Positions 1 through 64,000 of a stretch of DNA of 64,000 nt are shown here, piece by piece. The number at the start of each line of letters is the position of its first letter. Within the stretch, counting starts at the first letter, position 1. The notes under the pieces were generated by a model. That model had not been told where the DNA came from. It worked only from the letters and a program-made list of their open reading frames with translations, and did not search any database. The stretch covers positions 416,001 through 480,000 of the forward strand of contig CAVXEP010000032.1 of NCBI GenBank assembly GCA_963760795.1, read 5' to 3'. A program made the position numbers and the translations under genes. The stretch is from an uncultured delta proteobacterium (GTDB lineage: Bacteria; Desulfobacterota; Binatia; UBA9968).

Positions 1-1
1 G

Positions 2-100
2 CGCGAATACTACTACGCCGAAACCCGCCGCGGCGATTTGCTGTGGCTCTACTATGACCGGGTGAGAAGGAGATGGTTTCTTCAGGGCGCGGTCGAATGA
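2..100 (+). CDS. imuB: C-terminus of ImuB (Y-family polymerase-like mutasome protein), partial at window edge
   Basis: Hand translation REYYYAETRRGDLLWLYYDRVRRRWFLQGAVE* matches the characteristic ImuB C-terminal motif (RxYY...G...WxYxD...WFLxG). Confidence 0.8.
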   Translation, partial: REYYYAETRRGDLLWLYYDRVRRRWFLQGAVE

Positions 101-106
101 TCGCTC

Positions 107-139
107 CGTTCAAAAGTTCAACAGTTCAAAGGTTCAACG
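107..139 (+). repeat. 4x GTTCAANN octamer tandem repeat (left arm)
   Basis: GTTCAA at 108, 116, 124, 132. Confidence 0.9.
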
Positions 140-179
140 TATTTCGGAGCAGAGTTCTAAGAAGTAATTGGAGGTTTGT

Positions 180-593
180 ATGGCTGTGAAAGTGTTTGAA
201 GACCTTGAGGTATGGAAAGAGGCTCGTCGGCTAACTCAAAGAATTTATCAGCTGACGAAAGATGAAAGCTTCGCAAAGGATTTCGGTCTACGTGACCAAA
301 TTCGGCGGGCAGCTGTGTCGATCATGTCGAATATTGCCGAAGGATTTGAGCGGGGCGGTAATCAGGAATTCGTTCAATTTCTTTACGTCGCCAAAGCTTC
401 GTGTGGTGAAGTGAGATCCCAGGTCTATGTGGCTTTCGACCAGAGTTACGTGGCGAACACAGCAGTCGACGAGCTGACAAACTCTTTCAAACGATTGTCG
501 AGCATGATCAGCAATCTCATAACCTATCTCAGGAAAAGCGGCATGAAGGGTGAGAAGTTCAGAAAAACTGAATCGCCACCAAGCCGTCAGTAA
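180..593 (+). CDS. four helix bundle protein (23S rRNA intervening-sequence protein/Avd-like family)
   Basis: FEDLEVWK...DQIRRAAVSIMSNIAEG...F..A..S..E motif; GGAGG RBS before ATG 180. Confidence 0.92.
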   Translation: MAVKVFEDLEVWKEARRLTQRIYQLTKDESFAKDFGLRDQIRRAAVSIMSNIAEGFERGGNQEFVQFLYVAKASCGEVRSQVYVAFDQSYVANTAVDELTNSFKRLSSMISNLITYLRKSGMKGEKFRKTESPPSRQ

Positions 594-606
594 TTCCGAT
601 TCTGGT

Positions 607-638
607 CGTTGAACTTTTGAACGTTGAACGTTTAAACG
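607..638 (-). repeat. TTGAAC tandem repeat (right arm, inverted relative to 107-139)
   Basis: TTGAAC at 609, 617, 624 and TTAAAC at 632; reverse complement resembles the left arm. Confidence 0.88.
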
Positions 639-654
639 AAATTAAGGAGTAACC

Positions 655-954
655 ATGAACACCAATCGTTTTTTAAAAGTACATCCCGGCAGAATATTGT
701 TAGAAGAATTCCTCGCCCCGCGAGGAGTGAGCGTCTGGCATCTTGCCCGCGACATCGGCGTGCCGACGCGGCGCGTTTATGACATCGTCCAGGGCCAGCG
801 CGCCATCGACACCGACATCGCCCATCGGCTGGCGCATTACTTCGGTATGTCGGAGCGCTACTGGCTCGATCTTCAGGCGCGGTATGACGAGAATCAGAAG
901 GATGACGTTTATCGAAGACGTGTTGCTCGTCATTGTCTAGCCGTAGCGAAGTAG
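655..954 (+). CDS. higA: HigA family antitoxin (XRE HTH), no adjacent toxin
   Basis: HPG.IL.EEFL.P...LA...RLA.YFG.S..YWL.LQ.RYD; AAGGAG RBS. Confidence 0.85.
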   Translation: MNTNRFLKVHPGRILLEEFLAPRGVSVWHLARDIGVPTRRVYDIVQGQRAIDTDIAHRLAHYFGMSERYWLDLQARYDENQKDDVYRRRVARHCLAVAK

Positions 955-1386
955 GCTATGACCTGGTCATTTAACTGGATCTCTAATGTAGCTTAATCTT
1001 CCGCTGAACACGGAGTGATAAATGGCGCAGGACAACAATCCAAACTACTACACCAATCTCCAGCTCGTTCTTGAGGAACGTCGATGATCCGAGAAGTAAT
1101 TCGAAACGATTTGAACGGCTGGAACGTTTTGAACCTCGATTTCAATTTGGTTTTGACCAGCACGTTGATTTAAACGCACTATTGAACCGTGGCGGCAGAG
1201 GCGTGAACAGCCCAGCTGATCATCTATGATCTATAATAGTGGAAGCGTTGGCTGGAATAACCCGGCAATCGCTAGGGAGAGAGGCCGCCGGCCCAGCGGC
1301 TTTTGGCGGAGATTTTCACGTTGACAAGTTGGGGTAGCTGTTTGATATTGCAACCGATTTGGATTTTGGTGTCAGAGGCGTCGCCG

Positions 1387-1442
1387 GAGCTAAGCCGACC
1401 GGCTTTTGTCGCCGGCTACGGCGGCTCACTTAATAGTTGGGC
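1387..1442 (+). repeat. attC-like site (left end eroded)
   Basis: ctaagccgac...gcggctcac-ttaata-GTTGGGC, 4 nt before ATG 1447. Confidence 0.65.
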
Positions 1443-1446
1443 CTGC

Positions 1447-2025
1447 ATGAAACGAGTGGCAATATTTGGGAACGCTGGTGGCGGCAAGTCAACGCTTGCC
1501 CGTGAGTTGGCGGCAATCACTGGATTGCCGCTTCACGTGCTCGATAAACTTCATGGTGAAGTTCCGTACGAAGAATATCTTCAGGCACACACGGCTCTCG
1601 TAAACAGAGATGAGTGGATCATCGACGGCTTTGGCTGTATCAAGTCAGTTTGGGAGCGGTTCGAGGCCGCAGACACTTTGATACATGTCGATCTACCTCT
1701 GGCAGCGCATTTTCTGTGGGTAACAAAACGGCTGATAACAGGGATGTTCGTCACTCCAGAAGGCTGGCCCGAAAAAAGTCCGATTATCAGCAGTTCAATT
1801 CAGAGTTACCGGGTACTCTGGCCTTGTCACAGCCGCCTGACGCCAAAGTACAGGTCGTACACTTCAGAAGCGGCACAACGAAAAAGGGTTTTTCATTTGC
1901 GTTCCAAGCAAGAGTTGAAGCAGTTTCTACAAGCCATCAAGCGGGAAGTCGGCTCTTTCCAGAGCCATGCGGCCCAACCAGTGGTTCACACCGACGTGCC
2001 CGCCTCCGGCGGGCCCGCGGGTTAA
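1447..2025 (+). CDS. adenylate kinase-like P-loop protein (topology modulation/FlaR-like), cassette gene
   Basis: MKRVAIFGNAGGGKST Walker A, WIIDG; C-terminus runs into the attC. Confidence 0.85.
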   Translation: MKRVAIFGNAGGGKSTLARELAAITGLPLHVLDKLHGEVPYEEYLQAHTALVNRDEWIIDGFGCIKSVWERFEAADTLIHVDLPLAAHFLWVTKRLITGMFVTPEGWPEKSPIISSSIQSYRVLWPCHSRLTPKYRSYTSEAAQRKRVFHLRSKQELKQFLQAIKREVGSFQSHAAQPVVHTDVPASGGPAG

Positions 2026-2039
2026 CCGGAGCGTTCTGG
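1972..2039 (+). repeat. attC site
   Basis: GCCCAAC-cagtggttcacaccgac...gcgggttaaccggagc-GTT; 68 bp with inner palindrome. Confidence 0.8.
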
Positions 2040-2043
2040 CTGT

Positions 2044-2790
2044 ATGAAAGGGGCAAGACGTGCGGTGCAGCGGCGGATAGCGCGAGCGATCACCGCGGCG
2101 CTGCTAGCGACTGCGGTAGTCGACGCCTCCGCCGAGCCGGAGATGACGTTTAAGTTCTCCGGTGTTCGCTCTACCGCGGCGGCGGCGTTTCAAAGCGAGA
2201 TGCAGCGGGCGCGCGCGAAGGTGCGCGAGTGGTGGGGTGCCACTTTCGAGGGCTTGATCTCTATCCAGACGAACACTGAGCGAGTGCTGTCGATGGCGTT
2301 AATTCCCGCTTGGCGTGGCGAGCGTGGCCAGATGATCTTCGGCGCGAAGCGCGTCGACGCGGGCGAGGCTGCGACCGTGCACGAGATGATCCATGTTTAT
2401 GCGCCCAATGCCAACCGGTTTCTCGCGGAAGGCCTCGCCGTGTATGGTCACGATCTCTTGGGCGGTCCGCCCGCCTACCCCAATTTCGGGAAAAGCCTCG
2501 ACGACATTGCCGGCCGTAGCGCGAACCGGGAGCTTGCGATGGCGCTTGAGCGCACACCTACGCCGAACCCTTTGGAAAGCGTAAGCAAGGAAGGCGAAGC
2601 GATTGCGGGCTCGTTCGTCAAATTCCTGATCGAGCGGCACGGCATGGACAAGTTCCGCGCGCTCTATGCGCTCACGCCACTCGCTCGGATGCAACGCGAT
2701 CCAGGCGGACCCACGCGCTGGCAGCAGGTCTACGGCGAGAGCTTCGAGGTGATCGTGGACGCTTGGCTCACTATACTGCCGAGAAGTTAG
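2044..2790 (+). CDS. secreted HEXXH metallopeptidase-like protein (gluzincin/peptidase MA-like)
   Basis: Signal-peptide-like N-terminus, VHEMIH...EGLA, GSFVKFLIE.HG. Confidence 0.7.
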   Translation: MKGARRAVQRRIARAITAALLATAVVDASAEPEMTFKFSGVRSTAAAAFQSEMQRARAKVREWWGATFEGLISIQTNTERVLSMALIPAWRGERGQMIFGAKRVDAGEAATVHEMIHVYAPNANRFLAEGLAVYGHDLLGGPPAYPNFGKSLDDIAGRSANRELAMALERTPTPNPLESVSKEGEAIAGSFVKFLIERHGMDKFRALYALTPLARMQRDPGGPTRWQQVYGESFEVIVDAWLTILPRS

Positions 2791-2823
2791 AGCAGAAAGA
2801 AAGGGGACATTGTGAATTTTTAG

Positions 2824-2881
2824 GCCTAACTCTCTGCTTCAGACCGACGCCGAATGCGCGCGGCTGAGCGTCACGTTCTAC
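2824..2881 (+). repeat. attC site
   Basis: GCCTAAC-tctctgcttcagaccgac...gcggctgagcgtcac-GTT; 58 bp. Confidence 0.82.
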
Positions 2882-3233
2882 TTCAAAGAAATGATTATCG
2901 TCCTGGACAGGGTCAACTGCCTCTGGAAAAACTGATACGGCGTGGGCTTTGGTCTCTCTCCAGGAACGTATCGTTTTTCTTGAAAACGACTGTTTCGCGT
3001 TGCGCAAACCATTTGATTCGAGCAATCAGAGAAGATTTAGTCACGCTGTACGATCAGCTACTTTTGAACGTTCAATTTCACCGTAAACGTGGCAATCCAG
3101 ATTTCGTCATTACTCTGTCACCGCCGATGGCAATTATATTTCCCGAAATGAAGTTCCGGTTCGAAGCCTTGGATCCCCAAATCTTTCCTTTCCTGCTGAC
3201 TCTGCACGCGTAGCGAGGCGGCGAGACGAATAG

Positions 3234-3419
3234 TTGAGCGTAGTCCGAGGGGAGCACCAGAAAGTGAGAGAACGGCGATGGCTAGGTGAAGATATCCAGA
3301 GTCTCAACTGTAGCTTTCCAGATGAGTCGGTCTTTATCAGAATTGACACGACGGAGATAGATGAGCTTGCAGTTGCCGAGCAGATCCGTAACAGAATTAA
3401 AAGCAGACCCAGGGCTTAA
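3234..3419 (+). pseudogene. cassette remnant, C-terminal fragment of a kinase/AAA-like protein
   Basis: ...IRIDTTEIDELAVAEQI resembles a P-loop kinase C-terminus; bounded by GTTGAGC and GCTTAAC. Confidence 0.35.
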
Positions 3420-3470
3420 CCGCACCGCCATCCCGCAAGGCGGGTTAGCGGACGGTTGGCCCAATTAGAC
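3414..3470 (+). repeat. degenerate attC-like palindrome
   Basis: ttaaccgcaccgcc-cccgcaaggcggg-gcggacggttgg-ATTAGAC. Confidence 0.45.
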
Positions 3471-3493
3471 AGCCGAAAGTCAGGAGGACGCCG

Positions 3494-4354
3494 ATGATCG
3501 ATCCGATCAGACGCAAAATACTGAAAGCGGGCGCCGCGGCGACGGTGATCGCCGCAGCGCCGCGCGTGTTTGCTCAGCAGGCTGGGCAGGGAGGCGCTGC
3601 CATGTCCTTCTACGAAAAAGGCCCCGTTCGCATCCGCTATCAGGAGGCCGGTTCCGGCTTCCCGTTGTTGCTCATCGCTGGCGGGGGACTAAACTCGGCG
3701 ATCTCCGGCTTGACCACCGCTCCTTTCAATCCGATCGAGGAATTCAAGGGAGAGTACCGTTGCATCGCGTCGGACCTGCGCAACGCGAATACCGGCCAGT
3801 CCTCCGGCCCGCTCGAAATCGACCGGACGTGGGATTCATTTACCGATGACCAGCTCGGTCTGATGGATCACTTGGGCGTCGACAAGTTCATGGTGCTGGG
3901 TTTCTGCATTGGTGGCCCCTTCATCTGGAACCTCATCAAGAGGGCACCCGATCGTGTTGTCGCCGCCGTGCTGGCACAGCCCGTCGGGTTCCGGCCGGAG
4001 ATGCCCAACGTCATGTACGACAGCGGCATGACCGGCTGGGGTCCGGCGCTGATCAAGCGCCGGACCGAGATTACGATGGAGATGGTCGAAAAATTTCTGA
4101 CCAAGATGTACCGCACGAATCCCGACTTCGTCTACACCGTGACACGCGATTTCGTGCGTCAGTGCCAGACGCCTATCCTGATCCTGCCGGACGATATCCC
4201 GGCGCATCCGTACGCCGTCGCCATGGAGGTTGCGATGCTCGCGCCGAAGGCCGAAGTGAGCCTGTACCCATGGAAAGAGCCCAAGGAACGGATTCCCCTG
4301 GCGGTGCGCCATATACGTTCCTTCCTGCGGGCGCATCGGCCTGCTTCTGTTTAG
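3494..4354 (+). CDS. alpha/beta hydrolase with Tat-like signal
   Basis: RRKILK signal; GFCIGG nucleophile elbow with Cys; AGGAGG RBS. Confidence 0.85.
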   Translation: MIDPIRRKILKAGAAATVIAAAPRVFAQQAGQGGAAMSFYEKGPVRIRYQEAGSGFPLLLIAGGGLNSAISGLTTAPFNPIEEFKGEYRCIASDLRNANTGQSSGPLEIDRTWDSFTDDQLGLMDHLGVDKFMVLGFCIGGPFIWNLIKRAPDRVVAAVLAQPVGFRPEMPNVMYDSGMTGWGPALIKRRTEITMEMVEKFLTKMYRTNPDFVYTVTRDFVRQCQTPILILPDDIPAHPYAVAMEVAMLAPKAEVSLYPWKEPKERIPLAVRHIRSFLRAHRPASV

Positions 4355-4822
4355 ACGGCGGTGTCTATACGACAAGAGGCTGACGCCCGGTCCGCGTTAC
4401 ACCTTGCTCATGCCGTCTAACCTTGCATGCCCACGGTGACAGCACCTACCGCCATGACGGCTAACCAATAAAGATTGAGACGACTTCAGAAGTCGTTTCG
4501 GTGTTCAAGAGGCTCGTGATCAAGGCAATAGCAATCAATAAGGGTAATGATGCGGCGTGTTGATTTTCGCCGAGGGTTGAAAGTCAGTTTGGCTGCGTAA
4601 AAGGGCGCGCAGTGAATTTGCAGTGATAGTTTTTGGTCATGCTCAGCATTGTTTCAAGCCGACACCTGGGAATTGTGAGCGTCGGGAGCGACATAGTTGG
4701 GGACGTGGGCGCACCTCGGCGCATCCCCTCAATCACCGCGTCGGACCTGCACAATCCATTATCTTGTGATATAAGATCGCGAAAAATGGCTTGCTCGGGT
4801 GCTTAGCCGAAGCTTTATTCAG

Positions 4823-4916
4823 CTGAAACAAACGTTCAAGGTGCTGCGAGGCGATCGCTGGTCAAGAGCATCGCGGCCGCGTTACTCGGCCGCAGCCGCT
4901 GAACCTGGTGTTGAGC
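4823..4916 (+). repeat. attC-like site
   Basis: CTGAAAC-aaacgttcaag...gcagccgctgaacctggt-GTTGAGC. Confidence 0.6.
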
Positions 4917-4936
4917 GTCAAAGCGAAAGATTGCAT

Positions 4937-5332
4937 ATGCAGAACGATGAACAGGAAATTCGGCAGCTCGTTTCCACTTGGATGGCTGCGAGCAAGGCGG
5001 GAGATGTTGAGAAAGTCTTATCGCTGATGGCGGATGATGTTGTCTTTCTCGTACCTGGCCAACCGGTCATGCGCAAAGCCGACTTCGCGGCCGCGGCGCG
5101 AGCTCAATCAGGCCAAGACGCTCCGCAATTTGACGGCTCAAGTGAGATTCAAGAGATCAAGATTCTCGGTGACTGGGCCTTTATGTGGACCAAGCTTACC
5201 GTCGTCGTGACTCCGCCCGGTGGCGCTCAAACCATGACGCGTGCAGGTCATACATTGACTATCCTAAAGAAGCAAAGTGGCAAATGGGTGCTTGCGCGTG
5301 ATGCCAATATGCTCGCTCCGGTGTCGAAATGA
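4937..5332 (+). CDS. SgcJ/EcaC/DUF4440 NTF2-like protein
   Basis: MQNDEQEIRQLVSTW...GDVE.VL.LM.DDVVFL...W.LARDAN. Confidence 0.85.
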   Translation: MQNDEQEIRQLVSTWMAASKAGDVEKVLSLMADDVVFLVPGQPVMRKADFAAAARAQSGQDAPQFDGSSEIQEIKILGDWAFMWTKLTVVVTPPGGAQTMTRAGHTLTILKKQSGKWVLARDANMLAPVSK

Positions 5333-5333
5333 C

Positions 5334-5431
5334 GCCTAATCCATCATTCTAGTCGCGCGTCTCTCGCAAGATCAACGAGCACGTTGCTTCAGACCGACGC
5401 GGAATGCGCGCGGCTGAGGTCTGGGTTAGGC
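5334..5431 (+). repeat. composite attC site
   Basis: GCCTAAT ... 34 nt core 33/34 identical to 2835-2868 ... GTTAGGC. Confidence 0.75.
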
Positions 5432-5449
5432 CACTGACATACGCACTTT

Positions 5450-6010
5450 ATGAAGACCGAAAAGCAAAAGATGCTTGCGGGAGAGCTCTACGATCCTCTC
5501 GATCCGGAGCTCTGTCAGGAGCGCCAGCGATGCCGCGACCTATGCAAGTTGCTTAATGATTCACGGGAAGAGCAACAGGAGGAGCGGAAGGGCATTATAG
5601 CCGACCTTCTCGGAAGCCCCACCGATGCTTGGATCCAGCCGCCCTTCTTTTGTGATTACGGCACGAACATCTCGCTAGGTGCTAAGGTTTTTTTCAACTT
5701 CAACTGTGTGGTGCTCGATGTGATGCAAGTCACGATCGGCAGCAACGTTCTCTTTGGTCCATCTGTGCAGATTTACACGGCGACTCATCCGATCAACGCC
5801 GTAGAACGACGCAAGTGGTTGGAGTCCGCAAAGCCGATCACCATTGGATCAGACGTTTGGGTGGGCGGTGGTGCGATCATCTGCCCTGGTGTCACGATCG
5901 GTGATCGCACCGTCATTGGTGCAGGCAGCGTGGTTACGCGAAATATTCCCTCAGACGTGTTTGCCGCGGGGAATCCGTGCCGTGTTATTCGTCCCCTTGA
6001 CGAACAATAG
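5450..6010 (+). CDS. maa: maltose/sugar O-acetyltransferase
   Basis: EKQKMLAGELY, PFFCDYG.NI, hexapeptide repeats, AAGNPCRVIR. Confidence 0.92.
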   Translation: MKTEKQKMLAGELYDPLDPELCQERQRCRDLCKLLNDSREEQQEERKGIIADLLGSPTDAWIQPPFFCDYGTNISLGAKVFFNFNCVVLDVMQVTIGSNVLFGPSVQIYTATHPINAVERRKWLESAKPITIGSDVWVGGGAIICPGVTIGDRTVIGAGSVVTRNIPSDVFAAGNPCRVIRPLDEQ

Positions 6011-6034
6011 TATTTACAAACTCCACCGAACGTG

Positions 6035-6112
6035 GCCTAACCATGCGCTGCAGTGAACCCGGCCATCACGATCTGATTGCAATCGTGCCCGATCTACTGA
6101 CAACAGTTAGCC
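6035..6112 (+). repeat. attC-like site
   Basis: GCCTAAC-catgcgctgcagtgaac...GTTAGCC. Confidence 0.65.
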
Positions 6113-6197
6113 CAATTGAACAACGGTTTTTAAGATCGTCTTATTCGTTACGCGCAGCGAGCATTTCGCGGTCAACAAAACAAAGAAAGGACATTTT

Positions 6198-6875
6198 ATG
6201 ACTATGACGCCACGCCTCCGCAAATTCGCGCTCACTGCGCACATCACTTTCTCCGTCGGCTGGCTTGGCGCCGTCGTTCCTTACCTGGCGCTCGCCATCG
6301 TCGGTCTGACCAGTCACGATGCGCAGATGGTGCGCGCCGCGTATCTCTCGATGGAGTTGATTGGCTGGTTTGTCATCGTCCCATTGAGCCTCGCCGCACT
6401 GTTGAGCGGGCTTGTCCAGTCATTGGGCACCCCATGGGGCTTGTTCCGACACTGGTGGATAGTGGCAAAGTTCCTGCTGACGACGGGTGCCACTATCGTC
6501 TTGCTGGGGCACATGGAGGCAGTGAGCCGCATGTCAGGCATAGCGGCAAAGACGACATTGTCCAGTGCTGATTTCCGCAGCCTGCGGGTTCAGCTCGTGG
6601 TCCACGCTGCGGGCGGATTGCTGGTGTTGCTTGCGGTCACGGGATTATCGTTGTTCAAGCCGTGGGGCATGACCACTTACGGCCGGCGTCAGGTATCGCA
6701 GGCTGATTTGCCATCGCGTCCCAGGGGCGACCCCAGGTTGGTGCGCGAACCGGTCATTGCCACCGGCACCCCACGCTGGCTGCGCGTAGTGGGTATTCAC
6801 GCCATCGGTCTCGTCCTGCTGTTTGTCATACTGCACCTCACCGGTGTGCATGGCGGCGACCTGGGGAGCCATTGA
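6198..6875 (+). CDS. DUF2269-like membrane protein
   Basis: RK.ALT.HI..SVGWLG, SLGTPWGLFRHWW, KPWG; several TM segments. Confidence 0.8.
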   Translation: MTMTPRLRKFALTAHITFSVGWLGAVVPYLALAIVGLTSHDAQMVRAAYLSMELIGWFVIVPLSLAALLSGLVQSLGTPWGLFRHWWIVAKFLLTTGATIVLLGHMEAVSRMSGIAAKTTLSSADFRSLRVQLVVHAAGGLLVLLAVTGLSLFKPWGMTTYGRRQVSQADLPSRPRGDPRLVREPVIATGTPRWLRVVGIHAIGLVLLFVILHLTGVHGGDLGSH

Positions 6876-7192
6876 GCATCGCATGAAGCTTCGCGAGCTT
6901 GGTCGGGTGCTGTCGCAAGACGCCGAGACAGTTTAAGTTTCACGTTCGACGGATGGTAGAGCATGAACCTGCTGGCCAACAAGCCGATGAATCTGACGGT
7001 TGTGGCGTTAAAGAGGTATCTCTCGCCGCCCAAAATGGCCGCTCAGGCGCTTAGGAGAGTCGTTTATTGTATAAAGAAATGTCTGATCAGGTACAGCAGG
7101 TGATCATAGATATCGTTTTGGATGTGTTACATGGCCACAGGGATTCGGCCTCGCAGTGCTTCTTACCGATTTCGTTTACACGGGGGTGATCT

Positions 7193-7492
7193 ATGGCAAG
7201 TGAAGCTGTGAGAGTAGTCGCGAAAGTTACCGCGCAACATGGCAAAGTTGAGGATCTCAAAGCGATTTTGCTGGGTCTCATAGGGCCGACACGCACGGAA
7301 AAGGGTTGCGTCAGCTATCAGTTATTGCAAAACAAAACCGACGAGAGCGATTTTGTTTTCGTTGAAGAATGGACGAGCGATGCCGCCATTGATAACCACA
7401 TGACAACCTCTCATGTGCAAGACGCCTTGGCCAAGATTGAGTCGATGCTCGCCCAGGAGCCTGATATCCGCAGGTACGTGATTATTGGGTAA
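7193..7492 (+). CDS. antibiotic biosynthesis monooxygenase (ABM) family protein
   Basis: TR.E.GC.SY.L..., FVFVEEW.S..A...H. Confidence 0.88.
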   Translation: MASEAVRVVAKVTAQHGKVEDLKAILLGLIGPTRTEKGCVSYQLLQNKTDESDFVFVEEWTSDAAIDNHMTTSHVQDALAKIESMLAQEPDIRRYVIIG

Positions 7493-7533
7493 ATATTTGC
7501 TGTATTCGACCTCATAGCGTACTGATACGATGA

Positions 7534-8817
7534 ATGAATCATTCAATTCAGGACGAGTTGACCATTGTTATGGCAGTGGTGTTTATTTGTGGCATTTTGC
7601 TGCTATCGATCGTCATTTGGTCGATCAGACGTCACCGCGATCCCAAACTGCACATTGAATGTGGTTCGCCGATCGATGAGCTGATTCCTTCCCTCGCCGG
7701 CCTGACGCTCAGCACAGCCGTTGCTGGCAATTCCGTCGAAGTCTTGGAGAACGGCGCTTTTTTCGAAGTGCTGCTGCAGCGAATTCGATCAGCTCAACAC
7801 TCAGTGCATTTCGAAACCTTTCTTTGGAAGGAAGGGGTGCTCGGTCAGCGCGTGGCGGACGCGCTGTCGGAGCGGGCTCGCGCAGGCAAGCAGGTGCGTG
7901 TAATGCTTGACGCAACGGGTTCGAATAAAGTAGGCAAGGCAGCTCGGCGACAGATGGAAGAAGCCGGATGCCGATTCGTGCTTTTCCATGAAAAGACTTT
8001 ACGCAACATCGGCGTGCTGAACGACCGCGACCATCGCAAGCTCGTCGTCATCGACGGTCGCGAAGCATTCGTGGGTGGTCATTGCATCGTCGACAGTTGG
8101 CTCGGCGATGCCCAAGACAGCGAACACTTCGGCGACATCAGCCTTAGGTTGCGCGGCCCGATTGTGAACAGCGTGCAGTCCGCGTTCAGCGAGAACTGGG
8201 CTGGGGAAACGGGGGAGTTGTTCGTCGGCGACGATGTGTTTCCGACCCTGGAACCTGCAGGCGACGTGTTGATCCATGCGGCGTACGCGAAGCCGGAAGG
8301 CTCGGCGCCTGCCGTGAAGATTCTTCACCATACGGCGATATGCCTCGCCCACAAGCGAATCTGGATTCAGAATCCTTATTTCATTCCCGAGCCGGAAGCG
8401 ATCGACGCGTTCGGGGAAGCCGTCTCCCGCGGCGTTGACGTGCGCGTGATCATGCCTTCGACTGGGGGATCCGATAACCCCATGGTGCAACACGCCGGGC
8501 ACCGCAACTTCGAAAAGCTTCTGCGCTGCGGCGTGCGTCTGTTCGAGTATCCCCACACGCTGCTGCATCAGAAAGTGATGACCATCGATGGTGTTTGGAG
8601 TGCGATCGGTTCAAGCAATTTCGACGACCGGTCTTTCGAGACCAACGACGAAATCACGCTCGGGATCCGGGACGCAGCAACGGCACAAAGGCTCGATGCC
8701 GTGTTCGAGAAGTACGCACCCCATTGCAAGGAAATCGAGCTTGAGGCGTGGCGCAAGCGCGGCCTGTGGCACAAGCTGATAGACAACGCTTTCTACCTGC
8801 TCAACGAAATCCTCTGA
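7534..8817 (+). CDS. cardiolipin synthase-like phospholipase D
   Basis: Two HKD motifs HRKLVVID and HQKVMTID, GSSNFD; N-terminal TM. Confidence 0.9.
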   Translation: MNHSIQDELTIVMAVVFICGILLLSIVIWSIRRHRDPKLHIECGSPIDELIPSLAGLTLSTAVAGNSVEVLENGAFFEVLLQRIRSAQHSVHFETFLWKEGVLGQRVADALSERARAGKQVRVMLDATGSNKVGKAARRQMEEAGCRFVLFHEKTLRNIGVLNDRDHRKLVVIDGREAFVGGHCIVDSWLGDAQDSEHFGDISLRLRGPIVNSVQSAFSENWAGETGELFVGDDVFPTLEPAGDVLIHAAYAKPEGSAPAVKILHHTAICLAHKRIWIQNPYFIPEPEAIDAFGEAVSRGVDVRVIMPSTGGSDNPMVQHAGHRNFEKLLRCGVRLFEYPHTLLHQKVMTIDGVWSAIGSSNFDDRSFETNDEITLGIRDAATAQRLDAVFEKYAPHCKEIELEAWRKRGLWHKLIDNAFYLLNEIL

Positions 8818-8856
8818 CCTAATACCGGCTCGCTTTAAGTAGGACTCCGCACCCTC

Positions 8857-8958
8857 ATCCTAGCTTTGTGTTTCAAGCAACAGCGCACTGTAGCCCAGGA
8901 CAACACGATTACTTTCGAAGGGACGGTCTTACAGATCCCCAAGACTTCTCCCTTGTAG
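8857..8958 (+). mobile_element. IS transposase remnant (ISNCY/IS481-like C-terminal fragment)
   Basis: Hand translation LCFKQQRTVAQDNTITFEGTVLQIP. Confidence 0.5.
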
Positions 8959-9179
8959 GCCGCATATAACGTTCTAAGTGATGCGAGAATATCCTTCGTC
9001 AAGAGCGATCGCGATTGGGTCTCGTTGCCAATGTGAGAAACGAGCTCGTATGTCATTATCCCATAGCAGCTACACAGCGGCTCCTCGGTTCAGTCCACCT
9101 CATTTTACGGTGCCTTCAATTAACTTGATTGCCACCAAACTTTAGGGATAAAACGCTATACGTTAGAGCACGGAAAAAT

Positions 9180-9623
9180 ATGTCGGACGTTACAGAGTTC
9201 CATCAGGCAGTAAAGCACGGTGATGTGACAGCAATGAAGGCTTTGCTTGGCACAAATCGTGGGCTCGCTAACTCAAGAAGTGACACAGACCCACGTGGCA
9301 CCTATCCGCTTCATGTTGCCGCCGAATTCGGTCAGCCCGAAGCTGCTCAAGTTCTACTGGACTTTGGTGCAGATGTATCGCTTTTGGATTCTGAGAATGA
9401 CGCTATTGCTCTTGGCTGGGCAGCCTTCTTTGGGCGGCCCCAAGTTGTAGCGGTCCTGCTAGCCGCGGGCTCCGAACCAAGCCAACGCAACAAGAATGGT
9501 TTGACTCCATTAGGGTGTGCCGTGGGCGGGACGCAAGGTAGGTGGCAAAAGTTTTCTAACGCCACCCTTGACGATTGGCGAAAATCTTCTGAGATTATTC
9601 TTTCTCATGGCGGTGTCGAATGA
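9180..9623 (+). CDS. ankyrin repeat protein, cassette gene
   Basis: PLHVAAEFG, ALGWAAFFG, NGLTPL; flanked by GTTAGAGC and GCTCTAAT. Confidence 0.88.
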   Translation: MSDVTEFHQAVKHGDVTAMKALLGTNRGLANSRSDTDPRGTYPLHVAAEFGQPEAAQVLLDFGADVSLLDSENDAIALGWAAFFGRPQVVAVLLAAGSEPSQRNKNGLTPLGCAVGGTQGRWQKFSNATLDDWRKSSEIILSHGGVE

Positions 9624-9641
9624 TCTCTCTCTGCATCCGCG

Positions 9642-9706
9642 CTCTAATCGTAGATTTTAGCGCCAACGCGCCCCAAGCAGCGCGCGTCTAAACCGGAACG
9701 TTAGCT
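9642..9706 (+). repeat. attC site
   Basis: CTCTAAT-cgtagattttagcgccaac-gcgc...gcgcgtctaaaccggaac-GTTAGCT. Confidence 0.75.
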
Positions 9707-9726
9707 GCTCCGGAAGGGAGGCCTCT

Positions 9727-10137
9727 ATGCCAACTACATCGAAAACGTCGCTGTGCGGCGCCGCAACTGTGTTTGTTGTGCGGGATGTGATCCGAAGTGT
9801 GGAACATTACCGCGAGGTACTCGGTTTCGATATCGAGTTTACATATGGCCAGCCGACGTTTTACGCTGGAGTCGAACGCGACGGCGTCGTCATTCATCTG
9901 CAAGCCGCGAGCGAAACCAAACGACAACCCGGCCAAGGCGCAGTAAACGTATTTGTGACTGACGTGGATGACTTTTATCGGGAGTTGAGATCTCGCGGCG
10001 CCGAAACATTGAACGAGCCCAAGGATTACCCCTATGGTATGCGTGACTTCGACGTCAACGACATCGACGGAAATCAACTGTGCTTCGGCATGGCAGTGGC
10101 GCAGCAGCTAACTCCAGGTGGGACAGACAAGCTATGA
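9727..10137 (+). CDS. VOC/bleomycin resistance family protein
   Basis: V.DV..S...Y..VLGF; PYGMRDF.V.D.DGN.L.FG. Confidence 0.9.
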   Translation: MPTTSKTSLCGAATVFVVRDVIRSVEHYREVLGFDIEFTYGQPTFYAGVERDGVVIHLQAASETKRQPGQGAVNVFVTDVDDFYRELRSRGAETLNEPKDYPYGMRDFDVNDIDGNQLCFGMAVAQQLTPGGTDKL

Positions 10138-10271
10138 GCCGCCATGGCTCGTTGTCCTAGAGTCGGCCTGCGGATCATATTGAACCAGCAACGTATGATC
10201 GCAAAATAGCGTTAATCCAAATGCTTAAAATGATTTTTCCCAGGTAAAACTTACGATTTAAGAGTCAAGCG

Positions 10272-10360
10272 ATGCCGCGCGCCGATCGCCATTTTCTGCC
10301 CGGTTACATTTGGCCCATCACCGCTGTCATCAAAAGTCTCTGTTGAAGTTTGCCCGTGAG
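10272..10360 (+). mobile_element. N-terminal remnant of Y1/REP-associated tyrosine transposase (RAYT-like)
   Basis: MPRADRHFLPGYIWPIT then shifted RCHQKSLLKFAR; resembles MPR.NR.F.PG.IWHITHRCH...LLKF. Confidence 0.6.
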
Positions 10361-10399
10361 CTTGGGCGTTAGGCCGTGCAGTTTTGAAAGGAAGCCGAC

Positions 10400-10786
10400 A
10401 TGAAGCGCGTTATCAAGACAACCCACGCTGCCGCGATGTACAACCCGGTCTCACAAGCGACTGTTGCGCCCAACGGAATGTTGTACACGCCCGGTATGGT
10501 CGGACGGTCGCCAGAAAGTGGCGACATGCTGCAAACCTTTGACGAGCAGGCCCATCAGGCTCTGCGAAATCTAGGAGCTCTGCTAAAGGAAGAGGGGGGC
10601 GACTACCGCGATGTCATGTTCGTGCAGCTCTATTTGCTCGACATGGCAAAGATCGAGCAGTTCAACGAGATCTTCAAGAGCTACTTCCCCACCGAACCTC
10701 CGGCGCGCGCGGTGTGTCAACCACTGAAACTCTATCCGGGCACGCAGGTCATGTTTGCCGCGGTCGCCTGTGTGGCCACATCCTAA
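10400..10786 (+). CDS. RidA/YjgF family protein
   Basis: SQA.V..G.LY..G, Q..QAL.NL, FN...YF...PPAR; preceded by GTTAGGC 10368. Confidence 0.88.
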   Translation: MKRVIKTTHAAAMYNPVSQATVAPNGMLYTPGMVGRSPESGDMLQTFDEQAHQALRNLGALLKEEGGDYRDVMFVQLYLLDMAKIEQFNEIFKSYFPTEPPARAVCQPLKLYPGTQVMFAAVACVATS

Positions 10787-10815
10787 CCCTAGCCGCTGAA
10801 TTCAAAAATTAGCGG
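10781..10815 (+). repeat. internally deleted attC-like site
   Basis: TCCTAAC joined almost directly to gccgctgaattcaaaa-ATTAGCG. Confidence 0.45.
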
Positions 10816-10831
10816 ACAAGTAGGAGGAACT

Positions 10832-11143
10832 ATGCTCGAACTCAGACCGACCTGTGAGCATTGCAACAAGGCATTGCCGCCGAACTCGCTCGAGGCACGC
10901 GTCTGTAGCTATGAATGCACCTTCTGTGTCACTTGTGTAGATAGCATTTTGAGTAACAATATTTGTCCGAATTGCGGTGGTGGTTTTGTCCCGAGACCGA
11001 TCAGGCCGGCGATAAACTGGAAAGACGACAACTATCTTGGCAAGGACCCGGCAAGCACGAAAGTCAAACATCGGCCGGTGGATCTGGAAGCCTATGCAAA
11101 ACTTGTGGCGGCAATCGGCAGCTTGCCTGCGGAAAAGCGATAA
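10832..11143 (+). CDS. DUF1272 family protein
   Basis: MLELRP.CE.C...CSYECTFC..C...CPNCGG. Confidence 0.92.
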   Translation: MLELRPTCEHCNKALPPNSLEARVCSYECTFCVTCVDSILSNNICPNCGGGFVPRPIRPAINWKDDNYLGKDPASTKVKHRPVDLEAYAKLVAAIGSLPAEKR

Positions 11144-11215
11144 CGCATTTTGAGCGAACGGCCACAGCAGTGTTGCCCTAACCTAAACCGCCTGCTCTTT
11201 TTGGCGTCATTGATT

Positions 11216-11464
11216 ATGGCTGCGAGAACCTCTGCAGCTAAACCGCATACCGTGCACCACCGGGACGGAAGTGTTTGGACAAAGGGGCAAACGATCGACG
11301 GGGTGCCAACGGGGTATTGGGAGTGGTTTCGCAAGGATGGAACACAGCTGCGTTCCGGCAACTTTGAAAAAGGGCAGCAAGTCGGACAGTGGACTACCTA
11401 CGACCGGAAAGGCCAGGTCTACAAAGTGACAACCATCAGGCCCAAGCTAGCGCGTCGCCGATAA
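11216..11464 (+). CDS. small MORN-variant repeat (YwqK-like) protein
   Basis: G...DG...GYWEWFRKDGT..RSG.F..G.QVG.WTTYD..G. Confidence 0.78.
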   Translation: MAARTSAAKPHTVHHRDGSVWTKGQTIDGVPTGYWEWFRKDGTQLRSGNFEKGQQVGQWTTYDRKGQVYKVTTIRPKLARRR

Positions 11465-11638
11465 TGCTTTTTCGGCGTAAAAACGTGTCAATCGGGGAAG
11501 GCTTACGCCATGCGTTCAAAAGCCAACAAACATCGATGAGTGACTGGCATTCTCATCAAGAAGATCCGCAGGCGCTTGAGAGTCTGCACAAGACGACCCA
11601 GCTGCGCGAACGATCCTAATTTACTTGAAGAGGAAGTC

Positions 11639-12283
11639 ATGGCCAAACTGCGCTTTAAAATCTCAATGTCGCTCGACGGTTTTGTTGCCGGTCCGAGCCA
11701 GAGCGTGGAGAACCCGCTCGGAATCGGCGGCGGGCGTCTGCACGAGTGGGTCTTTCAGCTTGCGGTGTTTCGCGAGCTGCTTAGCCTCGAAGGCGGGGAG
11801 GTTAACGAAAGCACCGCGGTCGTCGAAGAATCCCTCGCCAACATCGGCGCCACGGTGATGGGGCGCAACATGTTTGGCGGGCATCCCGGCCCTTGGGATG
11901 CCACAAGTCCATGGAACGGCTGGTGGGGAATTAATCCGCCTTTCCATCACCCAGTATTTGTGCTTACGCATCACGCCCGTGAACCACTCGAACTTGAAGG
12001 AGGGACGACCTTCACGTTTGTCACCAGCGGCATTGAGACAGCGCTTGAACTGGCGCTGCGCGCCGCCGGCGGTCAAGACGTATCTCTCGGCGGCGGCGCA
12101 AGTGCCGCACAGCAGTATCTCGCTGCCGGCCTAGTGGACGAGATGGAGATCAATCTCGTGCCGACGCTCCTCGGCAGCGGGGAGCGGTTGTTCGATGGTG
12201 TCGGCGACAACCGGCACGGACTCGATCTGGTGCGGACCGTCGCCGCGCCAAGGGTGACCCACCTCAAGTTCGCCAAGCGCTGA
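11639..12283 (+). CDS. dihydrofolate reductase-like (RibD C-terminal) protein
   Basis: ISMSLDGFVAGP, MGRNMF, GLVDE, P.LLG.G.RLF. Confidence 0.9.
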   Translation: MAKLRFKISMSLDGFVAGPSQSVENPLGIGGGRLHEWVFQLAVFRELLSLEGGEVNESTAVVEESLANIGATVMGRNMFGGHPGPWDATSPWNGWWGINPPFHHPVFVLTHHAREPLELEGGTTFTFVTSGIETALELALRAAGGQDVSLGGGASAAQQYLAAGLVDEMEINLVPTLLGSGERLFDGVGDNRHGLDLVRTVAAPRVTHLKFAKR

Positions 12284-12339
12284 GAAAACTTAGGCTGCGC
12301 TTGGAATGTTCGTTAATCCAAATACGAAGGAGTAAGACA

Positions 12340-12711
12340 ATGGCAAATAATCCAGTCGGCTGGTTTGAAATCTATGTGCAAGACATGGATCGTGCGAAGC
12401 AGTTTTACCAATCGGTCTTCCAGCTTAAGTTGGAGCGGCTCAACAGCCCAGGCCTGGAAATGTGGAGCTTCCCGATGGCTATGGATAACACGGGCGCCTC
12501 TGGTGCCTTAGTCAAAATGGACGGTTTCCCGTCCGGCGGCAATAGCACTCTGGTTTACTTCACTTGCACGGATTGCGCCGTGGAAGCGGGGCGGGTCACG
12601 GCGTCCGGCGGTCGTATGCAACGAGAAAAGATGTCCATTGGCCAGTACGGCTTCATTGCCTTGGCCTTCGACACGGAAGGCAATATGTTTGGTTTGCACT
12701 CAATGCAATAG
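12340..12711 (+). CDS. VOC family protein
   Basis: NPVGWFEIYV.D..RA..FY; DTEGN.FGLHS. Confidence 0.9.
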   Translation: MANNPVGWFEIYVQDMDRAKQFYQSVFQLKLERLNSPGLEMWSFPMAMDNTGASGALVKMDGFPSGGNSTLVYFTCTDCAVEAGRVTASGGRMQREKMSIGQYGFIALAFDTEGNMFGLHSMQ

Positions 12712-12736
12712 CTGCCATCAACAACCAGGAGGCTTT

Positions 12737-13219
12737 ATGCCAAATGCCCAGTCCCCAACCGCAATCGTTGCCTCGGACGCGGCACCGCGAGCCAAGCCGA
12801 CAAATTATCCAGAGCCATTTGCCTCCCGCATGGCAGGGCGAGAAAAGCGTCCGCTGGGCGACCTGTTCGGCCTGGCGAATTTCGGTGTCAATCTAACGCG
12901 CCTTCGTCCGGGCGGCGCCTCTGCGCTGCGCCATGCCCACTCAAAGCAAGATGAATTCGTCTACATCTTGGCGGGGCACCCGGTACTCATCACGGATGAC
13001 GGCGAGACGCCGCTTGCGCCAGGAATGTGCGCGGGTTTCAAAGCCGGTACGGGCAACGGTCATCATCTGGTCAATCGAGCGGGCGAAGACGTTGTTTATC
13101 TCGAAGTCGGCGACCGGAGCGCCGGCGATGCCGGGACTTATCCAGACGACGACTTACAAGCTGTGTTGGACAAGGACGGGAAATGGCGGTTCTTACATAA
13201 GAATGGCGCGCCCTATTGA
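12737..13219 (+). CDS. cupin domain protein
   Basis: SALRHAHSKQDEFVYIL.G, GHHLVN, YPDDDL. Confidence 0.9.
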   Translation: MPNAQSPTAIVASDAAPRAKPTNYPEPFASRMAGREKRPLGDLFGLANFGVNLTRLRPGGASALRHAHSKQDEFVYILAGHPVLITDDGETPLAPGMCAGFKAGTGNGHHLVNRAGEDVVYLEVGDRSAGDAGTYPDDDLQAVLDKDGKWRFLHKNGAPY

Positions 13220-13382
13220 AACGCGGGCGCTGGACGGTGGCGCGGCGGCGCGCCAGGCTGGCCTGGCTTGCGCGGCACGCTACGCATCGAAGCCCGATCG
13301 TGGCGCTGAGCAGCCGAAGAGTTGAGCCGTTTTTGTTCGCAGTCATGGCGCCATTTTTCATGATGCAGTGGTACGCAACGGG

Positions 13383-13447
13383 GCCTAACAAATGATTCAA
13401 CTCGGACAGTCTTTTCCGCTGGCGCGCCGGTTAAGCTCACGTTGAGG
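13383..13447 (+). repeat. attC site
   Basis: GCCTAAC-aaatgattcaactcggac...gccggttaagctcac-GTTGAGG; 65 bp. Confidence 0.78.
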
Positions 13448-13472
13448 CAGCGAGTTAGGTAAGGGGTGTCCC

Positions 13473-14423
13473 ATGCGGAGGTTTTTTGCAGTTTTCCTGG
13501 CGATTTTTATTTTTCGGTCCGTGGCCCCTGCGGCAGATAAGATTAGGATTGGTTTTGCTCCTGGAGCCAGTTCTACCCCTTTCCCTCTGGCGCAGAAGAA
13601 AGGATTCTTGAAAGAGGAGGGATTTGAAGCCGAGATCATTCGCATGTCCAGCACTGTAGCAGTGGCGGCGCTGACCAGCGGAGAAGCCGATTATATTACC
13701 GGCATCAGTGCTATACGGGGAGCGATTCAAGGGCTACCGCTTAAAGTCGTTGCCTCCTATATACAAGGCAGCTCGCAGACGCTCGTGGCCCGTGCTGACA
13801 TCAAAACCGTTAGAGAGCTTAAGGGAAAAACAATTGTGATCGGGACTCCTGGGGGCAGTCCTGATCGCCATGCGCGATTGATGGTCAAGCATTTTGGCCT
13901 AGAGCCGGAGAAAGATGTAAAGTTCGCTTCGGGAGGCCTTACCGAAGGCCGTCTTGCCCGTCTGCAGCAGGGGTTAATCGACGCAACGGTAGTTCCGGTC
14001 CCCCTGGATCTTCAAGCAAGAAAGTTGGGATTGAATGTCCTCGCGCGAGCCTATGAGATATTCACCTATCCCGAGGGTGGTCTGATAACGACGACAACGA
14101 AAATCAGAGGGAAGCCCGACGAAGTCAAGCGAGTTATCAGAGCAGGTATTAAGGCCAGCCGTTATATCAGGACAAATCGCGACGGAACGATTCAGTTTCT
14201 GATGGAGTGGCAGAGGACCGATCGAGAGATAGCCACAGGAACTTACGAATATTTATCGAAAGCCACTAATGACAGTGGCAGCCTGTCGGAAAACGGTTTT
14301 CGACTGATAATCGAGGAGATTAAAGAGCTAGCTAGGGTAAGCCGCGAGGTTGCATTAAGCGAAGTTGCCGATCTTTCGATACTCAGAGAGGCACAGAAGG
14401 AGCTTGGGATTAAAGGAAATTAA
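13473..14423 (+). CDS. NitT/TauT-family ABC substrate-binding protein
   Basis: Signal peptide, A.KKGF..EEG, AL.SGE.DY, ELKGKTI, G.IDAT. Confidence 0.88.
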   Translation: MRRFFAVFLAIFIFRSVAPAADKIRIGFAPGASSTPFPLAQKKGFLKEEGFEAEIIRMSSTVAVAALTSGEADYITGISAIRGAIQGLPLKVVASYIQGSSQTLVARADIKTVRELKGKTIVIGTPGGSPDRHARLMVKHFGLEPEKDVKFASGGLTEGRLARLQQGLIDATVVPVPLDLQARKLGLNVLARAYEIFTYPEGGLITTTTKIRGKPDEVKRVIRAGIKASRYIRTNRDGTIQFLMEWQRTDREIATGTYEYLSKATNDSGSLSENGFRLIIEEIKELARVSREVALSEVADLSILREAQKELGIKGN

Positions 14424-14467
14424 GTCTTTTTAAGCTTGTGCGGGCGCTGTCTGAACGTCGTCACATT

Positions 14468-14527
14468 GTCTAACCATCGGTTTGTCAAGGACGCGACGGA
14501 CCGCGCCTCTTACCCAAACCGTTAGCG
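14468..14527 (+). repeat. attC site
   Basis: GTCTAAC-catcggtttgtcaaggac-gcg...cgcgc-ctcttacccaaacc-GTTAGCG; 60 bp. Confidence 0.75.
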
Positions 14528-14657
14528 CAGCGCCGAAACGGATGACGACAGAACAGCACAACAGAAAACACCAAGCTATGACTCTGAGCGCGTTCCAGGA
14601 AAAGATTCGCGCCGCCCTGACTGTCGAGGCGGCGAAACGAAAGGGTTTCGCTTCCCA

Positions 14658-15806
14658 ATGAGCGTGCCTTTAGAAACCCAAACTCCGCCGCTCGCTGCCA
14701 ACTGCGCCGTCTGCGGCATTCCACTCTTGGGCTTGGCCGCCGTTTTCTTGAGGTGGCGAGGCATTCGCCGGAGCCCGCGCAACCCGAATTGCTGCACACA
14801 GTGCGGCGCCCACCTGGAGGAGGGCCGCCTCGTGGAGATGACGGTGGTCTTCGCCGATATCTCCTCTTTCACAGAGATGACGGGCCGTCTGGGGGCAAAC
14901 GCCACTTACTCAGTGGTCGATGAGTTTCTGCGCCTGGCTTCGACAACACTGATGAGCCACGGGGCCTTCATCGACAAATACATCGGCGATGCGGTGATGG
15001 CCTTCTTCAACGTTCCGATAAAACGCGCCGACCATGCGGCGGCCGCGGTGGCAGCTGCGGCCAAGCTCCAAGCTCTCCTTCCCGGACTTTCCGAACGTCT
15101 GGGCGTGCCCCTGCGGGCGTCGATCGGCATAGCCTCGGGCTTTGCCCGCGTCGGACGTCTGGGCTCAGACGACATCAAGGATTACACGGCCATCGGTGAT
15201 GCCGTTAACCAGGCGGCGCGCCTGCAGGCGCAAGCCCGGGCCACCGAAATCGTCGTGTCGCAGGACGTTTATCAAGAGGTCGCCTCGGCCTATCCCGGCG
15301 TCCCAGCCGAGTCGTTCGCCCTCAAGGGATTCCCGCAGCGCAGCGTGGCCTACCGTTTGAACGGCAAGCCGGAGGGGCCGCTCTCCGCTGCCTGGTCGCA
15401 GCTTGAAGATCGGCCGGCGATGAACTGGAGCGCGATGACGCTCGCCTTACTCGGCAGCGGCTGCCTTGGCAGTAATCTTGCCGCCGCGCTGGTGCTGGCC
15501 TTCGGCGGCGGTGCGGCGGGGGCGCTTCTTGCGCTCGCGACCTGGTTCGACAAGGGCCCCGCCCGCGTGCCCCTCCTTATGGCGTCGACCCTGATTGCTT
15601 CAATCGTGCTGGTCTCGCTCGAGCGTCAACGCCGCATGCGCCGCGACTGCATAGCCCGACGCTCCTGTCTGGAGATGACGGCCCAGGAAAGGCGCCAGGT
15701 TCGGCTTGCGGCCGGCTTGGCAGCGGCGTCCGTGGCGCTCATCGCGTTAGAACTTTTGATGCACTACGTGATCGGCCATCCGCTCGTTCGCCGGCCTACC
15801 TTATGA
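14658..15806 (+). CDS. class III adenylate/guanylate cyclase with N-terminal Cys cluster and C-terminal TM helices
   Basis: VVFADISSFT, DKYIGDAVMA, YTAIGDAVNQAARLQ; CxxC...CCxxC. Confidence 0.9.
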   Translation: MSVPLETQTPPLAANCAVCGIPLLGLAAVFLRWRGIRRSPRNPNCCTQCGAHLEEGRLVEMTVVFADISSFTEMTGRLGANATYSVVDEFLRLASTTLMSHGAFIDKYIGDAVMAFFNVPIKRADHAAAAVAAAAKLQALLPGLSERLGVPLRASIGIASGFARVGRLGSDDIKDYTAIGDAVNQAARLQAQARATEIVVSQDVYQEVASAYPGVPAESFALKGFPQRSVAYRLNGKPEGPLSAAWSQLEDRPAMNWSAMTLALLGSGCLGSNLAAALVLAFGGGAAGALLALATWFDKGPARVPLLMASTLIASIVLVSLERQRRMRRDCIARRSCLEMTAQERRQVRLAAGLAAASVALIALELLMHYVIGHPLVRRPTL

Positions 15807-15969
15807 AAAGTTTGAATTTCCTGTCGCCCGAAAACATCGGCGTACTTGAAGAGACCACGGTTTCAGAGGGACAGCGTGTGTGCTTCGACGACGGACCGGA
15901 TAGAGTCAGGTTGAGTTTATTGAGATGAAGTCGTAAGGCTAAAAACCACTTAACCAGAAGAGGAAAACC

Positions 15970-17271
15970 ATGACGCAATTAAGTCCATTACGGGTGGGTC
16001 TCATCGGCGCAGGCGGCAGATGGGGGCCGCGCGCGCATGTGCCGGCGCTGAAGGGTGTGTCCGAGGCCGAGCTCTATGCCGTGTGCACGGCCCATGCGGA
16101 AACCGCCCAGGCAGCGGCCGATAAGTTCGGCGTGACACGCGCCTACGGCAGCGACAGTGCTTTACACGCCGACCCGCAGGTCGAAGCCGTGGCGGTGGCG
16201 GTGCGCGTGCCGGCGCACTATGGGCTTAGCAAAAACGCCCTCGAAGCGGGCAAGCATGTCTTCTGCGAATGGCCCCTCGGCGCGAATACCAAAGAGGCCG
16301 AAGAGCTCGCAGCGTTGGCGCGCCAGAAAAACCTCCGCACCATGGTCGGCTTGCAGCGCCGGGCGTCGCCCGCTTATCTGTACATGCGCGAGCTCATCCA
16401 GCAAGGTTACGTCGGCCAGGTGCTATCGGTGAACATGATGCTGATCAACAGCGGCGTGTTGACCCGTCCCTCGGATCGGACCTGGCAGCGCGATGTGACG
16501 CTGGGCGCGAACACGCTGACGATTACCTTCGGCCATGTGCTTGACGCCATGTGCATGGTGGTCGGCGAGATCACCGAACTGTCCGCCATCGTCGGCACCC
16601 AGGTGCCGCAGTGGTTCGAGACCGACACGAAGAAATACGTCGACGTCACCTCACCCGATAACATTGTGGTTCAGGGCCGGCTCGAAAACGGTGCCATCGT
16701 CAATGCCTGCTGCGGCGTGCAGCCGTACCACGGCAGCGGCCACCGCTTGGAGATTTACGGCAGGGACGGCATGCTGGCGATGATCGGCGGCGGTGAGGGC
16801 GGCGAGGAGCGCCGGCGCAAGCTCATGGGCGGACACAAAGACGACAAGGCGCCGCAGGAGTTGCCAGTGCCGGAGCGCTTCACCTGGGTGCCGGAAGCCG
16901 TGCGCGACGGCGGTCCGGCGTACGATGTGGGCCAGATGTGGGTCAAGTTTGCCGAAGCGATCCGCACCGGCTCGAACATCGGGTCTGACTTCGATCACGC
17001 GGTGCGCCGCCACCGAATGTTGGACACCATCGTGCGCGCTTCACAGACCGGGCAACGGCAGAAAGTTGAGTTGGATCATGGCCGGATAAGCCGGACAGAA
17101 GATTCTGCCGCCAGGCGCAGTCGCCAGTCAGAGTTTGTCATCGACCAGGGAGAACTTGATCTCGCTTGCTCGGCTACTATGACAGAACTGATTGCTCGCA
17201 GGCTATGCTGCGCGAGAGGCAAGCGCAATGAACGCCGCCAACGGGCAATTGAAAAGATAAAAAACCCATGA
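15970..17271 (+). CDS. Gfo/Idh/MocA oxidoreductase (C-terminal ~65 aa probably an indel artefact)
   Basis: VGLIGAG, AGKHVFCEWPL, GH.LD. Confidence 0.9.
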   Translation: MTQLSPLRVGLIGAGGRWGPRAHVPALKGVSEAELYAVCTAHAETAQAAADKFGVTRAYGSDSALHADPQVEAVAVAVRVPAHYGLSKNALEAGKHVFCEWPLGANTKEAEELAALARQKNLRTMVGLQRRASPAYLYMRELIQQGYVGQVLSVNMMLINSGVLTRPSDRTWQRDVTLGANTLTITFGHVLDAMCMVVGEITELSAIVGTQVPQWFETDTKKYVDVTSPDNIVVQGRLENGAIVNACCGVQPYHGSGHRLEIYGRDGMLAMIGGGEGGEERRRKLMGGHKDDKAPQELPVPERFTWVPEAVRDGGPAYDVGQMWVKFAEAIRTGSNIGSDFDHAVRRHRMLDTIVRASQTGQRQKVELDHGRISRTEDSAARRSRQSEFVIDQGELDLACSATMTELIARRLCCARGKRNERRQRAIEKIKNP

Positions 17272-17991
17272 CGACTACGACCCATGAGATTAAGGTGATG
17301 ACCTCGGGGGCTTTTACCGCGGCGTATCTTGAGCTCATTCCCCAACTCGAAGCGTTGACGCAGAAAAAAATCGTTACCGCGGCAACCTCCATCGGCACGG
17401 GAGAGAGTTCTATCCCTAAGCCGGCTTAAGCGCGGCGAGGCCGTCGACGTTATCATCGTCGCGGACGGCGTGCTGACGGGATTCATCAAGGACGGTTTGG
17501 TTTTGCCTGAAAGCTATACGCCGCTGGTACGCTCCGCCATCGGCATGGCCGTGCGCGCCGGAGCCGCCAAGCCGGACATTGGCTCCGTCGACGCCTTGAA
17601 GCGCACGCTTTTGCAAGCAAAGTCTATCGCATATTCGGCCAGCGTAAGCGGCGAATATTTGACCAAGGAGCTTTATCAGCGCTTGGGCATCGTCGACCAA
17701 GTGATGAGTAAGAGCCGGCTCATCGGCGGCGGTGAGCGCGTCGGCGCGGTGATCGCGCGCGGTGAGGCGGAGATCGGTTTCCAGCAGATGAGTGAGCTGA
17801 TGCCGGTGGCTGGCATAGCGCATGTGACGCCGCTGCCGGCGGAAGTGCAGAAGGTTTCGGTGTTCTCGGCCGGCATCGCTAAAAGCACGACAGATGCGGC
17901 CACGGCTCGGGCGGTGATTAAATTCCTCGCGTCGCCTGAGGCGGCCAGCGCCATCACAAAGAGCGGCTTGGAGCCGATTGCAAAGCCTTGA
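17268..17991 (+). CDS. ModA-like substrate-binding protein, frameshifted near 17415
   Basis: MTTTTHEIKVMTSGAF... joins ORF 17470-17991 (SIAYSAS.SG.Y, GFQQ.SEL). Confidence 0.78.
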
Positions 17992-18074
17992 TGTCGAGCC
18001 GCAATGGCCGGTTACGTGTTAGTGGGCTTCGTTAGCGGCACGAACCAGACCCTATCCGCTTTGCCTGACCGTCA

Positions 18075-18560
18075 TTAATGCGCGCTTGCCGGCGCCCGGC
18101 CGCTGGCTACTTCAACAATTTCACTTAAACTCTTGTCCAAATCGAGTGGGCGATTTTCCCGCGCGGCGTCGCGCTCGGCAACCAGGGCGTAGACTTCGAG
18201 GCGATTGCCTTCGGGGTCGAGGAAGTAGCAGGAGACCGTGTTGCCCATCTCGGCGTAGGCATGGCTGACGCAATGGTCGATGGGAACGCCGTGGGCTTTG
18301 AAGCGTTCGTAGAACTCTTTGATCTCCGCCGGAGTTTCGACTTTCCAGGCGATATGGGCGATCAGCTTGGCGTCGCCTTCGCGACCCTTGACCAGGGCAA
18401 GTTGGTGGTCATCGAGTTCCGGATCGGGAGTTAAAAACACCATGCGGTTGGCGTTCTCGCGGTATTTAACCAAGCCCAACATGTTGGTGTAGAAGTCGAC
18501 CATCTTGTCGAGGTCGTTAACATAAAGCACGATATGGCTGATGCTGGTGATCTTCGGCAT
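18075..18560 (-). CDS. VOC family protein (extradiol dioxygenase-like domain)
   Basis: SHIVLYV.DL...FY..LGL; YFLDPEGNRLE. Confidence 0.88.
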   Translation of the reverse strand: MPKITSISHIVLYVNDLDKMVDFYTNMLGLVKYRENANRMVFLTPDPELDDHQLALVKGREGDAKLIAHIAWKVETPAEIKEFYERFKAHGVPIDHCVSHAYAEMGNTVSCYFLDPEGNRLEVYALVAERDAARENRPLDLDKSLSEIVEVASGRAPASAH

Positions 18561-18924
18561 AGGAACCTCCTTGGTTTACAGCGCGATTGGTTTTGTCACT
18601 GCTCTGGCTTCGCTAGGGACAGTATCCAACCCGGTCCGCCGATGTCAACTTAAACTATCGCTATGCTCGACAGCCGGACGGCATGTCATTAGGATACCCC
18701 GATCATCTATGACGAAACCACGATCGATCTTTGCATCTCAATGCCCATCCGGATCTCAAGAACGAGATCATCCAGGCAGCTCAGGAGCCACCGGCCGGGG
18801 TGAACTATTTTTCCGTTGCGCGACCTTTGCTGTGGCGTGATACGCTGAATAAATTTTTAATGGCTAAACGGCTATTTCATTGACCGTTCACAGCGAAACC
18901 TCGTATATAGGCGCAGATTGACCG

Positions 18925-20004
18925 ATGGATCGGGAGTCCCTCATGTCTTGGATCTTTTCTCCCCTGGCGAAATGTCTTGTCGCGGCTTTTGCGATTGCCG
19001 GCCTAGCGTCCATCGAGACCGCCCACGCCAATCCCTATCTCGCCAAGCCAGGGGAGCCGCTGATGCGGGCGCGTATCGGCACCTGCGCCATTACCGGCGG
19101 GTTCATTCATCTCTATACCGCCCTCGATAACAAGATATTCGAGAAGTATGGCGTCCATGCCGAGCATATCGTTGTGCGCGGTGGCAGCGTGGCCGCGGCG
19201 GCGTTGGCCGCCGATGAGATTAATTTTCTCTACTGTAACGCCGACGCCAATATCGCGCGCATCGCCACCGGCATGGACGGCAAGCTGGTCGCCTCGCCGC
19301 TGGTGGGTTTGCCGTACGTCGTGTTGGCGCGCAAGGACATCAAGCGGCCCGCCGATCTGAAGGGCAAGACGATCGGCGTCACCCGGCCGGGCGACTTTAC
19401 TTACAAACTCGCCAAGGATTTTCTCAAGAAGCATAACCTGGGCGACAAGGATGTTACGCTTGCGCCGGTTGGCGGCACGCCGACTGAGCGTTACACCGCG
19501 CTAGCGCAAGATATGTTTCAGGCGATCCTGATTCAACCGCCGCTCGACGCCCGCGGCAAAAAGGACGGCTTCAACGTCATCTACCATCTCAGCGATCTCG
19601 GGCTCCCGTTCATCTATAGTTCGTTGTTCAGCAACAATAAGACCTATAAGGAAAAGCCCGCGTTGATTCAGAAGATGGTGGCGGCGTTGGCTGAGTCGGT
19701 CTATCTCGTCGAGAAAAAGCCGGAGATCGGCATGGCGTCGGTGGGGAAAACGCTACGCATAAGCGACGCCGATACCCTGCAATCGGCCTACGATGCCTAC
19801 GCCAAACGGTTGATCAACCGGCGCATGATCGTGCCAGGCAAAATGGTCGCGGAAACCATCGAAAACGCCCGTGAAGAGGGCACGGTGATTCGCCGCAAAG
19901 CGAGCGAAGTCTTCGACAATACTTTCGTCGAGAATCTCGACAAGAGCGGCTTCATGAAAGAGCTGTGGGGCGGCGCGTTGCCGGACGATAAAAAGAGACC
20001 CTAA
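18925..20004 (+). CDS. NitT/TauT-family ABC substrate-binding protein
   Basis: FEKYG, DLKGKTIGVTR, family C-terminus VENL.KSGF. Confidence 0.88.
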   Translation: MDRESLMSWIFSPLAKCLVAAFAIAGLASIETAHANPYLAKPGEPLMRARIGTCAITGGFIHLYTALDNKIFEKYGVHAEHIVVRGGSVAAAALAADEINFLYCNADANIARIATGMDGKLVASPLVGLPYVVLARKDIKRPADLKGKTIGVTRPGDFTYKLAKDFLKKHNLGDKDVTLAPVGGTPTERYTALAQDMFQAILIQPPLDARGKKDGFNVIYHLSDLGLPFIYSSLFSNNKTYKEKPALIQKMVAALAESVYLVEKKPEIGMASVGKTLRISDADTLQSAYDAYAKRLINRRMIVPGKMVAETIENAREEGTVIRRKASEVFDNTFVENLDKSGFMKELWGGALPDDKKRP

Positions 20005-20033
20005 ACAAATCATCGGTTGAGAAGGAGATTGAA

Positions 20034-21215
20034 ATGTTGTTGGTTAAAATGATTCTTGCTCTGGTCTTTAACTTTGTTGTGGTGACGACTTCTGTCCATG
20101 GCGCGGATGAAGCGCCGATGGTTCTAGTGCGCGACGGATTTTTCTATGTCGGCGGACGGCTGAACACCGTCAACGGCAAGCAATACATGACCGGTCAAAT
20201 GTATGTGGAGTACCGCATCCCGGCGCGCAAGAGCCATCCTTATCCGATTATTATGGTGCACGGCGGTACGATGTCGGGGACTAATTATACGGGTACTCCG
20301 GACGGGCGCGAGGGCTGGGCGCAAAACTTTGTCCGCCTAGGTTATGCTGTTTACGTTGTCGATCAAGTCGGCAAGGGGCGGTCGTCCTACATGGAACAAA
20401 CCTATGGCCCGACGGAGATGGCCGACAGCCAAAATTCCCAGCGCCGTTACATCGCCCAGGGAAAATACAAACTCTGGCCGCAGGCACATTTGCACACCCA
20501 ATGGCCGGGCAGCGGGGAAATGGAAGACAGCAATGTGCAGCAATTGCTATCGAGTCAGATCCCGTCGATCCGTGATTTTACCAAGCAGCAACATTTGAAC
20601 CGCGATGCGCTGATCGCTCTGCTAGATAAAATTGGACCGGCGATCTTGCTGGTGCATTCACAAGCGGGAACCTTTGGCTGGCCGGTGGCCGACGCGCGTC
20701 CCCAACTTGTGAAAGCGATACTCGCGATCGAGCCCAACGGCCCGCCGGCCTATGGTGTCGAGTTCGTCGGCGCGCCTGACTATTTCAAGCTCGGCCGGCT
20801 CGGTTTGACTTACGGCATCACGGCTGTGCCACTGACTTACGCGCCAGCGGTATCGAGCCCGGCGGAACTCAGTTTCGTCGAGCAGGACAAGGCCGATGGG
20901 CCGGATCTAGTGAAGTGTTGGCTGCAAGCGGCGCCGGCGCGGCAGTTGCCGAACCTGCAAAAAATTCCGACGTTGGTGCTCACCGCTGAAGCCTCATATC
21001 ATGCGCCTTACGATCACTGTACGGTGAAGTATCTGGAGCAGGCCGGCATGCGGGCGAGCTGGATCAAGCTCGTCGATGTCGGCATCCGCGGCAACAGCCA
21101 TGTCATGATGATGGAGAAAAACAGTAAACAAATCGCCGGCACGATCGCCGGCTGGCTCGCCAAGACGTTTCCGGCGGCGAAGAACACAAAACCTGTGGCA
21201 GGAAGGTCGAGGTGA
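20034..21215 (+). CDS. secreted alpha/beta hydrolase
   Basis: MVHGG, TPDGREGWA, HSQAG, GNSH.MMMEKN. Confidence 0.88.
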   Translation: MLLVKMILALVFNFVVVTTSVHGADEAPMVLVRDGFFYVGGRLNTVNGKQYMTGQMYVEYRIPARKSHPYPIIMVHGGTMSGTNYTGTPDGREGWAQNFVRLGYAVYVVDQVGKGRSSYMEQTYGPTEMADSQNSQRRYIAQGKYKLWPQAHLHTQWPGSGEMEDSNVQQLLSSQIPSIRDFTKQQHLNRDALIALLDKIGPAILLVHSQAGTFGWPVADARPQLVKAILAIEPNGPPAYGVEFVGAPDYFKLGRLGLTYGITAVPLTYAPAVSSPAELSFVEQDKADGPDLVKCWLQAAPARQLPNLQKIPTLVLTAEASYHAPYDHCTVKYLEQAGMRASWIKLVDVGIRGNSHVMMMEKNSKQIAGTIAGWLAKTFPAAKNTKPVAGRSR

Positions 21216-21320
21216 TTAAGAATATTGCGCTTTGACATCTATGCCTGTGTTCCTATGTGAAGCCTTCAAGCGTTGCCAAATTACTGTTGTTCCACAGCGC
21301 TAGTGTTACAGCACGATTGA

Positions 21321-21565
21321 ATGAAGCGTTTTCTTCTGCTGAGCGTTTCCGCCGGCGCTGGGCATGGCCGCGCCGCCGAGGCGGTGGCGAGTTTTCCTGG
21401 CGTTGAGGCGAAGCATATTGACGTCATGAACTTGGTGCCGCGGGTTTCCGCGCGCTCTACGCCGACTACTACATCAAGATTGTCGAGCATCATTCGTCGG
21501 TGTGGGCGTATATGTACAACGCCAGCGACAAGATGCCGCGCGATGCCTGGTTCGCCAAGGTGCGC
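21321..21565 (+). pseudogene. N-terminal remnant of MGDG synthase/UgtP-like glycosyltransferase
   Basis: LLLSVSAGAGH.RAAEA...HIDVM, shifted LYADYYIKIVEH; then truncated. Confidence 0.6.
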
Positions 21566-21612
21566 TGTGCTCTTACTGGTTTGCTCCTATCGAGTGAAAA
21601 GTTAGGGAGGTC

Positions 21613-22799
21613 ATGAAAATCTTTCTCAGTTACGCCTCCCAAGATGCCGAGCCGGCGAAGTCGATTTATTTCGCGCTACGGGATCAGGGCCACACGGTGT
21701 TCTATGACCGCGCCGATCTGCCGGCGGGTGACGAATTCCATAACCGCATACGAGCGGCCATCGAAGCTTCGCAACTCTTCATATTTTTGATCAGTGCCAA
21801 TGCCGTGGACGCCGGCAGCTATACTTTGACTGAACTCGACATCGCCGAGAAAGCCAGCGTCAAGCTGCTGCCAGTAGCCCTCGGCAAATTGGCTGTAGAG
21901 CAGTTGCCCGCCGCACTCAAGGCCGTGACGTTTCTCGAAACCGACGGCAACTTGCCCGCTACTGTCGCTGCTGGCAGTGTATCGCATCGCCGCCGATTGG
22001 CGGCGCCGGCGGCTCAAACGCATGATCGCTACCGCGGCAGCCGTCGTCGCGGTCTGCGCGGCGCTTTACTATGGGTTAATAGGTCAGGCGAAAAGCCAGC
22101 TAGTCGGTAAAGATGGCGCACCGGCGGTTATGATTCCAGCGGGGACTTTTATCTGGGGTGATGATTCAGAGTCGCCTCGCCGTGAGCTGTTTGTCGATGC
22201 ATTCTACCTGGACAAGCACGAAGTGACCGTGGCTCGTTACGGCGGCTTCTTGAAGGCGACTGGCAGCGTCAAACCGCCTGAAGAATGGGAGACTGCGGAT
22301 CTCGAAGATTCACGCCGGTCTGCCGGTTGTCGGTGTCGATTGGCAAGACGCCAACAGTTATTGCCAGTGGGCGGGCCGGCGTTTGCCGACCGATGCGGAG
22401 TGGGAGCGGGCAGCCCGCGGCACAGACGAACGGAAATATCCCTGGGGCAATGAGCCGCCTAGCGCCGAGCGCGCGCGTTTCGCAAAGAATTACCAGAATC
22501 CGGTTTACCGAGACGGCGTCGCCGCCGTCGGAGCCCATCCCAAAGGGGCGAGCCCGTTTGGTATCGATGATCTTTCCGGCAACGCTTGGGAGTGGGTGGC
22601 CGATTGGTTCACGGAAAGTTTTCCGCGCACCGACAGGCGCAACCCCAAGGGGCCGGCGAGCGGTACCGACAAAGTGCTGCGCGGCGGCGGCTGGTACGAT
22701 CCCCCCGAACGGCTGACCAGCACGAAGCGGATGCATGCGCCGCCCGAGCATCGTGATGATAGCATCGGCTTTCGTTGCGCCAGCGATGTGAAAAAGTAA
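21613..22799 (+). CDS. TIR domain - TM helix - formylglycine-generating enzyme (FGE-sulfatase/SUMF1) fusion, split by indels near 21975 and 22310
   Basis: MKIFLSYASQD..., SYTLTEL (TIR); hydrophobic helix; IPAGTF, EVT, LPT.AEWERAARG, GNAWEW, RGGGW, GFRC. Confidence 0.8.
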
Positions 22800-22823
22800 T
22801 CCCGTTCGCGAGGTCGCTACTCC

Positions 22824-23246
22824 ATGGCTCGATTCGAAATCCATCCCCAGCTGCTCGCTGACTGTCATCGGCTGGGAAAGTTCGCCTTCTGCCATGTGCT
22901 GCTCAACAAGAATGCCGTGTTGCCCTGGTTCATTCTCGTTCCGCAAACTGCGACTACTGACCTGCTCGATCTTGCCGATGAGCAGAGAACTACCGCAATA
23001 AACGAGGCCGCGGTGATTGGGCAATTCATTAAACGCCATCTCGGCTACGGCAAAATAAACTTTGCCGCCATCGGCAACGTCGTGCCGCAGCTGCATCTGC
23101 ATGTCGTTGGCAGAAAACCGGACGATCCCTGCTGGCCGGCGCCGGTGTGGGGCCATCTTACCGAATCGCGAGAATTATCGATCCAACGTGTCGCAGAGAT
23201 TCGTGAATTACTGGTGCGCTACTGTTCGCTCAAAGTAGAATCTTGA
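22824..23246 (+). CDS. HIT family protein
   Basis: IGNVVPQLHLHVVGR, WP.PVWG. Confidence 0.9.
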   Translation: MARFEIHPQLLADCHRLGKFAFCHVLLNKNAVLPWFILVPQTATTDLLDLADEQRTTAINEAAVIGQFIKRHLGYGKINFAAIGNVVPQLHLHVVGRKPDDPCWPAPVWGHLTESRELSIQRVAEIRELLVRYCSLKVES

Positions 23247-23343
23247 TGACGCTTCAGAGTCTCGCCGAAAATAGCTAGAGATATTGCCGGAAGTTCTGCT
23301 TGATTCCGAGCGGGATCAGATGGGCACTAATTCCAATAGTGAA

Positions 23344-23931
23344 TCATTGCGCGCCAATAATGGCAGTGGTGACAAAGGCTTCGATCAAAGCAGCGATGAG
23401 CAACATCGGCACGATGACGATGGCGAAAAAGCGCATGGCCCGGGCCAATTCGGTTTTGATTTTCGCTTCGGATTTTTGCAGTATTCGTTTCAGCACGTGA
23501 TCGCCGAGCATGAGGCCGATGGCCGTGCCGAGAAATACCGCGGCGAGTTCGATGACACCGTGGGGCAAGATGCCCAATAGCGACGGCCAAATCCCACGGC
23601 TGTGGGATGACAGAAAAAAGACGACGCCGAGGACGACGCCGTTGACGATCAGAAACAACGCCGGCACGATGCCAACGGCCAAGCCTAACAAGATCGCGGC
23701 CAATGTCTTTACGGTATTGTTGAGAAAGATCGCTACGGCGAGTTGTGGCTTCGGTAGGCCGCGAAAGGTTTTGAGAAAGCCGGTGATGGAATCGCCGAAA
23801 TGATCGGCCAGCCCTGGATAACGGCTCGCGATCGCCACACCGAAAGCTAACCCGATAACAAAGAAGATTAGGCTAGAGATCAAGAAGGGACGCAGTTCGC
23901 GAAAATAAGCGCGTCGTTCGTCGCGATTCAT
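23344..23931 (-). CDS. SpoIIM/DUF95 family membrane protein
   Basis: IFLNN, NG..LG, ILPHG.IEL, AA.IE. Confidence 0.88.
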   Translation of the reverse strand: MNRDERRAYFRELRPFLISSLIFFVIGLAFGVAIASRYPGLADHFGDSITGFLKTFRGLPKPQLAVAIFLNNTVKTLAAILLGLAVGIVPALFLIVNGVVLGVVFFLSSHSRGIWPSLLGILPHGVIELAAVFLGTAIGLMLGDHVLKRILQKSEAKIKTELARAMRFFAIVIVPMLLIAALIEAFVTTAIIGAQ

Positions 23932-24228
23932 GAAAGGTAGTTTTAACAGAAACAGCGCGTGCTAGATACCGATCTACAAGGGAAGGGATGCAATTTGCGG
24001 AGTTTCTGATCGAGTGCGGTGCGCTGGCTGCATTCCACTGAGCCTGGCGTACTTTTATCTCAATGCCGCTTTGCTGGCTCGAGTGAACTACGGAATCGAG
24101 TCGGTCGGTCATTCGGGCCGGCGGAGTGGTGCTACGTGGGTGTACGGGATTTTGAATCTTCTAGTATTTGCCACGCTGTGGTATCGCTGGAGGATCGCTA
24201 ACCTAGCGCAAGGAACCAGGAGGTAACC

Positions 24229-25320
24229 ATGAAAATCAAAAGCATCCGTTCCCAAGTCATTCGCCTACCGGTCGATGAACCGTTGGCCGATGGCCCGCCG
24301 TCGGGACGGGCGCATAACATGTTCGTCACAGTTCGGATTGAGACGGTCGACGGCATCGAAGGCGTCGGCGCGACGTTCTTTGGCGGCGTGCTCAGTGCGA
24401 CGCTCAAGCAGGCGATCGATCAGTTAGGCGCCATGATCGTTGGCGATGATCCGCTGCGCATCGACGCGCTGACGCAGAAATTACGCACGGCGGCAGCGAG
24501 CGCCGGGCCCGGCGGCATTCTCACCTTGGCGATCTCGGCCATCGATATGGCTCTATGGGATATCAAAGGCAAAGTTCTCGGCCAATCCCTTGGCGCCATG
24601 CTTGGCGGCCTGCGCGAGCGCGTGCCGACCTACGCCAGCGGCGCGCTGGTGCGCAGCTATCCGCTCGATCATCTGCTTAAAGCTTGTCGGACACTCGTCG
24701 AGCGCGGTTTCACGCAAATGAAAACCCAGATGGCGTTGCCCGGTGACGTAACCCCGGCGCAGGAAGCCGAGCGCGCGCGCTTGACCCGCGCAGCGGTGGG
24801 GCCGGATATCGACCTCATGTGCGACATCAATCAGCGCTGGTCGGTCAATCAGGCCATCGACATCGGCAAGCGTGTCGAGGACGTGCATTTCTTTTGGCTC
24901 GAAGACGTGACCGTGCATGACGATTATACCGGCTTGGCGCGGGTGGCTGATGCCTTGGCCACGCCGTTGGCGAGCGGTGAATGCTTGTACGGCATCACGC
25001 CGTTTCGCCATACCATCGAAGCGCACGCCGCCGATGTCATCATGATCGATCTGAACCGCGTCGGTGGTATTTCCAACTGGATGAAAGTGGCGGCCATGGC
25101 GGAAGCGTTCAATCTGCCGGTGGTCAGCCATCTGTTTCCGGAGATTCACGTCCATCTGGTCTCGGCGATTCCCAATGGTTTGACGGTAGAATACATGCCG
25201 TGGTCGTTCCGCTTGTGGCAGGATGTACCGGCGCCGGTAAAAGGTGAACTGGTCGTTCCGACCAAACCGGGATTAGGATTAGATTTTAACCGGGAGCTAG
25301 ATCGATATGTCGTGGATTAA
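24229..25320 (+). CDS. mandelate racemase/muconate lactonizing enzyme family
   Basis: AIDMALWDIKGK, D.NQ.W, WLED, GE, GL.VEY. Confidence 0.92.
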   Translation: MKIKSIRSQVIRLPVDEPLADGPPSGRAHNMFVTVRIETVDGIEGVGATFFGGVLSATLKQAIDQLGAMIVGDDPLRIDALTQKLRTAAASAGPGGILTLAISAIDMALWDIKGKVLGQSLGAMLGGLRERVPTYASGALVRSYPLDHLLKACRTLVERGFTQMKTQMALPGDVTPAQEAERARLTRAAVGPDIDLMCDINQRWSVNQAIDIGKRVEDVHFFWLEDVTVHDDYTGLARVADALATPLASGECLYGITPFRHTIEAHAADVIMIDLNRVGGISNWMKVAAMAEAFNLPVVSHLFPEIHVHLVSAIPNGLTVEYMPWSFRLWQDVPAPVKGELVVPTKPGLGLDFNRELDRYVVD

Positions 25321-25341
25321 GTTTGGATCATCGAGGTCAGT

Positions 25342-26418
25342 GTGAAACTTGGTTATTCGCGTATAAGAAAATCCCCCTCGATTCCCCTGTTCCAAAGCGG
25401 GAAGTTGTGGAGCGAAAAATTGTCCCCCTCCTTGAAAAAGCGGGGCCAGCGGAGATTTTGGACGACGGCGGCACTATTCGTCAGTTTGTTAGGCAGTGGG
25501 TTGCATGATCGAGCTGCGGCCGCCGATCCCACGAAAATTTACGCCGGCTACGGCGGTATTGCCGGGTACCAGATGCCGCTGTGGGTGATGAAAGAAGCGG
25601 AGATCGGCAAAAAATACGGCGTCGATCTCGAACCACTGTTGATCAGCGGCGGCGCGCTGGGCATGCAGGCACTGCTCGCCAACAGCATTCAGCTGAGTCA
25701 GAACTCGGCGTCGGCGGCGATCGGGGCGGCGTTGCGCGGCGCACCGATCGCACTCGTCTCCACCTCGGAAAATCGCATGTCGGCCGAAATCGTCGCGCGT
25801 GCGGAAATCAAAACACCGCAGCAGTTGATCGGCAAGAAGATCGGCATTCTGCGCTTCGGCGGCTCCAACGACACCGGCATCCAGTGGGCGCTACGCGCCT
25901 GGAAGATCGATCCGCGCCAGGTGACGATTCTCCAGTCGGGGGCGACCAATGCGCGTTTATTGGCGTTGACCTTGGGACAGATCGACGCGACGATTCTTTC
26001 CTACCCGGAGATTCATATCGCGCGCAAGCGCGGCATGAACGTGCTCGCCGATATCGGCGAATTCAGCGCCTATCCGAATACGTCGTGGATGCTCACGCGC
26101 GCGTTCATCGAAAAGCAGCGGCCGCTGGCGAAAAACCTGCTGCGGGCGCAGATCGAGGCGATTCATTACATACGCACCAATCGGGAAGGCAGCATCAAGA
26201 TTCTCAAGAAATATCTTCGTGTCGACGATGCCGAAGCGACCGATGCCACCTATGAATTCTTCGCTCGCCGTACCGACGCCTTGCCACGGACCAATTTGGA
26301 AGGATTGAAAAATATCCTGCGGGAAATGAACGCGCCGCAGCGCAATCCCGCCGAGTTCGTCGATATGAGCCTGCTCGACGAGATCGAAAAAGAAGGGTTT
26401 ATGCAGCGCTTGCGCTAA
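25342..26418 (+). CDS. NitT/TauT-family ABC substrate-binding protein with repeat inserted in N-terminus
   Basis: [23 protein letters not shown]; GAGG RBS before GTG. Confidence 0.85.
25368..25459. repeat. REP-like palindromic element (AAAATCCCCC...GGAGATTTT)
   Basis: Inverted ends AAAATC/GATTTT with two internal ccc-n-aaag-ggg hairpins. Confidence 0.6.
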
Positions 26419-26428
26419 TCAGCCGCCC

Positions 26429-26974
26429 ATGAAGGATATTTTGAGATTACCTAAAGTAAAACTTCACACGGTTGTTGCCGGTGATATTTTGACTCCGAGC
26501 ATCGCTAATGTGGCAGCGATCTGGATCAAGCGCGCTCATCGCGGGCCGATGGACGCGGTGCCAGCTGCAAAGCTGGTCGCTGGAGAGGGCATCGCTGGGA
26601 GCGCTGACCGAGGCGGTTCGCGCCAGGTAACCTTGTTGGAAAAAGATGTCTGGGATGATGTGATGAAGCTGCTCGGCGGTTCAAAAGAGCCCAGCGCGCG
26701 CCGGGCAAACCTATTGGTGCGCGGCATCTCATTGGCCAATAGCCGCGGCAAAGTTTTGCGCATCGGCTCGGCTCGGCTGCAAATCGGCGGCGCGACCAAA
26801 CCTTGCGAACGAATGGACGAAGTCTTGCCCGGATTGCAGGCCGCGATGTACGAGGGTTGGCGCGGCGGCGCCTATGCACGAGTCCTCATCGATGGCGAAA
26901 TTGTTGTCGGCGATGCGGTTCAATGGGAAGAAGCCGGTGGCGAGCATACGTCTGGCGTGTCAGCCGAACGATGA
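26429..26974 (+). CDS. MOSC domain protein
   Basis: RQVTL, RRANL, PC.RM, GG..ARV...G.I.VGD. Confidence 0.88.
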
Positions 26975-26990
26975 GAATCAGATTCGGCTT

Positions 26991-27401
26991 ATGAAAAGCC
27001 GCAAGCAGAAGAGCGTTGAGATTAAGGCCGAACGAAAGCACAAAGTGGCCAAGATTCAGTTGCGCAACAAACACCAGGAGCGGCAACTTCGTCCCGTGCT
27101 CGGGCCGCCGGTGAATGAAGCCCTGCTGGCGCCGAACAACAGTTACGGCGCGCCCGACTTTGTCTATCGCGGTCACTACGTCGATCGGCCGTTTCGCTGC
27201 GTTGAATGTGGTAAAGAAGAAGTGTGGACCGGGACGCAGCAGAAGTGGTGGTATGAAGTGGCGAAGGGGTTTGTCTATACCACGGCGGTGCGCTGCCGGC
27301 TCTGCCGGCGCAAGAAGCGACAACAGAGCGATGAGTCACGGCGCGTTCACCTGGAAGGTCTCGAACGAAAAGCACGGCGCGCTCGGGAAGGATCAAAATA
27401 A
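26991..27401 (+). CDS. zinc-ribbon domain protein
   Basis: Y.DR.F.C..CG....WT..QQKWWYE...RC..CR. Confidence 0.82.
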   Translation: MKSRKQKSVEIKAERKHKVAKIQLRNKHQERQLRPVLGPPVNEALLAPNNSYGAPDFVYRGHYVDRPFRCVECGKEEVWTGTQQKWWYEVAKGFVYTTAVRCRLCRRKKRQQSDESRRVHLEGLERKARRAREGSK

Positions 27402-27570
27402 CGGCAGTTGCATCAATGCGGTCATGGTTAGACGCTAATCCGATTATCGAAGGACTGACAATGGCGGAGTGGGCTCAGAACTTGCCCCTTCTATGTTGCG
27501 GCTATGCTGTGACCTGGGATAGTATTTGATCGTCGGCATATTTTAAAGTAAACCGTGGAAGGAGAATTTC

Positions 27571-28053
27571 ATGGGACTATTAGATGGCCTACTCGGAAAC
27601 GTACTTGGCTCCGCCCTAGGTGGCAATCGAGAGCAGTCACAAGCTCAAGATCCGTTGAGCGCAATCTTGGGCGGCCTTACCGGCGGCAGAGGCGGTAGCA
27701 CAGGAAATGTTTTGTTGCAGCTCGGTCTTTCGATGTTGCAGCAACAGGGCGGGCTCGGCGGTGTGCTCGGCAAGTTCCGCGAAAACGGTATGGGGGCGCA
27801 GGCCGACTCCTGGGTGAGCACAGGGCAGAACATGAACATCTCGCCGGATCAGTTACAGCAAGTGTTCGGCTCCGGGGCGCTTGGCGATATCGCTGCGAAG
27901 CTCGGCATGTCGCAAGAGCAAGCCGGCTCGGCCATGTCGCAGGTATTGCCCGAGTTGGTCAATCAGCTGACGCCGCAAGGCCAGGTGACGCCGGATTCCG
28001 AAAATTCCGTCGCCGAGGGCTTGGATGCGTTGGCTCGCAGTTTGGACCGGTAG
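27571..28053 (+). CDS. YidB/DUF937 family protein
   Basis: MGLLD.LLG, SWV.TG.N, LP.LV.QLTP.G. Confidence 0.88.
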   Translation: MGLLDGLLGNVLGSALGGNREQSQAQDPLSAILGGLTGGRGGSTGNVLLQLGLSMLQQQGGLGGVLGKFRENGMGAQADSWVSTGQNMNISPDQLQQVFGSGALGDIAAKLGMSQEQAGSAMSQVLPELVNQLTPQGQVTPDSENSVAEGLDALARSLDR

Positions 28054-28082
28054 GTCGTTTCGTCTACTATCCCCGTTTTTCC

Positions 28083-28580
28083 GTGTTGCTGCTGCTCTCA
28101 GCTCTACTATCGGTGTTGCTGCAATTCGATAGCATCGCTGCCGATGAGATCGATTTCGAAACGCTGTCGAGCCTGCCGCCCGAGGTGCGCATCGATTTCG
28201 CGAACAGTCCGCTGGCTAAGCGTTATCAATTGTCGGCGCATATCAATCCATTTTATCTGCACCGCGACGGCGACGGCCAGCAGGACACCGCGATTCTGCT
28301 CAAAAAACGGGCGACGGGAAAAAACGGCATCGCGATCTATCGTGGCAAAGCGAATCGGCTGGTCATCATCGGCGCCGGCCGTGACTGGTGCGACGGTGGC
28401 GACGACTTTCCGGGGTTGAATGCCCGGTATGTTTTCCAGCGCGCCGGTGGGGGAGGGCGCCATGGGAAAAAGCCGCCGAAGCTGCGCGGCGATGCGCTCA
28501 TGGTCAACCAGACCGATTCAGCCAGCGCGCTGATCTATTGGGATGGCAAACGATATGGCTGGTATCAGCAAGGAGACTAG
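28083..28580 (+). CDS. hypothetical secreted protein
   Basis: Signal-like N-terminus; INPFYL..D.DG..D.A; ALIYWDGK.Y.WYQQGD. Confidence 0.6.
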   Translation: MLLLLSALLSVLLQFDSIAADEIDFETLSSLPPEVRIDFANSPLAKRYQLSAHINPFYLHRDGDGQQDTAILLKKRATGKNGIAIYRGKANRLVIIGAGRDWCDGGDDFPGLNARYVFQRAGGGGRHGKKPPKLRGDALMVNQTDSASALIYWDGKRYGWYQQGD

Positions 28581-29091
28581 CGTGCGGCGTGAAGATGGCG
28601 CGGGCGCGTTGGTGAGTTTGATCTGTCTGACGGTGTTTGCGGTGGTGTTCATTATTTATACGACGCGCTACCTGCCCGACTCGGTGGCGACTCATTTTGC
28701 CGCGGACAATCAGGCCAACGGCTGGATGAGCCGCAATGGTTATCTGCTGTTCGTACTGGCGTTCTTGATCGGCATTTCGGCGTTCGTCAGCTTCGCAGTC
28801 GGCACTTTGCCACGCAAGTTGCCGCACTGGACCAACGTGCCCAACCGTGATTACTGGTTGGTCCCGGCGCGCCGAGAAGAGTCGCTGCGCTACTTGTCAG
28901 CCCATGGCAAGCGACTTGGCTGTTTGATCGTGATGATGATGCTCGGCATGCACTACGTCATTCTCAAGGCCAATTCGGTTCAGCCGCCGGCGTTGCCGAT
29001 ATCGACTTTCTCGGCGATTTTGTTAGGCTTCGCCTTGGCGCTAATCTGGTGGATCGTGCGTCTGTATCGCAGGTTTCCCAAGCAGATGTAA
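28543..29091 (+). CDS. DUF1648 membrane protein
   Basis: LP..VATHF......NGWM; N.PNRDYW; four TM segments; start uncertain. Confidence 0.8.
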   Translation: MANDMAGISKETSVRREDGAGALVSLICLTVFAVVFIIYTTRYLPDSVATHFAADNQANGWMSRNGYLLFVLAFLIGISAFVSFAVGTLPRKLPHWTNVPNRDYWLVPARREESLRYLSAHGKRLGCLIVMMMLGMHYVILKANSVQPPALPISTFSAILLGFALALIWWIVRLYRRFPKQM

Positions 29092-29128
29092 CCGCAAAGA
29101 CAAGGGAAAAAAAATCGGAACATATAAG

Positions 29129-29153
29129 GGGCGGGTTTGAAACCCGCCCTCTT
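29129..29153. repeat. REP-like palindrome GGGCGGGTTTGAAACCCGCCC, copy 1
   Basis: Identical 25-mer at 38539-38563. Confidence 0.88.
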
Positions 29154-29201
29154 TGGCTTTGGCAAGTTATTCCAAAGTGCCTTTTCGGGAGCCGGTGAAT
29201 T

Positions 29202-29846
29202 ATGAAAGGTTATGACAACAAAGACCGCTGCCCTTGGGTCGACATGAGCAAACCGGATTATGTCGAGTATCACGACCGCGAGTGGGGCGTGCCGGTGCAT
29301 GACGATCGCGTGATCTTTGAGTTTCTCACTTTGGAAGCCGCGCAGGCGGGATTGAGCTGGTACACCGTGCTGCGCAAGCGGGAAGCTTACCGCGCGGCGT
29401 TTGTCGGCTTCGATCCGGAAAAAGTCGCGCGTTACGGCAAGAAACAGATCGAAGCGTTGCTGAATAATCCTGGTATCATTCGCAATCGCTTGAAAATCCA
29501 CGCCGCGGTGAACAACGCTGGCAAGTTTTTACAGGTTCAAGATGAGTTCGGCAGCTTCGACGCGTACATCTGGCGCTTCGTCGACGGCAATCCGATCGTC
29601 AATCGTTTTAAAACCTTGAAAGATTATCCGGCCACCAGCCGCGAGTCTGACGCCTTGAGTAAAGATCTCAAACAGCGTGGCTTCAAATTCGTCGGATCGA
29701 CGATTATCTACGCCCATATGCAAGCCACCGGCATGGTCAACGACCATGCGGAGGGTTGCTTTCGTAGTCAACCCGTTTTGGCAAACCGTGACACTTTCGG
29801 TAGCGCTAATCTCCGCCGTCGTGACTTACCAAAGCTGCCACGGTAA
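29202..29846 (+). CDS. tag: DNA-3-methyladenine glycosylase I
   Basis: RCPW, YHD.EWG.P, LE.AQAGLSW, IIRNRLKI, GMVNDH..C. Confidence 0.95.
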   Translation: MKGYDNKDRCPWVDMSKPDYVEYHDREWGVPVHDDRVIFEFLTLEAAQAGLSWYTVLRKREAYRAAFVGFDPEKVARYGKKQIEALLNNPGIIRNRLKIHAAVNNAGKFLQVQDEFGSFDAYIWRFVDGNPIVNRFKTLKDYPATSRESDALSKDLKQRGFKFVGSTIIYAHMQATGMVNDHAEGCFRSQPVLANRDTFGSANLRRRDLPKLPR

Positions 29847-30066
29847 TTCGTCGAATTTGCCTGTAGTCATCCCTCGGTTCTCCAGTCGTTTGCCAGGAAG
29901 GTCCCGCCCTTCGTCCGTCGTACTTGCTGCCTGGCCAATTTTGTTCGGTGAATGGGTTGGTGGAAAGTGTACGGCAAGGGGCGCCGAATTTGGCAGACTG
30001 GCACTCGACAAACGCCCTATCTATCAACGCATGACCAAGGAGTGCGCTCAGGTGCTTTGTCAAAAA

Positions 30067-30082
30067 TGGCATCGGAGTTGCT
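30067..30082 (+). promoter_or_regulatory. putative sigma54 (-24/-12) promoter for tad cluster
   Basis: TGGCATCGGAGTTGCT matches TGGCA-N6-TTGCW. Confidence 0.6.
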
Positions 30083-30190
30083 CTTTCTCCTCCACAACAA
30101 CGCCAATTGCGGTTCAAAGCCCTTACATTTGACTTAGCATCCGGGTTCGAATGATCCGTGCTGGCGGAGACCCGCAGAGGAGGAGTCCAT

Positions 30191-30669
30191 ATGCTAGGCG
30201 CGTCACATATCCCGACGAGACGGCCAAGCCGTCGTCGAGCTGACTTTCGGTTTTTTGATATTTTTTTCCTTGTTCATGGCGATCGTGGAGTTTTCCCATT
30301 TGCTGTACTCCAAGGTCACATTGCAGCACGCGCTGCGGACCGCCGGCAGGTACATGGTCACCGGTAAGACGGGAACCGACGGCGCCGGTGTTGCTATCCC
30401 TCGCGATCAGATGATTCACGACGTTTTCTGCGCCAACGTTATTGCCGCGGGGGTTCAATGCCCCAATTTAGGAACGAGTAATTTTCAGTTCGTCTGTCTG
30501 GGCGCTAGCTTGCTCCCAACCGGGCGGAGGGTCAAACCAAACCGTTGTGGTTACGGTCAGTCTGACTAAACCCTCTTTGATGCCGTTTTTCTCGCGGTTC
30601 TTCCCGACCGGTGGCGTCCCGTTCCAGCTGAGCACAACTTGGAAAAACGAGCCGTTTCCAACGATATAG
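30191..30669 (+). CDS. tadE: TadE family pseudopilin (frameshifted)
   Basis: GQAVVEL.., hydrophobic helix, LQHALR.AGRY, C-terminal WKNEPF. Confidence 0.72.
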
Positions 30670-30677
30670 GAGGTTTA

Positions 30678-31261
30678 ATGGCACGATCACTAAAATCAGC
30701 GCTCCGTTCACAGAAGGGACAGTCTCTCATTGAGCTGTCACTGATCGCACCACTTATGATATTTCTCGCCTACGGCGCCATCGAAGTAGGCCAGGTTATC
30801 AGCACTCACTTAACGATGACCCATACTTCCCGCGAAGGCGCTAACTTGGTTTCCCGCGGGACCACAGCCAGTGATGCTCTCGATGCCATCGATCGCGGCG
30901 TCGTCGAATACGTTCAAGATCGATCCAATGAAGCCAACTGGAAAATCATTTATTCCAAGGTGACTCAGGATATTACTGTCCCTTGTCCCAATCCGCCGAC
31001 TACTCCCTGTACCTACCGACATTGAGAGTCAACAGACACACTCGCGGGCTGCTGGTCAAAAACAGCAAGCTGAGCGCCACCGGCGCGGTTAACGAGATCG
31101 TTACGATTCCGGGAATCAACGGCGTTATAGCGGGGCAGACCTTCCACGTCATCGAAGTGTTTTATAACTACGCACCGTACATCGTTACTTACGTCGGCAA
31201 GGGAATTAATACTGATTTTTACGATAGGACTATTTTTACCAATGTCAGCGGCTCGGTGTAG
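30678..31261 (+). CDS. tadE: TadE family pseudopilin (frameshift near 31015)
   Basis: KGQSLIELSLIAP...SREGA; second frame EVFYNY.P. Confidence 0.78.
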
Positions 31262-31286
31262 CCTAAAAGCAGAGGGGGAGTGAATT

Positions 31287-32843
31287 ATGCGCAAGCTAAA
31301 CCAAAGAGGCTCATTCCTTGTCTTTCTCACCCTGGGGTTTGCCCTCCTGGGAACATTTATCGGCTTTGCCGTGGACTTTGGCCGCGCCTATCTGGAGAAG
31401 GCGCGTGTCTCCCGTCTGATAGACGGCGCGGCGTTGGCCGCGGCAAAAGTCCTGAAAGGACAAGTCGGATTCGAGAACGACGCTACCCGAGCGGCATGCG
31501 ACTCCATGCTGATGAATGGCGCGCAAGTCACGATGAGCAGCGCAACGACTTGCTCGACCACCAGTGGCGCACCGATCACTGCCACGATATCATTTTTCGA
31601 CGCGGCCGTGGCTGGCGGCCCGGATTTGCGTCATGTTCGCGTCATTGGCAGCGAGCCGGTACCGACGACATTTCTGAGATTTCTCGGCTGGATGGCTCCT
31701 GGTGACTATTCAACTATTAATGTCGTCGCCCAAGCCGAGGCGGGGCCGGAGAGACCGATCGACCTGGTGCTCGTGCTCGATCGCTCCGGTTCGATGTCGG
31801 GCGCGAAGATCGCTGCGCTAAAGACCACAGTCAATGAATTCTTAAGCAACAACTTCACGGGGAATGACCGTATCGGCATGGTCAGCTTCGCTTGGCGCGG
31901 CTGCGGTGATGCTGCCGGCTTGGATGACTGGGCCGCGAACATCTGCCAACCCGATGTGCCGATGGCCGATGCCACCAGTGCTAATATCAATACACTAAAA
32001 AACAGAGTGAATGGGCTCACCACCAATAATGGCGCCACCGGTACGATGGAAGCGCTAAGAACGGCGCGTGTTCCGATCGCAGCAGCGTTTAATGATCCTA
32101 CTCGCGTGAACACGCGAAAGGTCGTGCTGCTGATCACGGACGGCAAACCGACCGTCATGAGACGAGACACTGATGCTCAATGTAAGCGAAACCCGAAGAC
32201 CGGCGCCGTGGTGGCGGCATGGAATACCGGGAGTTTTCCAAACGGCTGTTTAATGGAGGCAAATGATGCCTCTGGGGGATATGCGAGCCGGGTACCTCTT
32301 AGCTCCGTCGTACTGACCCCGGCTACTAATATCAATACTCCTAATATTTTCCTCGATACGATCTCCTGTTTTCGCGCTTTAGCGGGTTGTCAAGCTGGAT
32401 CCAACGGCGTCATGTATGAGGCTGATCTGATAAGAAATTGTGGCGCGGGCAACGCCGCTTGCGCCGCCGCCGGAGCGCACGATGTCCTGGTCTTTGCAAT
32501 TGGGATCGGCACGATTGTGGCAAGTCAACCGAATGCGAGCTTCGATAAATACGCCAAGTGTATGCTTTTGCGCGCAGCCAACGGAACCGATCTCTTGAAC
32601 ACCGGGAATAATACCGTAGAGAGCATCAACACCGTTTGCACGCCTCCTCCGCCGTTGTTGATCGACTCCGATACTTACGCGGAACTGCGGACAGATTGGC
32701 CCTGCGGCACCGGTCCCTGTATTAATAGCACTCAGGAAAAGGGCAAAGTCTACATCGTTGATCAAACCGGCAATGTCCAAGCCCAAATGCAGCAGGTCTT
32801 CGCCGAGATCGCGGCGATTTTGAAACTTCGCCTCACGCTCTAA
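31287..32843 (+). CDS. TadG-like protein with von Willebrand A domain
   Basis: RG prepilin site, AVDFGR, DGAALA; MIDAS DRSGSM, LITDG; Cys-rich. Confidence 0.88.
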   Translation: MRKLNQRGSFLVFLTLGFALLGTFIGFAVDFGRAYLEKARVSRLIDGAALAAAKVLKGQVGFENDATRAACDSMLMNGAQVTMSSATTCSTTSGAPITATISFFDAAVAGGPDLRHVRVIGSEPVPTTFLRFLGWMAPGDYSTINVVAQAEAGPERPIDLVLVLDRSGSMSGAKIAALKTTVNEFLSNNFTGNDRIGMVSFAWRGCGDAAGLDDWAANICQPDVPMADATSANINTLKNRVNGLTTNNGATGTMEALRTARVPIAAAFNDPTRVNTRKVVLLITDGKPTVMRRDTDAQCKRNPKTGAVVAAWNTGSFPNGCLMEANDASGGYASRVPLSSVVLTPATNINTPNIFLDTISCFRALAGCQAGSNGVMYEADLIRNCGAGNAACAAAGAHDVLVFAIGIGTIVASQPNASFDKYAKCMLLRAANGTDLLNTGNNTVESINTVCTPPPPLLIDSDTYAELRTDWPCGTGPCINSTQEKGKVYIVDQTGNVQAQMQQVFAEIAAILKLRLTL

Positions 32844-33258
32844 TCGATGCTTTTTGGCTTGGGGCTTTCGTTTTGGCGGCTTAAGCTTTCCTGGTCGAGG
32901 CTTCCCCGTTTGCCTTGGCTAGTCGGCGCGCGACCTTCGATGGCTGGCGCAAAGCGTTTGAGAATGAAAGGCAAAACCTCGCGAACAGCGAATTCTGGCT
33001 GAAAGTTATACTCGCTACCTTCGCGCTATGCGCCGGAGTGGGTTTGACTACCTTTATGCTTTCCTACGGGAGCGCGTGGGGAGTCATTCGCCTGTAAGCC
33101 TCGCTTTTGCTGCTGGCGGTTCTAAGCCCGTATTTGCTCGCCTAGCCGGTTCGGCTACAAACATACTTCTCCTTTTTCTGGGGTTTTGCGGTTTTTTGTG
33201 GCATTTCGCACGAAACGATTTTTCTAAGTTATGTCTTTAGCCGAGTTGGGTGTCTTCC

Positions 33259-33463
33259 TTGTCCGCTTAGCGTCCCTCTCTACTGCAAGAGCAATTTTTC
33301 CTTTCTCGAAGGCGCGAGCCATCCGGATGAGTTGGTCGATGAAGCTTATCGGCTGGGTTTGCCAGCGATCGCGTTGACCGACCGAGACGGCGTCTACGGA
33401 GTCGTGTGCGCGCATGTGAAGGCGCGTGAGCTTGGCATGAAAGTCATCATCGGTTCGCAGGTT
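33259..33463 (+). pseudogene. truncated, diverged 5' copy of dnaE2
   Basis: [22 protein letters not shown]...[10 protein letters not shown]...IIGS; 33305-33342 identical to 35337-35374. Confidence 0.88.
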
Positions 33464-33599
33464 CGCCGAGGCCGGCACGGGGGTTTGGTAGTGCGCCGCT
33501 TACCTTCACTCGATCCCGAATTATTCTAACCTCGCCGCTTGTTTTGAAGTTGACCGGCGATTTGTTGGTCTCCGCGGAGAATTTCTAACGGGACTTCTT

Positions 33600-33943
33600 A
33601 TGAAATTTCTATCGACCTGTTTGATAACAATCGCAAATGGGCAGCCGAAATGAAGCGCAGGGATCTGGAATATTTCGAACATCTGAGCAAGATACAGAGG
33701 CTAGAATATCTCTGGAGCGGCTGCGCCGATAGCCGCGTACCGGCCAACGAGATCGTCGGCCTCGCGCCTGGCGAGCTCTTCGTGCACCGTAACATCGCTA
33801 ATCTCCCGCCGCAGTTCGACACCAATGTTCATTCGGTGCTGCAGTTTACGGTGGAGGCCCTTCATGTCAAACACATCATCGTTTGTGGCCATTACAGTTG
33901 CGGCGGAGTGTTCGCCGTGCTGCGCGCTGGTCCGGGACGTTAG
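33600..33943 (+). pseudogene. truncated beta-carbonic anhydrase
   Basis: LF.NNRKWA, GCADSRVP, HRNIAN, CGHYSCGG; C-terminal half missing. Confidence 0.8.
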
Positions 33944-34020
33944 TGTCCTGTCCCAGAGAGATTTGCAACAAAACTCATTTGCCATTCTGGGTGAGCAAGT
34001 GAAAACTAGCTCGACCCGCA

Positions 34021-34070
34021 ATCCAGGAATTTTAAAAACTTCTGGATGCCGGAATTCAACGGCATGACGG
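34021..34070. repeat. degenerate copy of the ATCCAG...CTGGAT...ATGACGG palindromic element
   Basis: atccag-N-ctggatgcc...ggcatgacgg resembles 35680-35767. Confidence 0.5.
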
Positions 34071-34179
34071 TAAGGGTGATCATCGAGTTCCCGAACGAAT
34101 TTCTGAAACAGGACACCAAATCGTTAAGTAACGGAGCTATAATATCTGGTGTTTTCTATCCAGTGATCGATTGAGAAGT

Positions 34180-34216
34180 GAAAAAAGGGAGCAGCCTCGA
34201 TCGGCTGCTCCCTCTG
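34180..34216 (-). terminator. rho-independent terminator
   Basis: Minus strand agggagcagcc-gatcga-ggctgctccct stem followed by T run. Confidence 0.75.
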
Positions 34217-34290
34217 TTAGGCCACTAAATAAACGTAGCTTGAGTTTAGGCAGACTTATTGCGGACACAGATCTGGTTGTCCTTCTGACA

Positions 34291-34996
34291 TCACCCAAAC
34301 TCTGGACTCTCCTTATCAAGTGGATTCGAGAAAAAAATATTGACTTCGTCACCATCGCTGAAGGTGTCTCCGTCCGTGTCAGGATTATTCGGATTGGTTC
34401 CCAAAAGAATCTCAACTGCGTCTGGTAGGCCGTCTCCGTCGCTGTCGACAATTGTATCTGTTGCCGCTTTAAAATTATCGGTTTTGGTCTGGCTTGGTAT
34501 AAACCGGAAATTTTCAGGCGACACATTGGGAGTAACCGGTGCCATCCAGACCTTGTATTCACCACCAGGATTGGGCGTGTCGTCGAATGGGTACAAACGA
34601 ACTGTCAAGGTAGGTTTATTACACTTTGTTCCGGTTGCAGTAGCGTGCGTGGTACCCAAATACGCGATAATATACCCGCCGGCGACCTGGACTTTTCGCT
34701 CGGTATATAGGATCCGAGGAAAGCAGCCACCGTCCCGATGGATCGGTTACCTGGAAGTAATATTCACCATCGGGTAGACCAGCGGCAGTACAGGGCGCTT
34801 TCGGAGAAACTGGTCCGCCATTGAGATACACGTCTTCTTTAACATCATAGATGTTATAATTCACCGCGCTGCCATCTTTCAAAGTGGTAAAAATCGCACC
34901 GGTGACCTGGGCCGCCATCGCACTTGAAGTTGCCAGCGACAGTGCCAAGGCAGCTATGCCTCCTCTAATTATTTTTCGCTGTCTAATTAATTCCAT
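34291..34996 (-). CDS. secreted protein with thrombospondin type 3-like Ca-binding repeats (frameshifted near 34660-34730)
   Basis: Signal peptide; GAIFTT..DG..VN.NIY, GLPDG.YYFQVTDPSG; PF.DTPNPGGEYKVW; DSDGDGLPD, DTDGDTFSDGDE. Confidence 0.75.
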
Positions 34997-35039
34997 TGAA
35001 AAATCTCCTCCTAATTTTACTGGATAGTTCCCAGTTGTC

Positions 35040-35055
35040 AGCAAGGTATATGCCG
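35040..35055 (-). promoter_or_regulatory. putative sigma54 promoter
   Basis: Minus strand CGGCATATACCTTGCT about 45 nt upstream of ATG 34996. Confidence 0.55.
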
Positions 35056-35294
35056 GGATTTTATGTGGAGATTTAAGATGTGAATTGGTAGTTCCATGAC
35101 AATTTCGGTAACTCTACGCACGTGCTTCGAGACATGATCGTAGCTGATTGTCACAACCGTCAATTCGTCACGGATTTGCAGGGAGATTTGCAGATATCGG
35201 AGCTTGAGCTGTCACTTGTCGCTGATTGTTTGATATTGTCGTAACTCGTCTGCGTCCGCCCTTCAGACGGGCAAAGTTTCTTGGTTATTGTTAG

Positions 35295-38200
35295 ATGTCC
35301 TACGCTCCCCTTTGGTGTAAAAGTAATTTCTCCTTCCTCGAAGGCGCGAGCCATCCGGATGAGTTGGTCGATGAGGCGTTTCGGCAGGGTTTGCCGGCGT
35401 TGGCGTTGACCGACCGAGATGGGGTTTATGGCGCCGTGCGGGCGCATGTGAAGGCGCGCGAGGTGGGGCTGAAGCTGATTATCGGTTCGGAGATCTCGAT
35501 CGATGACGGCTCGACAATTGTTTTGCTGGCTCAGGATCGTGGCGGCTACGCCAATCTGTGCCGGTTGATTACCAAGGGACGGCGTAGGTCGGAGAAAGGC
35601 GAGAGTGCTGTCGGTTGGGATGAGGTGTGTGCGCATGCGGCGGGGGTGAATGCGCTGTGGGGCGGTGGGGAGAGTTCAGCCGTCATACCCGCGAAAGCGG
35701 GCATCCAGACGAATGGCCACGCAGGAAAAAGAACAGACCTGGATTCCCGCGTGCGCGGGAATGACGGAAAAGAACGCGCCGTGGACAAGGTGATTTTGGA
35801 CAAAGTCACAGGCCTATTGCACGACGCATTCGGCGATCGGCTTTACGGTATGATCGCGCGCCATCGTTGTGAGGAGGAGGTAGCGCTGGAAGGGGATTGG
35901 CGCGAGCGCATGGAGCGCTTCGGTATTCCCTCGGTCGCGGCCAACGAAGTGCTCTATCATAATCCGTCGCGGCGCCGTTTGCAGGATGTCTTGACGGCGA
36001 TTCGCCATGGCATTCCGGTTGCCGGCTGTGGGCGAAAATTAAAACCCAACGCCGAGTTTGCTTTAAAGCCGCCTTACGCTTTCGCCAGGCTTTTCGCTGA
36101 CGATCCGGCGGCGATGGAGAGAACCTTGGAGGTCGCCGAGCGCTGCAACTTCTCTCTCGCAGACATTCACTATCGCTATCCATCGGAACAGTTGCCCGGT
36201 GGCATGACTTCGGCGGAGTGGTTGCGCCGACAAGTGTTTGACGGCGCGCGCGGGCGTTACGGTGTGAGCCTGCCGGAAACCGTGGCAGTGCAGCTGAAAA
36301 AAGAGCTGGAGATCATCGAAGCCCTCGACTATCCCGGCTACTTCCTCACCATGTGGGAGATCGTCGAGTTCTGCCGGGCCAACGGCATACTTTGCCAGGG
36401 ACGCGGCTCGGCGGCGAATTCGGTTGTCTGTTATTGCCTCGGGATTACGGCTATCGATCCGGTGCGCATGGATTTGCTCTTCGAGCGCTTCATTTCCATG
36501 GAGCGCGCCGAACCGCCGGACATCGATCTCGACATCCAGCATGGCCGGCGCGAGGAAGTGATCCAGCATGTCTATCAAAAATATGGCCGCGACCGCGCCG
36601 CCATGGTTGCCAACGTGGTGCGCTACCGGTCGCGCTCGGCGCTACGCGATGTCGGCAAGGCTTTGGGCATTTCCGAGACGGCATTGGACCGGGTGGCGAA
36701 GTTTTTATCGTCCTACGAAAACGTCCGGCCGGAAATGTTGGCGTCGTTGGGCGTCGACCCCGCCACCGGGTCGCACGAGCATCTACTGCAGCTGGCCAAC
36801 GAGATTCTCGATTTCCCGCGCCATCTATCGATCCATCCTGGCGGTTTTCTTCTCGGCCATGAACCGGTGCACGACATGGTGCCGATCGAAAACGCCACGA
36901 TGGCCGAGCGCACGGTGATCCAGTGGGACAAAGAAGATGTCGAAGCTCTCGGCCTGTTTAAAGTCGATCTGCTCGGCCTGGGCGGACTGACTCAGCTCGA
37001 TCTTTGCTTCAAGCTCCTGCGCGAGCAGCGCGGCGTCGAGCTGTCGATGGCGACGATCCCGGCGCGCGATGAAGCGACCTTCGACATGATCTGTAAAGGC
37101 GATACGGTGGGCGTGTTTCAAATCGAAAGCCGCGCCCAGATGGCGATGTTGCCGCGGCTCAGGCCGCGTAACTTCTACGATCTGGTGATCGAGATCAGCA
37201 TCGTTCGCCCTGGGCCGATCACCGGCGGTATGGTGCATCCCTATCTGCGCCGGCGCCAAGGCAAGGAGAACGTGGAGTATCCCCATCCGTCGCTGGAGCC
37301 GGTGCTGGAAAAAACCCTCGGCGTGCCGCTGTTTCAAGAACAGGTGATGCGCTTGGCGATGATCGCCGCCGATTACACACCCGGCGAAGCGGACCAGTTG
37401 CGCCGCGACATGGCGGCTTGGCATCGCACCGGACGGATGGAGCGCCACCGCGAACGCTTGATCACGCGCATGCAGGCGAAAGGCATCGCCGCCGAGTTCG
37501 CCGAGCGGGTCTTCGAGCAGATTCGCGGCTTCGGTGAGTATGGCTTTCCGGAAAGTCACGCGGCGAGCTTCGCGCTGATCGCTTACGCGACCGCTTGGTT
37601 GAAGTGCCACTACCATGCCGAATACTCTGCTCGTTGCTCAACGCCCAGCCGATGGGCTTTTACACGCCGGCGACCATTGTCGAGGACGCTAAGCGGCATG
37701 ATGTTGCGGTTCGCTCCATCGACGTTCAAACCAGCGACTGGGATTGCACGCTGGAGCGTTGCGGTGAAAGCGCTGGGGGCTTCGCCGTGCGCATGGGGTT
37801 GCGCTATGTCAAAAGTTTGGGCTGAAGCAGATTGGCAGAGAGTCGAAGCGGTGCGGCAGGTGAAGCCGTTCGTCTCGTTGACGGATTTCGTTCGGCGGAC
37901 CGGACTCGACGAGGGGAGTTTATGTGCGCTAGCGGAGGCTGGCGCTTTCGATTGTTTAACTGTGGCTCGGCGCAACGCTCTTTGGGATGTGCGTCGCCTG
38001 GTTCAAGCCCGAGAACAGTCGTTGACGATGTCGGTAGACGAAGTCAATCCCGGCTTCGCGCCACTAACTGACTTCGAAGAAGTCGGCTGGGATTATCGGC
38101 GTACGGCCCATAGCGCACGGCGCCATCCGCTGGAGCCGTTGCGTGAAGATTTAAATCGCCAGGGTCTGCCGGACGCCGGCACTGTGGCAACGATGAAAAA

Positions 38201-38486
38201 TGGTGAAAAGATTCGCTACGCTGGTTTGGTGATCTGCCGGCAACGGCCTGGAACGGCGGGCGGCGTCGTTTTCATGACACTCGAAGATGAAACCGGTTTC
38301 GTCAATGTCGTCATCTGGGAAAGCGTGTTCCAACGCTACGCGGTATTAGCCAAAACGGTGAGCTTTCTCGGCATCAGCGGTAAATTGCAAGCGGAAGACG
38401 GCGTAGTGCATCTCGTCGCTGAACGCCTCTGGGAGCCGAGAGTAGAGCTGAAGCCGGCGAGTACACGCAGCCGAGATTTTCATTAA
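35295..38486 (+). CDS. dnaE2: error-prone DNA polymerase DnaE2 (ImuC); compensating indels ~37625-37820
   Basis: [54 protein letters not shown]-terminal SRDFH; alternate frame [10 protein letters not shown]. Confidence 0.96.
35680..35767. repeat. palindromic REP-like element inserted in frame in dnaE2
   Basis: ccgtcatacccgcgaaagcgggcatccag ... ctggattcccgcgtgcgcgggaatgacgg are inverted arms. Confidence 0.88.
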
Positions 38487-38494
38487 GAAAATTA

Positions 38495-38563
38495 GCCGCA
38501 AAGAGCGTAAAGGGCGCAAAAAGAATCGAAATTTGTCTGGGCGGGTTTGAAACCCGCCCTCTT
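38495..38563. repeat. composite repeat (GCCGCAAAGA... plus GGGCGGGTTTGAAACCCGCCC), copy 2
   Basis: Similar to 29091-29153; GCCGCAAAGA part also at 42653. Confidence 0.8.
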
Positions 38564-38577
38564 GGCATATGCCAAAT

Positions 38578-39672
38578 CTACGCAACCGCCTTCTTTTCGC
38601 TCTTCTCGATTCGCGCATTCAGCCGCGGATAAAACCGCAGCGGATTGTCCCAGAAAATTTTACGCTTCAGCTCGTCGCTGATATCTTTGCGATTGATCAA
38701 GTTCGGGATGTCGTGGCTGAAGTCGCGTTGGTCGCGTTCGTGCGGGTAGTCGGAGGCCCAGATGAGCGCGTTGTCGTTGGCGACTTGCGCGGCCAGCGGC
38801 AACGCCGACTCTTCGACTTCGACGGCGAAGTAGATGTTGCCTTTCTTGACGTACTCGCTTGGCTTTAACTTGCAGCGCGGCGAGTAGTGGCCTTTGCGTT
38901 CCTGTTCTTCATCCATGCGGTCCATCATGTAGGGCACCCAGCCGACGCCGCACTCGATGCAGCCGAACTTGAAGGTGGGGAACAATTCAAAAACCCCTTC
39001 GAACATCAACGCGGTGAACTGGCGAATCTGCGCGAAGGGATGTTCGAGTGTGTGGCCGATGGTAAAGTTGTTGACCGCATCCAGGCCGAGGGACGGCATG
39101 CTGAGGCCGCCGTGGGTGGACACCGGCACGTCGAGTTTCTGCGCTTCTTCCCAGAGCGGATAAAACTCCGGTCCGCTGTAGAGTCGTCCGCCCGGCGCTA
39201 CCGCCGGCAGCACGGCACCGACCATGCCCAGTTCGGTTACGGCGCGGCGCAATTCTTTTACTGCTTCGCCAATATCCTGGATCGGTAGCAGTGCGACGCC
39301 GACTAACCGCGGGCTTACCGCCATGAACTTGTTGTAAAGCCAATCGTTGTAGGCCCTGGCCATGCAGATCGCCCAGTCATGGTCCTGAATCGCTCCATGG
39401 GTCAGCCCCTGAGTCGGATAAAGCACCGTGAGTTCGATCTTGTTGATGTCGAGGAAGCGCAGCCAGTCTTGAGCGTTTGGCCCGGTGCCGCCGCCAGCCC
39501 AGCCGCCTTTCTTGCGCAGCGAGCGGAGAAAGCCGTCCATGGTTAGACCAGGCCAAAAGGAATAGCTGTGATGCCATTCGAGATCGTTATAGGGCGCGCC
39601 AATAAACTCGCGCAGTTCGGAATCAAGCTCCATCACATGCCCGTCGGCGTCGATGATTCGGTAATCGGCCAT
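38578..39672 (-). CDS. amidohydrolase_2 family protein
   Basis: IIDADGHVME, RAYNDW, E.G.GW.P, WASDYPH. Confidence 0.92.
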   Translation of the reverse strand: MADYRIIDADGHVMELDSELREFIGAPYNDLEWHHSYSFWPGLTMDGFLRSLRKKGGWAGGGTGPNAQDWLRFLDINKIELTVLYPTQGLTHGAIQDHDWAICMARAYNDWLYNKFMAVSPRLVGVALLPIQDIGEAVKELRRAVTELGMVGAVLPAVAPGGRLYSGPEFYPLWEEAQKLDVPVSTHGGLSMPSLGLDAVNNFTIGHTLEHPFAQIRQFTALMFEGVFELFPTFKFGCIECGVGWVPYMMDRMDEEQERKGHYSPRCKLKPSEYVKKGNIYFAVEVEESALPLAAQVANDNALIWASDYPHERDQRDFSHDIPNLINRKDISDELKRKIFWDNPLRFYPRLNARIEKSEKKAVA

Positions 39673-39734
39673 AGTTTCCTCCAATTGCGCTCGGTGCGTT
39701 AAATAACTAGGTGGGCTATTCGCTCTGGGTCGAA

Positions 39735-39786
39735 GGTGGAGGATGGATGATCGAATGCGATCCTCTATCTTCCATCATCAATCTTT
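39735..39786. repeat. short tandem-unit inverted repeat (GGATGG.../...CCATC)
   Basis: aggtggaggatggatgatcg vs cgatcctctatcttccatcatc. Confidence 0.5.
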
Positions 39787-39788
39787 TG

Positions 39789-40749
39789 TCAGGTGCTCCT
39801 GGTATTTTCCGTAAACAATTCTTCCACGGTCAAATTCCGCCCCAACATCCCTTGCTGGCCGGCGAACTTGATCAAATTCTCCACGTCGTTATGGTTTTCT
39901 TTCAGGCCCTGATAGAATGGATCCTTGCCGAAAAACTTTCGTTCTTCTTCCAAATACGACCGGCCCCAGGCGAAGCTCAAGCCGGTGCGGCTGTTCCATG
40001 AAGTCGTTGTAGGCTTTGCGCGATGCGAGCAGAGCCTCGTAAAGACTCGTTGCCACCCATGGGTCGCGGTCGAGGATTTCTTTTTTGATCACCACCGGGT
40101 GCATGATCGGGAAGATGCCGGTCTTTTTGTAATAGGCGCGTTCTTCGTTCTCGAATTCCGGGAACAACCGCTCGACGGTGCCATCGCCGCGAATCCAACG
40201 CTGCGGCAAGTCGGGCTCGACTTCGGCATCGACCTTGCCTTCGACGAGTAAGTCTTCAAGCTTGCGTTTACCTTCGACGAATTCCACCTTGATATGCGGC
40301 GGCAGCTTGAAGCCGACATGCTCTTTGTTGACGATCACCCAAGTAACATCGCCGACGCCGAGATCGTAGCTGTTCATCAACATGCCTTTGCTGACCAGAG
40401 CCAAAGTGTTTTCATAACTGCGCAGACCGATGCGGCCGCCTTTCAGATCAGACGGCTTTTTGATGCCTGAACCGGCCTTGATGAAGCAAAACTTATGACC
40501 CCACATGCGCCGGGGAAAAAACGGGATCGCATGCAGCCAGTCGATGTCTTGGCCGCGCGCGACCAAATAGGACGACATGGAAAACTCGCAGGCGTCATAC
40601 TCGCCGTAGTGGAACATCCGTTCATGGCGGATGCCGCTCTCGACGGTGATGACGTTTAAGTCGAGGCCTTGAGCTTCGATCTGACCGTCGCGCAAAGGTT
40701 GCAGATAATCGTACTTGTCGAAAGCGATGGTAAGTTTCAGTTTAGCCAT
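39789..40749 (-). CDS. 4,5-dihydroxyphthalate decarboxylase-like PhnD/SsuA-fold protein (frameshift near 39980)
   Basis: L.LTIA...YD, EFSMSSYL, YY.KTGIFPIMH; tail FFG.DPF..GL..N. Confidence 0.82.
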
Positions 40750-41050
40750 AGATCAGCCTCTTTCTCAGGATTCTTCCGCGGACGCGATCAATCATACCGT
40801 CTGTTCCAGTTCTTTGACCAAATCCATACCGGCAAATCTCCGAGGGTTCAATTCTACAATGCCGGGCCTGGAGTGATCGAGATCTCACGGGTATACCGTT
40901 GCCCGACACTACGCCAAACGAGCGGGCATGTGGACGATCATAAAAGTCAGCGGCGATGCTGTCAATCAATCGGCGTATTGCCGTTGATTTCGTTGACACA
41001 CCTGGGACTGGGTGTTAAGTGACACTTAAACTTAATTAAAGGAGAACTTT

Positions 41051-41797
41051 ATGCGCTTTGATGGAAAGTCGGTGATCATTACGGGCGGCGGCGGCAAGAT
41101 CGGCAAAGCCTATGCAATGGGATTCGCCAAAGAAGGCGCGAAAGTGGCGTTACCGGATATCGCGAGCGCCGATCACGTCGTCAAAGCGATTCAGGACATG
41201 GGCGGCACGGCGATCAGCATGGCCTGCGATGTTTCCGACGAGAAGAGCGTTAAGGCGATGGTCGACAGCGTCGCCAAACAGTTCGGCAGCGTCGATGTCC
41301 TGGTCAATAATGCCGCATATTTTATGACCGTCAAAAAAAGCCCATTCTGGGAGATGGAAGTCGATGAGTTCGACAAGGCGATGGCGGTCAACGTGCGTGG
41401 CTCGTGGCTTTGTGCCAAGGCGGCTTTCCCGTACATGAAGCAGCAGGGTAAGGGCAAGATCATCAATATCTCATCCGGCACCGCGCTTAACGGCGGGCAG
41501 AACTACATCCACTACGTGACCTCGAAGGGCGCACTTATCGCCATGACAAGAGCGATGGCGAAAGAAGTCGGCGACTATAATATCTGCGTCAACACGGTTA
41601 GTCCCGGTTTCGTCGTCACCGAGGGGCGGGCAGTCGATCCTGCATTTAATGCCAGCCGCGTCGCCAACCGCGCTTTCAAGCGCGTCCAGGTCGAAAACGA
41701 TCTCGTCGGCACGGTGATGTTTTTGTCATCGCCGGAAAGTGACTTTATGACCGGCCAGCTGCTCAACGTCGACGGCGGTGCTCATTTTGTCGGATGA
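41051..41797 (+). CDS. SDR family oxidoreductase
   Basis: TGGGGKIG, NNA, YVTSK. Confidence 0.93.
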   Translation: MRFDGKSVIITGGGGKIGKAYAMGFAKEGAKVALPDIASADHVVKAIQDMGGTAISMACDVSDEKSVKAMVDSVAKQFGSVDVLVNNAAYFMTVKKSPFWEMEVDEFDKAMAVNVRGSWLCAKAAFPYMKQQGKGKIINISSGTALNGGQNYIHYVTSKGALIAMTRAMAKEVGDYNICVNTVSPGFVVTEGRAVDPAFNASRVANRAFKRVQVENDLVGTVMFLSSPESDFMTGQLLNVDGGAHFVG

Positions 41798-41804
41798 AGA
41801 ACAG

Positions 41805-41870
41805 TTAGGAGTAAAGAGAAGGAGTTAGGGGTTCCGATCCGAAACTCCTTACTGCTCACTCTTGACTCGC
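41805..41870. repeat. heptamer-unit inverted repeat (AGGAGT.../...ACTCCT)
   Basis: ttaggagtaaagagaaggagttagg vs actccttactgctcactcttgactc. Confidence 0.6.
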
Positions 41871-41889
41871 TTACCTTCCTGGAGTTCCC

Positions 41890-42639
41890 ATGCGTTTCAA
41901 AGATAAGTCCGTAATTATCACCGGCGGTGGCGGCAAGATCGCCAAGGCATATGCTATGGCATTCGCCAAAGAAGGGGCGAAGTTGTCTCTGCCGGACATT
42001 GCCAGCGCGGATCAGATCGTCAAGACGATTAAAGGATCATGGGCGGCACGGCGATCACCATGGCCTGTGATGTGTCCAATCGAGCAGAGCGTCAAGGCGA
42101 TGGTGAGCGAAACGGTGAAGCAGTTCGGTACCGTCGACATTCTGGTCAACAACGCGGCCTATTTCATGAGTGTATGGAAAGGGCCGTTCTGGGAAATGAC
42201 TGTTGAAGAATTCGACAAGGCTATGGCGGTCAACGTGCGCGGCTCCTGGCTCTGCGCCAAAGCTGCAGCACCATACATGATGAAGCAAAAGAGCGGCAAG
42301 ATTATCAATATCTCCTCCAACGTCGCACTCACCGGCAATCCCAATTACATCCATTACGTCACGTCAAAAGGCGCGCTGATCGCCATGACCCGCGCGATGG
42401 CGAAAGAGTTGGGTGACTGGAACATCTGCGTCAACTCGGTGAGTCCTGGCTTCGTCGTCACCGAAGGACGGCAAGTTGACCCCGAGTATGAAAAGATCCG
42501 CGCCCAACAGCGTAGCCTGAAAAAGACCCAGGTGGAAAACGATTTAGTGGGGACCGTGCTGTTTCTGTCGTCGAGCGAGAGCGATTTTATGACCGGACAG
42601 TTGCTGAACGTTGATGGCGGGTTTCACTTCGTTGGATAA
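41890..42639 (+). CDS. SDR family oxidoreductase, tandem paralog (compensating indels ~42035-42080)
   Basis: Highly similar to 41051-41797; NNA, YVTSK. Confidence 0.92.
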   Translation: MRFKDKSVIITGGGGKIAKAYAMAFAKEGAKLSLPDIASADQIVKTIKGSWAARRSPWPVMCPIEQSVKAMVSETVKQFGTVDILVNNAAYFMSVWKGPFWEMTVEEFDKAMAVNVRGSWLCAKAAAPYMMKQKSGKIINISSNVALTGNPNYIHYVTSKGALIAMTRAMAKELGDWNICVNSVSPGFVVTEGRQVDPEYEKIRAQQRSLKKTQVENDLVGTVLFLSSSESDFMTGQLLNVDGGFHFVG

Positions 42640-42734
42640 GAAGAAAGAACTAGCCGCAAAGAACGCAGGGAACTCAAAGTAAATCTGCAGAGGAACACGG
42701 GGGAATCAGTCGGACTCTCGCGTTCTGTTCCATT

Positions 42735-43803
42735 TTAATAGCCGCGCTGCCAGTCGATGACGTTTTCTAACGGCTGTCCCGCGAGATAACGGCTCAAGTT
42801 TTCGCAGAACAACTTCACACCACCGTGCTCGGAGATATCCGTTACCGCGGAAACATGAGGCGTGATGACAACGCGTTCATCATCCCATAGGCGCATATCA
42901 GGTGGGCGCTCGAATTCACCGTCGTAGACATCGGTAGCGAAGCCGCGCAGCTTTGCCTTGATTTAGAGCAACGATCAAAGCTTCTTCATCGACGATCTCG
43001 CCGCGCGCGATGTTGACCAAAACCGTTCCCGGTTTCATCGCGGCAAAGGCTTCGCGACCTATTAGATGAGTGGTCTCCGTCGTCCATGGACAACAAATTG
43101 CTACGAACTCACTTTCGCGCAGCAATTCATGTAATGCGCCAGCGGTTTCCAATCGCGCAAAAACTGGGGGAGGCGGAGATGCCGAAGCAATTTCTCGCCG
43201 CGTTCCGACGACGCGCATCCCGGCTGCGGCACAAAGTTTAGCCACTTCCTGGCCGATACCGCCGGTGCCAACGACGCAAACGGTCTTGTCCCGAATAATT
43301 ATCGGATCGTAGGTGTGATGATCGAGCTGGTGGCGGCGTTGATCACGGTAGCTTAAGTGCAGTCCGCGGGAGAAGTGGAGGAAGCTAGCCAAGACATATT
43401 CGGCCATCGGGCGACGGTTCGTGAGCCCGCGCGAGGTCGTAACGATAACATCTGAACCCCACAGATCGGTGTCGAGGAAGTTACTGGCTCCGGCTGGCAG
43501 CTCATGAACCCATTTCAGTCGGGGCGCGCGGGCTCGGATATCTTTTACCGGCGGCCAGCCTACGAGCATGATCTCGGCCGACGCCAGCGCATCGTTTCGC
43601 TGGGCCACGGTGGTTGCAGGATATTTACGGGAGCCAAGATAACGATCGACGGTCCACTGCGGCCAAGTCGCGCGCAACTCAACATCGAACCATCCTCTGG
43701 CATCGATAACTCTAACGCGCTGATCGACCTTGGCAATTCGGTCAAGCACCGCATCCGGCATTTGCTGAATCACCAAAACTTTAATGTTTTCAATATCTGT
43801 CAT
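42735..43803 (-). CDS. D-2-hydroxyacid dehydrogenase (frameshift near 42960)
   Basis: GTGGIG, MKPG.VLVNIARG; shifted tail TPHVS...NVIDWQRGY*. Confidence 0.88.
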
Positions 43804-43975
43804 GCTATTTCTCACGGGAAGTCTTTATTTCTAACCGTGGATTTTCAATTCTCAATCAGGGCGGGTATCGCTTAGTGCGCTGCCACGCGCAAAAGATCGA
43901 GTCAATGCAGCGGCGAGATTCTATCGCTCGCACTAGAATTCACATCAGCCTACCGCTTACACTTGCCCCGGCGGA

Positions 43976-44923
43976 TTATTTCGACTGACCGGCGATGAAG
44001 TCGAGCACGGCGCGATTGAAGAGCTCCGGTTGTTCCCAGTAGGTCGAGTGGCCGGCCTCGGGCAGCGGAGCCACGCGGCTGTTCGGAATCTCAGCAGCGA
44101 TCATGCGCGAGATCGACGGCGGCGTCGACATGTCGGCAGCGCCGGAGATCAGCAGGGTCGGCAGCTTCAGTTCCTTGAGCCTTGCCTGGGTTATCTCGTT
44201 CTTGAGCGTTTGCCGGTATTCGCTGCCGATCAGCGCCTTGTGTTCGAGCTCCATCCACGCCTTGACACCTTCGGGGTTGGCCGCTCGGTAGGACGGACCG
44301 AGCTCGCGAAACTCGGCCGGCATTTGTTCCCAGCCTTTAGGGCGAATGAAGGCCGCCGCCTTGGCGATCTCGCCGTCGCGCACGCCGAAGGAATTGCTGG
44401 AAATGGTCAGGCTCAGGAGCCGGTCCTGATAGGAGAACGCGAAGTCCGACGCGATGCTGCCGCCGGCCGCCGACGCCACCACATGAAATCGTCCAAGGCC
44501 CAGGGTGTCCGCTAGGTGGCGAAGGTCCTCGGAGCCGATACCAGGACTCTTCGGGTCGAAGGGCGCGGAGTTGTAGTAGCCGCGCCGCGAATAGGCGATG
44601 ACGCGGTAGCCGGCCTTCGCGAACACCGGCTGCTGGTAACCCCAGATCAGCGCGCTGCCGGTGGCCGGATGCAGAAGCACGATGGGCACTCCCGGCCCGC
44701 CCGTGTCCCAGTACCAGAGACGGGTGTCGGGGATCTGCGCCACGCCGTCCTTGGCCGGAAGCTGCACGGGGATGGCAGTGGTTTTCATCGGATTGGCCAC
44801 CGTTTGGCTGTGTGCCGTCTCGATAGGGCCGGTGCCGAGGGCTGCCAATCCGGCAGCGAGGCCGACGGTACGGAGGAACGCGCCCGCTGACCGGGCGCCA
44901 GTGGAGGAATGGATCTTAGCCAT
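43976..44923 (-). CDS. alpha/beta hydrolase
   Basis: WY.DTGG.G, LLHP, ASAAGG, AGHS.YWE.P. Confidence 0.88.
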   Translation of the reverse strand: MAKIHSSTGARSAGAFLRTVGLAAGLAALGTGPIETAHSQTVANPMKTTAIPVQLPAKDGVAQIPDTRLWYWDTGGPGVPIVLLHPATGSALIWGYQQPVFAKAGYRVIAYSRRGYYNSAPFDPKSPGIGSEDLRHLADTLGLGRFHVVASAAGGSIASDFAFSYQDRLLSLTISSNSFGVRDGEIAKAAAFIRPKGWEQMPAEFRELGPSYRAANPEGVKAWMELEHKALIGSEYRQTLKNEITQARLKELKLPTLLISGAADMSTPPSISRMIAAEIPNSRVAPLPEAGHSTYWEQPELFNRAVLDFIAGQSK

Positions 44924-45244
44924 GGTTTCATATGCTCCCTCAGTATTCCCATTTTTTAAAAGACACAATGGCCATGTCAGACTTGCCGAAGTCGCCTGAT
45001 GAAACAGAATGGCCGGTTTCATTTCGTTGGCTAAATTACTGTAGTGAAACTCGCATAGCTTGCCGACTCCCTGTCTTGCTGGTCCTATGTTGTGTCTTTT
45101 ATCAAGCGAAGGCGCTCTGGTAGCGGGTCAGTTGTTGAACTTGAACATTTTGTTTCATGTTATCGGTTATTCCGACAGCATTTGACGTTGGCTGAAAGGG
45201 TTTGTCCCGAAGTCCAAACTTACAATTGGTTTAGCGTCTATTAA

Positions 45245-46261
45245 TCATCGCTTTTTATACAGCCCATCGATAAAACCGTTGTCGTCAAATTCTTTTATCA
45301 GGCTCATGTCGGCGAAGTCTTCCGCTTTTGCCGAGCGGACCTTTGGATCCTTTTCACCGAGTTCGGCGAGGGCTTCTTTGATCGAGTCGAGAGACGGGTA
45401 GGGCTTTTGCGGTACTAGGCGGGAGAAAAACTGATAGCTATCTTCCAAGGCGTCGTTATCGTCGGTCTTGACGTATTTGCCGATGACCTTTTTGCTGAAT
45501 TCCTTGTTGGTCTTGTAAAGGTGGATGCCTTCGAGCAGGGCGCGGGTAAATTTGCGCACGGTTTCTCGCTTGTCCTTGATGAACGAAATCCGCGCGGCCA
45601 CGGGCGTGGTCGGGTAGGCGCCGCCAAAGTCTTCTGGCTCAGCGATGATATTCATATTGAATTTGCGCGCCAGGTTAGTCACTGGCGGCTGAGCCACCAT
45701 GCCATGCACTTGTTTTGATTGAATCGCTGCCAGGCGGGTGGGTTGGCCGCCCGGTATTTGTAACACCGCTACGTCGACATCGGGTTTCAACCCCCACTTT
45801 AGCAATATTTTACGGGTTGCGTAATCGGAGTTGGAGCCGAAGCGGCTAACGGTAAGTTTTTTACCCCGGAGGTCTTCCGGCTTTTTGATCTCCGGTGAAA
45901 CCACCATGCTGTAGGCGAGGATATTGAGTAAGCCGGCGATCAGCGTGACATCGGCGCCGCGTAGCTTGGCGACCACTGGCGCATTACCGCCGACCTGAGC
46001 GATCGGTAGGTCGCCGGACATCATCGCTTGAGTGGCCCGAGAACCGCCGTCGAGGTAGATCATGATCACGTCGAGGCCGTTCTTCTCGAACAGACCAGCT
46101 TCCTTGGTGATCCAGAACGGCGCTTGCGAGCCGGCGATAGCGCTCCAGCCGAGGGTGAGTTTTTCCAGCGGCGCCGAGGCCGCGAGGCCTTTTTGTGGCG
46201 ACACCGCTATGAATACTATAGTTGCTACAACGATTGACACCACAGTTTTTAAATTCCGCAT
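45245..46261 (-). CDS. NitT/TauT-family ABC substrate-binding protein
   Basis: GLFEKNGLDV, DLRGKK..VSRFGS, PYPS. Confidence 0.9.
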   Translation of the reverse strand: MRNLKTVVSIVVATIVFIAVSPQKGLAASAPLEKLTLGWSAIAGSQAPFWITKEAGLFEKNGLDVIMIYLDGGSRATQAMMSGDLPIAQVGGNAPVVAKLRGADVTLIAGLLNILAYSMVVSPEIKKPEDLRGKKLTVSRFGSNSDYATRKILLKWGLKPDVDVAVLQIPGGQPTRLAAIQSKQVHGMVAQPPVTNLARKFNMNIIAEPEDFGGAYPTTPVAARISFIKDKRETVRKFTRALLEGIHLYKTNKEFSKKVIGKYVKTDDNDALEDSYQFFSRLVPQKPYPSLDSIKEALAELGEKDPKVRSAKAEDFADMSLIKEFDDNGFIDGLYKKR

Positions 46262-46362
46262 AAAGCTAAACCGTTACTCCTCCTCGATTCGATCGGTACC
46301 GCAGCGCTCAACATCTGATAATCCTAAGGTGAACTTTTGACCCCCTTGAACCTTGAACAAAG

Positions 46363-47157
46363 CTAAGCCGCGCTCTCCCACTTATCGACGTCGACTTCCC
46401 ATCCTTTGGTTTGCGATAAATCCAACGCGTTGCCTTCGATATCGCGGAAACGAACTTCGGCGTAAGGGCGTGTCGACGGGCGCGGGGCTATGTTTAAGAC
46501 GCTGCTGAGCTCGGCCATCGTCGCTTGCATGGTGTTGGTCAAAAAGCCGATATGGTTGATGCCGTACTTGGCTTCGTGGCCTTCGACCTGGCTGTAAAAG
46601 GGATGAATCGCCAGATTGGTTTGGCCGTCGGCGCAGAAGCGATTACCGCGTCCCTGCTGGCGGCGCAGATAGCTCGACGGCACTTCGCGTAGCCCCAGCA
46701 CCTGAGTGTAGAACTGCAACATGGTTTCGGGATCGAGGGCGTTGTAGGCGATGTGACGCACGCGGGGAAATTTCTTCTCTTTGCTCGCCGGCACGCCGAA
46801 ACTCGTTGTCGAGACCGTGACGGGCCGGCATTCCGGGTCGTGCAAACGAATTTGGCCATGCTGCAAATCGTTCGCTTCCTGGATAATCATGCCGCGCGGA
46901 TTCAATCTTAAAAATCGTCCCTTCACTTCTTCGAGATCGTCGACCTGGACACCGATATGGTGCAGGCCGTTGTTCATCTGCATCTCGCCCAGCTCGGGGC
47001 GGTTTTTGAAAAAGGTTAAATTGTAAAAACCGTCGGTGATGGTGATGTCGCCGTCGGGAGATCGCCCCAGTTCCTCGGTGCCAAGAAAACGCTGGTAGAA
47101 TGCGACGAGCTTGCCGGGATCTTCGGAGAGATAAGCGACGTAGCGTAGTGTAGCCAT
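46363..47157 (-). CDS. two-domain VOC family protein
   Basis: GLHHIG, RVRHIA, GINHIGF, D.EGN. Confidence 0.85.
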   Translation of the reverse strand: MATLRYVAYLSEDPGKLVAFYQRFLGTEELGRSPDGDITITDGFYNLTFFKNRPELGEMQMNNGLHHIGVQVDDLEEVKGRFLRLNPRGMIIQEANDLQHGQIRLHDPECRPVTVSTTSFGVPASKEKKFPRVRHIAYNALDPETMLQFYTQVLGLREVPSSYLRRQQGRGNRFCADGQTNLAIHPFYSQVEGHEAKYGINHIGFLTNTMQATMAELSSVLNIAPRPSTRPYAEVRFRDIEGNALDLSQTKGWEVDVDKWESAA

Positions 47158-47175
47158 GGGAGTCCTCCGGTCGGG

Positions 47176-47262
47176 TTGGAGTAATGAAGTCGTGGAGTGA
47201 TGGAGTAGTGGGTCGGATCTGATTTCAAATCACCCAACACTCCAGTACTCCATCACTCCATT
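47176..47262. repeat. TGGAGTNN octamer inverted tandem repeat
   Basis: 4-5 TGGAGT units, spacer, then 3-4 ACTCCA units. Confidence 0.85.
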
Positions 47263-47266
47263 CTTC

Positions 47267-48364
47267 TCAATCTCGTATGTTTTGCGTAAACCATGCCAAA
47301 GGCATCGGGTGGCCGAGGCCTTTGGCCTTGGCTAGGTTATACGCGGTGCCGCCGACGGCGGCAAATTGTAACCCCTGAGTGCCTTGATTGTTCAAGAAGG
47401 TAACTTGTTGGTCGTTGGCGCGGCCGATCCATTTGCCCGCCATGATGTCGGGAACGGTGCCGATGTCGGGGTTGTCGATTTCATGATGCGGCGAAGAAGG
47501 TATTTTCTTTTTTTCCTCTGGGCTGCCGGCGATGAAGCCGAACATGCCGTCGCTGCCGGTGACGACTTCGGGTGCGTTGCGGTCGGCGTACAACGTCGAC
47601 GTGCCCAAGCGCGCGCGCACCTCGGCGCGGGCGAGCACGTCGGGACCGGCTTCGTTGTTGCGCACGTTGTTGATATGCATGCCGGGCTCCAGCCAATCGG
47701 CCTTGATTACCGGGATTAGCGAATCGGTCGTCAGCGATACGATATCCGCGCCTTTGAGTGCTTTCTCCGGCGAGTCGACGGCGATCACTTCGATATCGAG
47801 CTTCTCGGTCATCTCGGCGGCGAAGGCCTCGCGGTTCTTTTTCGTCGGGCTAAACACGCGCATGACTTCGAGCGGTCGAACATGTTTGATCGCTTCGGTG
47901 TAACTTCTCGCCATGCCGCCGGAGCCGATCATCGCCATGACTTTGGCGTCTTTGCGGGCCAGATATTTCGTGCCGAGGCCGGCGCAGGCGCCGACGCGCA
48001 TATGCTGCAAATAGCCGTCGTTCATGATTGCCAGCGGCTCGCCGTTGCGCGTGCTGGTGAGAAAGATCAAGCCGCAATAGGTGCCGCGCTCCATGCAATA
48101 CTTGTCTTCGACCATGAAGCCGTCCTGATTTTCCCAGGCGAGCATGTCCGACTTCATGCGGATGGCGAACACGCCCAGCTTGCGCGACGCGCCTTCCATG
48201 GTGCCCCAACGATAGTAATGCGGCTCGTTAGGCACGTAGAAGTCGATGCGCGGCCGGTAGCCGGCTTTGAGCTCGTTAAGTTCCCGGTAAGCATCTTCCA
48301 TGGCGTCGATGCAGGTCTTCATGTCGAGCACCTGTTCGATCTGTTCGTTGGTGAGAAAAATCAT
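47267..48364 (-). CDS. ornithine cyclodeaminase/mu-crystallin family protein
   Basis: R.GA...G..YLAR, IGSG..A, G..Q.AAV. Confidence 0.9.
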   Translation of the reverse strand: MIFLTNEQIEQVLDMKTCIDAMEDAYRELNELKAGYRPRIDFYVPNEPHYYRWGTMEGASRKLGVFAIRMKSDMLAWENQDGFMVEDKYCMERGTYCGLIFLTSTRNGEPLAIMNDGYLQHMRVGACAGLGTKYLARKDAKVMAMIGSGGMARSYTEAIKHVRPLEVMRVFSPTKKNREAFAAEMTEKLDIEVIAVDSPEKALKGADIVSLTTDSLIPVIKADWLEPGMHINNVRNNEAGPDVLARAEVRARLGTSTLYADRNAPEVVTGSDGMFGFIAGSPEEKKKIPSSPHHEIDNPDIGTVPDIMAGKWIGRANDQQVTFLNNQGTQGLQFAAVGGTAYNLAKAKGLGHPMPLAWFTQNIRD

Positions 48365-48392
48365 AATTATCCTTTCGCCGACGTAGCAGTTG

Positions 48393-49418
48393 TTATTGGC
48401 GAATAAATCCGCTCTGTTCGAGACGCCGGAGAATACTCGTGTCGACGATATCTTCGGTTTTCAGCTGAGCGATTTTGGGATTTCGCGCGCCCATGATCTG
48501 GATGGCGGCCTTGACCGCATCGAGGTTGGGATAAGGGCGACGCTCAACTTTGGGGATCAAGTCGTCGTAGGCGTGCTTGGCATCTTCGCCGGAAAGCCGA
48601 AGGTTTCTGGCTACGATATTTGTGACCGTCGAGCGATTCGCGGGATTGAGGATGAAAGCGTTACCTTCGACTATCACCTTTACCACCGCTTCAGCGGTTT
48701 TCGGCCGCTCCTTGAGAAATGACCGAGTGGTGACTAGCGCGTTGTTGACGAAGGGTACGCCCAGTTGCTCAAGATTGCCGAGATAGGTGGGTCCGCGGCC
48801 TTTGATCTGACCGGAGATCGATGCGTCCATCAAGGTCGCGTCGATGCGCCCGGCCAAGACCGCTTGGGCGCGCGTGGGTTCGTCGCCGATAGCTACAAAA
48901 CTGATTCGGTCGCGTTTCTCGTCCAAATTGAAATGTTGCAGCATTAGAAACGATGCCACATGGGATGAGCTGCCGAAGCCGCTGATGCCGATGGTCTTAC
49001 CTTTGAGTTCCTCGGGCTTCTTGATCTCGGCCTTGGCCCAGATGTCATAAGTGAGTTTATTGTTGATGCCTAGAATTAGCACACTATCCGCGCCGCCGCC
49101 CACCGCGGCGACTACGGGTGTTGCGCCGGTAAACGCCATTGGAGAGGAGCCGGACAACATAGCTTGGGTCATGCGCGCACCACCGGTGATTAAGACTACC
49201 GTGGCTTCGACTCCATGCTTGCGGAATAGCCCGAGTTCCTTGGGCACCCAGAGCGCCGCGATGTCGTTACGGAGGTTGGAGTGACCGATGACTAGCTTCT
49301 CTGATTCTTGCGCGCGGATCGAGCCGGGGCTATGAAACATCGCCACCAAGCCAATCATGGCGCAATAAAGCCAGCAATAATTCATGATCCTTCTCCGGCA
49401 AGCTCGGTTGAACTTCAT
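48393..49418 (-). CDS. NitT/TauT-family ABC substrate-binding protein
   Basis: GLFRKHG, ELKGKTIG, GRIDAT, PYP. Confidence 0.9.
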   Translation of the reverse strand: MKFNRACRRRIMNYCWLYCAMIGLVAMFHSPGSIRAQESEKLVIGHSNLRNDIAALWVPKELGLFRKHGVEATVVLITGGARMTQAMLSGSSPMAFTGATPVVAAVGGGADSVLILGINNKLTYDIWAKAEIKKPEELKGKTIGISGFGSSSHVASFLMLQHFNLDEKRDRISFVAIGDEPTRAQAVLAGRIDATLMDASISGQIKGRGPTYLGNLEQLGVPFVNNALVTTRSFLKERPKTAEAVVKVIVEGNAFILNPANRSTVTNIVARNLRLSGEDAKHAYDDLIPKVERRPYPNLDAVKAAIQIMGARNPKIAQLKTEDIVDTSILRRLEQSGFIRQ

Positions 49419-49525
49419 CGCCCGGAGATTATCGCAATCTGCTTATGGATCAAGCCCTTTTACTTCTTGCCCACAGCCCGATCACGGCGTAAAAACATCG
49501 TAGTCAAGCTGAAAGAAGGCGACTC

Positions 49526-49817
49526 GTGAAAAGACTCGTGTGGACACAGTTGCTCATGCGTTTCTTTAGTTTGTTGTTGCTCCAGCAGGGGCGCAGAATC
49601 GCTTTCGCGCCGTCAGCGGTGGTTTTGGCACGGCGATCCATCCGGTGCTGTGGGTCGGCTACGAGAAAAAGATATTTCAAAAATACGGACTCGACATGGA
49701 ATATTTCGCCATCGAGAACGCTACGGTGTCGAGGCAGACGTTGGAACTATAGGAACGGCAATTAAGGATCCCAAGCAAACTTGCAACAACAGTTTTGTCG
49801 AAGAGGCGTTGCGTTAG
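49526..49817 (+). pseudogene. internally deleted ABC substrate-binding protein remnant
   Basis: Shifted frame VSGGFGTAIHPVLWVGYEKKIFQKYGLDMEY; tail fragment IKDPKQ...NSFVEE. Confidence 0.55.
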
Positions 49818-49979
49818 AGCTTGCGAGAGTTCGGCGAGGTGTTACGCTTATTTCTGCCGAGTCATAAAGTCGAATGGCTGAATTGGCTGGGCGGGATCGA
49901 GTTGGTTGTGAATTGTGCGTAGGGTGGAGAGATTGAGGATCGATGCTAGTTGCCGGACGGCTATTGGCCAGGAGGGAAT

Positions 49980-50970
49980 ATGAGATACGGCGGTATAAGT
50001 CGGTTGATGGGCTTGGTCGTTGTCTTATCTCTGGCCTTGGCGACTGGCGTCTCGGCGCAGTTGACCAAGCTACGCGCTGCTTACTCGGCTGAAAGCTCCT
50101 GGTCGCTGGCGACTTGGATCGCCCATGACGGCGGCCTGTTCAAAAAGTATGGACTGGATGTCGACTTGATATTGATTCGCAGCGCGTCGACGATCACCTC
50201 GGCGTTGATCGCCGGCGAAGCGCCGATGATCCAGCTCGGCGGCAACGGCACCATCCAGGCGGCATTGCAGGGGGCGGACACGGTCAATGTGCTTGACCCT
50301 GGTGCCGATCATCCCGCAGAGTTTGGTGGTGACGCCGGATATAAAAAGCGCTGACGATCTGCGCGGCAAGCGGCTGGGTGTCACCCGCTTCGGCGCCTTG
50401 AGCGATCTGGTAATCCGGCGCTATCTGCGCAAGCTCGGTCTCGATCCCGCCAAGGATGTCACCATCGTGCAGATCGGCGGCATTCCCGAGTTAGTGACGG
50501 CGATGAAGGCTGGCGCGATTTCCGGGGGATCGATTTCTCCGCCGGCGCTCACGGTCGCGAAGAAGGCCGGCTTCAGAGAGCTGTCGGATTTTGAAACTCT
50601 CGACTACAAGTATCCGGCGGTGACGATCGCCTCGACCAAAAGTTTCATTCAACGCCAGCGCGCCACGGCGCTGAATTTCATTCGCGGCGAGATCGAGGGC
50701 ATTCACGCCATCCGCACGCAAAAAGGCCTCGCTATCAACGTGTTGAAAAAGTACATGCGCATCAACGATGCCGATGTCCTCGAAGACGGCTATCGATACG
50801 CCGTCAAATTCTTTCAAGCGCGTCCCTATCCAACCCTCGACGAAGTGCGCGCGGTGCTCGACGAGTACAAGAGCATGCCGCAAGCCGCCAATGCCAAACC
50901 TGAACAGTTTATCGATCTGAGCTTGTTGCAGGAGTTGGAAAAGGAGAAGTTTTTCGAACGGCTCAAATAA
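49980..50970 (+). CDS. NitT/TauT-family ABC substrate-binding protein (frameshift near 50295)
   Basis: GLFKKYGLDV joins DLRGKRLGVTRFG...PYP. Confidence 0.88.
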
Positions 50971-50988
50971 CGGACTGGGAGAACAGTG

Positions 50989-51930
50989 ATGGCCAAGTAT
51001 CGCGAAACATTGCCGCAATTAAGCAACGAGCTGTTTCTTACCGACGGTGGTATCGAGACCACGTTGATTTTCCACGAAGGCCTGGATCTCCCTTACTTCG
51101 CCGCCTTCGACCTGCTCAAACATGCCGCTGGTCACGCCGCGCTACGCAAGTATTTTCAAACATACGCAGAGATCGCACTAAAATATGGCGTTGGTTTCAT
51201 CCTCGAGAGCGCGACTTGGCGGGCGAGTGCCGATTGGGGTGCCAAACTGGGTTATTCCCAAACTGAACTTGCTGCGGCAAATCGCCAGGCCATCGCCTTG
51301 CTGTACGAGGTGCGCGCTGAATTCGAGTGTCCACGCACACCGATGGTGATCAGCGGTTGCCTCGGACCGCGCGGCGACGGTTACAATCCAGCAAGCTTTA
51401 TGAGCGAAGTCGAGGCGGAAAATTATCACCGCATGCAGATCGACTGCTTTCGCGACGCCGACGCGGACATGGTCACGGCGATAACTATGACCTATCCGGA
51501 GGAGGCCATCGGTATCGTGCGCGCTGGCCAGTCGGCCGGCATGCCAGTAGCGATATCTTTCACCATGGAAACCGACGGCAAGTTGCCCAATGGTCAACCG
51601 CTTGGTGATGCGATCGCGCAAGTCGACGCGGCCACCGGCAATGCTCCGGTGTACTACATGATCAGCTGTGCGCACCCGAGCCATTTTGCCGATGTGCTCG
51701 AAAATGGCGGCGCGTGGCGGTCGCGAATCCACGGCCTCAGAGCCAACGCATCGACCAAGAGCCACAAGGAGCTCGATGAAGCGACATCGCTGGATGCTGG
51801 CGATCCTATCGATCTAGCCAATCGATACCGCGAGCTCAAAACCAGGTTAAGTCATCTCAATGTGTTCGGTGGTTGTTGCGGCACCGACCATCGGCATATC
51901 GATGCGATCTGCCAAGCGGTTCAGTCCTGA
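50989..51930 (+). CDS. homocysteine S-methyltransferase family protein
   Basis: TDGG.ET, GPRGDGY, CAHP, GGCCGTD.RHI. Confidence 0.92.
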   Translation: MAKYRETLPQLSNELFLTDGGIETTLIFHEGLDLPYFAAFDLLKHAAGHAALRKYFQTYAEIALKYGVGFILESATWRASADWGAKLGYSQTELAAANRQAIALLYEVRAEFECPRTPMVISGCLGPRGDGYNPASFMSEVEAENYHRMQIDCFRDADADMVTAITMTYPEEAIGIVRAGQSAGMPVAISFTMETDGKLPNGQPLGDAIAQVDAATGNAPVYYMISCAHPSHFADVLENGGAWRSRIHGLRANASTKSHKELDEATSLDAGDPIDLANRYRELKTRLSHLNVFGGCCGTDHRHIDAICQAVQS

Positions 51931-51950
51931 GCGCCCAACCTAGCGATACA

Positions 51951-52460
51951 ATGGCTGAGTTGCTGATTCGCGCCGAACGAGGTGCTGACGTTAGCGCGAT
52001 CCGTAAGGTTGTTAGCGCGGCATTCGCCGGCATAGACCAGAGCAATCAAAAGGAGCACTTGCTGGTCGACCGATTGCGTGAAAGCGGTGCGCTGGCGGTT
52101 TCGCTGGTTGCCGAAGTCGAAGGTCGCGCTGTCGGTCATGTCGCTTTCTCGCCGGTGACGATCGCTGGGAGTTTCTGTGATTGGTACGGCTTGGCGCCGC
52201 TGGCGGTACTTCCCAGTTATCAGAGAACCGGCATCGGCTCGAGTTTGGTAATCGCCGGGTTGGAGTCTCTGTGTGCGTTGCATGCGCAAGGCTGTGTGTT
52301 ACTCGGCGAGCCCGAATTTTATGCGCGTTTTGGATTTGTTGCTCGGGAAGATTTGCTGCTTGAAAATGTCCCGCCGGAATACTTTTTGGCGCGGTCTTTT
52401 TCTAACGATTATCCGAGTGGCAAGGTCGCTTACCATCCAGTTTTCTCGCTGTGTGTCTGA
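51951..52460 (+). CDS. GNAT N-acetyltransferase (YhbS-like)
   Basis: GH..FSPV, LAPLAV.P.YQR.GIG, LG.P.FY.RFGF. Confidence 0.9.
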   Translation: MAELLIRAERGADVSAIRKVVSAAFAGIDQSNQKEHLLVDRLRESGALAVSLVAEVEGRAVGHVAFSPVTIAGSFCDWYGLAPLAVLPSYQRTGIGSSLVIAGLESLCALHAQGCVLLGEPEFYARFGFVAREDLLLENVPPEYFLARSFSNDYPSGKVAYHPVFSLCV

Positions 52461-52718
52461 CCGATTCGAAAAATTGTCACTTAGGTGAAAAATTATTTCG
52501 CGACTTGCGATAACGTATCTGTCTGAAATTAAACTCTTAGCTGTTTACGTTTTAAAGAGTAGATCAATTTTAGACAAAAAACGCTTGCGCTATGGGAGAG
52601 TTTCGCATACAAAACGACCAAACTCTTCCGATCTGCGCCATAATGCTCCACAAACAGCTACGCACTTTTAATCGCCGAGATATTCGCCGGTCTGCCGATT
52701 GGCGCGGCATTTTGTGCC

Positions 52719-53927
52719 GTGGTGCTGGCGTTAGTCTTCGCTTTTATCCCGGCACTGAAGCCATCGAGTCGTGATGAGAAACCATCTGCGTGGCAACATG
52801 TGGAACACCGCTCGGAAGAACGGATAGCCGTAAGACTCGGCCGCAATGAAACTCTCCAAGGATTACTGAATCGTTTCGGTCTTCGTCCTGGCTCGGCGCA
52901 GGAGTTGTCGCAGAAAATTTATTCCTCGGTCAATTTACGGCGCATGCCGCGGGACCAGGCCATCAATTTGGTTGTCGACCGACAGGATGGAAATATTCGC
53001 GTGGTTGAGTTCGTCATGCAGGATCATCTCGTGCGAGCCAGCGTCGGGCTGGCCGGTTGGTCGGTGGAGCGGCAGGAACTCGCCCATGTCGAGGGATCGG
53101 ATATCATTCGGGTTCGTATCACCGATAGTTTCGCCCGAAGCGCGGCGCGGGCTGGTGTTTCGGTGGCGCAGCTCGCCGAGTTGCAGCGAGTGTTTAGCGC
53201 CGAGATGGATCTGTTGTCCGAGTTAGCAGCCGGCGATGAAGTATCGTTAGTTGTGCCGCAGAAACAGTATCTGAATGGACATGTGGCGTCGGCGGCGATG
53301 GCCGCGGTGCGCGTGGTGCGTGGCGGACGGTTCTTCGATGCTTTCGCTTTCAACGGCAGTGATGGTGTGTTGCACTACTACGACGCCGACGGTCACAGGT
53401 TGCCGCGACCGTTTCTGGCGGCGCCGTTAAAATTCGAGCGGATCTCTTCCACTTTCGATTTGGCGCGCGCCGATCCGGCGACGGGTGCGTTGCGGCCCCA
53501 TGAAGCGATCGATTATCAGGCCGCACATGGAACGCCGGTTGTGGCGATCGGCGCCGGCACTGTCGAGTTTGCCGGTTCGCGCCCCGGTAATGGCCTCATG
53601 GTAGAGCTCAAGCATGCCGGCGGTTACACCTCTAGTTATTCGCATTTGTCGCGCATTGCCGAGGGAGTCGAAGAGGGCCGGCGGATCAAGGTGGGCGAAG
53701 CCATCGGTGCAGTCGGCCAGACCGGTTATGCCACCGGCCCCCATCTTCACTTCGAGTTTGCCCTCGACGGTGAGAAGCTCGACTACTTGTCGGTAAAAAT
53801 CCCCAGCGCGGAGTCGCTATCGGGATACCAGCTGATTCAGTTCCACCGTGAGCAGGCGAAGTGGCTTGCGGCACTGCGCGGCTCCGCCGTTCGGGTTGTT
53901 CAAATGCCCACCTCTCCCTGGCAATAA
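52719..53927 (+). CDS. M23 family peptidoglycan endopeptidase
   Basis: HEAID, YSHL, TGPHLHFE; start uncertain. Confidence 0.88.
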   Translation: MVLALVFAFIPALKPSSRDEKPSAWQHVEHRSEERIAVRLGRNETLQGLLNRFGLRPGSAQELSQKIYSSVNLRRMPRDQAINLVVDRQDGNIRVVEFVMQDHLVRASVGLAGWSVERQELAHVEGSDIIRVRITDSFARSAARAGVSVAQLAELQRVFSAEMDLLSELAAGDEVSLVVPQKQYLNGHVASAAMAAVRVVRGGRFFDAFAFNGSDGVLHYYDADGHRLPRPFLAAPLKFERISSTFDLARADPATGALRPHEAIDYQAAHGTPVVAIGAGTVEFAGSRPGNGLMVELKHAGGYTSSYSHLSRIAEGVEEGRRIKVGEAIGAVGQTGYATGPHLHFEFALDGEKLDYLSVKIPSAESLSGYQLIQFHREQAKWLAALRGSAVRVVQMPTSPWQ

Positions 53928-53956
53928 TCCCCAGGTTTGAAAATCTTCACTGACGG

Positions 53957-54763
53957 CTAGCGATGTTTTGCATATACGTCGGTCCGGCGGTTTTGCAATA
54001 GCGGTAGTTTGTTCCGCACGTCATTGACCAAGGCAAGGTCAATTTCGATTACCGCCAATTCTTCTTTTTCTTGCAGGTCGATCAATGTGCGTCCGAGCGG
54101 GTCCACCGCCATGCTGTGGCCGGTGTAAATGTTGCCGACTTGATTGGGTGCGATGACGAAGCAGCCGTTCTCCAGGGCGCGCGCTTTGATCATGGTCTGC
54201 CAGTGTTCGACTTTGAGATCGCCTTGGACCCAGCCGGACGGGGCGAATAAGACATTGGCGCCTGCAAGCGTGAGCATTCGCGCCAGCTCGGGAAATCGCA
54301 GGTCGTAGCAGATCATCGTGCCGCAATGGGCATCGCCGAAGCTGACCAGCGGCGCGATGTCATTGCCGGGGTGAAACTTGTCCGACTCTTTGAAGCCGAA
54401 GGCATCGTAGAGGTGAAGCTTGCGGTAGACCGACGCGATATCGCCCGCGGCATCGATCCAAACCGCGCTGTCGTAAACTCGATTGGCTATAGGGCTCGAT
54501 TCATAGATCGCCGCCAGGACGCCGAGCTTGGCCGCTTTGGCATGTTCGCACAGCGCGCCGACAAACGGGCCGTCGACGGATTCGGCCACCGCGGTTAACT
54601 CTGCCGCGCTCTGGCTTGCAGGTGAGAACGCCATGAGGAATTCCGGAAAGGCTATAATTTCGGCGGCCTGGCTCTTGGCTTCATCGATAAGCCGCAACGC
54701 CTGTTTCAGATTGGCGGTCTTGTCGGTGCTGGACTGAACTTGGGCGATGGCGATTTTTTTCAT
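53957..54763 (-). CDS. carbon-nitrogen hydrolase (Nit-like)
   Basis: FPE, YRKLHL, ICYDLRFPE triad. Confidence 0.93.
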   Translation of the reverse strand: MKKIAIAQVQSSTDKTANLKQALRLIDEAKSQAAEIIAFPEFLMAFSPASQSAAELTAVAESVDGPFVGALCEHAKAAKLGVLAAIYESSPIANRVYDSAVWIDAAGDIASVYRKLHLYDAFGFKESDKFHPGNDIAPLVSFGDAHCGTMICYDLRFPELARMLTLAGANVLFAPSGWVQGDLKVEHWQTMIKARALENGCFVIAPNQVGNIYTGHSMAVDPLGRTLIDLQEKEELAVIEIDLALVNDVRNKLPLLQNRRTDVYAKHR

Positions 54764-54881
54764 GGTTTATCTTTCAGCCTGGATTATCTTTGCCAGTCAC
54801 GCTATCCAAGTAGGTTAGCTAGGTCAATCGGTACACGGGTACTGGTTCATTTTCATGGCGTTGTGCGTTTGGGAGTGGAAT

Positions 54882-54948
54882 AGATTTCTCGCTTCGCTCG
54901 AAATGACAGACCTTGAATAACTGTCATCCCGAACGAAGAGAGGGATCT
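54882..54948. repeat. REP-like pair (AGATTTCTCGCTTCGCTCGAAATGACA / TGTCATCCCGAACG...GATCT)
   Basis: Two inverted imperfect palindromes in a divergent intergenic region. Confidence 0.7.
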
Positions 54949-55008
54949 TTCCGAACTGAACCACGACTCATGACGAGTTTCTGGACCTTCGGGACGGCAA
55001 GCAACGAA

Positions 55009-56428
55009 ATGGCGCAAACAACTTTGACTCCGAATCTCCAACGGCTCGCTCTCGCCAATGTTTGTCTCGGGCAGTTTTTGAGCGCCCTCGACTCGCGTTC
55101 GGTAAACGTCGCCTTGCCGACTATCTCGCTGTACTTCGACACTTCGATGGCGGCGGTGCAGTGGATTCCACTGGCTTATCAATTGACCATCGTCGGTTTG
55201 GTTCTGAGCATGGCGCGACTAGGCGACAAGCTTGGCCGCAAGGGGCTCTATACTCTCGGCTTCGTCATGCTCGGCTTCGGTTCGGCGGCTTGCGGTCTGA
55301 GTCCGTATTTATGGTTGATCGTCTGCTTTCGCGCGATCGAAGGCATCGGCGGCGCGCTGGTACTGGCCAACGGCCGGGCCATCGCCTCGGCGCTTTACGC
55401 CAGAGAAGGGCGCGGTCGCGCTCTGGGCATGATGTCGATGTCGTTTCATCTGGGCTACATCACCGGTCCGTCGGTGGGCGGATTCTTGGTCGACACCATC
55501 GGCTGGCGCTGGATCTTTTTCATGAACTTGCCGGTGGCGCTGGCGGCGGCCACTATGGCGTGGAAGATTCTCCCGGAAACCGTCACCGAGAAGCGCGATT
55601 ATTCCATCGATCCCATCGGTATGGTGACCTTGCTTACTACCGTGGTGGCATTGATCGTCGGCCTGCAGCAGGTGGCGAAGAGCGGCTTCGGCTGGCCGGC
55701 TTTGCTGGCCGGCGTGGTGGCGGTCACGTCGCTCTCGTTGCTGCTTTATTTCGAGCGGCGCGACCAGTCGCCGTTGCTCGATCTGTCGCTTTTCAAAGTC
55801 CGCTTGCTCACCGCCGGTTTGCTGAGCCATTTCTTCGTGTCGCTGTCGCATACCTCGACATTTTTTCTTGTTGCCGTTTTATCTCCAAGGGATTGCCGGC
55901 TACACACCGACACAGGTGGGCTTCACGGTGATCTGCTTCTCTCTGGTCATCGTTGTGCTCGCGCCAATCGGCGGCTGGCTCGCGGACCGGCTTGGCTCGC
56001 GCATGCTTTGCACCGTCGGCTCGGCACTCACCATGCTGAGCATGATCGGATTCTCGCGACTGGATGGCCCCGCTGGCCAGATCGGTGTGGTGATACCGCT
56101 GATGCTGTTGGGCTTGGGCTGGTCGCTGTTCCAGTCGCCCAACTTGAGCGGCATGTTCAACGCCGTCGAGCCGCGCTACGTCGGCGCGGTGAGCGGGTTG
56201 TCGCTGACCTCTGCCAACATCGCCAACGCCATGGGCGTGGCGGTCGGCAGCGTGCTGTTCATGCGCTGGCTGGACTTTTACGGCCTCGCGAGCGGTAGCG
56301 TCCCGCCGTACACGCAGTGGGGCGGCAATGCCGAGATCTTCGTCAAGGCGTTTCAGGGCTCGTGGATCGGTCATCGCCGGATTGGCGGCGTGCGATTGTC
56401 ACGTCAGCTCTGCGCGGAGCGGCAGTGA
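55009..56428 (+). CDS. DHA2-type MFS transporter (frameshift near 55865)
   Basis: LD...VNVALP, RLGDKLGRK, GP.VGG, WRWIFF.NLP; second half in 55868-56428. Confidence 0.88.
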
Positions 56429-56467
56429 CGAGAAAGGTAGCAGGTGAATAACAGGTTCAGATGTGCA

Positions 56468-56508
56468 TGGAGCGCAGCAACTGGACTCCATCACTCCAGC
56501 ACTCCGTA
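56468..56508. repeat. partial TGGAG/ACTCCA octamer repeat
   Basis: actccatcactccagcactccg. Confidence 0.65.
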
Positions 56509-56510
56509 GT

Positions 56511-57564
56511 TCAGTAGTTCAGCTGGCCGGCTTTTCTCGCTTTGATATTTTCCAGCACCTTCGCTCCCAGCGCGACGTCGGCGACGCCTTGGCCGGCGTT
56601 GTTTTTGTAGAATGTGATCTGGTCGAGGCGGGTGCGTCCTTCGCTGTTGCCGGCGAGGATCGAGCCGATCTCGATCAGCTGTTCCCACTTGATCACGCCG
56701 CGGTTGACCGGATCGAAAATATCCGCCTGCTCGTCTTGCACCGCCTGTTGTATCGACACGATGCCGTGGACATGGCTGCGCGACAGCGTGGCGTCGTCGA
56801 TTTCGCGCCGCTTGGCGGCGGTGAAGCCGCCTTTGACCAGGCCGACGTTGCTGCCGACGATGGTCGTCACATGCTGCCCCGGTTCCAACAAGTTGCCGTC
56901 GAATACCGGCACGCTGGAGTTGGTCGCCGTCAGGACGATGTCGACGCCGCGCACCGCTTCGGCTGGCGTCGAGACTGGAGTGATATTCAAATTGGTGAGC
57001 GGTCCCATCTCGTCGCAGAACTGTTTGCGGTTCTCCGGATTGCGGCTGTAGACCTTCACCGTTTTCAACTTGCGCACTTGCATCAAGTGCGAGCAGATGA
57101 TTTTTCGCCTGGCCGGCGGCGCCGAAGATGCCCAGGCTCGAAGCATCGGGCCGCGCCAGCAGGTCGGTGCCGACGGCGCTGGTGGCGGCGGTGCGCAGGC
57201 CGGTGACGGCGATGTTATCCGGCAACTCCGAGCAGGTGATCTCGCCGACGATGATGCCTTTCAATTCCCCTTCAGCGGCGTCGTAGAGCACGATGACCGG
57301 ATGATTGAGGCGCGGATAGACTTGCTCGCTGGCCATCGGTTTGACCCATTCGCAATGGGTCATCAGGCCGGTGGCTTTGGCCGCCGGCACGCCGCCCTGG
57401 TGCACGCTCACGCGCACGCCGGTGGGAATGTGAATGCGCCGGCGCGGCGCGTTGAGCTGCGGGTTCTCACCCCACTCGCGAAAGCCCAAGCGCACGGCTT
57501 CGACCGCTTCTTTCATGGTGACGATGCCGCGAATCTCTTGGGGACTGACGAGGATGGGTTGCAT
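56511..57564 (-). CDS. ornithine cyclodeaminase family protein (frameshift near 57090)
   Basis: TGLRTAATSA, G.AGQA; second frame ATNS..PV, GQG.AD. Confidence 0.88.
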
Positions 57565-57574
57565 GAAAGGCTCC

Positions 57575-57640
57575 TGGAGCAATGGAGTTGGATTGGAGTA
57601 ATGGGTCCGGACTCAACACTCCGTTACTCCATCACTCCAA
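57575..57640. repeat. TGGAGTNN octamer inverted tandem repeat
   Basis: tggagcaa-tggagttg...tggagtaa vs acactccg-ttactcca-tcactcca. Confidence 0.82.
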
Positions 57641-57650
57641 TCGCACTGTC

Positions 57651-58211
57651 TTACAGCGTTGGCGCCACTTGCGGGCGCGCGATCAAGTTCTCCGCCCAAC
57701 GTTTTATGTTGGGATAGTTGTCGAACGTGACGGTGTAGCGTTCGCGCCGGGTGTAGAAGGGGATGAATGTGACATCCGCCAGCGAGAACTGATTGCCGAC
57801 CAGATAGTCTTTACCGGCCAACGCGTCGTCGAGAGTGCGCAGGTGTTGATCCATGCGCACTTGGGCTTTCTCAGGGTCACGTTTTTTTTGCAGATCGCTT
57901 CCCGTCGGATGCACGCGGGTGTTGAAGAAATCCACCCAAATCCTCACCTTGGCGCGATTGAGTTGACTGCGCGGCATGAGCGGAGTGTCGGCGAATTTCT
58001 CGTCGAGATATTCGTTGATCACCGCCGACTCGTAGATGACGCCATCGCCGTCGACCAGCACCGGCACTTTGCCGTAGGGGTTCTGCTTGACCAGATCTTC
58101 CGGTTTGTTCTTGAGATCGACTTCGATGGTTTCGTAGGGGATGTTCTTTTCGGCCAGGACAATCCTTGTCCTGTGGGCGTAGGGTCAGGTGTGGCTGGTG
58201 TATAATTTCAT
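57651..58211 (-). CDS. glutathione S-transferase family protein, probable selenoprotein (186 aa, Sec at codon 9)
   Basis: MKLYTSHT-U(TGA)-PYAHRTRIVLAEK...NPYGKVPVL...ESAVINEYL; AAGGAG RBS; in frame with ORF 57651-58067. Confidence 0.87.
58155..58173 (-). promoter_or_regulatory. bacterial SECIS-like hairpin
   Basis: Minus strand CAGGACAA-GGA-TTGTCCTG, 8-bp stem starting 11 nt after the UGA. Confidence 0.75.
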
Positions 58212-58280
58212 CGCGAAGGCCTCCTTGTTTTGAAACTAATTACCATCGTGGCGCAGGTTAGGCAATGCGGATTGGATTCG

Positions 58281-58365
58281 GTTCAAATCGTTCCAGTCGT
58301 TCCAATCGTTCCAAATCGTTGTATTCCGATCGAACCGCCGGAACTGATTGGAACCTTTGGAACGG
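58281..58365. repeat. GTTCMANTC nonamer inverted tandem repeat
   Basis: 4 GTTC units, spacer, then 4 GAAC units. Confidence 0.82.
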
Positions 58366-58376
58366 CGCGCATTCAA

Positions 58377-59183
58377 TTATCGGTTGCGTGCCTGGAGCCG
58401 TTCTTGTAGACCGTCACCGACGAGATTGAGCGCGAAGACCGTGATCATGATCGCCAGCCCCGGATAGGTGGTGAGGTGCGGCGCGACCAGGAGAAACTGC
58501 CGGCCGTCGTTCAGCATCGATCCCCAGGACGGTGTCGGCGGTTCGACGCCAAGCCCCAGGAAACTCAAGCTGCCTTCGGCGATGATCGCGGCGGCGAGGC
58601 CGAAAGTCGCTTGGATTAATAACGGTGCCAGGAGATTGGGTAACAGATGGCGCAAAACAACGCGCTTGGGACTGCCGCCGAGAGCGCGGGCGGCTTGGAC
58701 GAATTCTCGTTCGCGCAGGGCGATGATCTCGCCGCGCACCAGACGCGCATAGCCGGTCCAGCCGATCAGGCAAAGCGCCAGGATAACGTGATCGAGCCCC
58801 GGCCCGAGCACGGCGGTGAAGGCGATGGCTAGGAGAATACCGGGAAAGGCCAGCAGGATATCGACCAGGCGCATGAGCAGTAAATCGATCCAGCCGCCGA
58901 AGTAACCGGCGAGGGCGCCGACGACGAAGCCGATGGCGAGGGAGATCGCCACGGTGGCGAAGCCGACCGAGAGCGAGATGCGCGCGCCGTAAAGCGTCCG
59001 GCTCAAGATGTCGCGGCCGAGTTTATCGGTGCCGAGCGGATGAGCGGCGCTGTAAGCGATCAGGTCGTTTTCTAAATTTTGCCGTAATGGATTATGCGGC
59101 GCTATGACCGGTGCCAATAGCGCCGAGACTAACAGGACCAGCAACATCGCCACGCCGGTGTTGAACCAGGCTCTAGTCGCCAT
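58377..59183 (-). CDS. peptide/nickel ABC transporter permease (DppC-like)
   Basis: LGTDKLGRD, EFVQAARALG EAA loop, LSFLGLG, PSWG. Confidence 0.92.
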   Translation of the reverse strand: MATRAWFNTGVAMLLVLLVSALLAPVIAPHNPLRQNLENDLIAYSAAHPLGTDKLGRDILSRTLYGARISLSVGFATVAISLAIGFVVGALAGYFGGWIDLLLMRLVDILLAFPGILLAIAFTAVLGPGLDHVILALCLIGWTGYARLVRGEIIALREREFVQAARALGGSPKRVVLRHLLPNLLAPLLIQATFGLAAAIIAEGSLSFLGLGVEPPTPSWGSMLNDGRQFLLVAPHLTTYPGLAIMITVFALNLVGDGLQERLQARNR

Positions 59184-60098
59184 AGCTCACCCGCGGATCG
59201 ACAAGTTTGTAAAGGATGTCGGTGAAAAAATTCACCAGCACATAGGCGACCGCGATGACCAACACACAACCTTGCACCAGCGGATAGTCGCGCGTCTGGA
59301 TCGCCTGCACGGTCAGTCTGCCGATGCCAGGCCAGCTGAACACGGTTTCGGTTATCAACGAGCCGGCGAGCAGGGCGCCGAATTGCAGGCTCATGATCGT
59401 TACCACCGACAACAGCGCGTTGCGCAGCATATGTTTGAGCCAGACCGATTTTTCGCTCAACCCTTTGGCGCGGGCGGTTTGGACGAACTCGGCGCGGGCG
59501 ACTTGCAGCAAACTGGCGCGAAGAATGCGCGTCAGGATCGCCGCCATGCCCAGTCCCAATGTGAGCGCCGGTAATACGACATGGAGCTAGTCCGCCGCGG
59601 CCCGACACCGGCGTCCAGCCGAGCTGAATCGAAAACAGGATCATCAAGAGCGGCCCAAGCCAAAAATTCGGCAGCGACAGGCCGAGCAGAGAAAATAATA
59701 GAGCGAAGCGATCCATCAGGCTGCCGGGCCGGCGCGCCGCCAGAAACGCCAGTGGAAACGATATGGCCAGCGCAGCGATCATGGCGCATAACGCCAGTTC
59801 GAGAGTCGCCGGCAGCCGTTGGCCGATGATTGCACTGACGCTCGCTTGTTCAAACAGCGAGCGGCCGAGATCGCCGGTGGCGAGCTTGGTCAGAAAGTTT
59901 CGATATTGCGTCGCCAGCGGTTGATCCAATCCGAGGGCGCGGCGCAGTTCCTGTTTATCGGCGCCGCTGGCGGTTTCGCCGAGCATGACCTCGACGGGGT
60001 CGCCGGGAATCAAGTGAACCAGCAGAAAGACCAATGACAACGCACCGAATAGAGTCGGCAGCAGGAGCAGCAGGCGGCGCCGGATAAATCGTTCTCAC
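59173..60098 (-). CDS. peptide/nickel ABC transporter permease (DppB-like), frameshifted
   Basis: PGDP, LGLDQP, P.FWLG; TARAKGL, ETVFSWPG, DPR. Confidence 0.88.
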
Positions 60099-60111
60099 GG
60101 GGGGATTGGGA

Positions 60112-61641
60112 TTAGCGCAGTGAGACTTGTTTCAGCGATATGAGATCGCCGTCGGGATAGGGGACAAAGCCTTGGACGTTGGTCTTCTTGGCAATGACAT
60201 TTTTCTGCCACCACAACGGCACGTACGGGCAGGTCCTCGGCGATCAGCCGTTGCGCTGCACCATAGATGCGCTTGCGTTCCGCCGGCTCCATGGCGACGC
60301 GGCCGCGATCCAGTAATTGATCGACTTGCGGGTTGGCGTAACGGCCGCGGTTGTCGCCGTTGGGCGGTACGCTGGCCGAATGAAAGATTTGATGCTGAAC
60401 ATCCGGGTCGCGGATGCCGACCCAGGCGAGCGAGTAGAGATGGAAGTTGCCTTTTTTCACATCGCTGAAAAACGTGCCCCACTCGTAGCTGCGGATCTCC
60501 AGCTCGATGCCGACTTGCAGCAGTTGCTCCTTTAACGCTTCGGCGATGCGCCGGCGCAGATCGATATTGGTGGTCTTGTAGGAAAGCCGAAAGCGCGCTC
60601 TTGGGCCGTCGCCGTCGGGGTCTTCGAAGCCGGCGTCATCGAGTAGCTGCTTGGCTTTGGCTGGATCGTAGGGCCATTCCGTCACGCTATTGTCGTAGGC
60701 TTCGTTGAGCGGCGAGATCAAGCCGTTGGCGGCGACCGCGGCGTCTTTGAGCAAATGGCGAATGATGCGCGCGCGGTCGATGGCGTGGGCGAGCGCTTGG
60801 CGCACTTTGAGCTGTCGCAAAATCGGGTGGGTCAGGTTGATGCCGATGTATTGAAACGTCGTGCCTTGATGGGCGGTGACCTCGGCATTGGTCTGGCTCT
60901 TCAGCCAAGGCAGCATGTCGGGCTCAAGATCGTTTTGCATGAAGTCGATGGCGCCTTGCTTAAACTCCAAGGCTCGCACCATGGCGTCGGGGACGATTTT
61001 GAATACCAAGCCGTCCAAGCGCCGGTTTGTTTTCCCAGTAGAGCGGGTTCGCTTTCAAGGCAACTTTCTCGCCGGACTCGTATTTGTCTAGGATGAACGG
61101 CCCGGAGCCGGGCGGTGGGCGATTGGTCCGCAGGCGATCCCTGGGGCACGATGCCGAGCGTGAAGTGTTCGACGAAGGGCGCATGGGCTGCGTTTAAGTG
61201 GAAGCGGAGCCGATGGCTGCCGGCTAGTTCGATGGCTTGAAGTTGTTTGAGCAACGCCCGCTTGGGCGAACGGTTGGCGGGATCGAGGATCGATTCAAAA
61301 GTAAATTTGACATCGGCGGCGGTGAGCGGCCGGCCGTCGTGAAACTTGACGTTGTCGCGCAGATCGAATTGAAAAGTGCGCTCATCAAGCCTGCGCCAGC
61401 TCTCGGCCAACTCGGCTTGCAACTGCATCTTCTCGTCGGCGCGCAGCAGCGAATTATAGATCAGATGGCCGATGCGCACGGCGTTGGCGTCGGTGGCGTA
61501 ACGCGGATCGAGCTGCGCCGGATTGGCTTCGATGCCGAGGACCAGATAGTTGGACGGCCGCTCCTGATCGGACGAGCGACAACCAGCGGCGAGGCAAATC
61601 AGCAGGAGCACCCAGCAGGAGCGATGAAAGTAACGCGGCAA
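60112..61641 (-). CDS. family 5 ABC substrate-binding lipoprotein (DppA-like), frameshifted
   Basis: LAAGC lipobox, LDP, FHDG.PLTA.DV, GSGPF, VRQAL..AIDR. Confidence 0.88.
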
Positions 61642-61799
61642 GCCAAATCTCGAAGGAAATTTTGACTGACTCTAACCTGTTTGCTAGTATCAATCAATTT
61701 TCCGCGCGCAACCATGTCTCGTCACGTAAACTCTTTACTGTCATTTTGCTACTTGACGCTTTTACCCCTTTTGCGCCTGGCGCTCAGCAAGGTCCATTC

Positions 61800-62309
61800 C
61801 GGTGCCGGCCGGGTTGCAGGGCGCGGTGGATTTCTGGAAGCAAGTTTTCACGCGCCATGGCGCTGGCGAAGTCCTGCTGTTCGATCCGATCGATCCGGCA
61901 ACGATTTACCGGGTTTTGCGTGTGGTGAGACCGAGCAGGGCGCGCCTGGTTGGCAACGAACGCGCGCGCATCGCCGCGAATACGATCTGTCGACGAGAGA
62001 GCGGGTGCGAAGCCAACGCGGCGCCAAGGAACATTCAGCGAGGGGCTGAGGATCTCTGGCCGCTATATCGCGCAGATGCAGAAAATTTTTCGCGCTGAGG
62101 GCCTGCCGGCTCAGCTGGCGTACTTGCCTCTGGTGGAGTCGTCGTTCAACATTCGCGCCCGTTCCGGCGCCGGCGCTGTCGGCATGTGGCAGTTCATTCC
62201 AGAGACCGGCAAGAAGTTTATGCGCATCGACGACAAGGTGGACGAGCGGCGCGATCCCATGGCGTCGACCCGAGCGGCGCTTCGCAGCTGCGCATATTGC
62301 CGCCATTGA
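61800..62309 (+). pseudogene. degraded lytic transglycosylase (MltD-like) fragment
   Basis: VDFWK.VF; GLP..LAYLPLVESSFN, AVGMWQF.P.TG, DERRDP; multiple shifts, truncated. Confidence 0.7.
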
Positions 62310-62354
62310 TCGGCTTGAAGGCGGGCCGGGTTAGCTTATAATGATCGGTGCTCT

Positions 62355-63173
62355 ATGGAAGTAATCCTGGTTAAGCTAACCGCGGCGATTTATTTTCTCA
62401 CCGCTGCGAGCTATTTTTATTTCGTCTTTCGCAAGGACACGGCGTCCAAATTGCCGGCGCTGGCCATGGCGAGCGGGTTGGTCTTGCATACGGCGGCGCT
62501 GATCGTGCGTTTTGCCAATGAAGGCTTTGCCGCGGTGGCGCTGATCGGTGAAGCGCTCTTATTCAAGTGCTGGTTGATGGTCGGCGTCTACCTATTGATC
62601 CAACTCAAGTACCGTCTCACCGTGTTGGGCGGCATTGTCGCCCCGCTGGCGTTTCTCATGTGCTTGGCGGCGCTGGCCTTGGGCAGATCGGGCGCGGCGA
62701 TTCCCCCCGGCCTGGAGTCGTTCTGGTTACCGCTACATGTCACTTTGGCGTTTCTCGGCAACGCCGTATTTGCCCTCGCCTTCGGCGTCAGTCTGATCTA
62801 CCTGCTGCAGGAGCGCCATCTCAAACACAAGAAAATGACCGCGCTGTTGAAACGATTTCCGCCGCTGGAATCCCTCGACCGGTTGAACCTTATGCTTTTG
62901 GTTTGGGGCTTTCCCTTGATGACTTTGGGCATTCTCACGGGCAGCCTTTGGGCAGGGATTCATTGGGGCGACTATTGGTCCTGGGAGCCGCGGCAGATCT
63001 CTTCGGGCATCGCCTGGTTATTCTATGGCGCGATTTTGCACGGCCGGATCACCGCCGGGCTGCGCGGCAAGAAGGCGGCGCAACTTACCATGGTCGGGTT
63101 CTGCGTCGTGCTGGGATATTTTCTCTGGGGCGAAATGGTTTTCCCCAGCCGGCATGGGGGCCGGTTCCAGTAA
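62355..63173 (+). CDS. ccsA: cytochrome c biogenesis protein CcsA/HemX-like
   Basis: Multi-TM, H, TG..WA...WG.YWSWEPR (WWD domain). Confidence 0.88.
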   Translation: MEVILVKLTAAIYFLTAASYFYFVFRKDTASKLPALAMASGLVLHTAALIVRFANEGFAAVALIGEALLFKCWLMVGVYLLIQLKYRLTVLGGIVAPLAFLMCLAALALGRSGAAIPPGLESFWLPLHVTLAFLGNAVFALAFGVSLIYLLQERHLKHKKMTALLKRFPPLESLDRLNLMLLVWGFPLMTLGILTGSLWAGIHWGDYWSWEPRQISSGIAWLFYGAILHGRITAGLRGKKAAQLTMVGFCVVLGYFLWGEMVFPSRHGGRFQ

Positions 63174-63260
63174 TCATAACCGCAGGGAATGCTCGCGCCC
63201 TTTGGAAATCCCACAATAAGGTGCCACGCTGCGAGCAGCGTGGCCAATTGTAGATACGCC

Positions 63261-64000
63261 GTGCAAAAAGAAATCGTCATCGTCGGTCTGAACCATCGCA
63301 GCGCGCCCATCGAGGTGCGCGAAAGCGTTGCGTTCGAAAGCGACTATTTGCACGATGCTCTGACGCGTCTACACAATTATCCGTCCATCGACGAAGGCGT
63401 GATCCTGTCCACTTGCAATCGGGTTGAAGTGGTCGCGGCAGCTTCGGACTGCGTCACAGCTTACAACGACATCGGTAGTTTTCTCGCCGAGCACAAGGCC
63501 CATTCTAATGGGATTACGCTGGCCGGAGCATAGTTACCAATACCGCGGTGCCGAAGCGGTGCGCCATTTGTTTCGCGTCGCTGCCAGTCTCGACTCCATG
63601 GTGGTCGGCGAGCCGCAGATATTCGGGTCAATTGAAACAGCACTATGACGCTGCCCAGCAGGCCGGCTCGGTGGGGACGATCCTGCACCGGTTATTTCAT
63701 CGTTCGTTCTCGGTAGCCAAGCGGGTGCGCAGCGAAACCGGCATCGGCAGCGGCGCGGTGTCGGTGAGCTCGGTGGCGGTGGATCTGGCGAAACGGATTT
63801 TCGACCGCTTCGACGACAAGACTGTGATGCTGATCGGCGCCGGCAAGATGGGCGACCTGATGGCGCGCCATCTGCAACGCCATGGCGTGCGCAGCCTGAT
63901 GGTCACCAACCGAACCTTCGAGCGGGCGGTGGAACTGGCCGAAAAGATTCATGGCAGCCCGATTCGTTTCGAAGATTTCCCCCAGTATTTGAAAATGGCC
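63261..64000 (+). CDS. hemA: glutamyl-tRNA reductase (frameshifted, partial at window edge)
   Basis: [40 protein letters not shown]. Confidence 0.93.

Follow-up and report, generated by a model that had tools for sequence, protein, structure and literature searches.

A GST gene with an in-frame UGA at the catalytic cysteine position in an order of Binatia is very probably a selenoprotein gene

Results

Organization of the GST locus

The window, by which we mean the whole stretch of 64,000 nucleotides analysed here, comes from an uncultured delta proteobacterium (GTDB lineage Binatia) and carries a GST gene whose reading frame contains a TGA codon. When the window sequence was read directly, all elements of this gene (RBS, ATG, in-frame TGA, hairpin and GST frame) were found on the minus strand, and they are listed in Table 1 together with the neighbouring genes. 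The frame begins with the residues M K L Y T S H T, is followed by the TGA, and goes on as P Y A H R T R I V L A E K. An initial annotation of this DNA had read the stretch as MKLYTSHT-TGA-PYAHR with the TGA at 58185-58187, which is correct to the base, and the extension of the frame upstream to ATG 58211 behind an AAGGAG RBS, which it had also proposed, is present in the sequence. Listing the ORFs with translation table 11 placed the beginning of the GST frame at GTG 58067 (codon 49), the earliest start codon that the window offers in frame downstream of the TGA, and gave a product of 138 aa; the late start noticed earlier in the ORF track was thereby reproduced. Gene callers truncate the Sec-GST gene at the UGA “stop”. 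A scan for promoters and terminators gave nothing above the level of shuffled sequences.

Table 1 Positions of the elements of the GST gene and of its neighbours in the window.
Feature	Position	Strand	Details
RBS AAGGAG	58221..58226	-	9-nt spacer, then ATG 58211-58209
Full Sec-GST CDS	57651..58211	-	186 codons + TAA 57653-57651; TGA as U at codon 9
In-frame UGA, proposed Sec codon (residue 9), U-P-Y-A-H-R motif	58185..58187	-	aligned with the Cys of homologues
SECIS-like hairpin	58155..58173	-	8-bp stem CAGGACAA/TTGTCCTG, GGA loop
DppC/NikC/GsiD-type ABC permease, upstream neighbour	58377..59183	-	Pfam BPD_transp_1; near-cut-off NCBIfam Opp/Nik/Gsi
DppB-like ABC permease, two frames	59129..60040	-	Pfam BPD_transp_1_N 59129-60040, BPD_transp_1 59173-59559
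Family-5 solute-binding protein (Opp/Dpp/Nik/Gsi type), two frames	60095..61641	-	Pfam SBP_bac_5 in both pieces
Ornithine cyclodeaminase/mu-crystallin family gene, downstream, two frames	56491..57582	-	Pfam OCD_Mu_crystall in both pieces

Four other explanations of the locus, namely a sequencing error, a leader peptide followed by a truncated GST, a reassigned code and an SspA protein, were considered and all were rejected; the evidence is given point by point below.

According to the first of these, the TGA arose in a noisy assembly through faulty sequence, or through a mutation that inactivated the gene and left a pseudogene. The window genome is 88.9% complete with 6.2% contamination, and frame-breaking errors are present in at least four neighbouring genes. 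The genes for the solute-binding protein, the DppB-like permease, the ornithine cyclodeaminase (OCD) family protein and an MFS transporter each lie in two overlapping frames, which fits the earlier remark that the other errors of this assembly are indels. No sequencing run contained more than 0.26 of the sampled words. Contigs of two independent and unrelated DNA runs span 58185-58187 and agree with the TGA, with no alternative letter and neither TGC nor TGT listed there; one run contig of 112 nt covers 58156-58267 with a single difference, located at 58216. The run contigs are short, and those from an RNA library cover 57815-58103 only, which is short of the TGA; they are no proof of transcription and carry no information on expression across the TGA or on habitat.

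Relationship to Cys-dependent GSTs

The 186-residue product was matched over the cut-offs by the Pfam models GST_N_2 (85.6 bits, which is the PF13409 score of the Sec-GST), GST_N_3 (82.7 bits), GST_N (74.3 bits) and GST_C (54 bits), the N-terminal domain match extending over residues 1-76. A search of the PDB sequences gave 282 matches at E <=0.001. The top solved relatives, 6v91, 4qq7 and 4hoj, align over the full length (residues 1-182) with E values from 1.7e-35 to 1.1e-30, and all three carry T-C-P-F opposite T-[TGA]-P-Y. Human GSTO1 (1eem) aligns its residues 25-213 with residues 2-183 of the query (E 4.5e-26) and places its residue 32, which we take to be the catalytic Cys32, opposite residue 9.

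Among 1.84 billion representative sequences 34 proteins were found at E <=1e-30. The best match, P0002, is an ORF started by the gene caller at codon 29. The nearest full-length representatives, P0003 and P0004, show 49% identity and have C-P-F/Y-A-x-R-T-R at the site, and C-P-F/Y-A is also found at the TGA position in P0020, P0021 and P0022. Since the Cys motif is present opposite the TGA in both the solved and the full-length homologues, the TGA stands where Cys-dependent GSTs have their nucleophile, as had been proposed from the single sequence, and the motif of these enzymes is present with U in place of C.

The residues around the site are strongly conserved as well. In A1 the invariant residues are P10, A12-R16, V18, L19, E21, K22, E30, D32, L33, K36 and L40, followed by N44-Y46 and K48-L52, and this strong conservation between the TGA and codon 49 indicates that the stretch is translated. 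K-V-P-V-L and E-S are invariant in the alignment of related loci; V-P and E-S are presumably the GSH-binding residues of GSTs, and the putative GSH site thus appears to be intact in the Sec-GST.

These data bear on the second alternative, in which the TGA is a true stop that separates an 8-codon leader peptide from a truncated GST made from a downstream start such as GTG 58067. Exactly such a truncated GST is what table-11 ORF calling yields, and the representative library likewise contains truncated ORFs, e.g. P0002. We regard this alternative as extremely improbable, because codons 10-48, which include the active-site motif and K-V-P-V-L, are among the most conserved of the gene, because a start at codon 49 would remove over half of the residues matched by the N-terminal Pfam domain, and because an RBS precedes the upstream ATG in all loci inspected, where GGAGG-like sites are found at equal distance from it.

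A further alternative accepts the gene as a selenoprotein gene but makes its product a non-enzymatic, SspA-like regulator that binds RNA polymerase, not a redox enzyme. The best PDB and NCBIfam matches are indeed named stringent starvation protein A, and 6v91, 4qq7 and 4hoj are SspA-like homologues that share the full-length match and the T-C-P-F site with our protein. The NCBIfam search reached no equivalog for the Sec-GST, however, and the SspA model NF007016 gave 105.3 bits against a cut-off of 314. A separate SspA-like gene, 40% identical, lies approximately 16 kb away and has S-P-N-C-Q-R-V and no stop at the site, i.e. neither Cys nor Sec at the position of interest. The V-P and E-S set that presumably binds GSH is invariant in the Sec-GST, and a Sec at the catalytic Cys position would in itself argue for chemistry there. 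It is therefore very unlikely that the protein is a regulator of the SspA kind.

Conservation and distribution of the in-frame TGA

In 41 relatives (G000 included) we found 58 matches with at least 49% identity, 57 of which contain a single TGA; the remaining match lies at the end of a contig and starts at residue 15. A TGA-bearing copy is present in 38 of the 41 genomes, the three without one being G001, G003 and G036. Compared locus by locus, 40 of 41 loci share the codon position of the TGA, and the 41st is a copy cut by a contig end. A scan with one genome per species gave 153 relatives, and the best 80 of the 153 were analysed: 79 have TGA and one (L085) has TGT. Pooling gave 89 unique CDS (L089 not included) with 88 TGA and 1 TGT at the same codon. 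One row of these counts, L033, comes from the unpublished genome G004, and no claim depends on L033 alone. Pairing of Cys with TGA at codon 9 had been put forward in the initial annotation as the comparison to make among homologues, and it holds, with TGA in 88 of the 89 CDS and Cys in the solved and full-length homologues.

It is clear from this conservation that an error or an inactivating mutation has practically no probability as the origin of the TGA. The same codon recurs in many independent assemblies, including single-contig genomes, and the frame is conserved at the protein level on both sides of it; the conservation effectively refutes the pseudogene explanation.

The 38 complete copies end in 14 TGA, 15 TAA and 9 TAG codons, and as TGA is a real stop in 14 of them the code is standard and not changed.

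In the genomes sampled, the gene is confined to the window's order. In a class sample it was found at E <=1e-45 in 17 of 18 genomes of that order (three families) and in 0 of 132 genomes of other orders, and a phylum sample of other genomes gave 0 of 150 at the same threshold. selA is over the cut-off in 112 of 151 class genomes, and outside the window's order 95 of 132 genomes have a selA match at E <=1e-60. As the Sec-GST is confined to the order although selA is common in the class, it is a lineage-specific addition within a Sec-using class.

The record titles of the related public contigs are mostly Candidatus Binatia or “delta proteobacterium”. A few carry the names of other phyla, yet belong to the same genus by taxonomy.

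The hairpin following the TGA

Between the TGA and the hairpin lie 11 nt (58184-58174), followed by CAGGACAA (58173-58166), GGA (58165-58163) and TTGTCCTG (58162-58155). The UGA and the first loop G are separated by 19 nt, and the G-G tip is located 19-20 nt after the UGA. The perfect 8-bp stem with a G-first loop, described earlier from inspection, was thus confirmed on the sequence. It is also the centroid structure when the window sequence is folded, and it contains an invariant core, GGAC/GTCC, formed by 58171-58168 with 58160-58157. Folding of the single sequence was modestly better than that of shuffled sequences, with z values of -1.26 (71 nt) and -1.64 (48 nt). On both strands the window has 38 perfect 8-bp hairpins with loops of 3-7 nt, or approximately 3 per 10,000 strand-bases, so that one lying by chance at a set, short distance behind a particular TGA is unlikely, not impossible. 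Taken from the window alone the hairpin is suggestive; it is the comparative data that are decisive.

Silent sites and codon use were counted in the 89 unique CDS. The silent-site pair identities of codons 13-19 are 0.87, 0.89, 0.78, 0.98, 0.93, 1.00 and 0.79, compared with a gene median of 0.52, and the best 7-codon silent window of the gene begins at codon 13 (0.89 vs 0.53 for the median window). The codons under the hairpin are otherwise rare in the same genes. AGG accounts for 172 of the 178 codons at Arg14 and Arg16, as opposed to 80 of 1171 Arg codons in the rest of the genes; ACA is used for Thr15 in 78 of 89 (elsewhere 34 of 645), ATT for Ile17 in 46 of 49 (elsewhere 156 of 905), and GTC for Val18 in all 89 (elsewhere 393 of 1078).

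For the analysis of base pairing we used the 88 TGA-bearing stretches, 66 of which are distinct. In the 8-bp helix 96.6% of the cells are paired, compared with 26-51% when the partner strand was slid. Five of the helix pairs are invariant across the 66 distinct sequences, and double changes are found at two pairs: 15-33 goes from C-G to U-A, and 21-27 from A-U to both G-C and U-A, the G-C replacement being present in L039, the window genome's own paralogue. At each of these two pairs 7 of the 66 distinct sequences are unpaired. Because most stem positions never vary, the evidence of true covariation comes down to 4 cells at 2 pairs. RNAalifold, given the 88 sequences, kept the invariant 4-bp GGAC/GUCC core alone with a covariation term of zero, and the case for an RNA element therefore relies on the silent-site conservation and on the Cys-form control described below, not on covariation.

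A scan of 58100-58230 against Rfam (E <=10) found no SECIS family and gave a chance miRNA match on the other strand only. Within the window genome, the pattern AGGACNAGGNTNGTCCT is restricted to the two GST paralogues. The stretch after the TGA of selD folds differently, and no better than shuffled sequences (z +0.29).

Bacterial SECIS elements are described as carrying a guanosine in a small apical loop. The hairpin of the Sec-GST shares with the E. coli fdhF type the location within the CDS directly after the UGA and the G in the small apical loop, and the fit to bacterial SECIS geometry that had been suggested for it is supported by both its position and its G-containing tip. It differs from that type in its small size, with 4 pairs that are invariant and a maximum of 8, and in having no Rfam match.

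A natural Cys variant

In the tree, the sole TGT (Cys) orthologue, L085, has a Sec form as its sister and branches deep within the Sec clade. It retains the peptide H-R-T-R-I-V-L, but writes it with the codons AGA, CGA and ATC, and its predicted fold has an energy of -5.6 kcal/mol (z +0.5) compared with -11.2 to -15.8 kcal/mol for four Sec forms. The assembly that contains L085 also has a TGA-bearing paralogue, L148. This is our strongest single result: L085 is a natural Sec-to-Cys revertant that has lost the hairpin. The hairpin conservation asked about in the initial annotation is found in the TGA-bearing homologues and is missing from the one TGT orthologue. These comparisons show selection on the hairpin as RNA and link it to the TGA.

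Selenocysteine machinery

All four components searched for, whose presence the initial annotation had left to be looked up, were found over their curated cut-offs in the window genome. Contig C11 carries selA (612.2 bits), selB (410.5 bits) and selD (378.6 bits), the last with an in-frame TGA of its own, and contig C13 carries a tRNA-Sec (76.7 bits) with the anticodon TCA. On the selenoprotein reading, selenium serves at least three genes of the window genome in this order, namely selD and two GSTs. In G192, a MAG of 240 contigs, selA, selB and tRNA-Sec did not exceed the cut-offs, and this genome carries the gene with its TGA and an intact hairpin.

The last alternative is that the UGA is read as another amino acid, either because it is reassigned to Trp or Gly or through near-cognate decoding as Cys or Trp, while the hairpin merely slows the ribosome. 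Near-cognate decoding of UGA occurs in bacteria, and G192, with the gene and no machinery found, could be taken in its favour. We consider it very improbable all the same. The ordinary ORFs of the window end normally and TGA serves as a real stop in the copies counted above, the homologues have Cys at the site and not Trp or Gly, and the Sec system of the window genome is complete. Moreover, the hairpin has the position and the G-containing tip known from descriptions of bacterial SECIS elements, and it decays when the codon is TGT.

Paralogues and gene neighbourhood

Both the tree and the gene neighbourhood separate two paralogue groups of the Sec-GST. In the window's group the gene lies on the same strand as, and directly after, DppB/DppC-type ABC permeases. 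A tblastn search located the permease on the upstream side of the GST in all 20 loci of the set L019-L038 and in 30 of the 31 of L072-L102, two sets that overlap in content. The OCD gene is located downstream of the GST in the closer orthologues, with 19 of 20 and 17 of 31 loci in the same two sets. The other group (50 loci: L039 and L103-L151) has permease or OCD neighbours in 0 of 50 loci; around L039 and L104 we found generic solute-binding, thioesterase or ABC genes or genes with no Pfam match, and no shared context. No NCBIfam equivalog exceeded its cut-off on the transporter and OCD pieces, and for this reason the substrate of the transporter cannot be named.

Discussion

Collectively, these data make it very probable that the locus contains a genuine selenoprotein gene. 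The encoded protein would be a cytosolic-type GST of the Cys-dependent (Omega/Lambda-like, C-P-F/Y-A) kind, carrying Sec where such enzymes have their nucleophilic Cys, at the N-terminal end of helix 1. The selenoenzyme reading of the UPY site, which had been proposed from one sequence, is now supported by the pairing with Cys, by the machinery, by the conservation of the TGA and the hairpin and by the TGT control.

With a selenoprotein gene, translation would begin at ATG 58211, and the hairpin at 58173-58155 would be bound by SelB carrying Sec-tRNA-Sec at the UGA (58187-58185). Sec would then be inserted at residue 9, and the ribosome would go on to TAA 57651. Cys-GSTs carry a C-P-F-A-x-R motif and perform mixed-disulfide chemistry at the Cys. 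By analogy, the selenolate may attack a substrate of the glutathionylated or disulfide, dehydroascorbate or S-conjugate type, and the enzyme-Se-SG selenenylsulfide formed in this way may be resolved by a second GSH to give GSSG. With a Se-SG intermediate resolved by GSH, the enzyme would act like the Cys-GSTs as a thiol-transferase or reductase and would not be a GST of the conjugating type.

The match to GSTO1 covers residues 2-183, V-P and E-S are conserved in the Sec-GST, and U-P-Y-A-H-R-T-R-I-V-L resembles the C-P-F-A-x-R of Omega and other Cys-GSTs. The protein differs from GSTO1 in having Sec for Cys and in its length (186 aa vs 241), and with 8 residues before the nucleophile it is without the long N-terminal extension of the Omega class; in 1eem, 24 residues precede the alignment.

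Computational predictions of GST-like selenoproteins from marine metagenomes go back to 2005. A family of 4 sequences is described from the Sargasso Sea metagenome (Zhang, Fomenko & Gladyshev 2005, Genome Biol 6:R37), and the GOS survey of 2008 lists 12 GST-like selenoprotein sequences along with 1,036 Cys homologues. Reviews from 2022 and 2026 state that these proteins remain functionally uncharacterised; each cites a single representative accession, with no Sec motif. The remark in the initial annotation that Sec-containing GSTs are predicted from metagenomes and little characterised matches this literature from 2005 to 2026. Both the marine family and the Binatia genes belong to the GST superfamily (COG0625/PF13409), contain a TGA in frame that is followed by a hairpin, have Cys homologues that are widespread, and are predicted by computation alone. 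They differ in that the marine sequences come from ocean water, whereas the Binatia clade is order-wide, has two paralogues and has a conserved ABC-permease neighbour.

Among the papers searched, none links Binatia with selenoproteins, and a search for natural Sec-containing GSTs gave, among the matches listed, glutathione-peroxidase papers only. One study of methane cycling in sponges matched the combination of Binatota and selenocysteine.

It is well supported by these comparisons that the Binatia Sec-GSTs represent a new clade of a known, computationally predicted kind and not a new kind of system. A bolder proposal is that they form an independently evolved, order-specific Sec-GST clade, distinct from the marine one, that duplicated into two paralogues, one of them sharing an operon with genes for an ABC importer of the Opp/Nik/Gsi type and for an imine reductase of the OCD/mu-crystallin family. 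We find this doubtful and offer it tentatively. If it were true, the enzyme would provide a selenium-dependent step in the use of an imported glutathione- or peptide-linked compound, and the minimal GGAC/GUCC hairpin with its A-A-G-G-A/C-U-U tip would define the SelB target of the lineage.

The annotation of selenoprotein genes suffers from their being routinely truncated by gene callers, and for the Sec-GST the public representative library has only post-TGA ORFs. The present case is a simple template for correcting the annotation in genomes of this order. It also provides a comparative set for the GST-like selenoproteins, consisting of two paralogue groups with 88 TGA-bearing sequences between them, a sharply defined, short hairpin and a natural Sec-to-Cys revertant without it, and the conserved transporter neighbourhood suggests a substrate to look for.

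Paralogues and the cysteine form of the Sec-GST

The genome of the window carries a second Sec-GST paralogue with 54% identity (L039), in which the TGA occupies the same codon as in the Sec-GST of the window and the hairpin has a G-C in place of one A-U pair. Its neighbours, which encode a solute-binding protein, an NMT1-like protein and a thioesterase, differ from those of the Sec-GST in the window. A further paralogue with 40% identity (L040) is SspA-like, lies approximately 16 kb past the window, and reads S-P-N-C-Q-R-V at the Sec/Cys site without a stop; in several relatives the SspA-like paralogue and the Sec-GST are found approximately 15-19 kb apart on one contig. The orthologue L085 has TGT (Cys) instead of TGA and a decayed hairpin, and a TGA-bearing paralogue (L148) is retained in the same assembly. 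L085 is a natural Sec-to-Cys replacement.

Coordinates of the paralogues and of features around the Sec-GST
Feature	Position	Strand	Location elsewhere
Second Sec-GST paralogue	L039 1498-2058	-	C16:25747-26304
SspA-like GST paralogue	L040 1489-2091	-	C32:490036-490620
Cys orthologue	L085 1501-2058	+	
In-frame TGA of selD	L001 2395-2397	-	contig C11
MFS transporter	54913-56428	+	
OCD/mu-crystallin gene	56491-57582	-	
Inverted repeats	57575-57647		
Tandem repeats	58281-58364		
DppB-like permease	59129-60040	-	
Family-5 solute-binding protein	60095-61641	-	

Distribution and genomic surroundings

The genome G192 contains a TGA-bearing GST with an intact hairpin (L154, the same as L095) at a locus where the DppC permease neighbour is absent, and searches of G192 for selA, selB and tRNA-Sec found none over their cut-offs; the missing machinery may reflect a binning gap. 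Among the public records with this gene, L077, L090, L133, L144 and L146 include titles naming Chloroflexota, Verrucomicrobiia, Udaeobacter, Limnocylindrales and Eisenbacteria. L077, at least, exactly matches a locus of G005, a genome in the window's own genus, and these titles look like mislabels.

The transporter, OCD, permease and solute-binding protein genes of the window are each split in two overlapping frames, and their Pfam matches run on across both. This suggests indel errors of the assembly, the alternative being that the four are possibly pseudogenes.

In the intergenic region upstream of the Sec-GST there are four tandem GTTCCAATCGTTCCA-like units approximately 9 nt apart, with inverted copies of this unit (TTGGAAC) 33-47 nt off. 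Between the Sec-GST stop and the OCD start lie several overlapping inverted repeats of TGGAGTAATGG-like units, whose arms measure 11-19 nt and show 81-91% complementarity; this spacer could be a structured element, or else a terminator that lacks a T-run.

SelD of the same genome

An in-frame TGA was also found inside selD of the window's genome, in the context A-G-[TGA]-A-A-K. The 60 nt 3' of this TGA fold no better than shuffled sequences (z +0.29), and the stretch is unlike the GST hairpin in appearance. With this in-frame TGA, the SelD of this organism appears to be a selenoprotein too.
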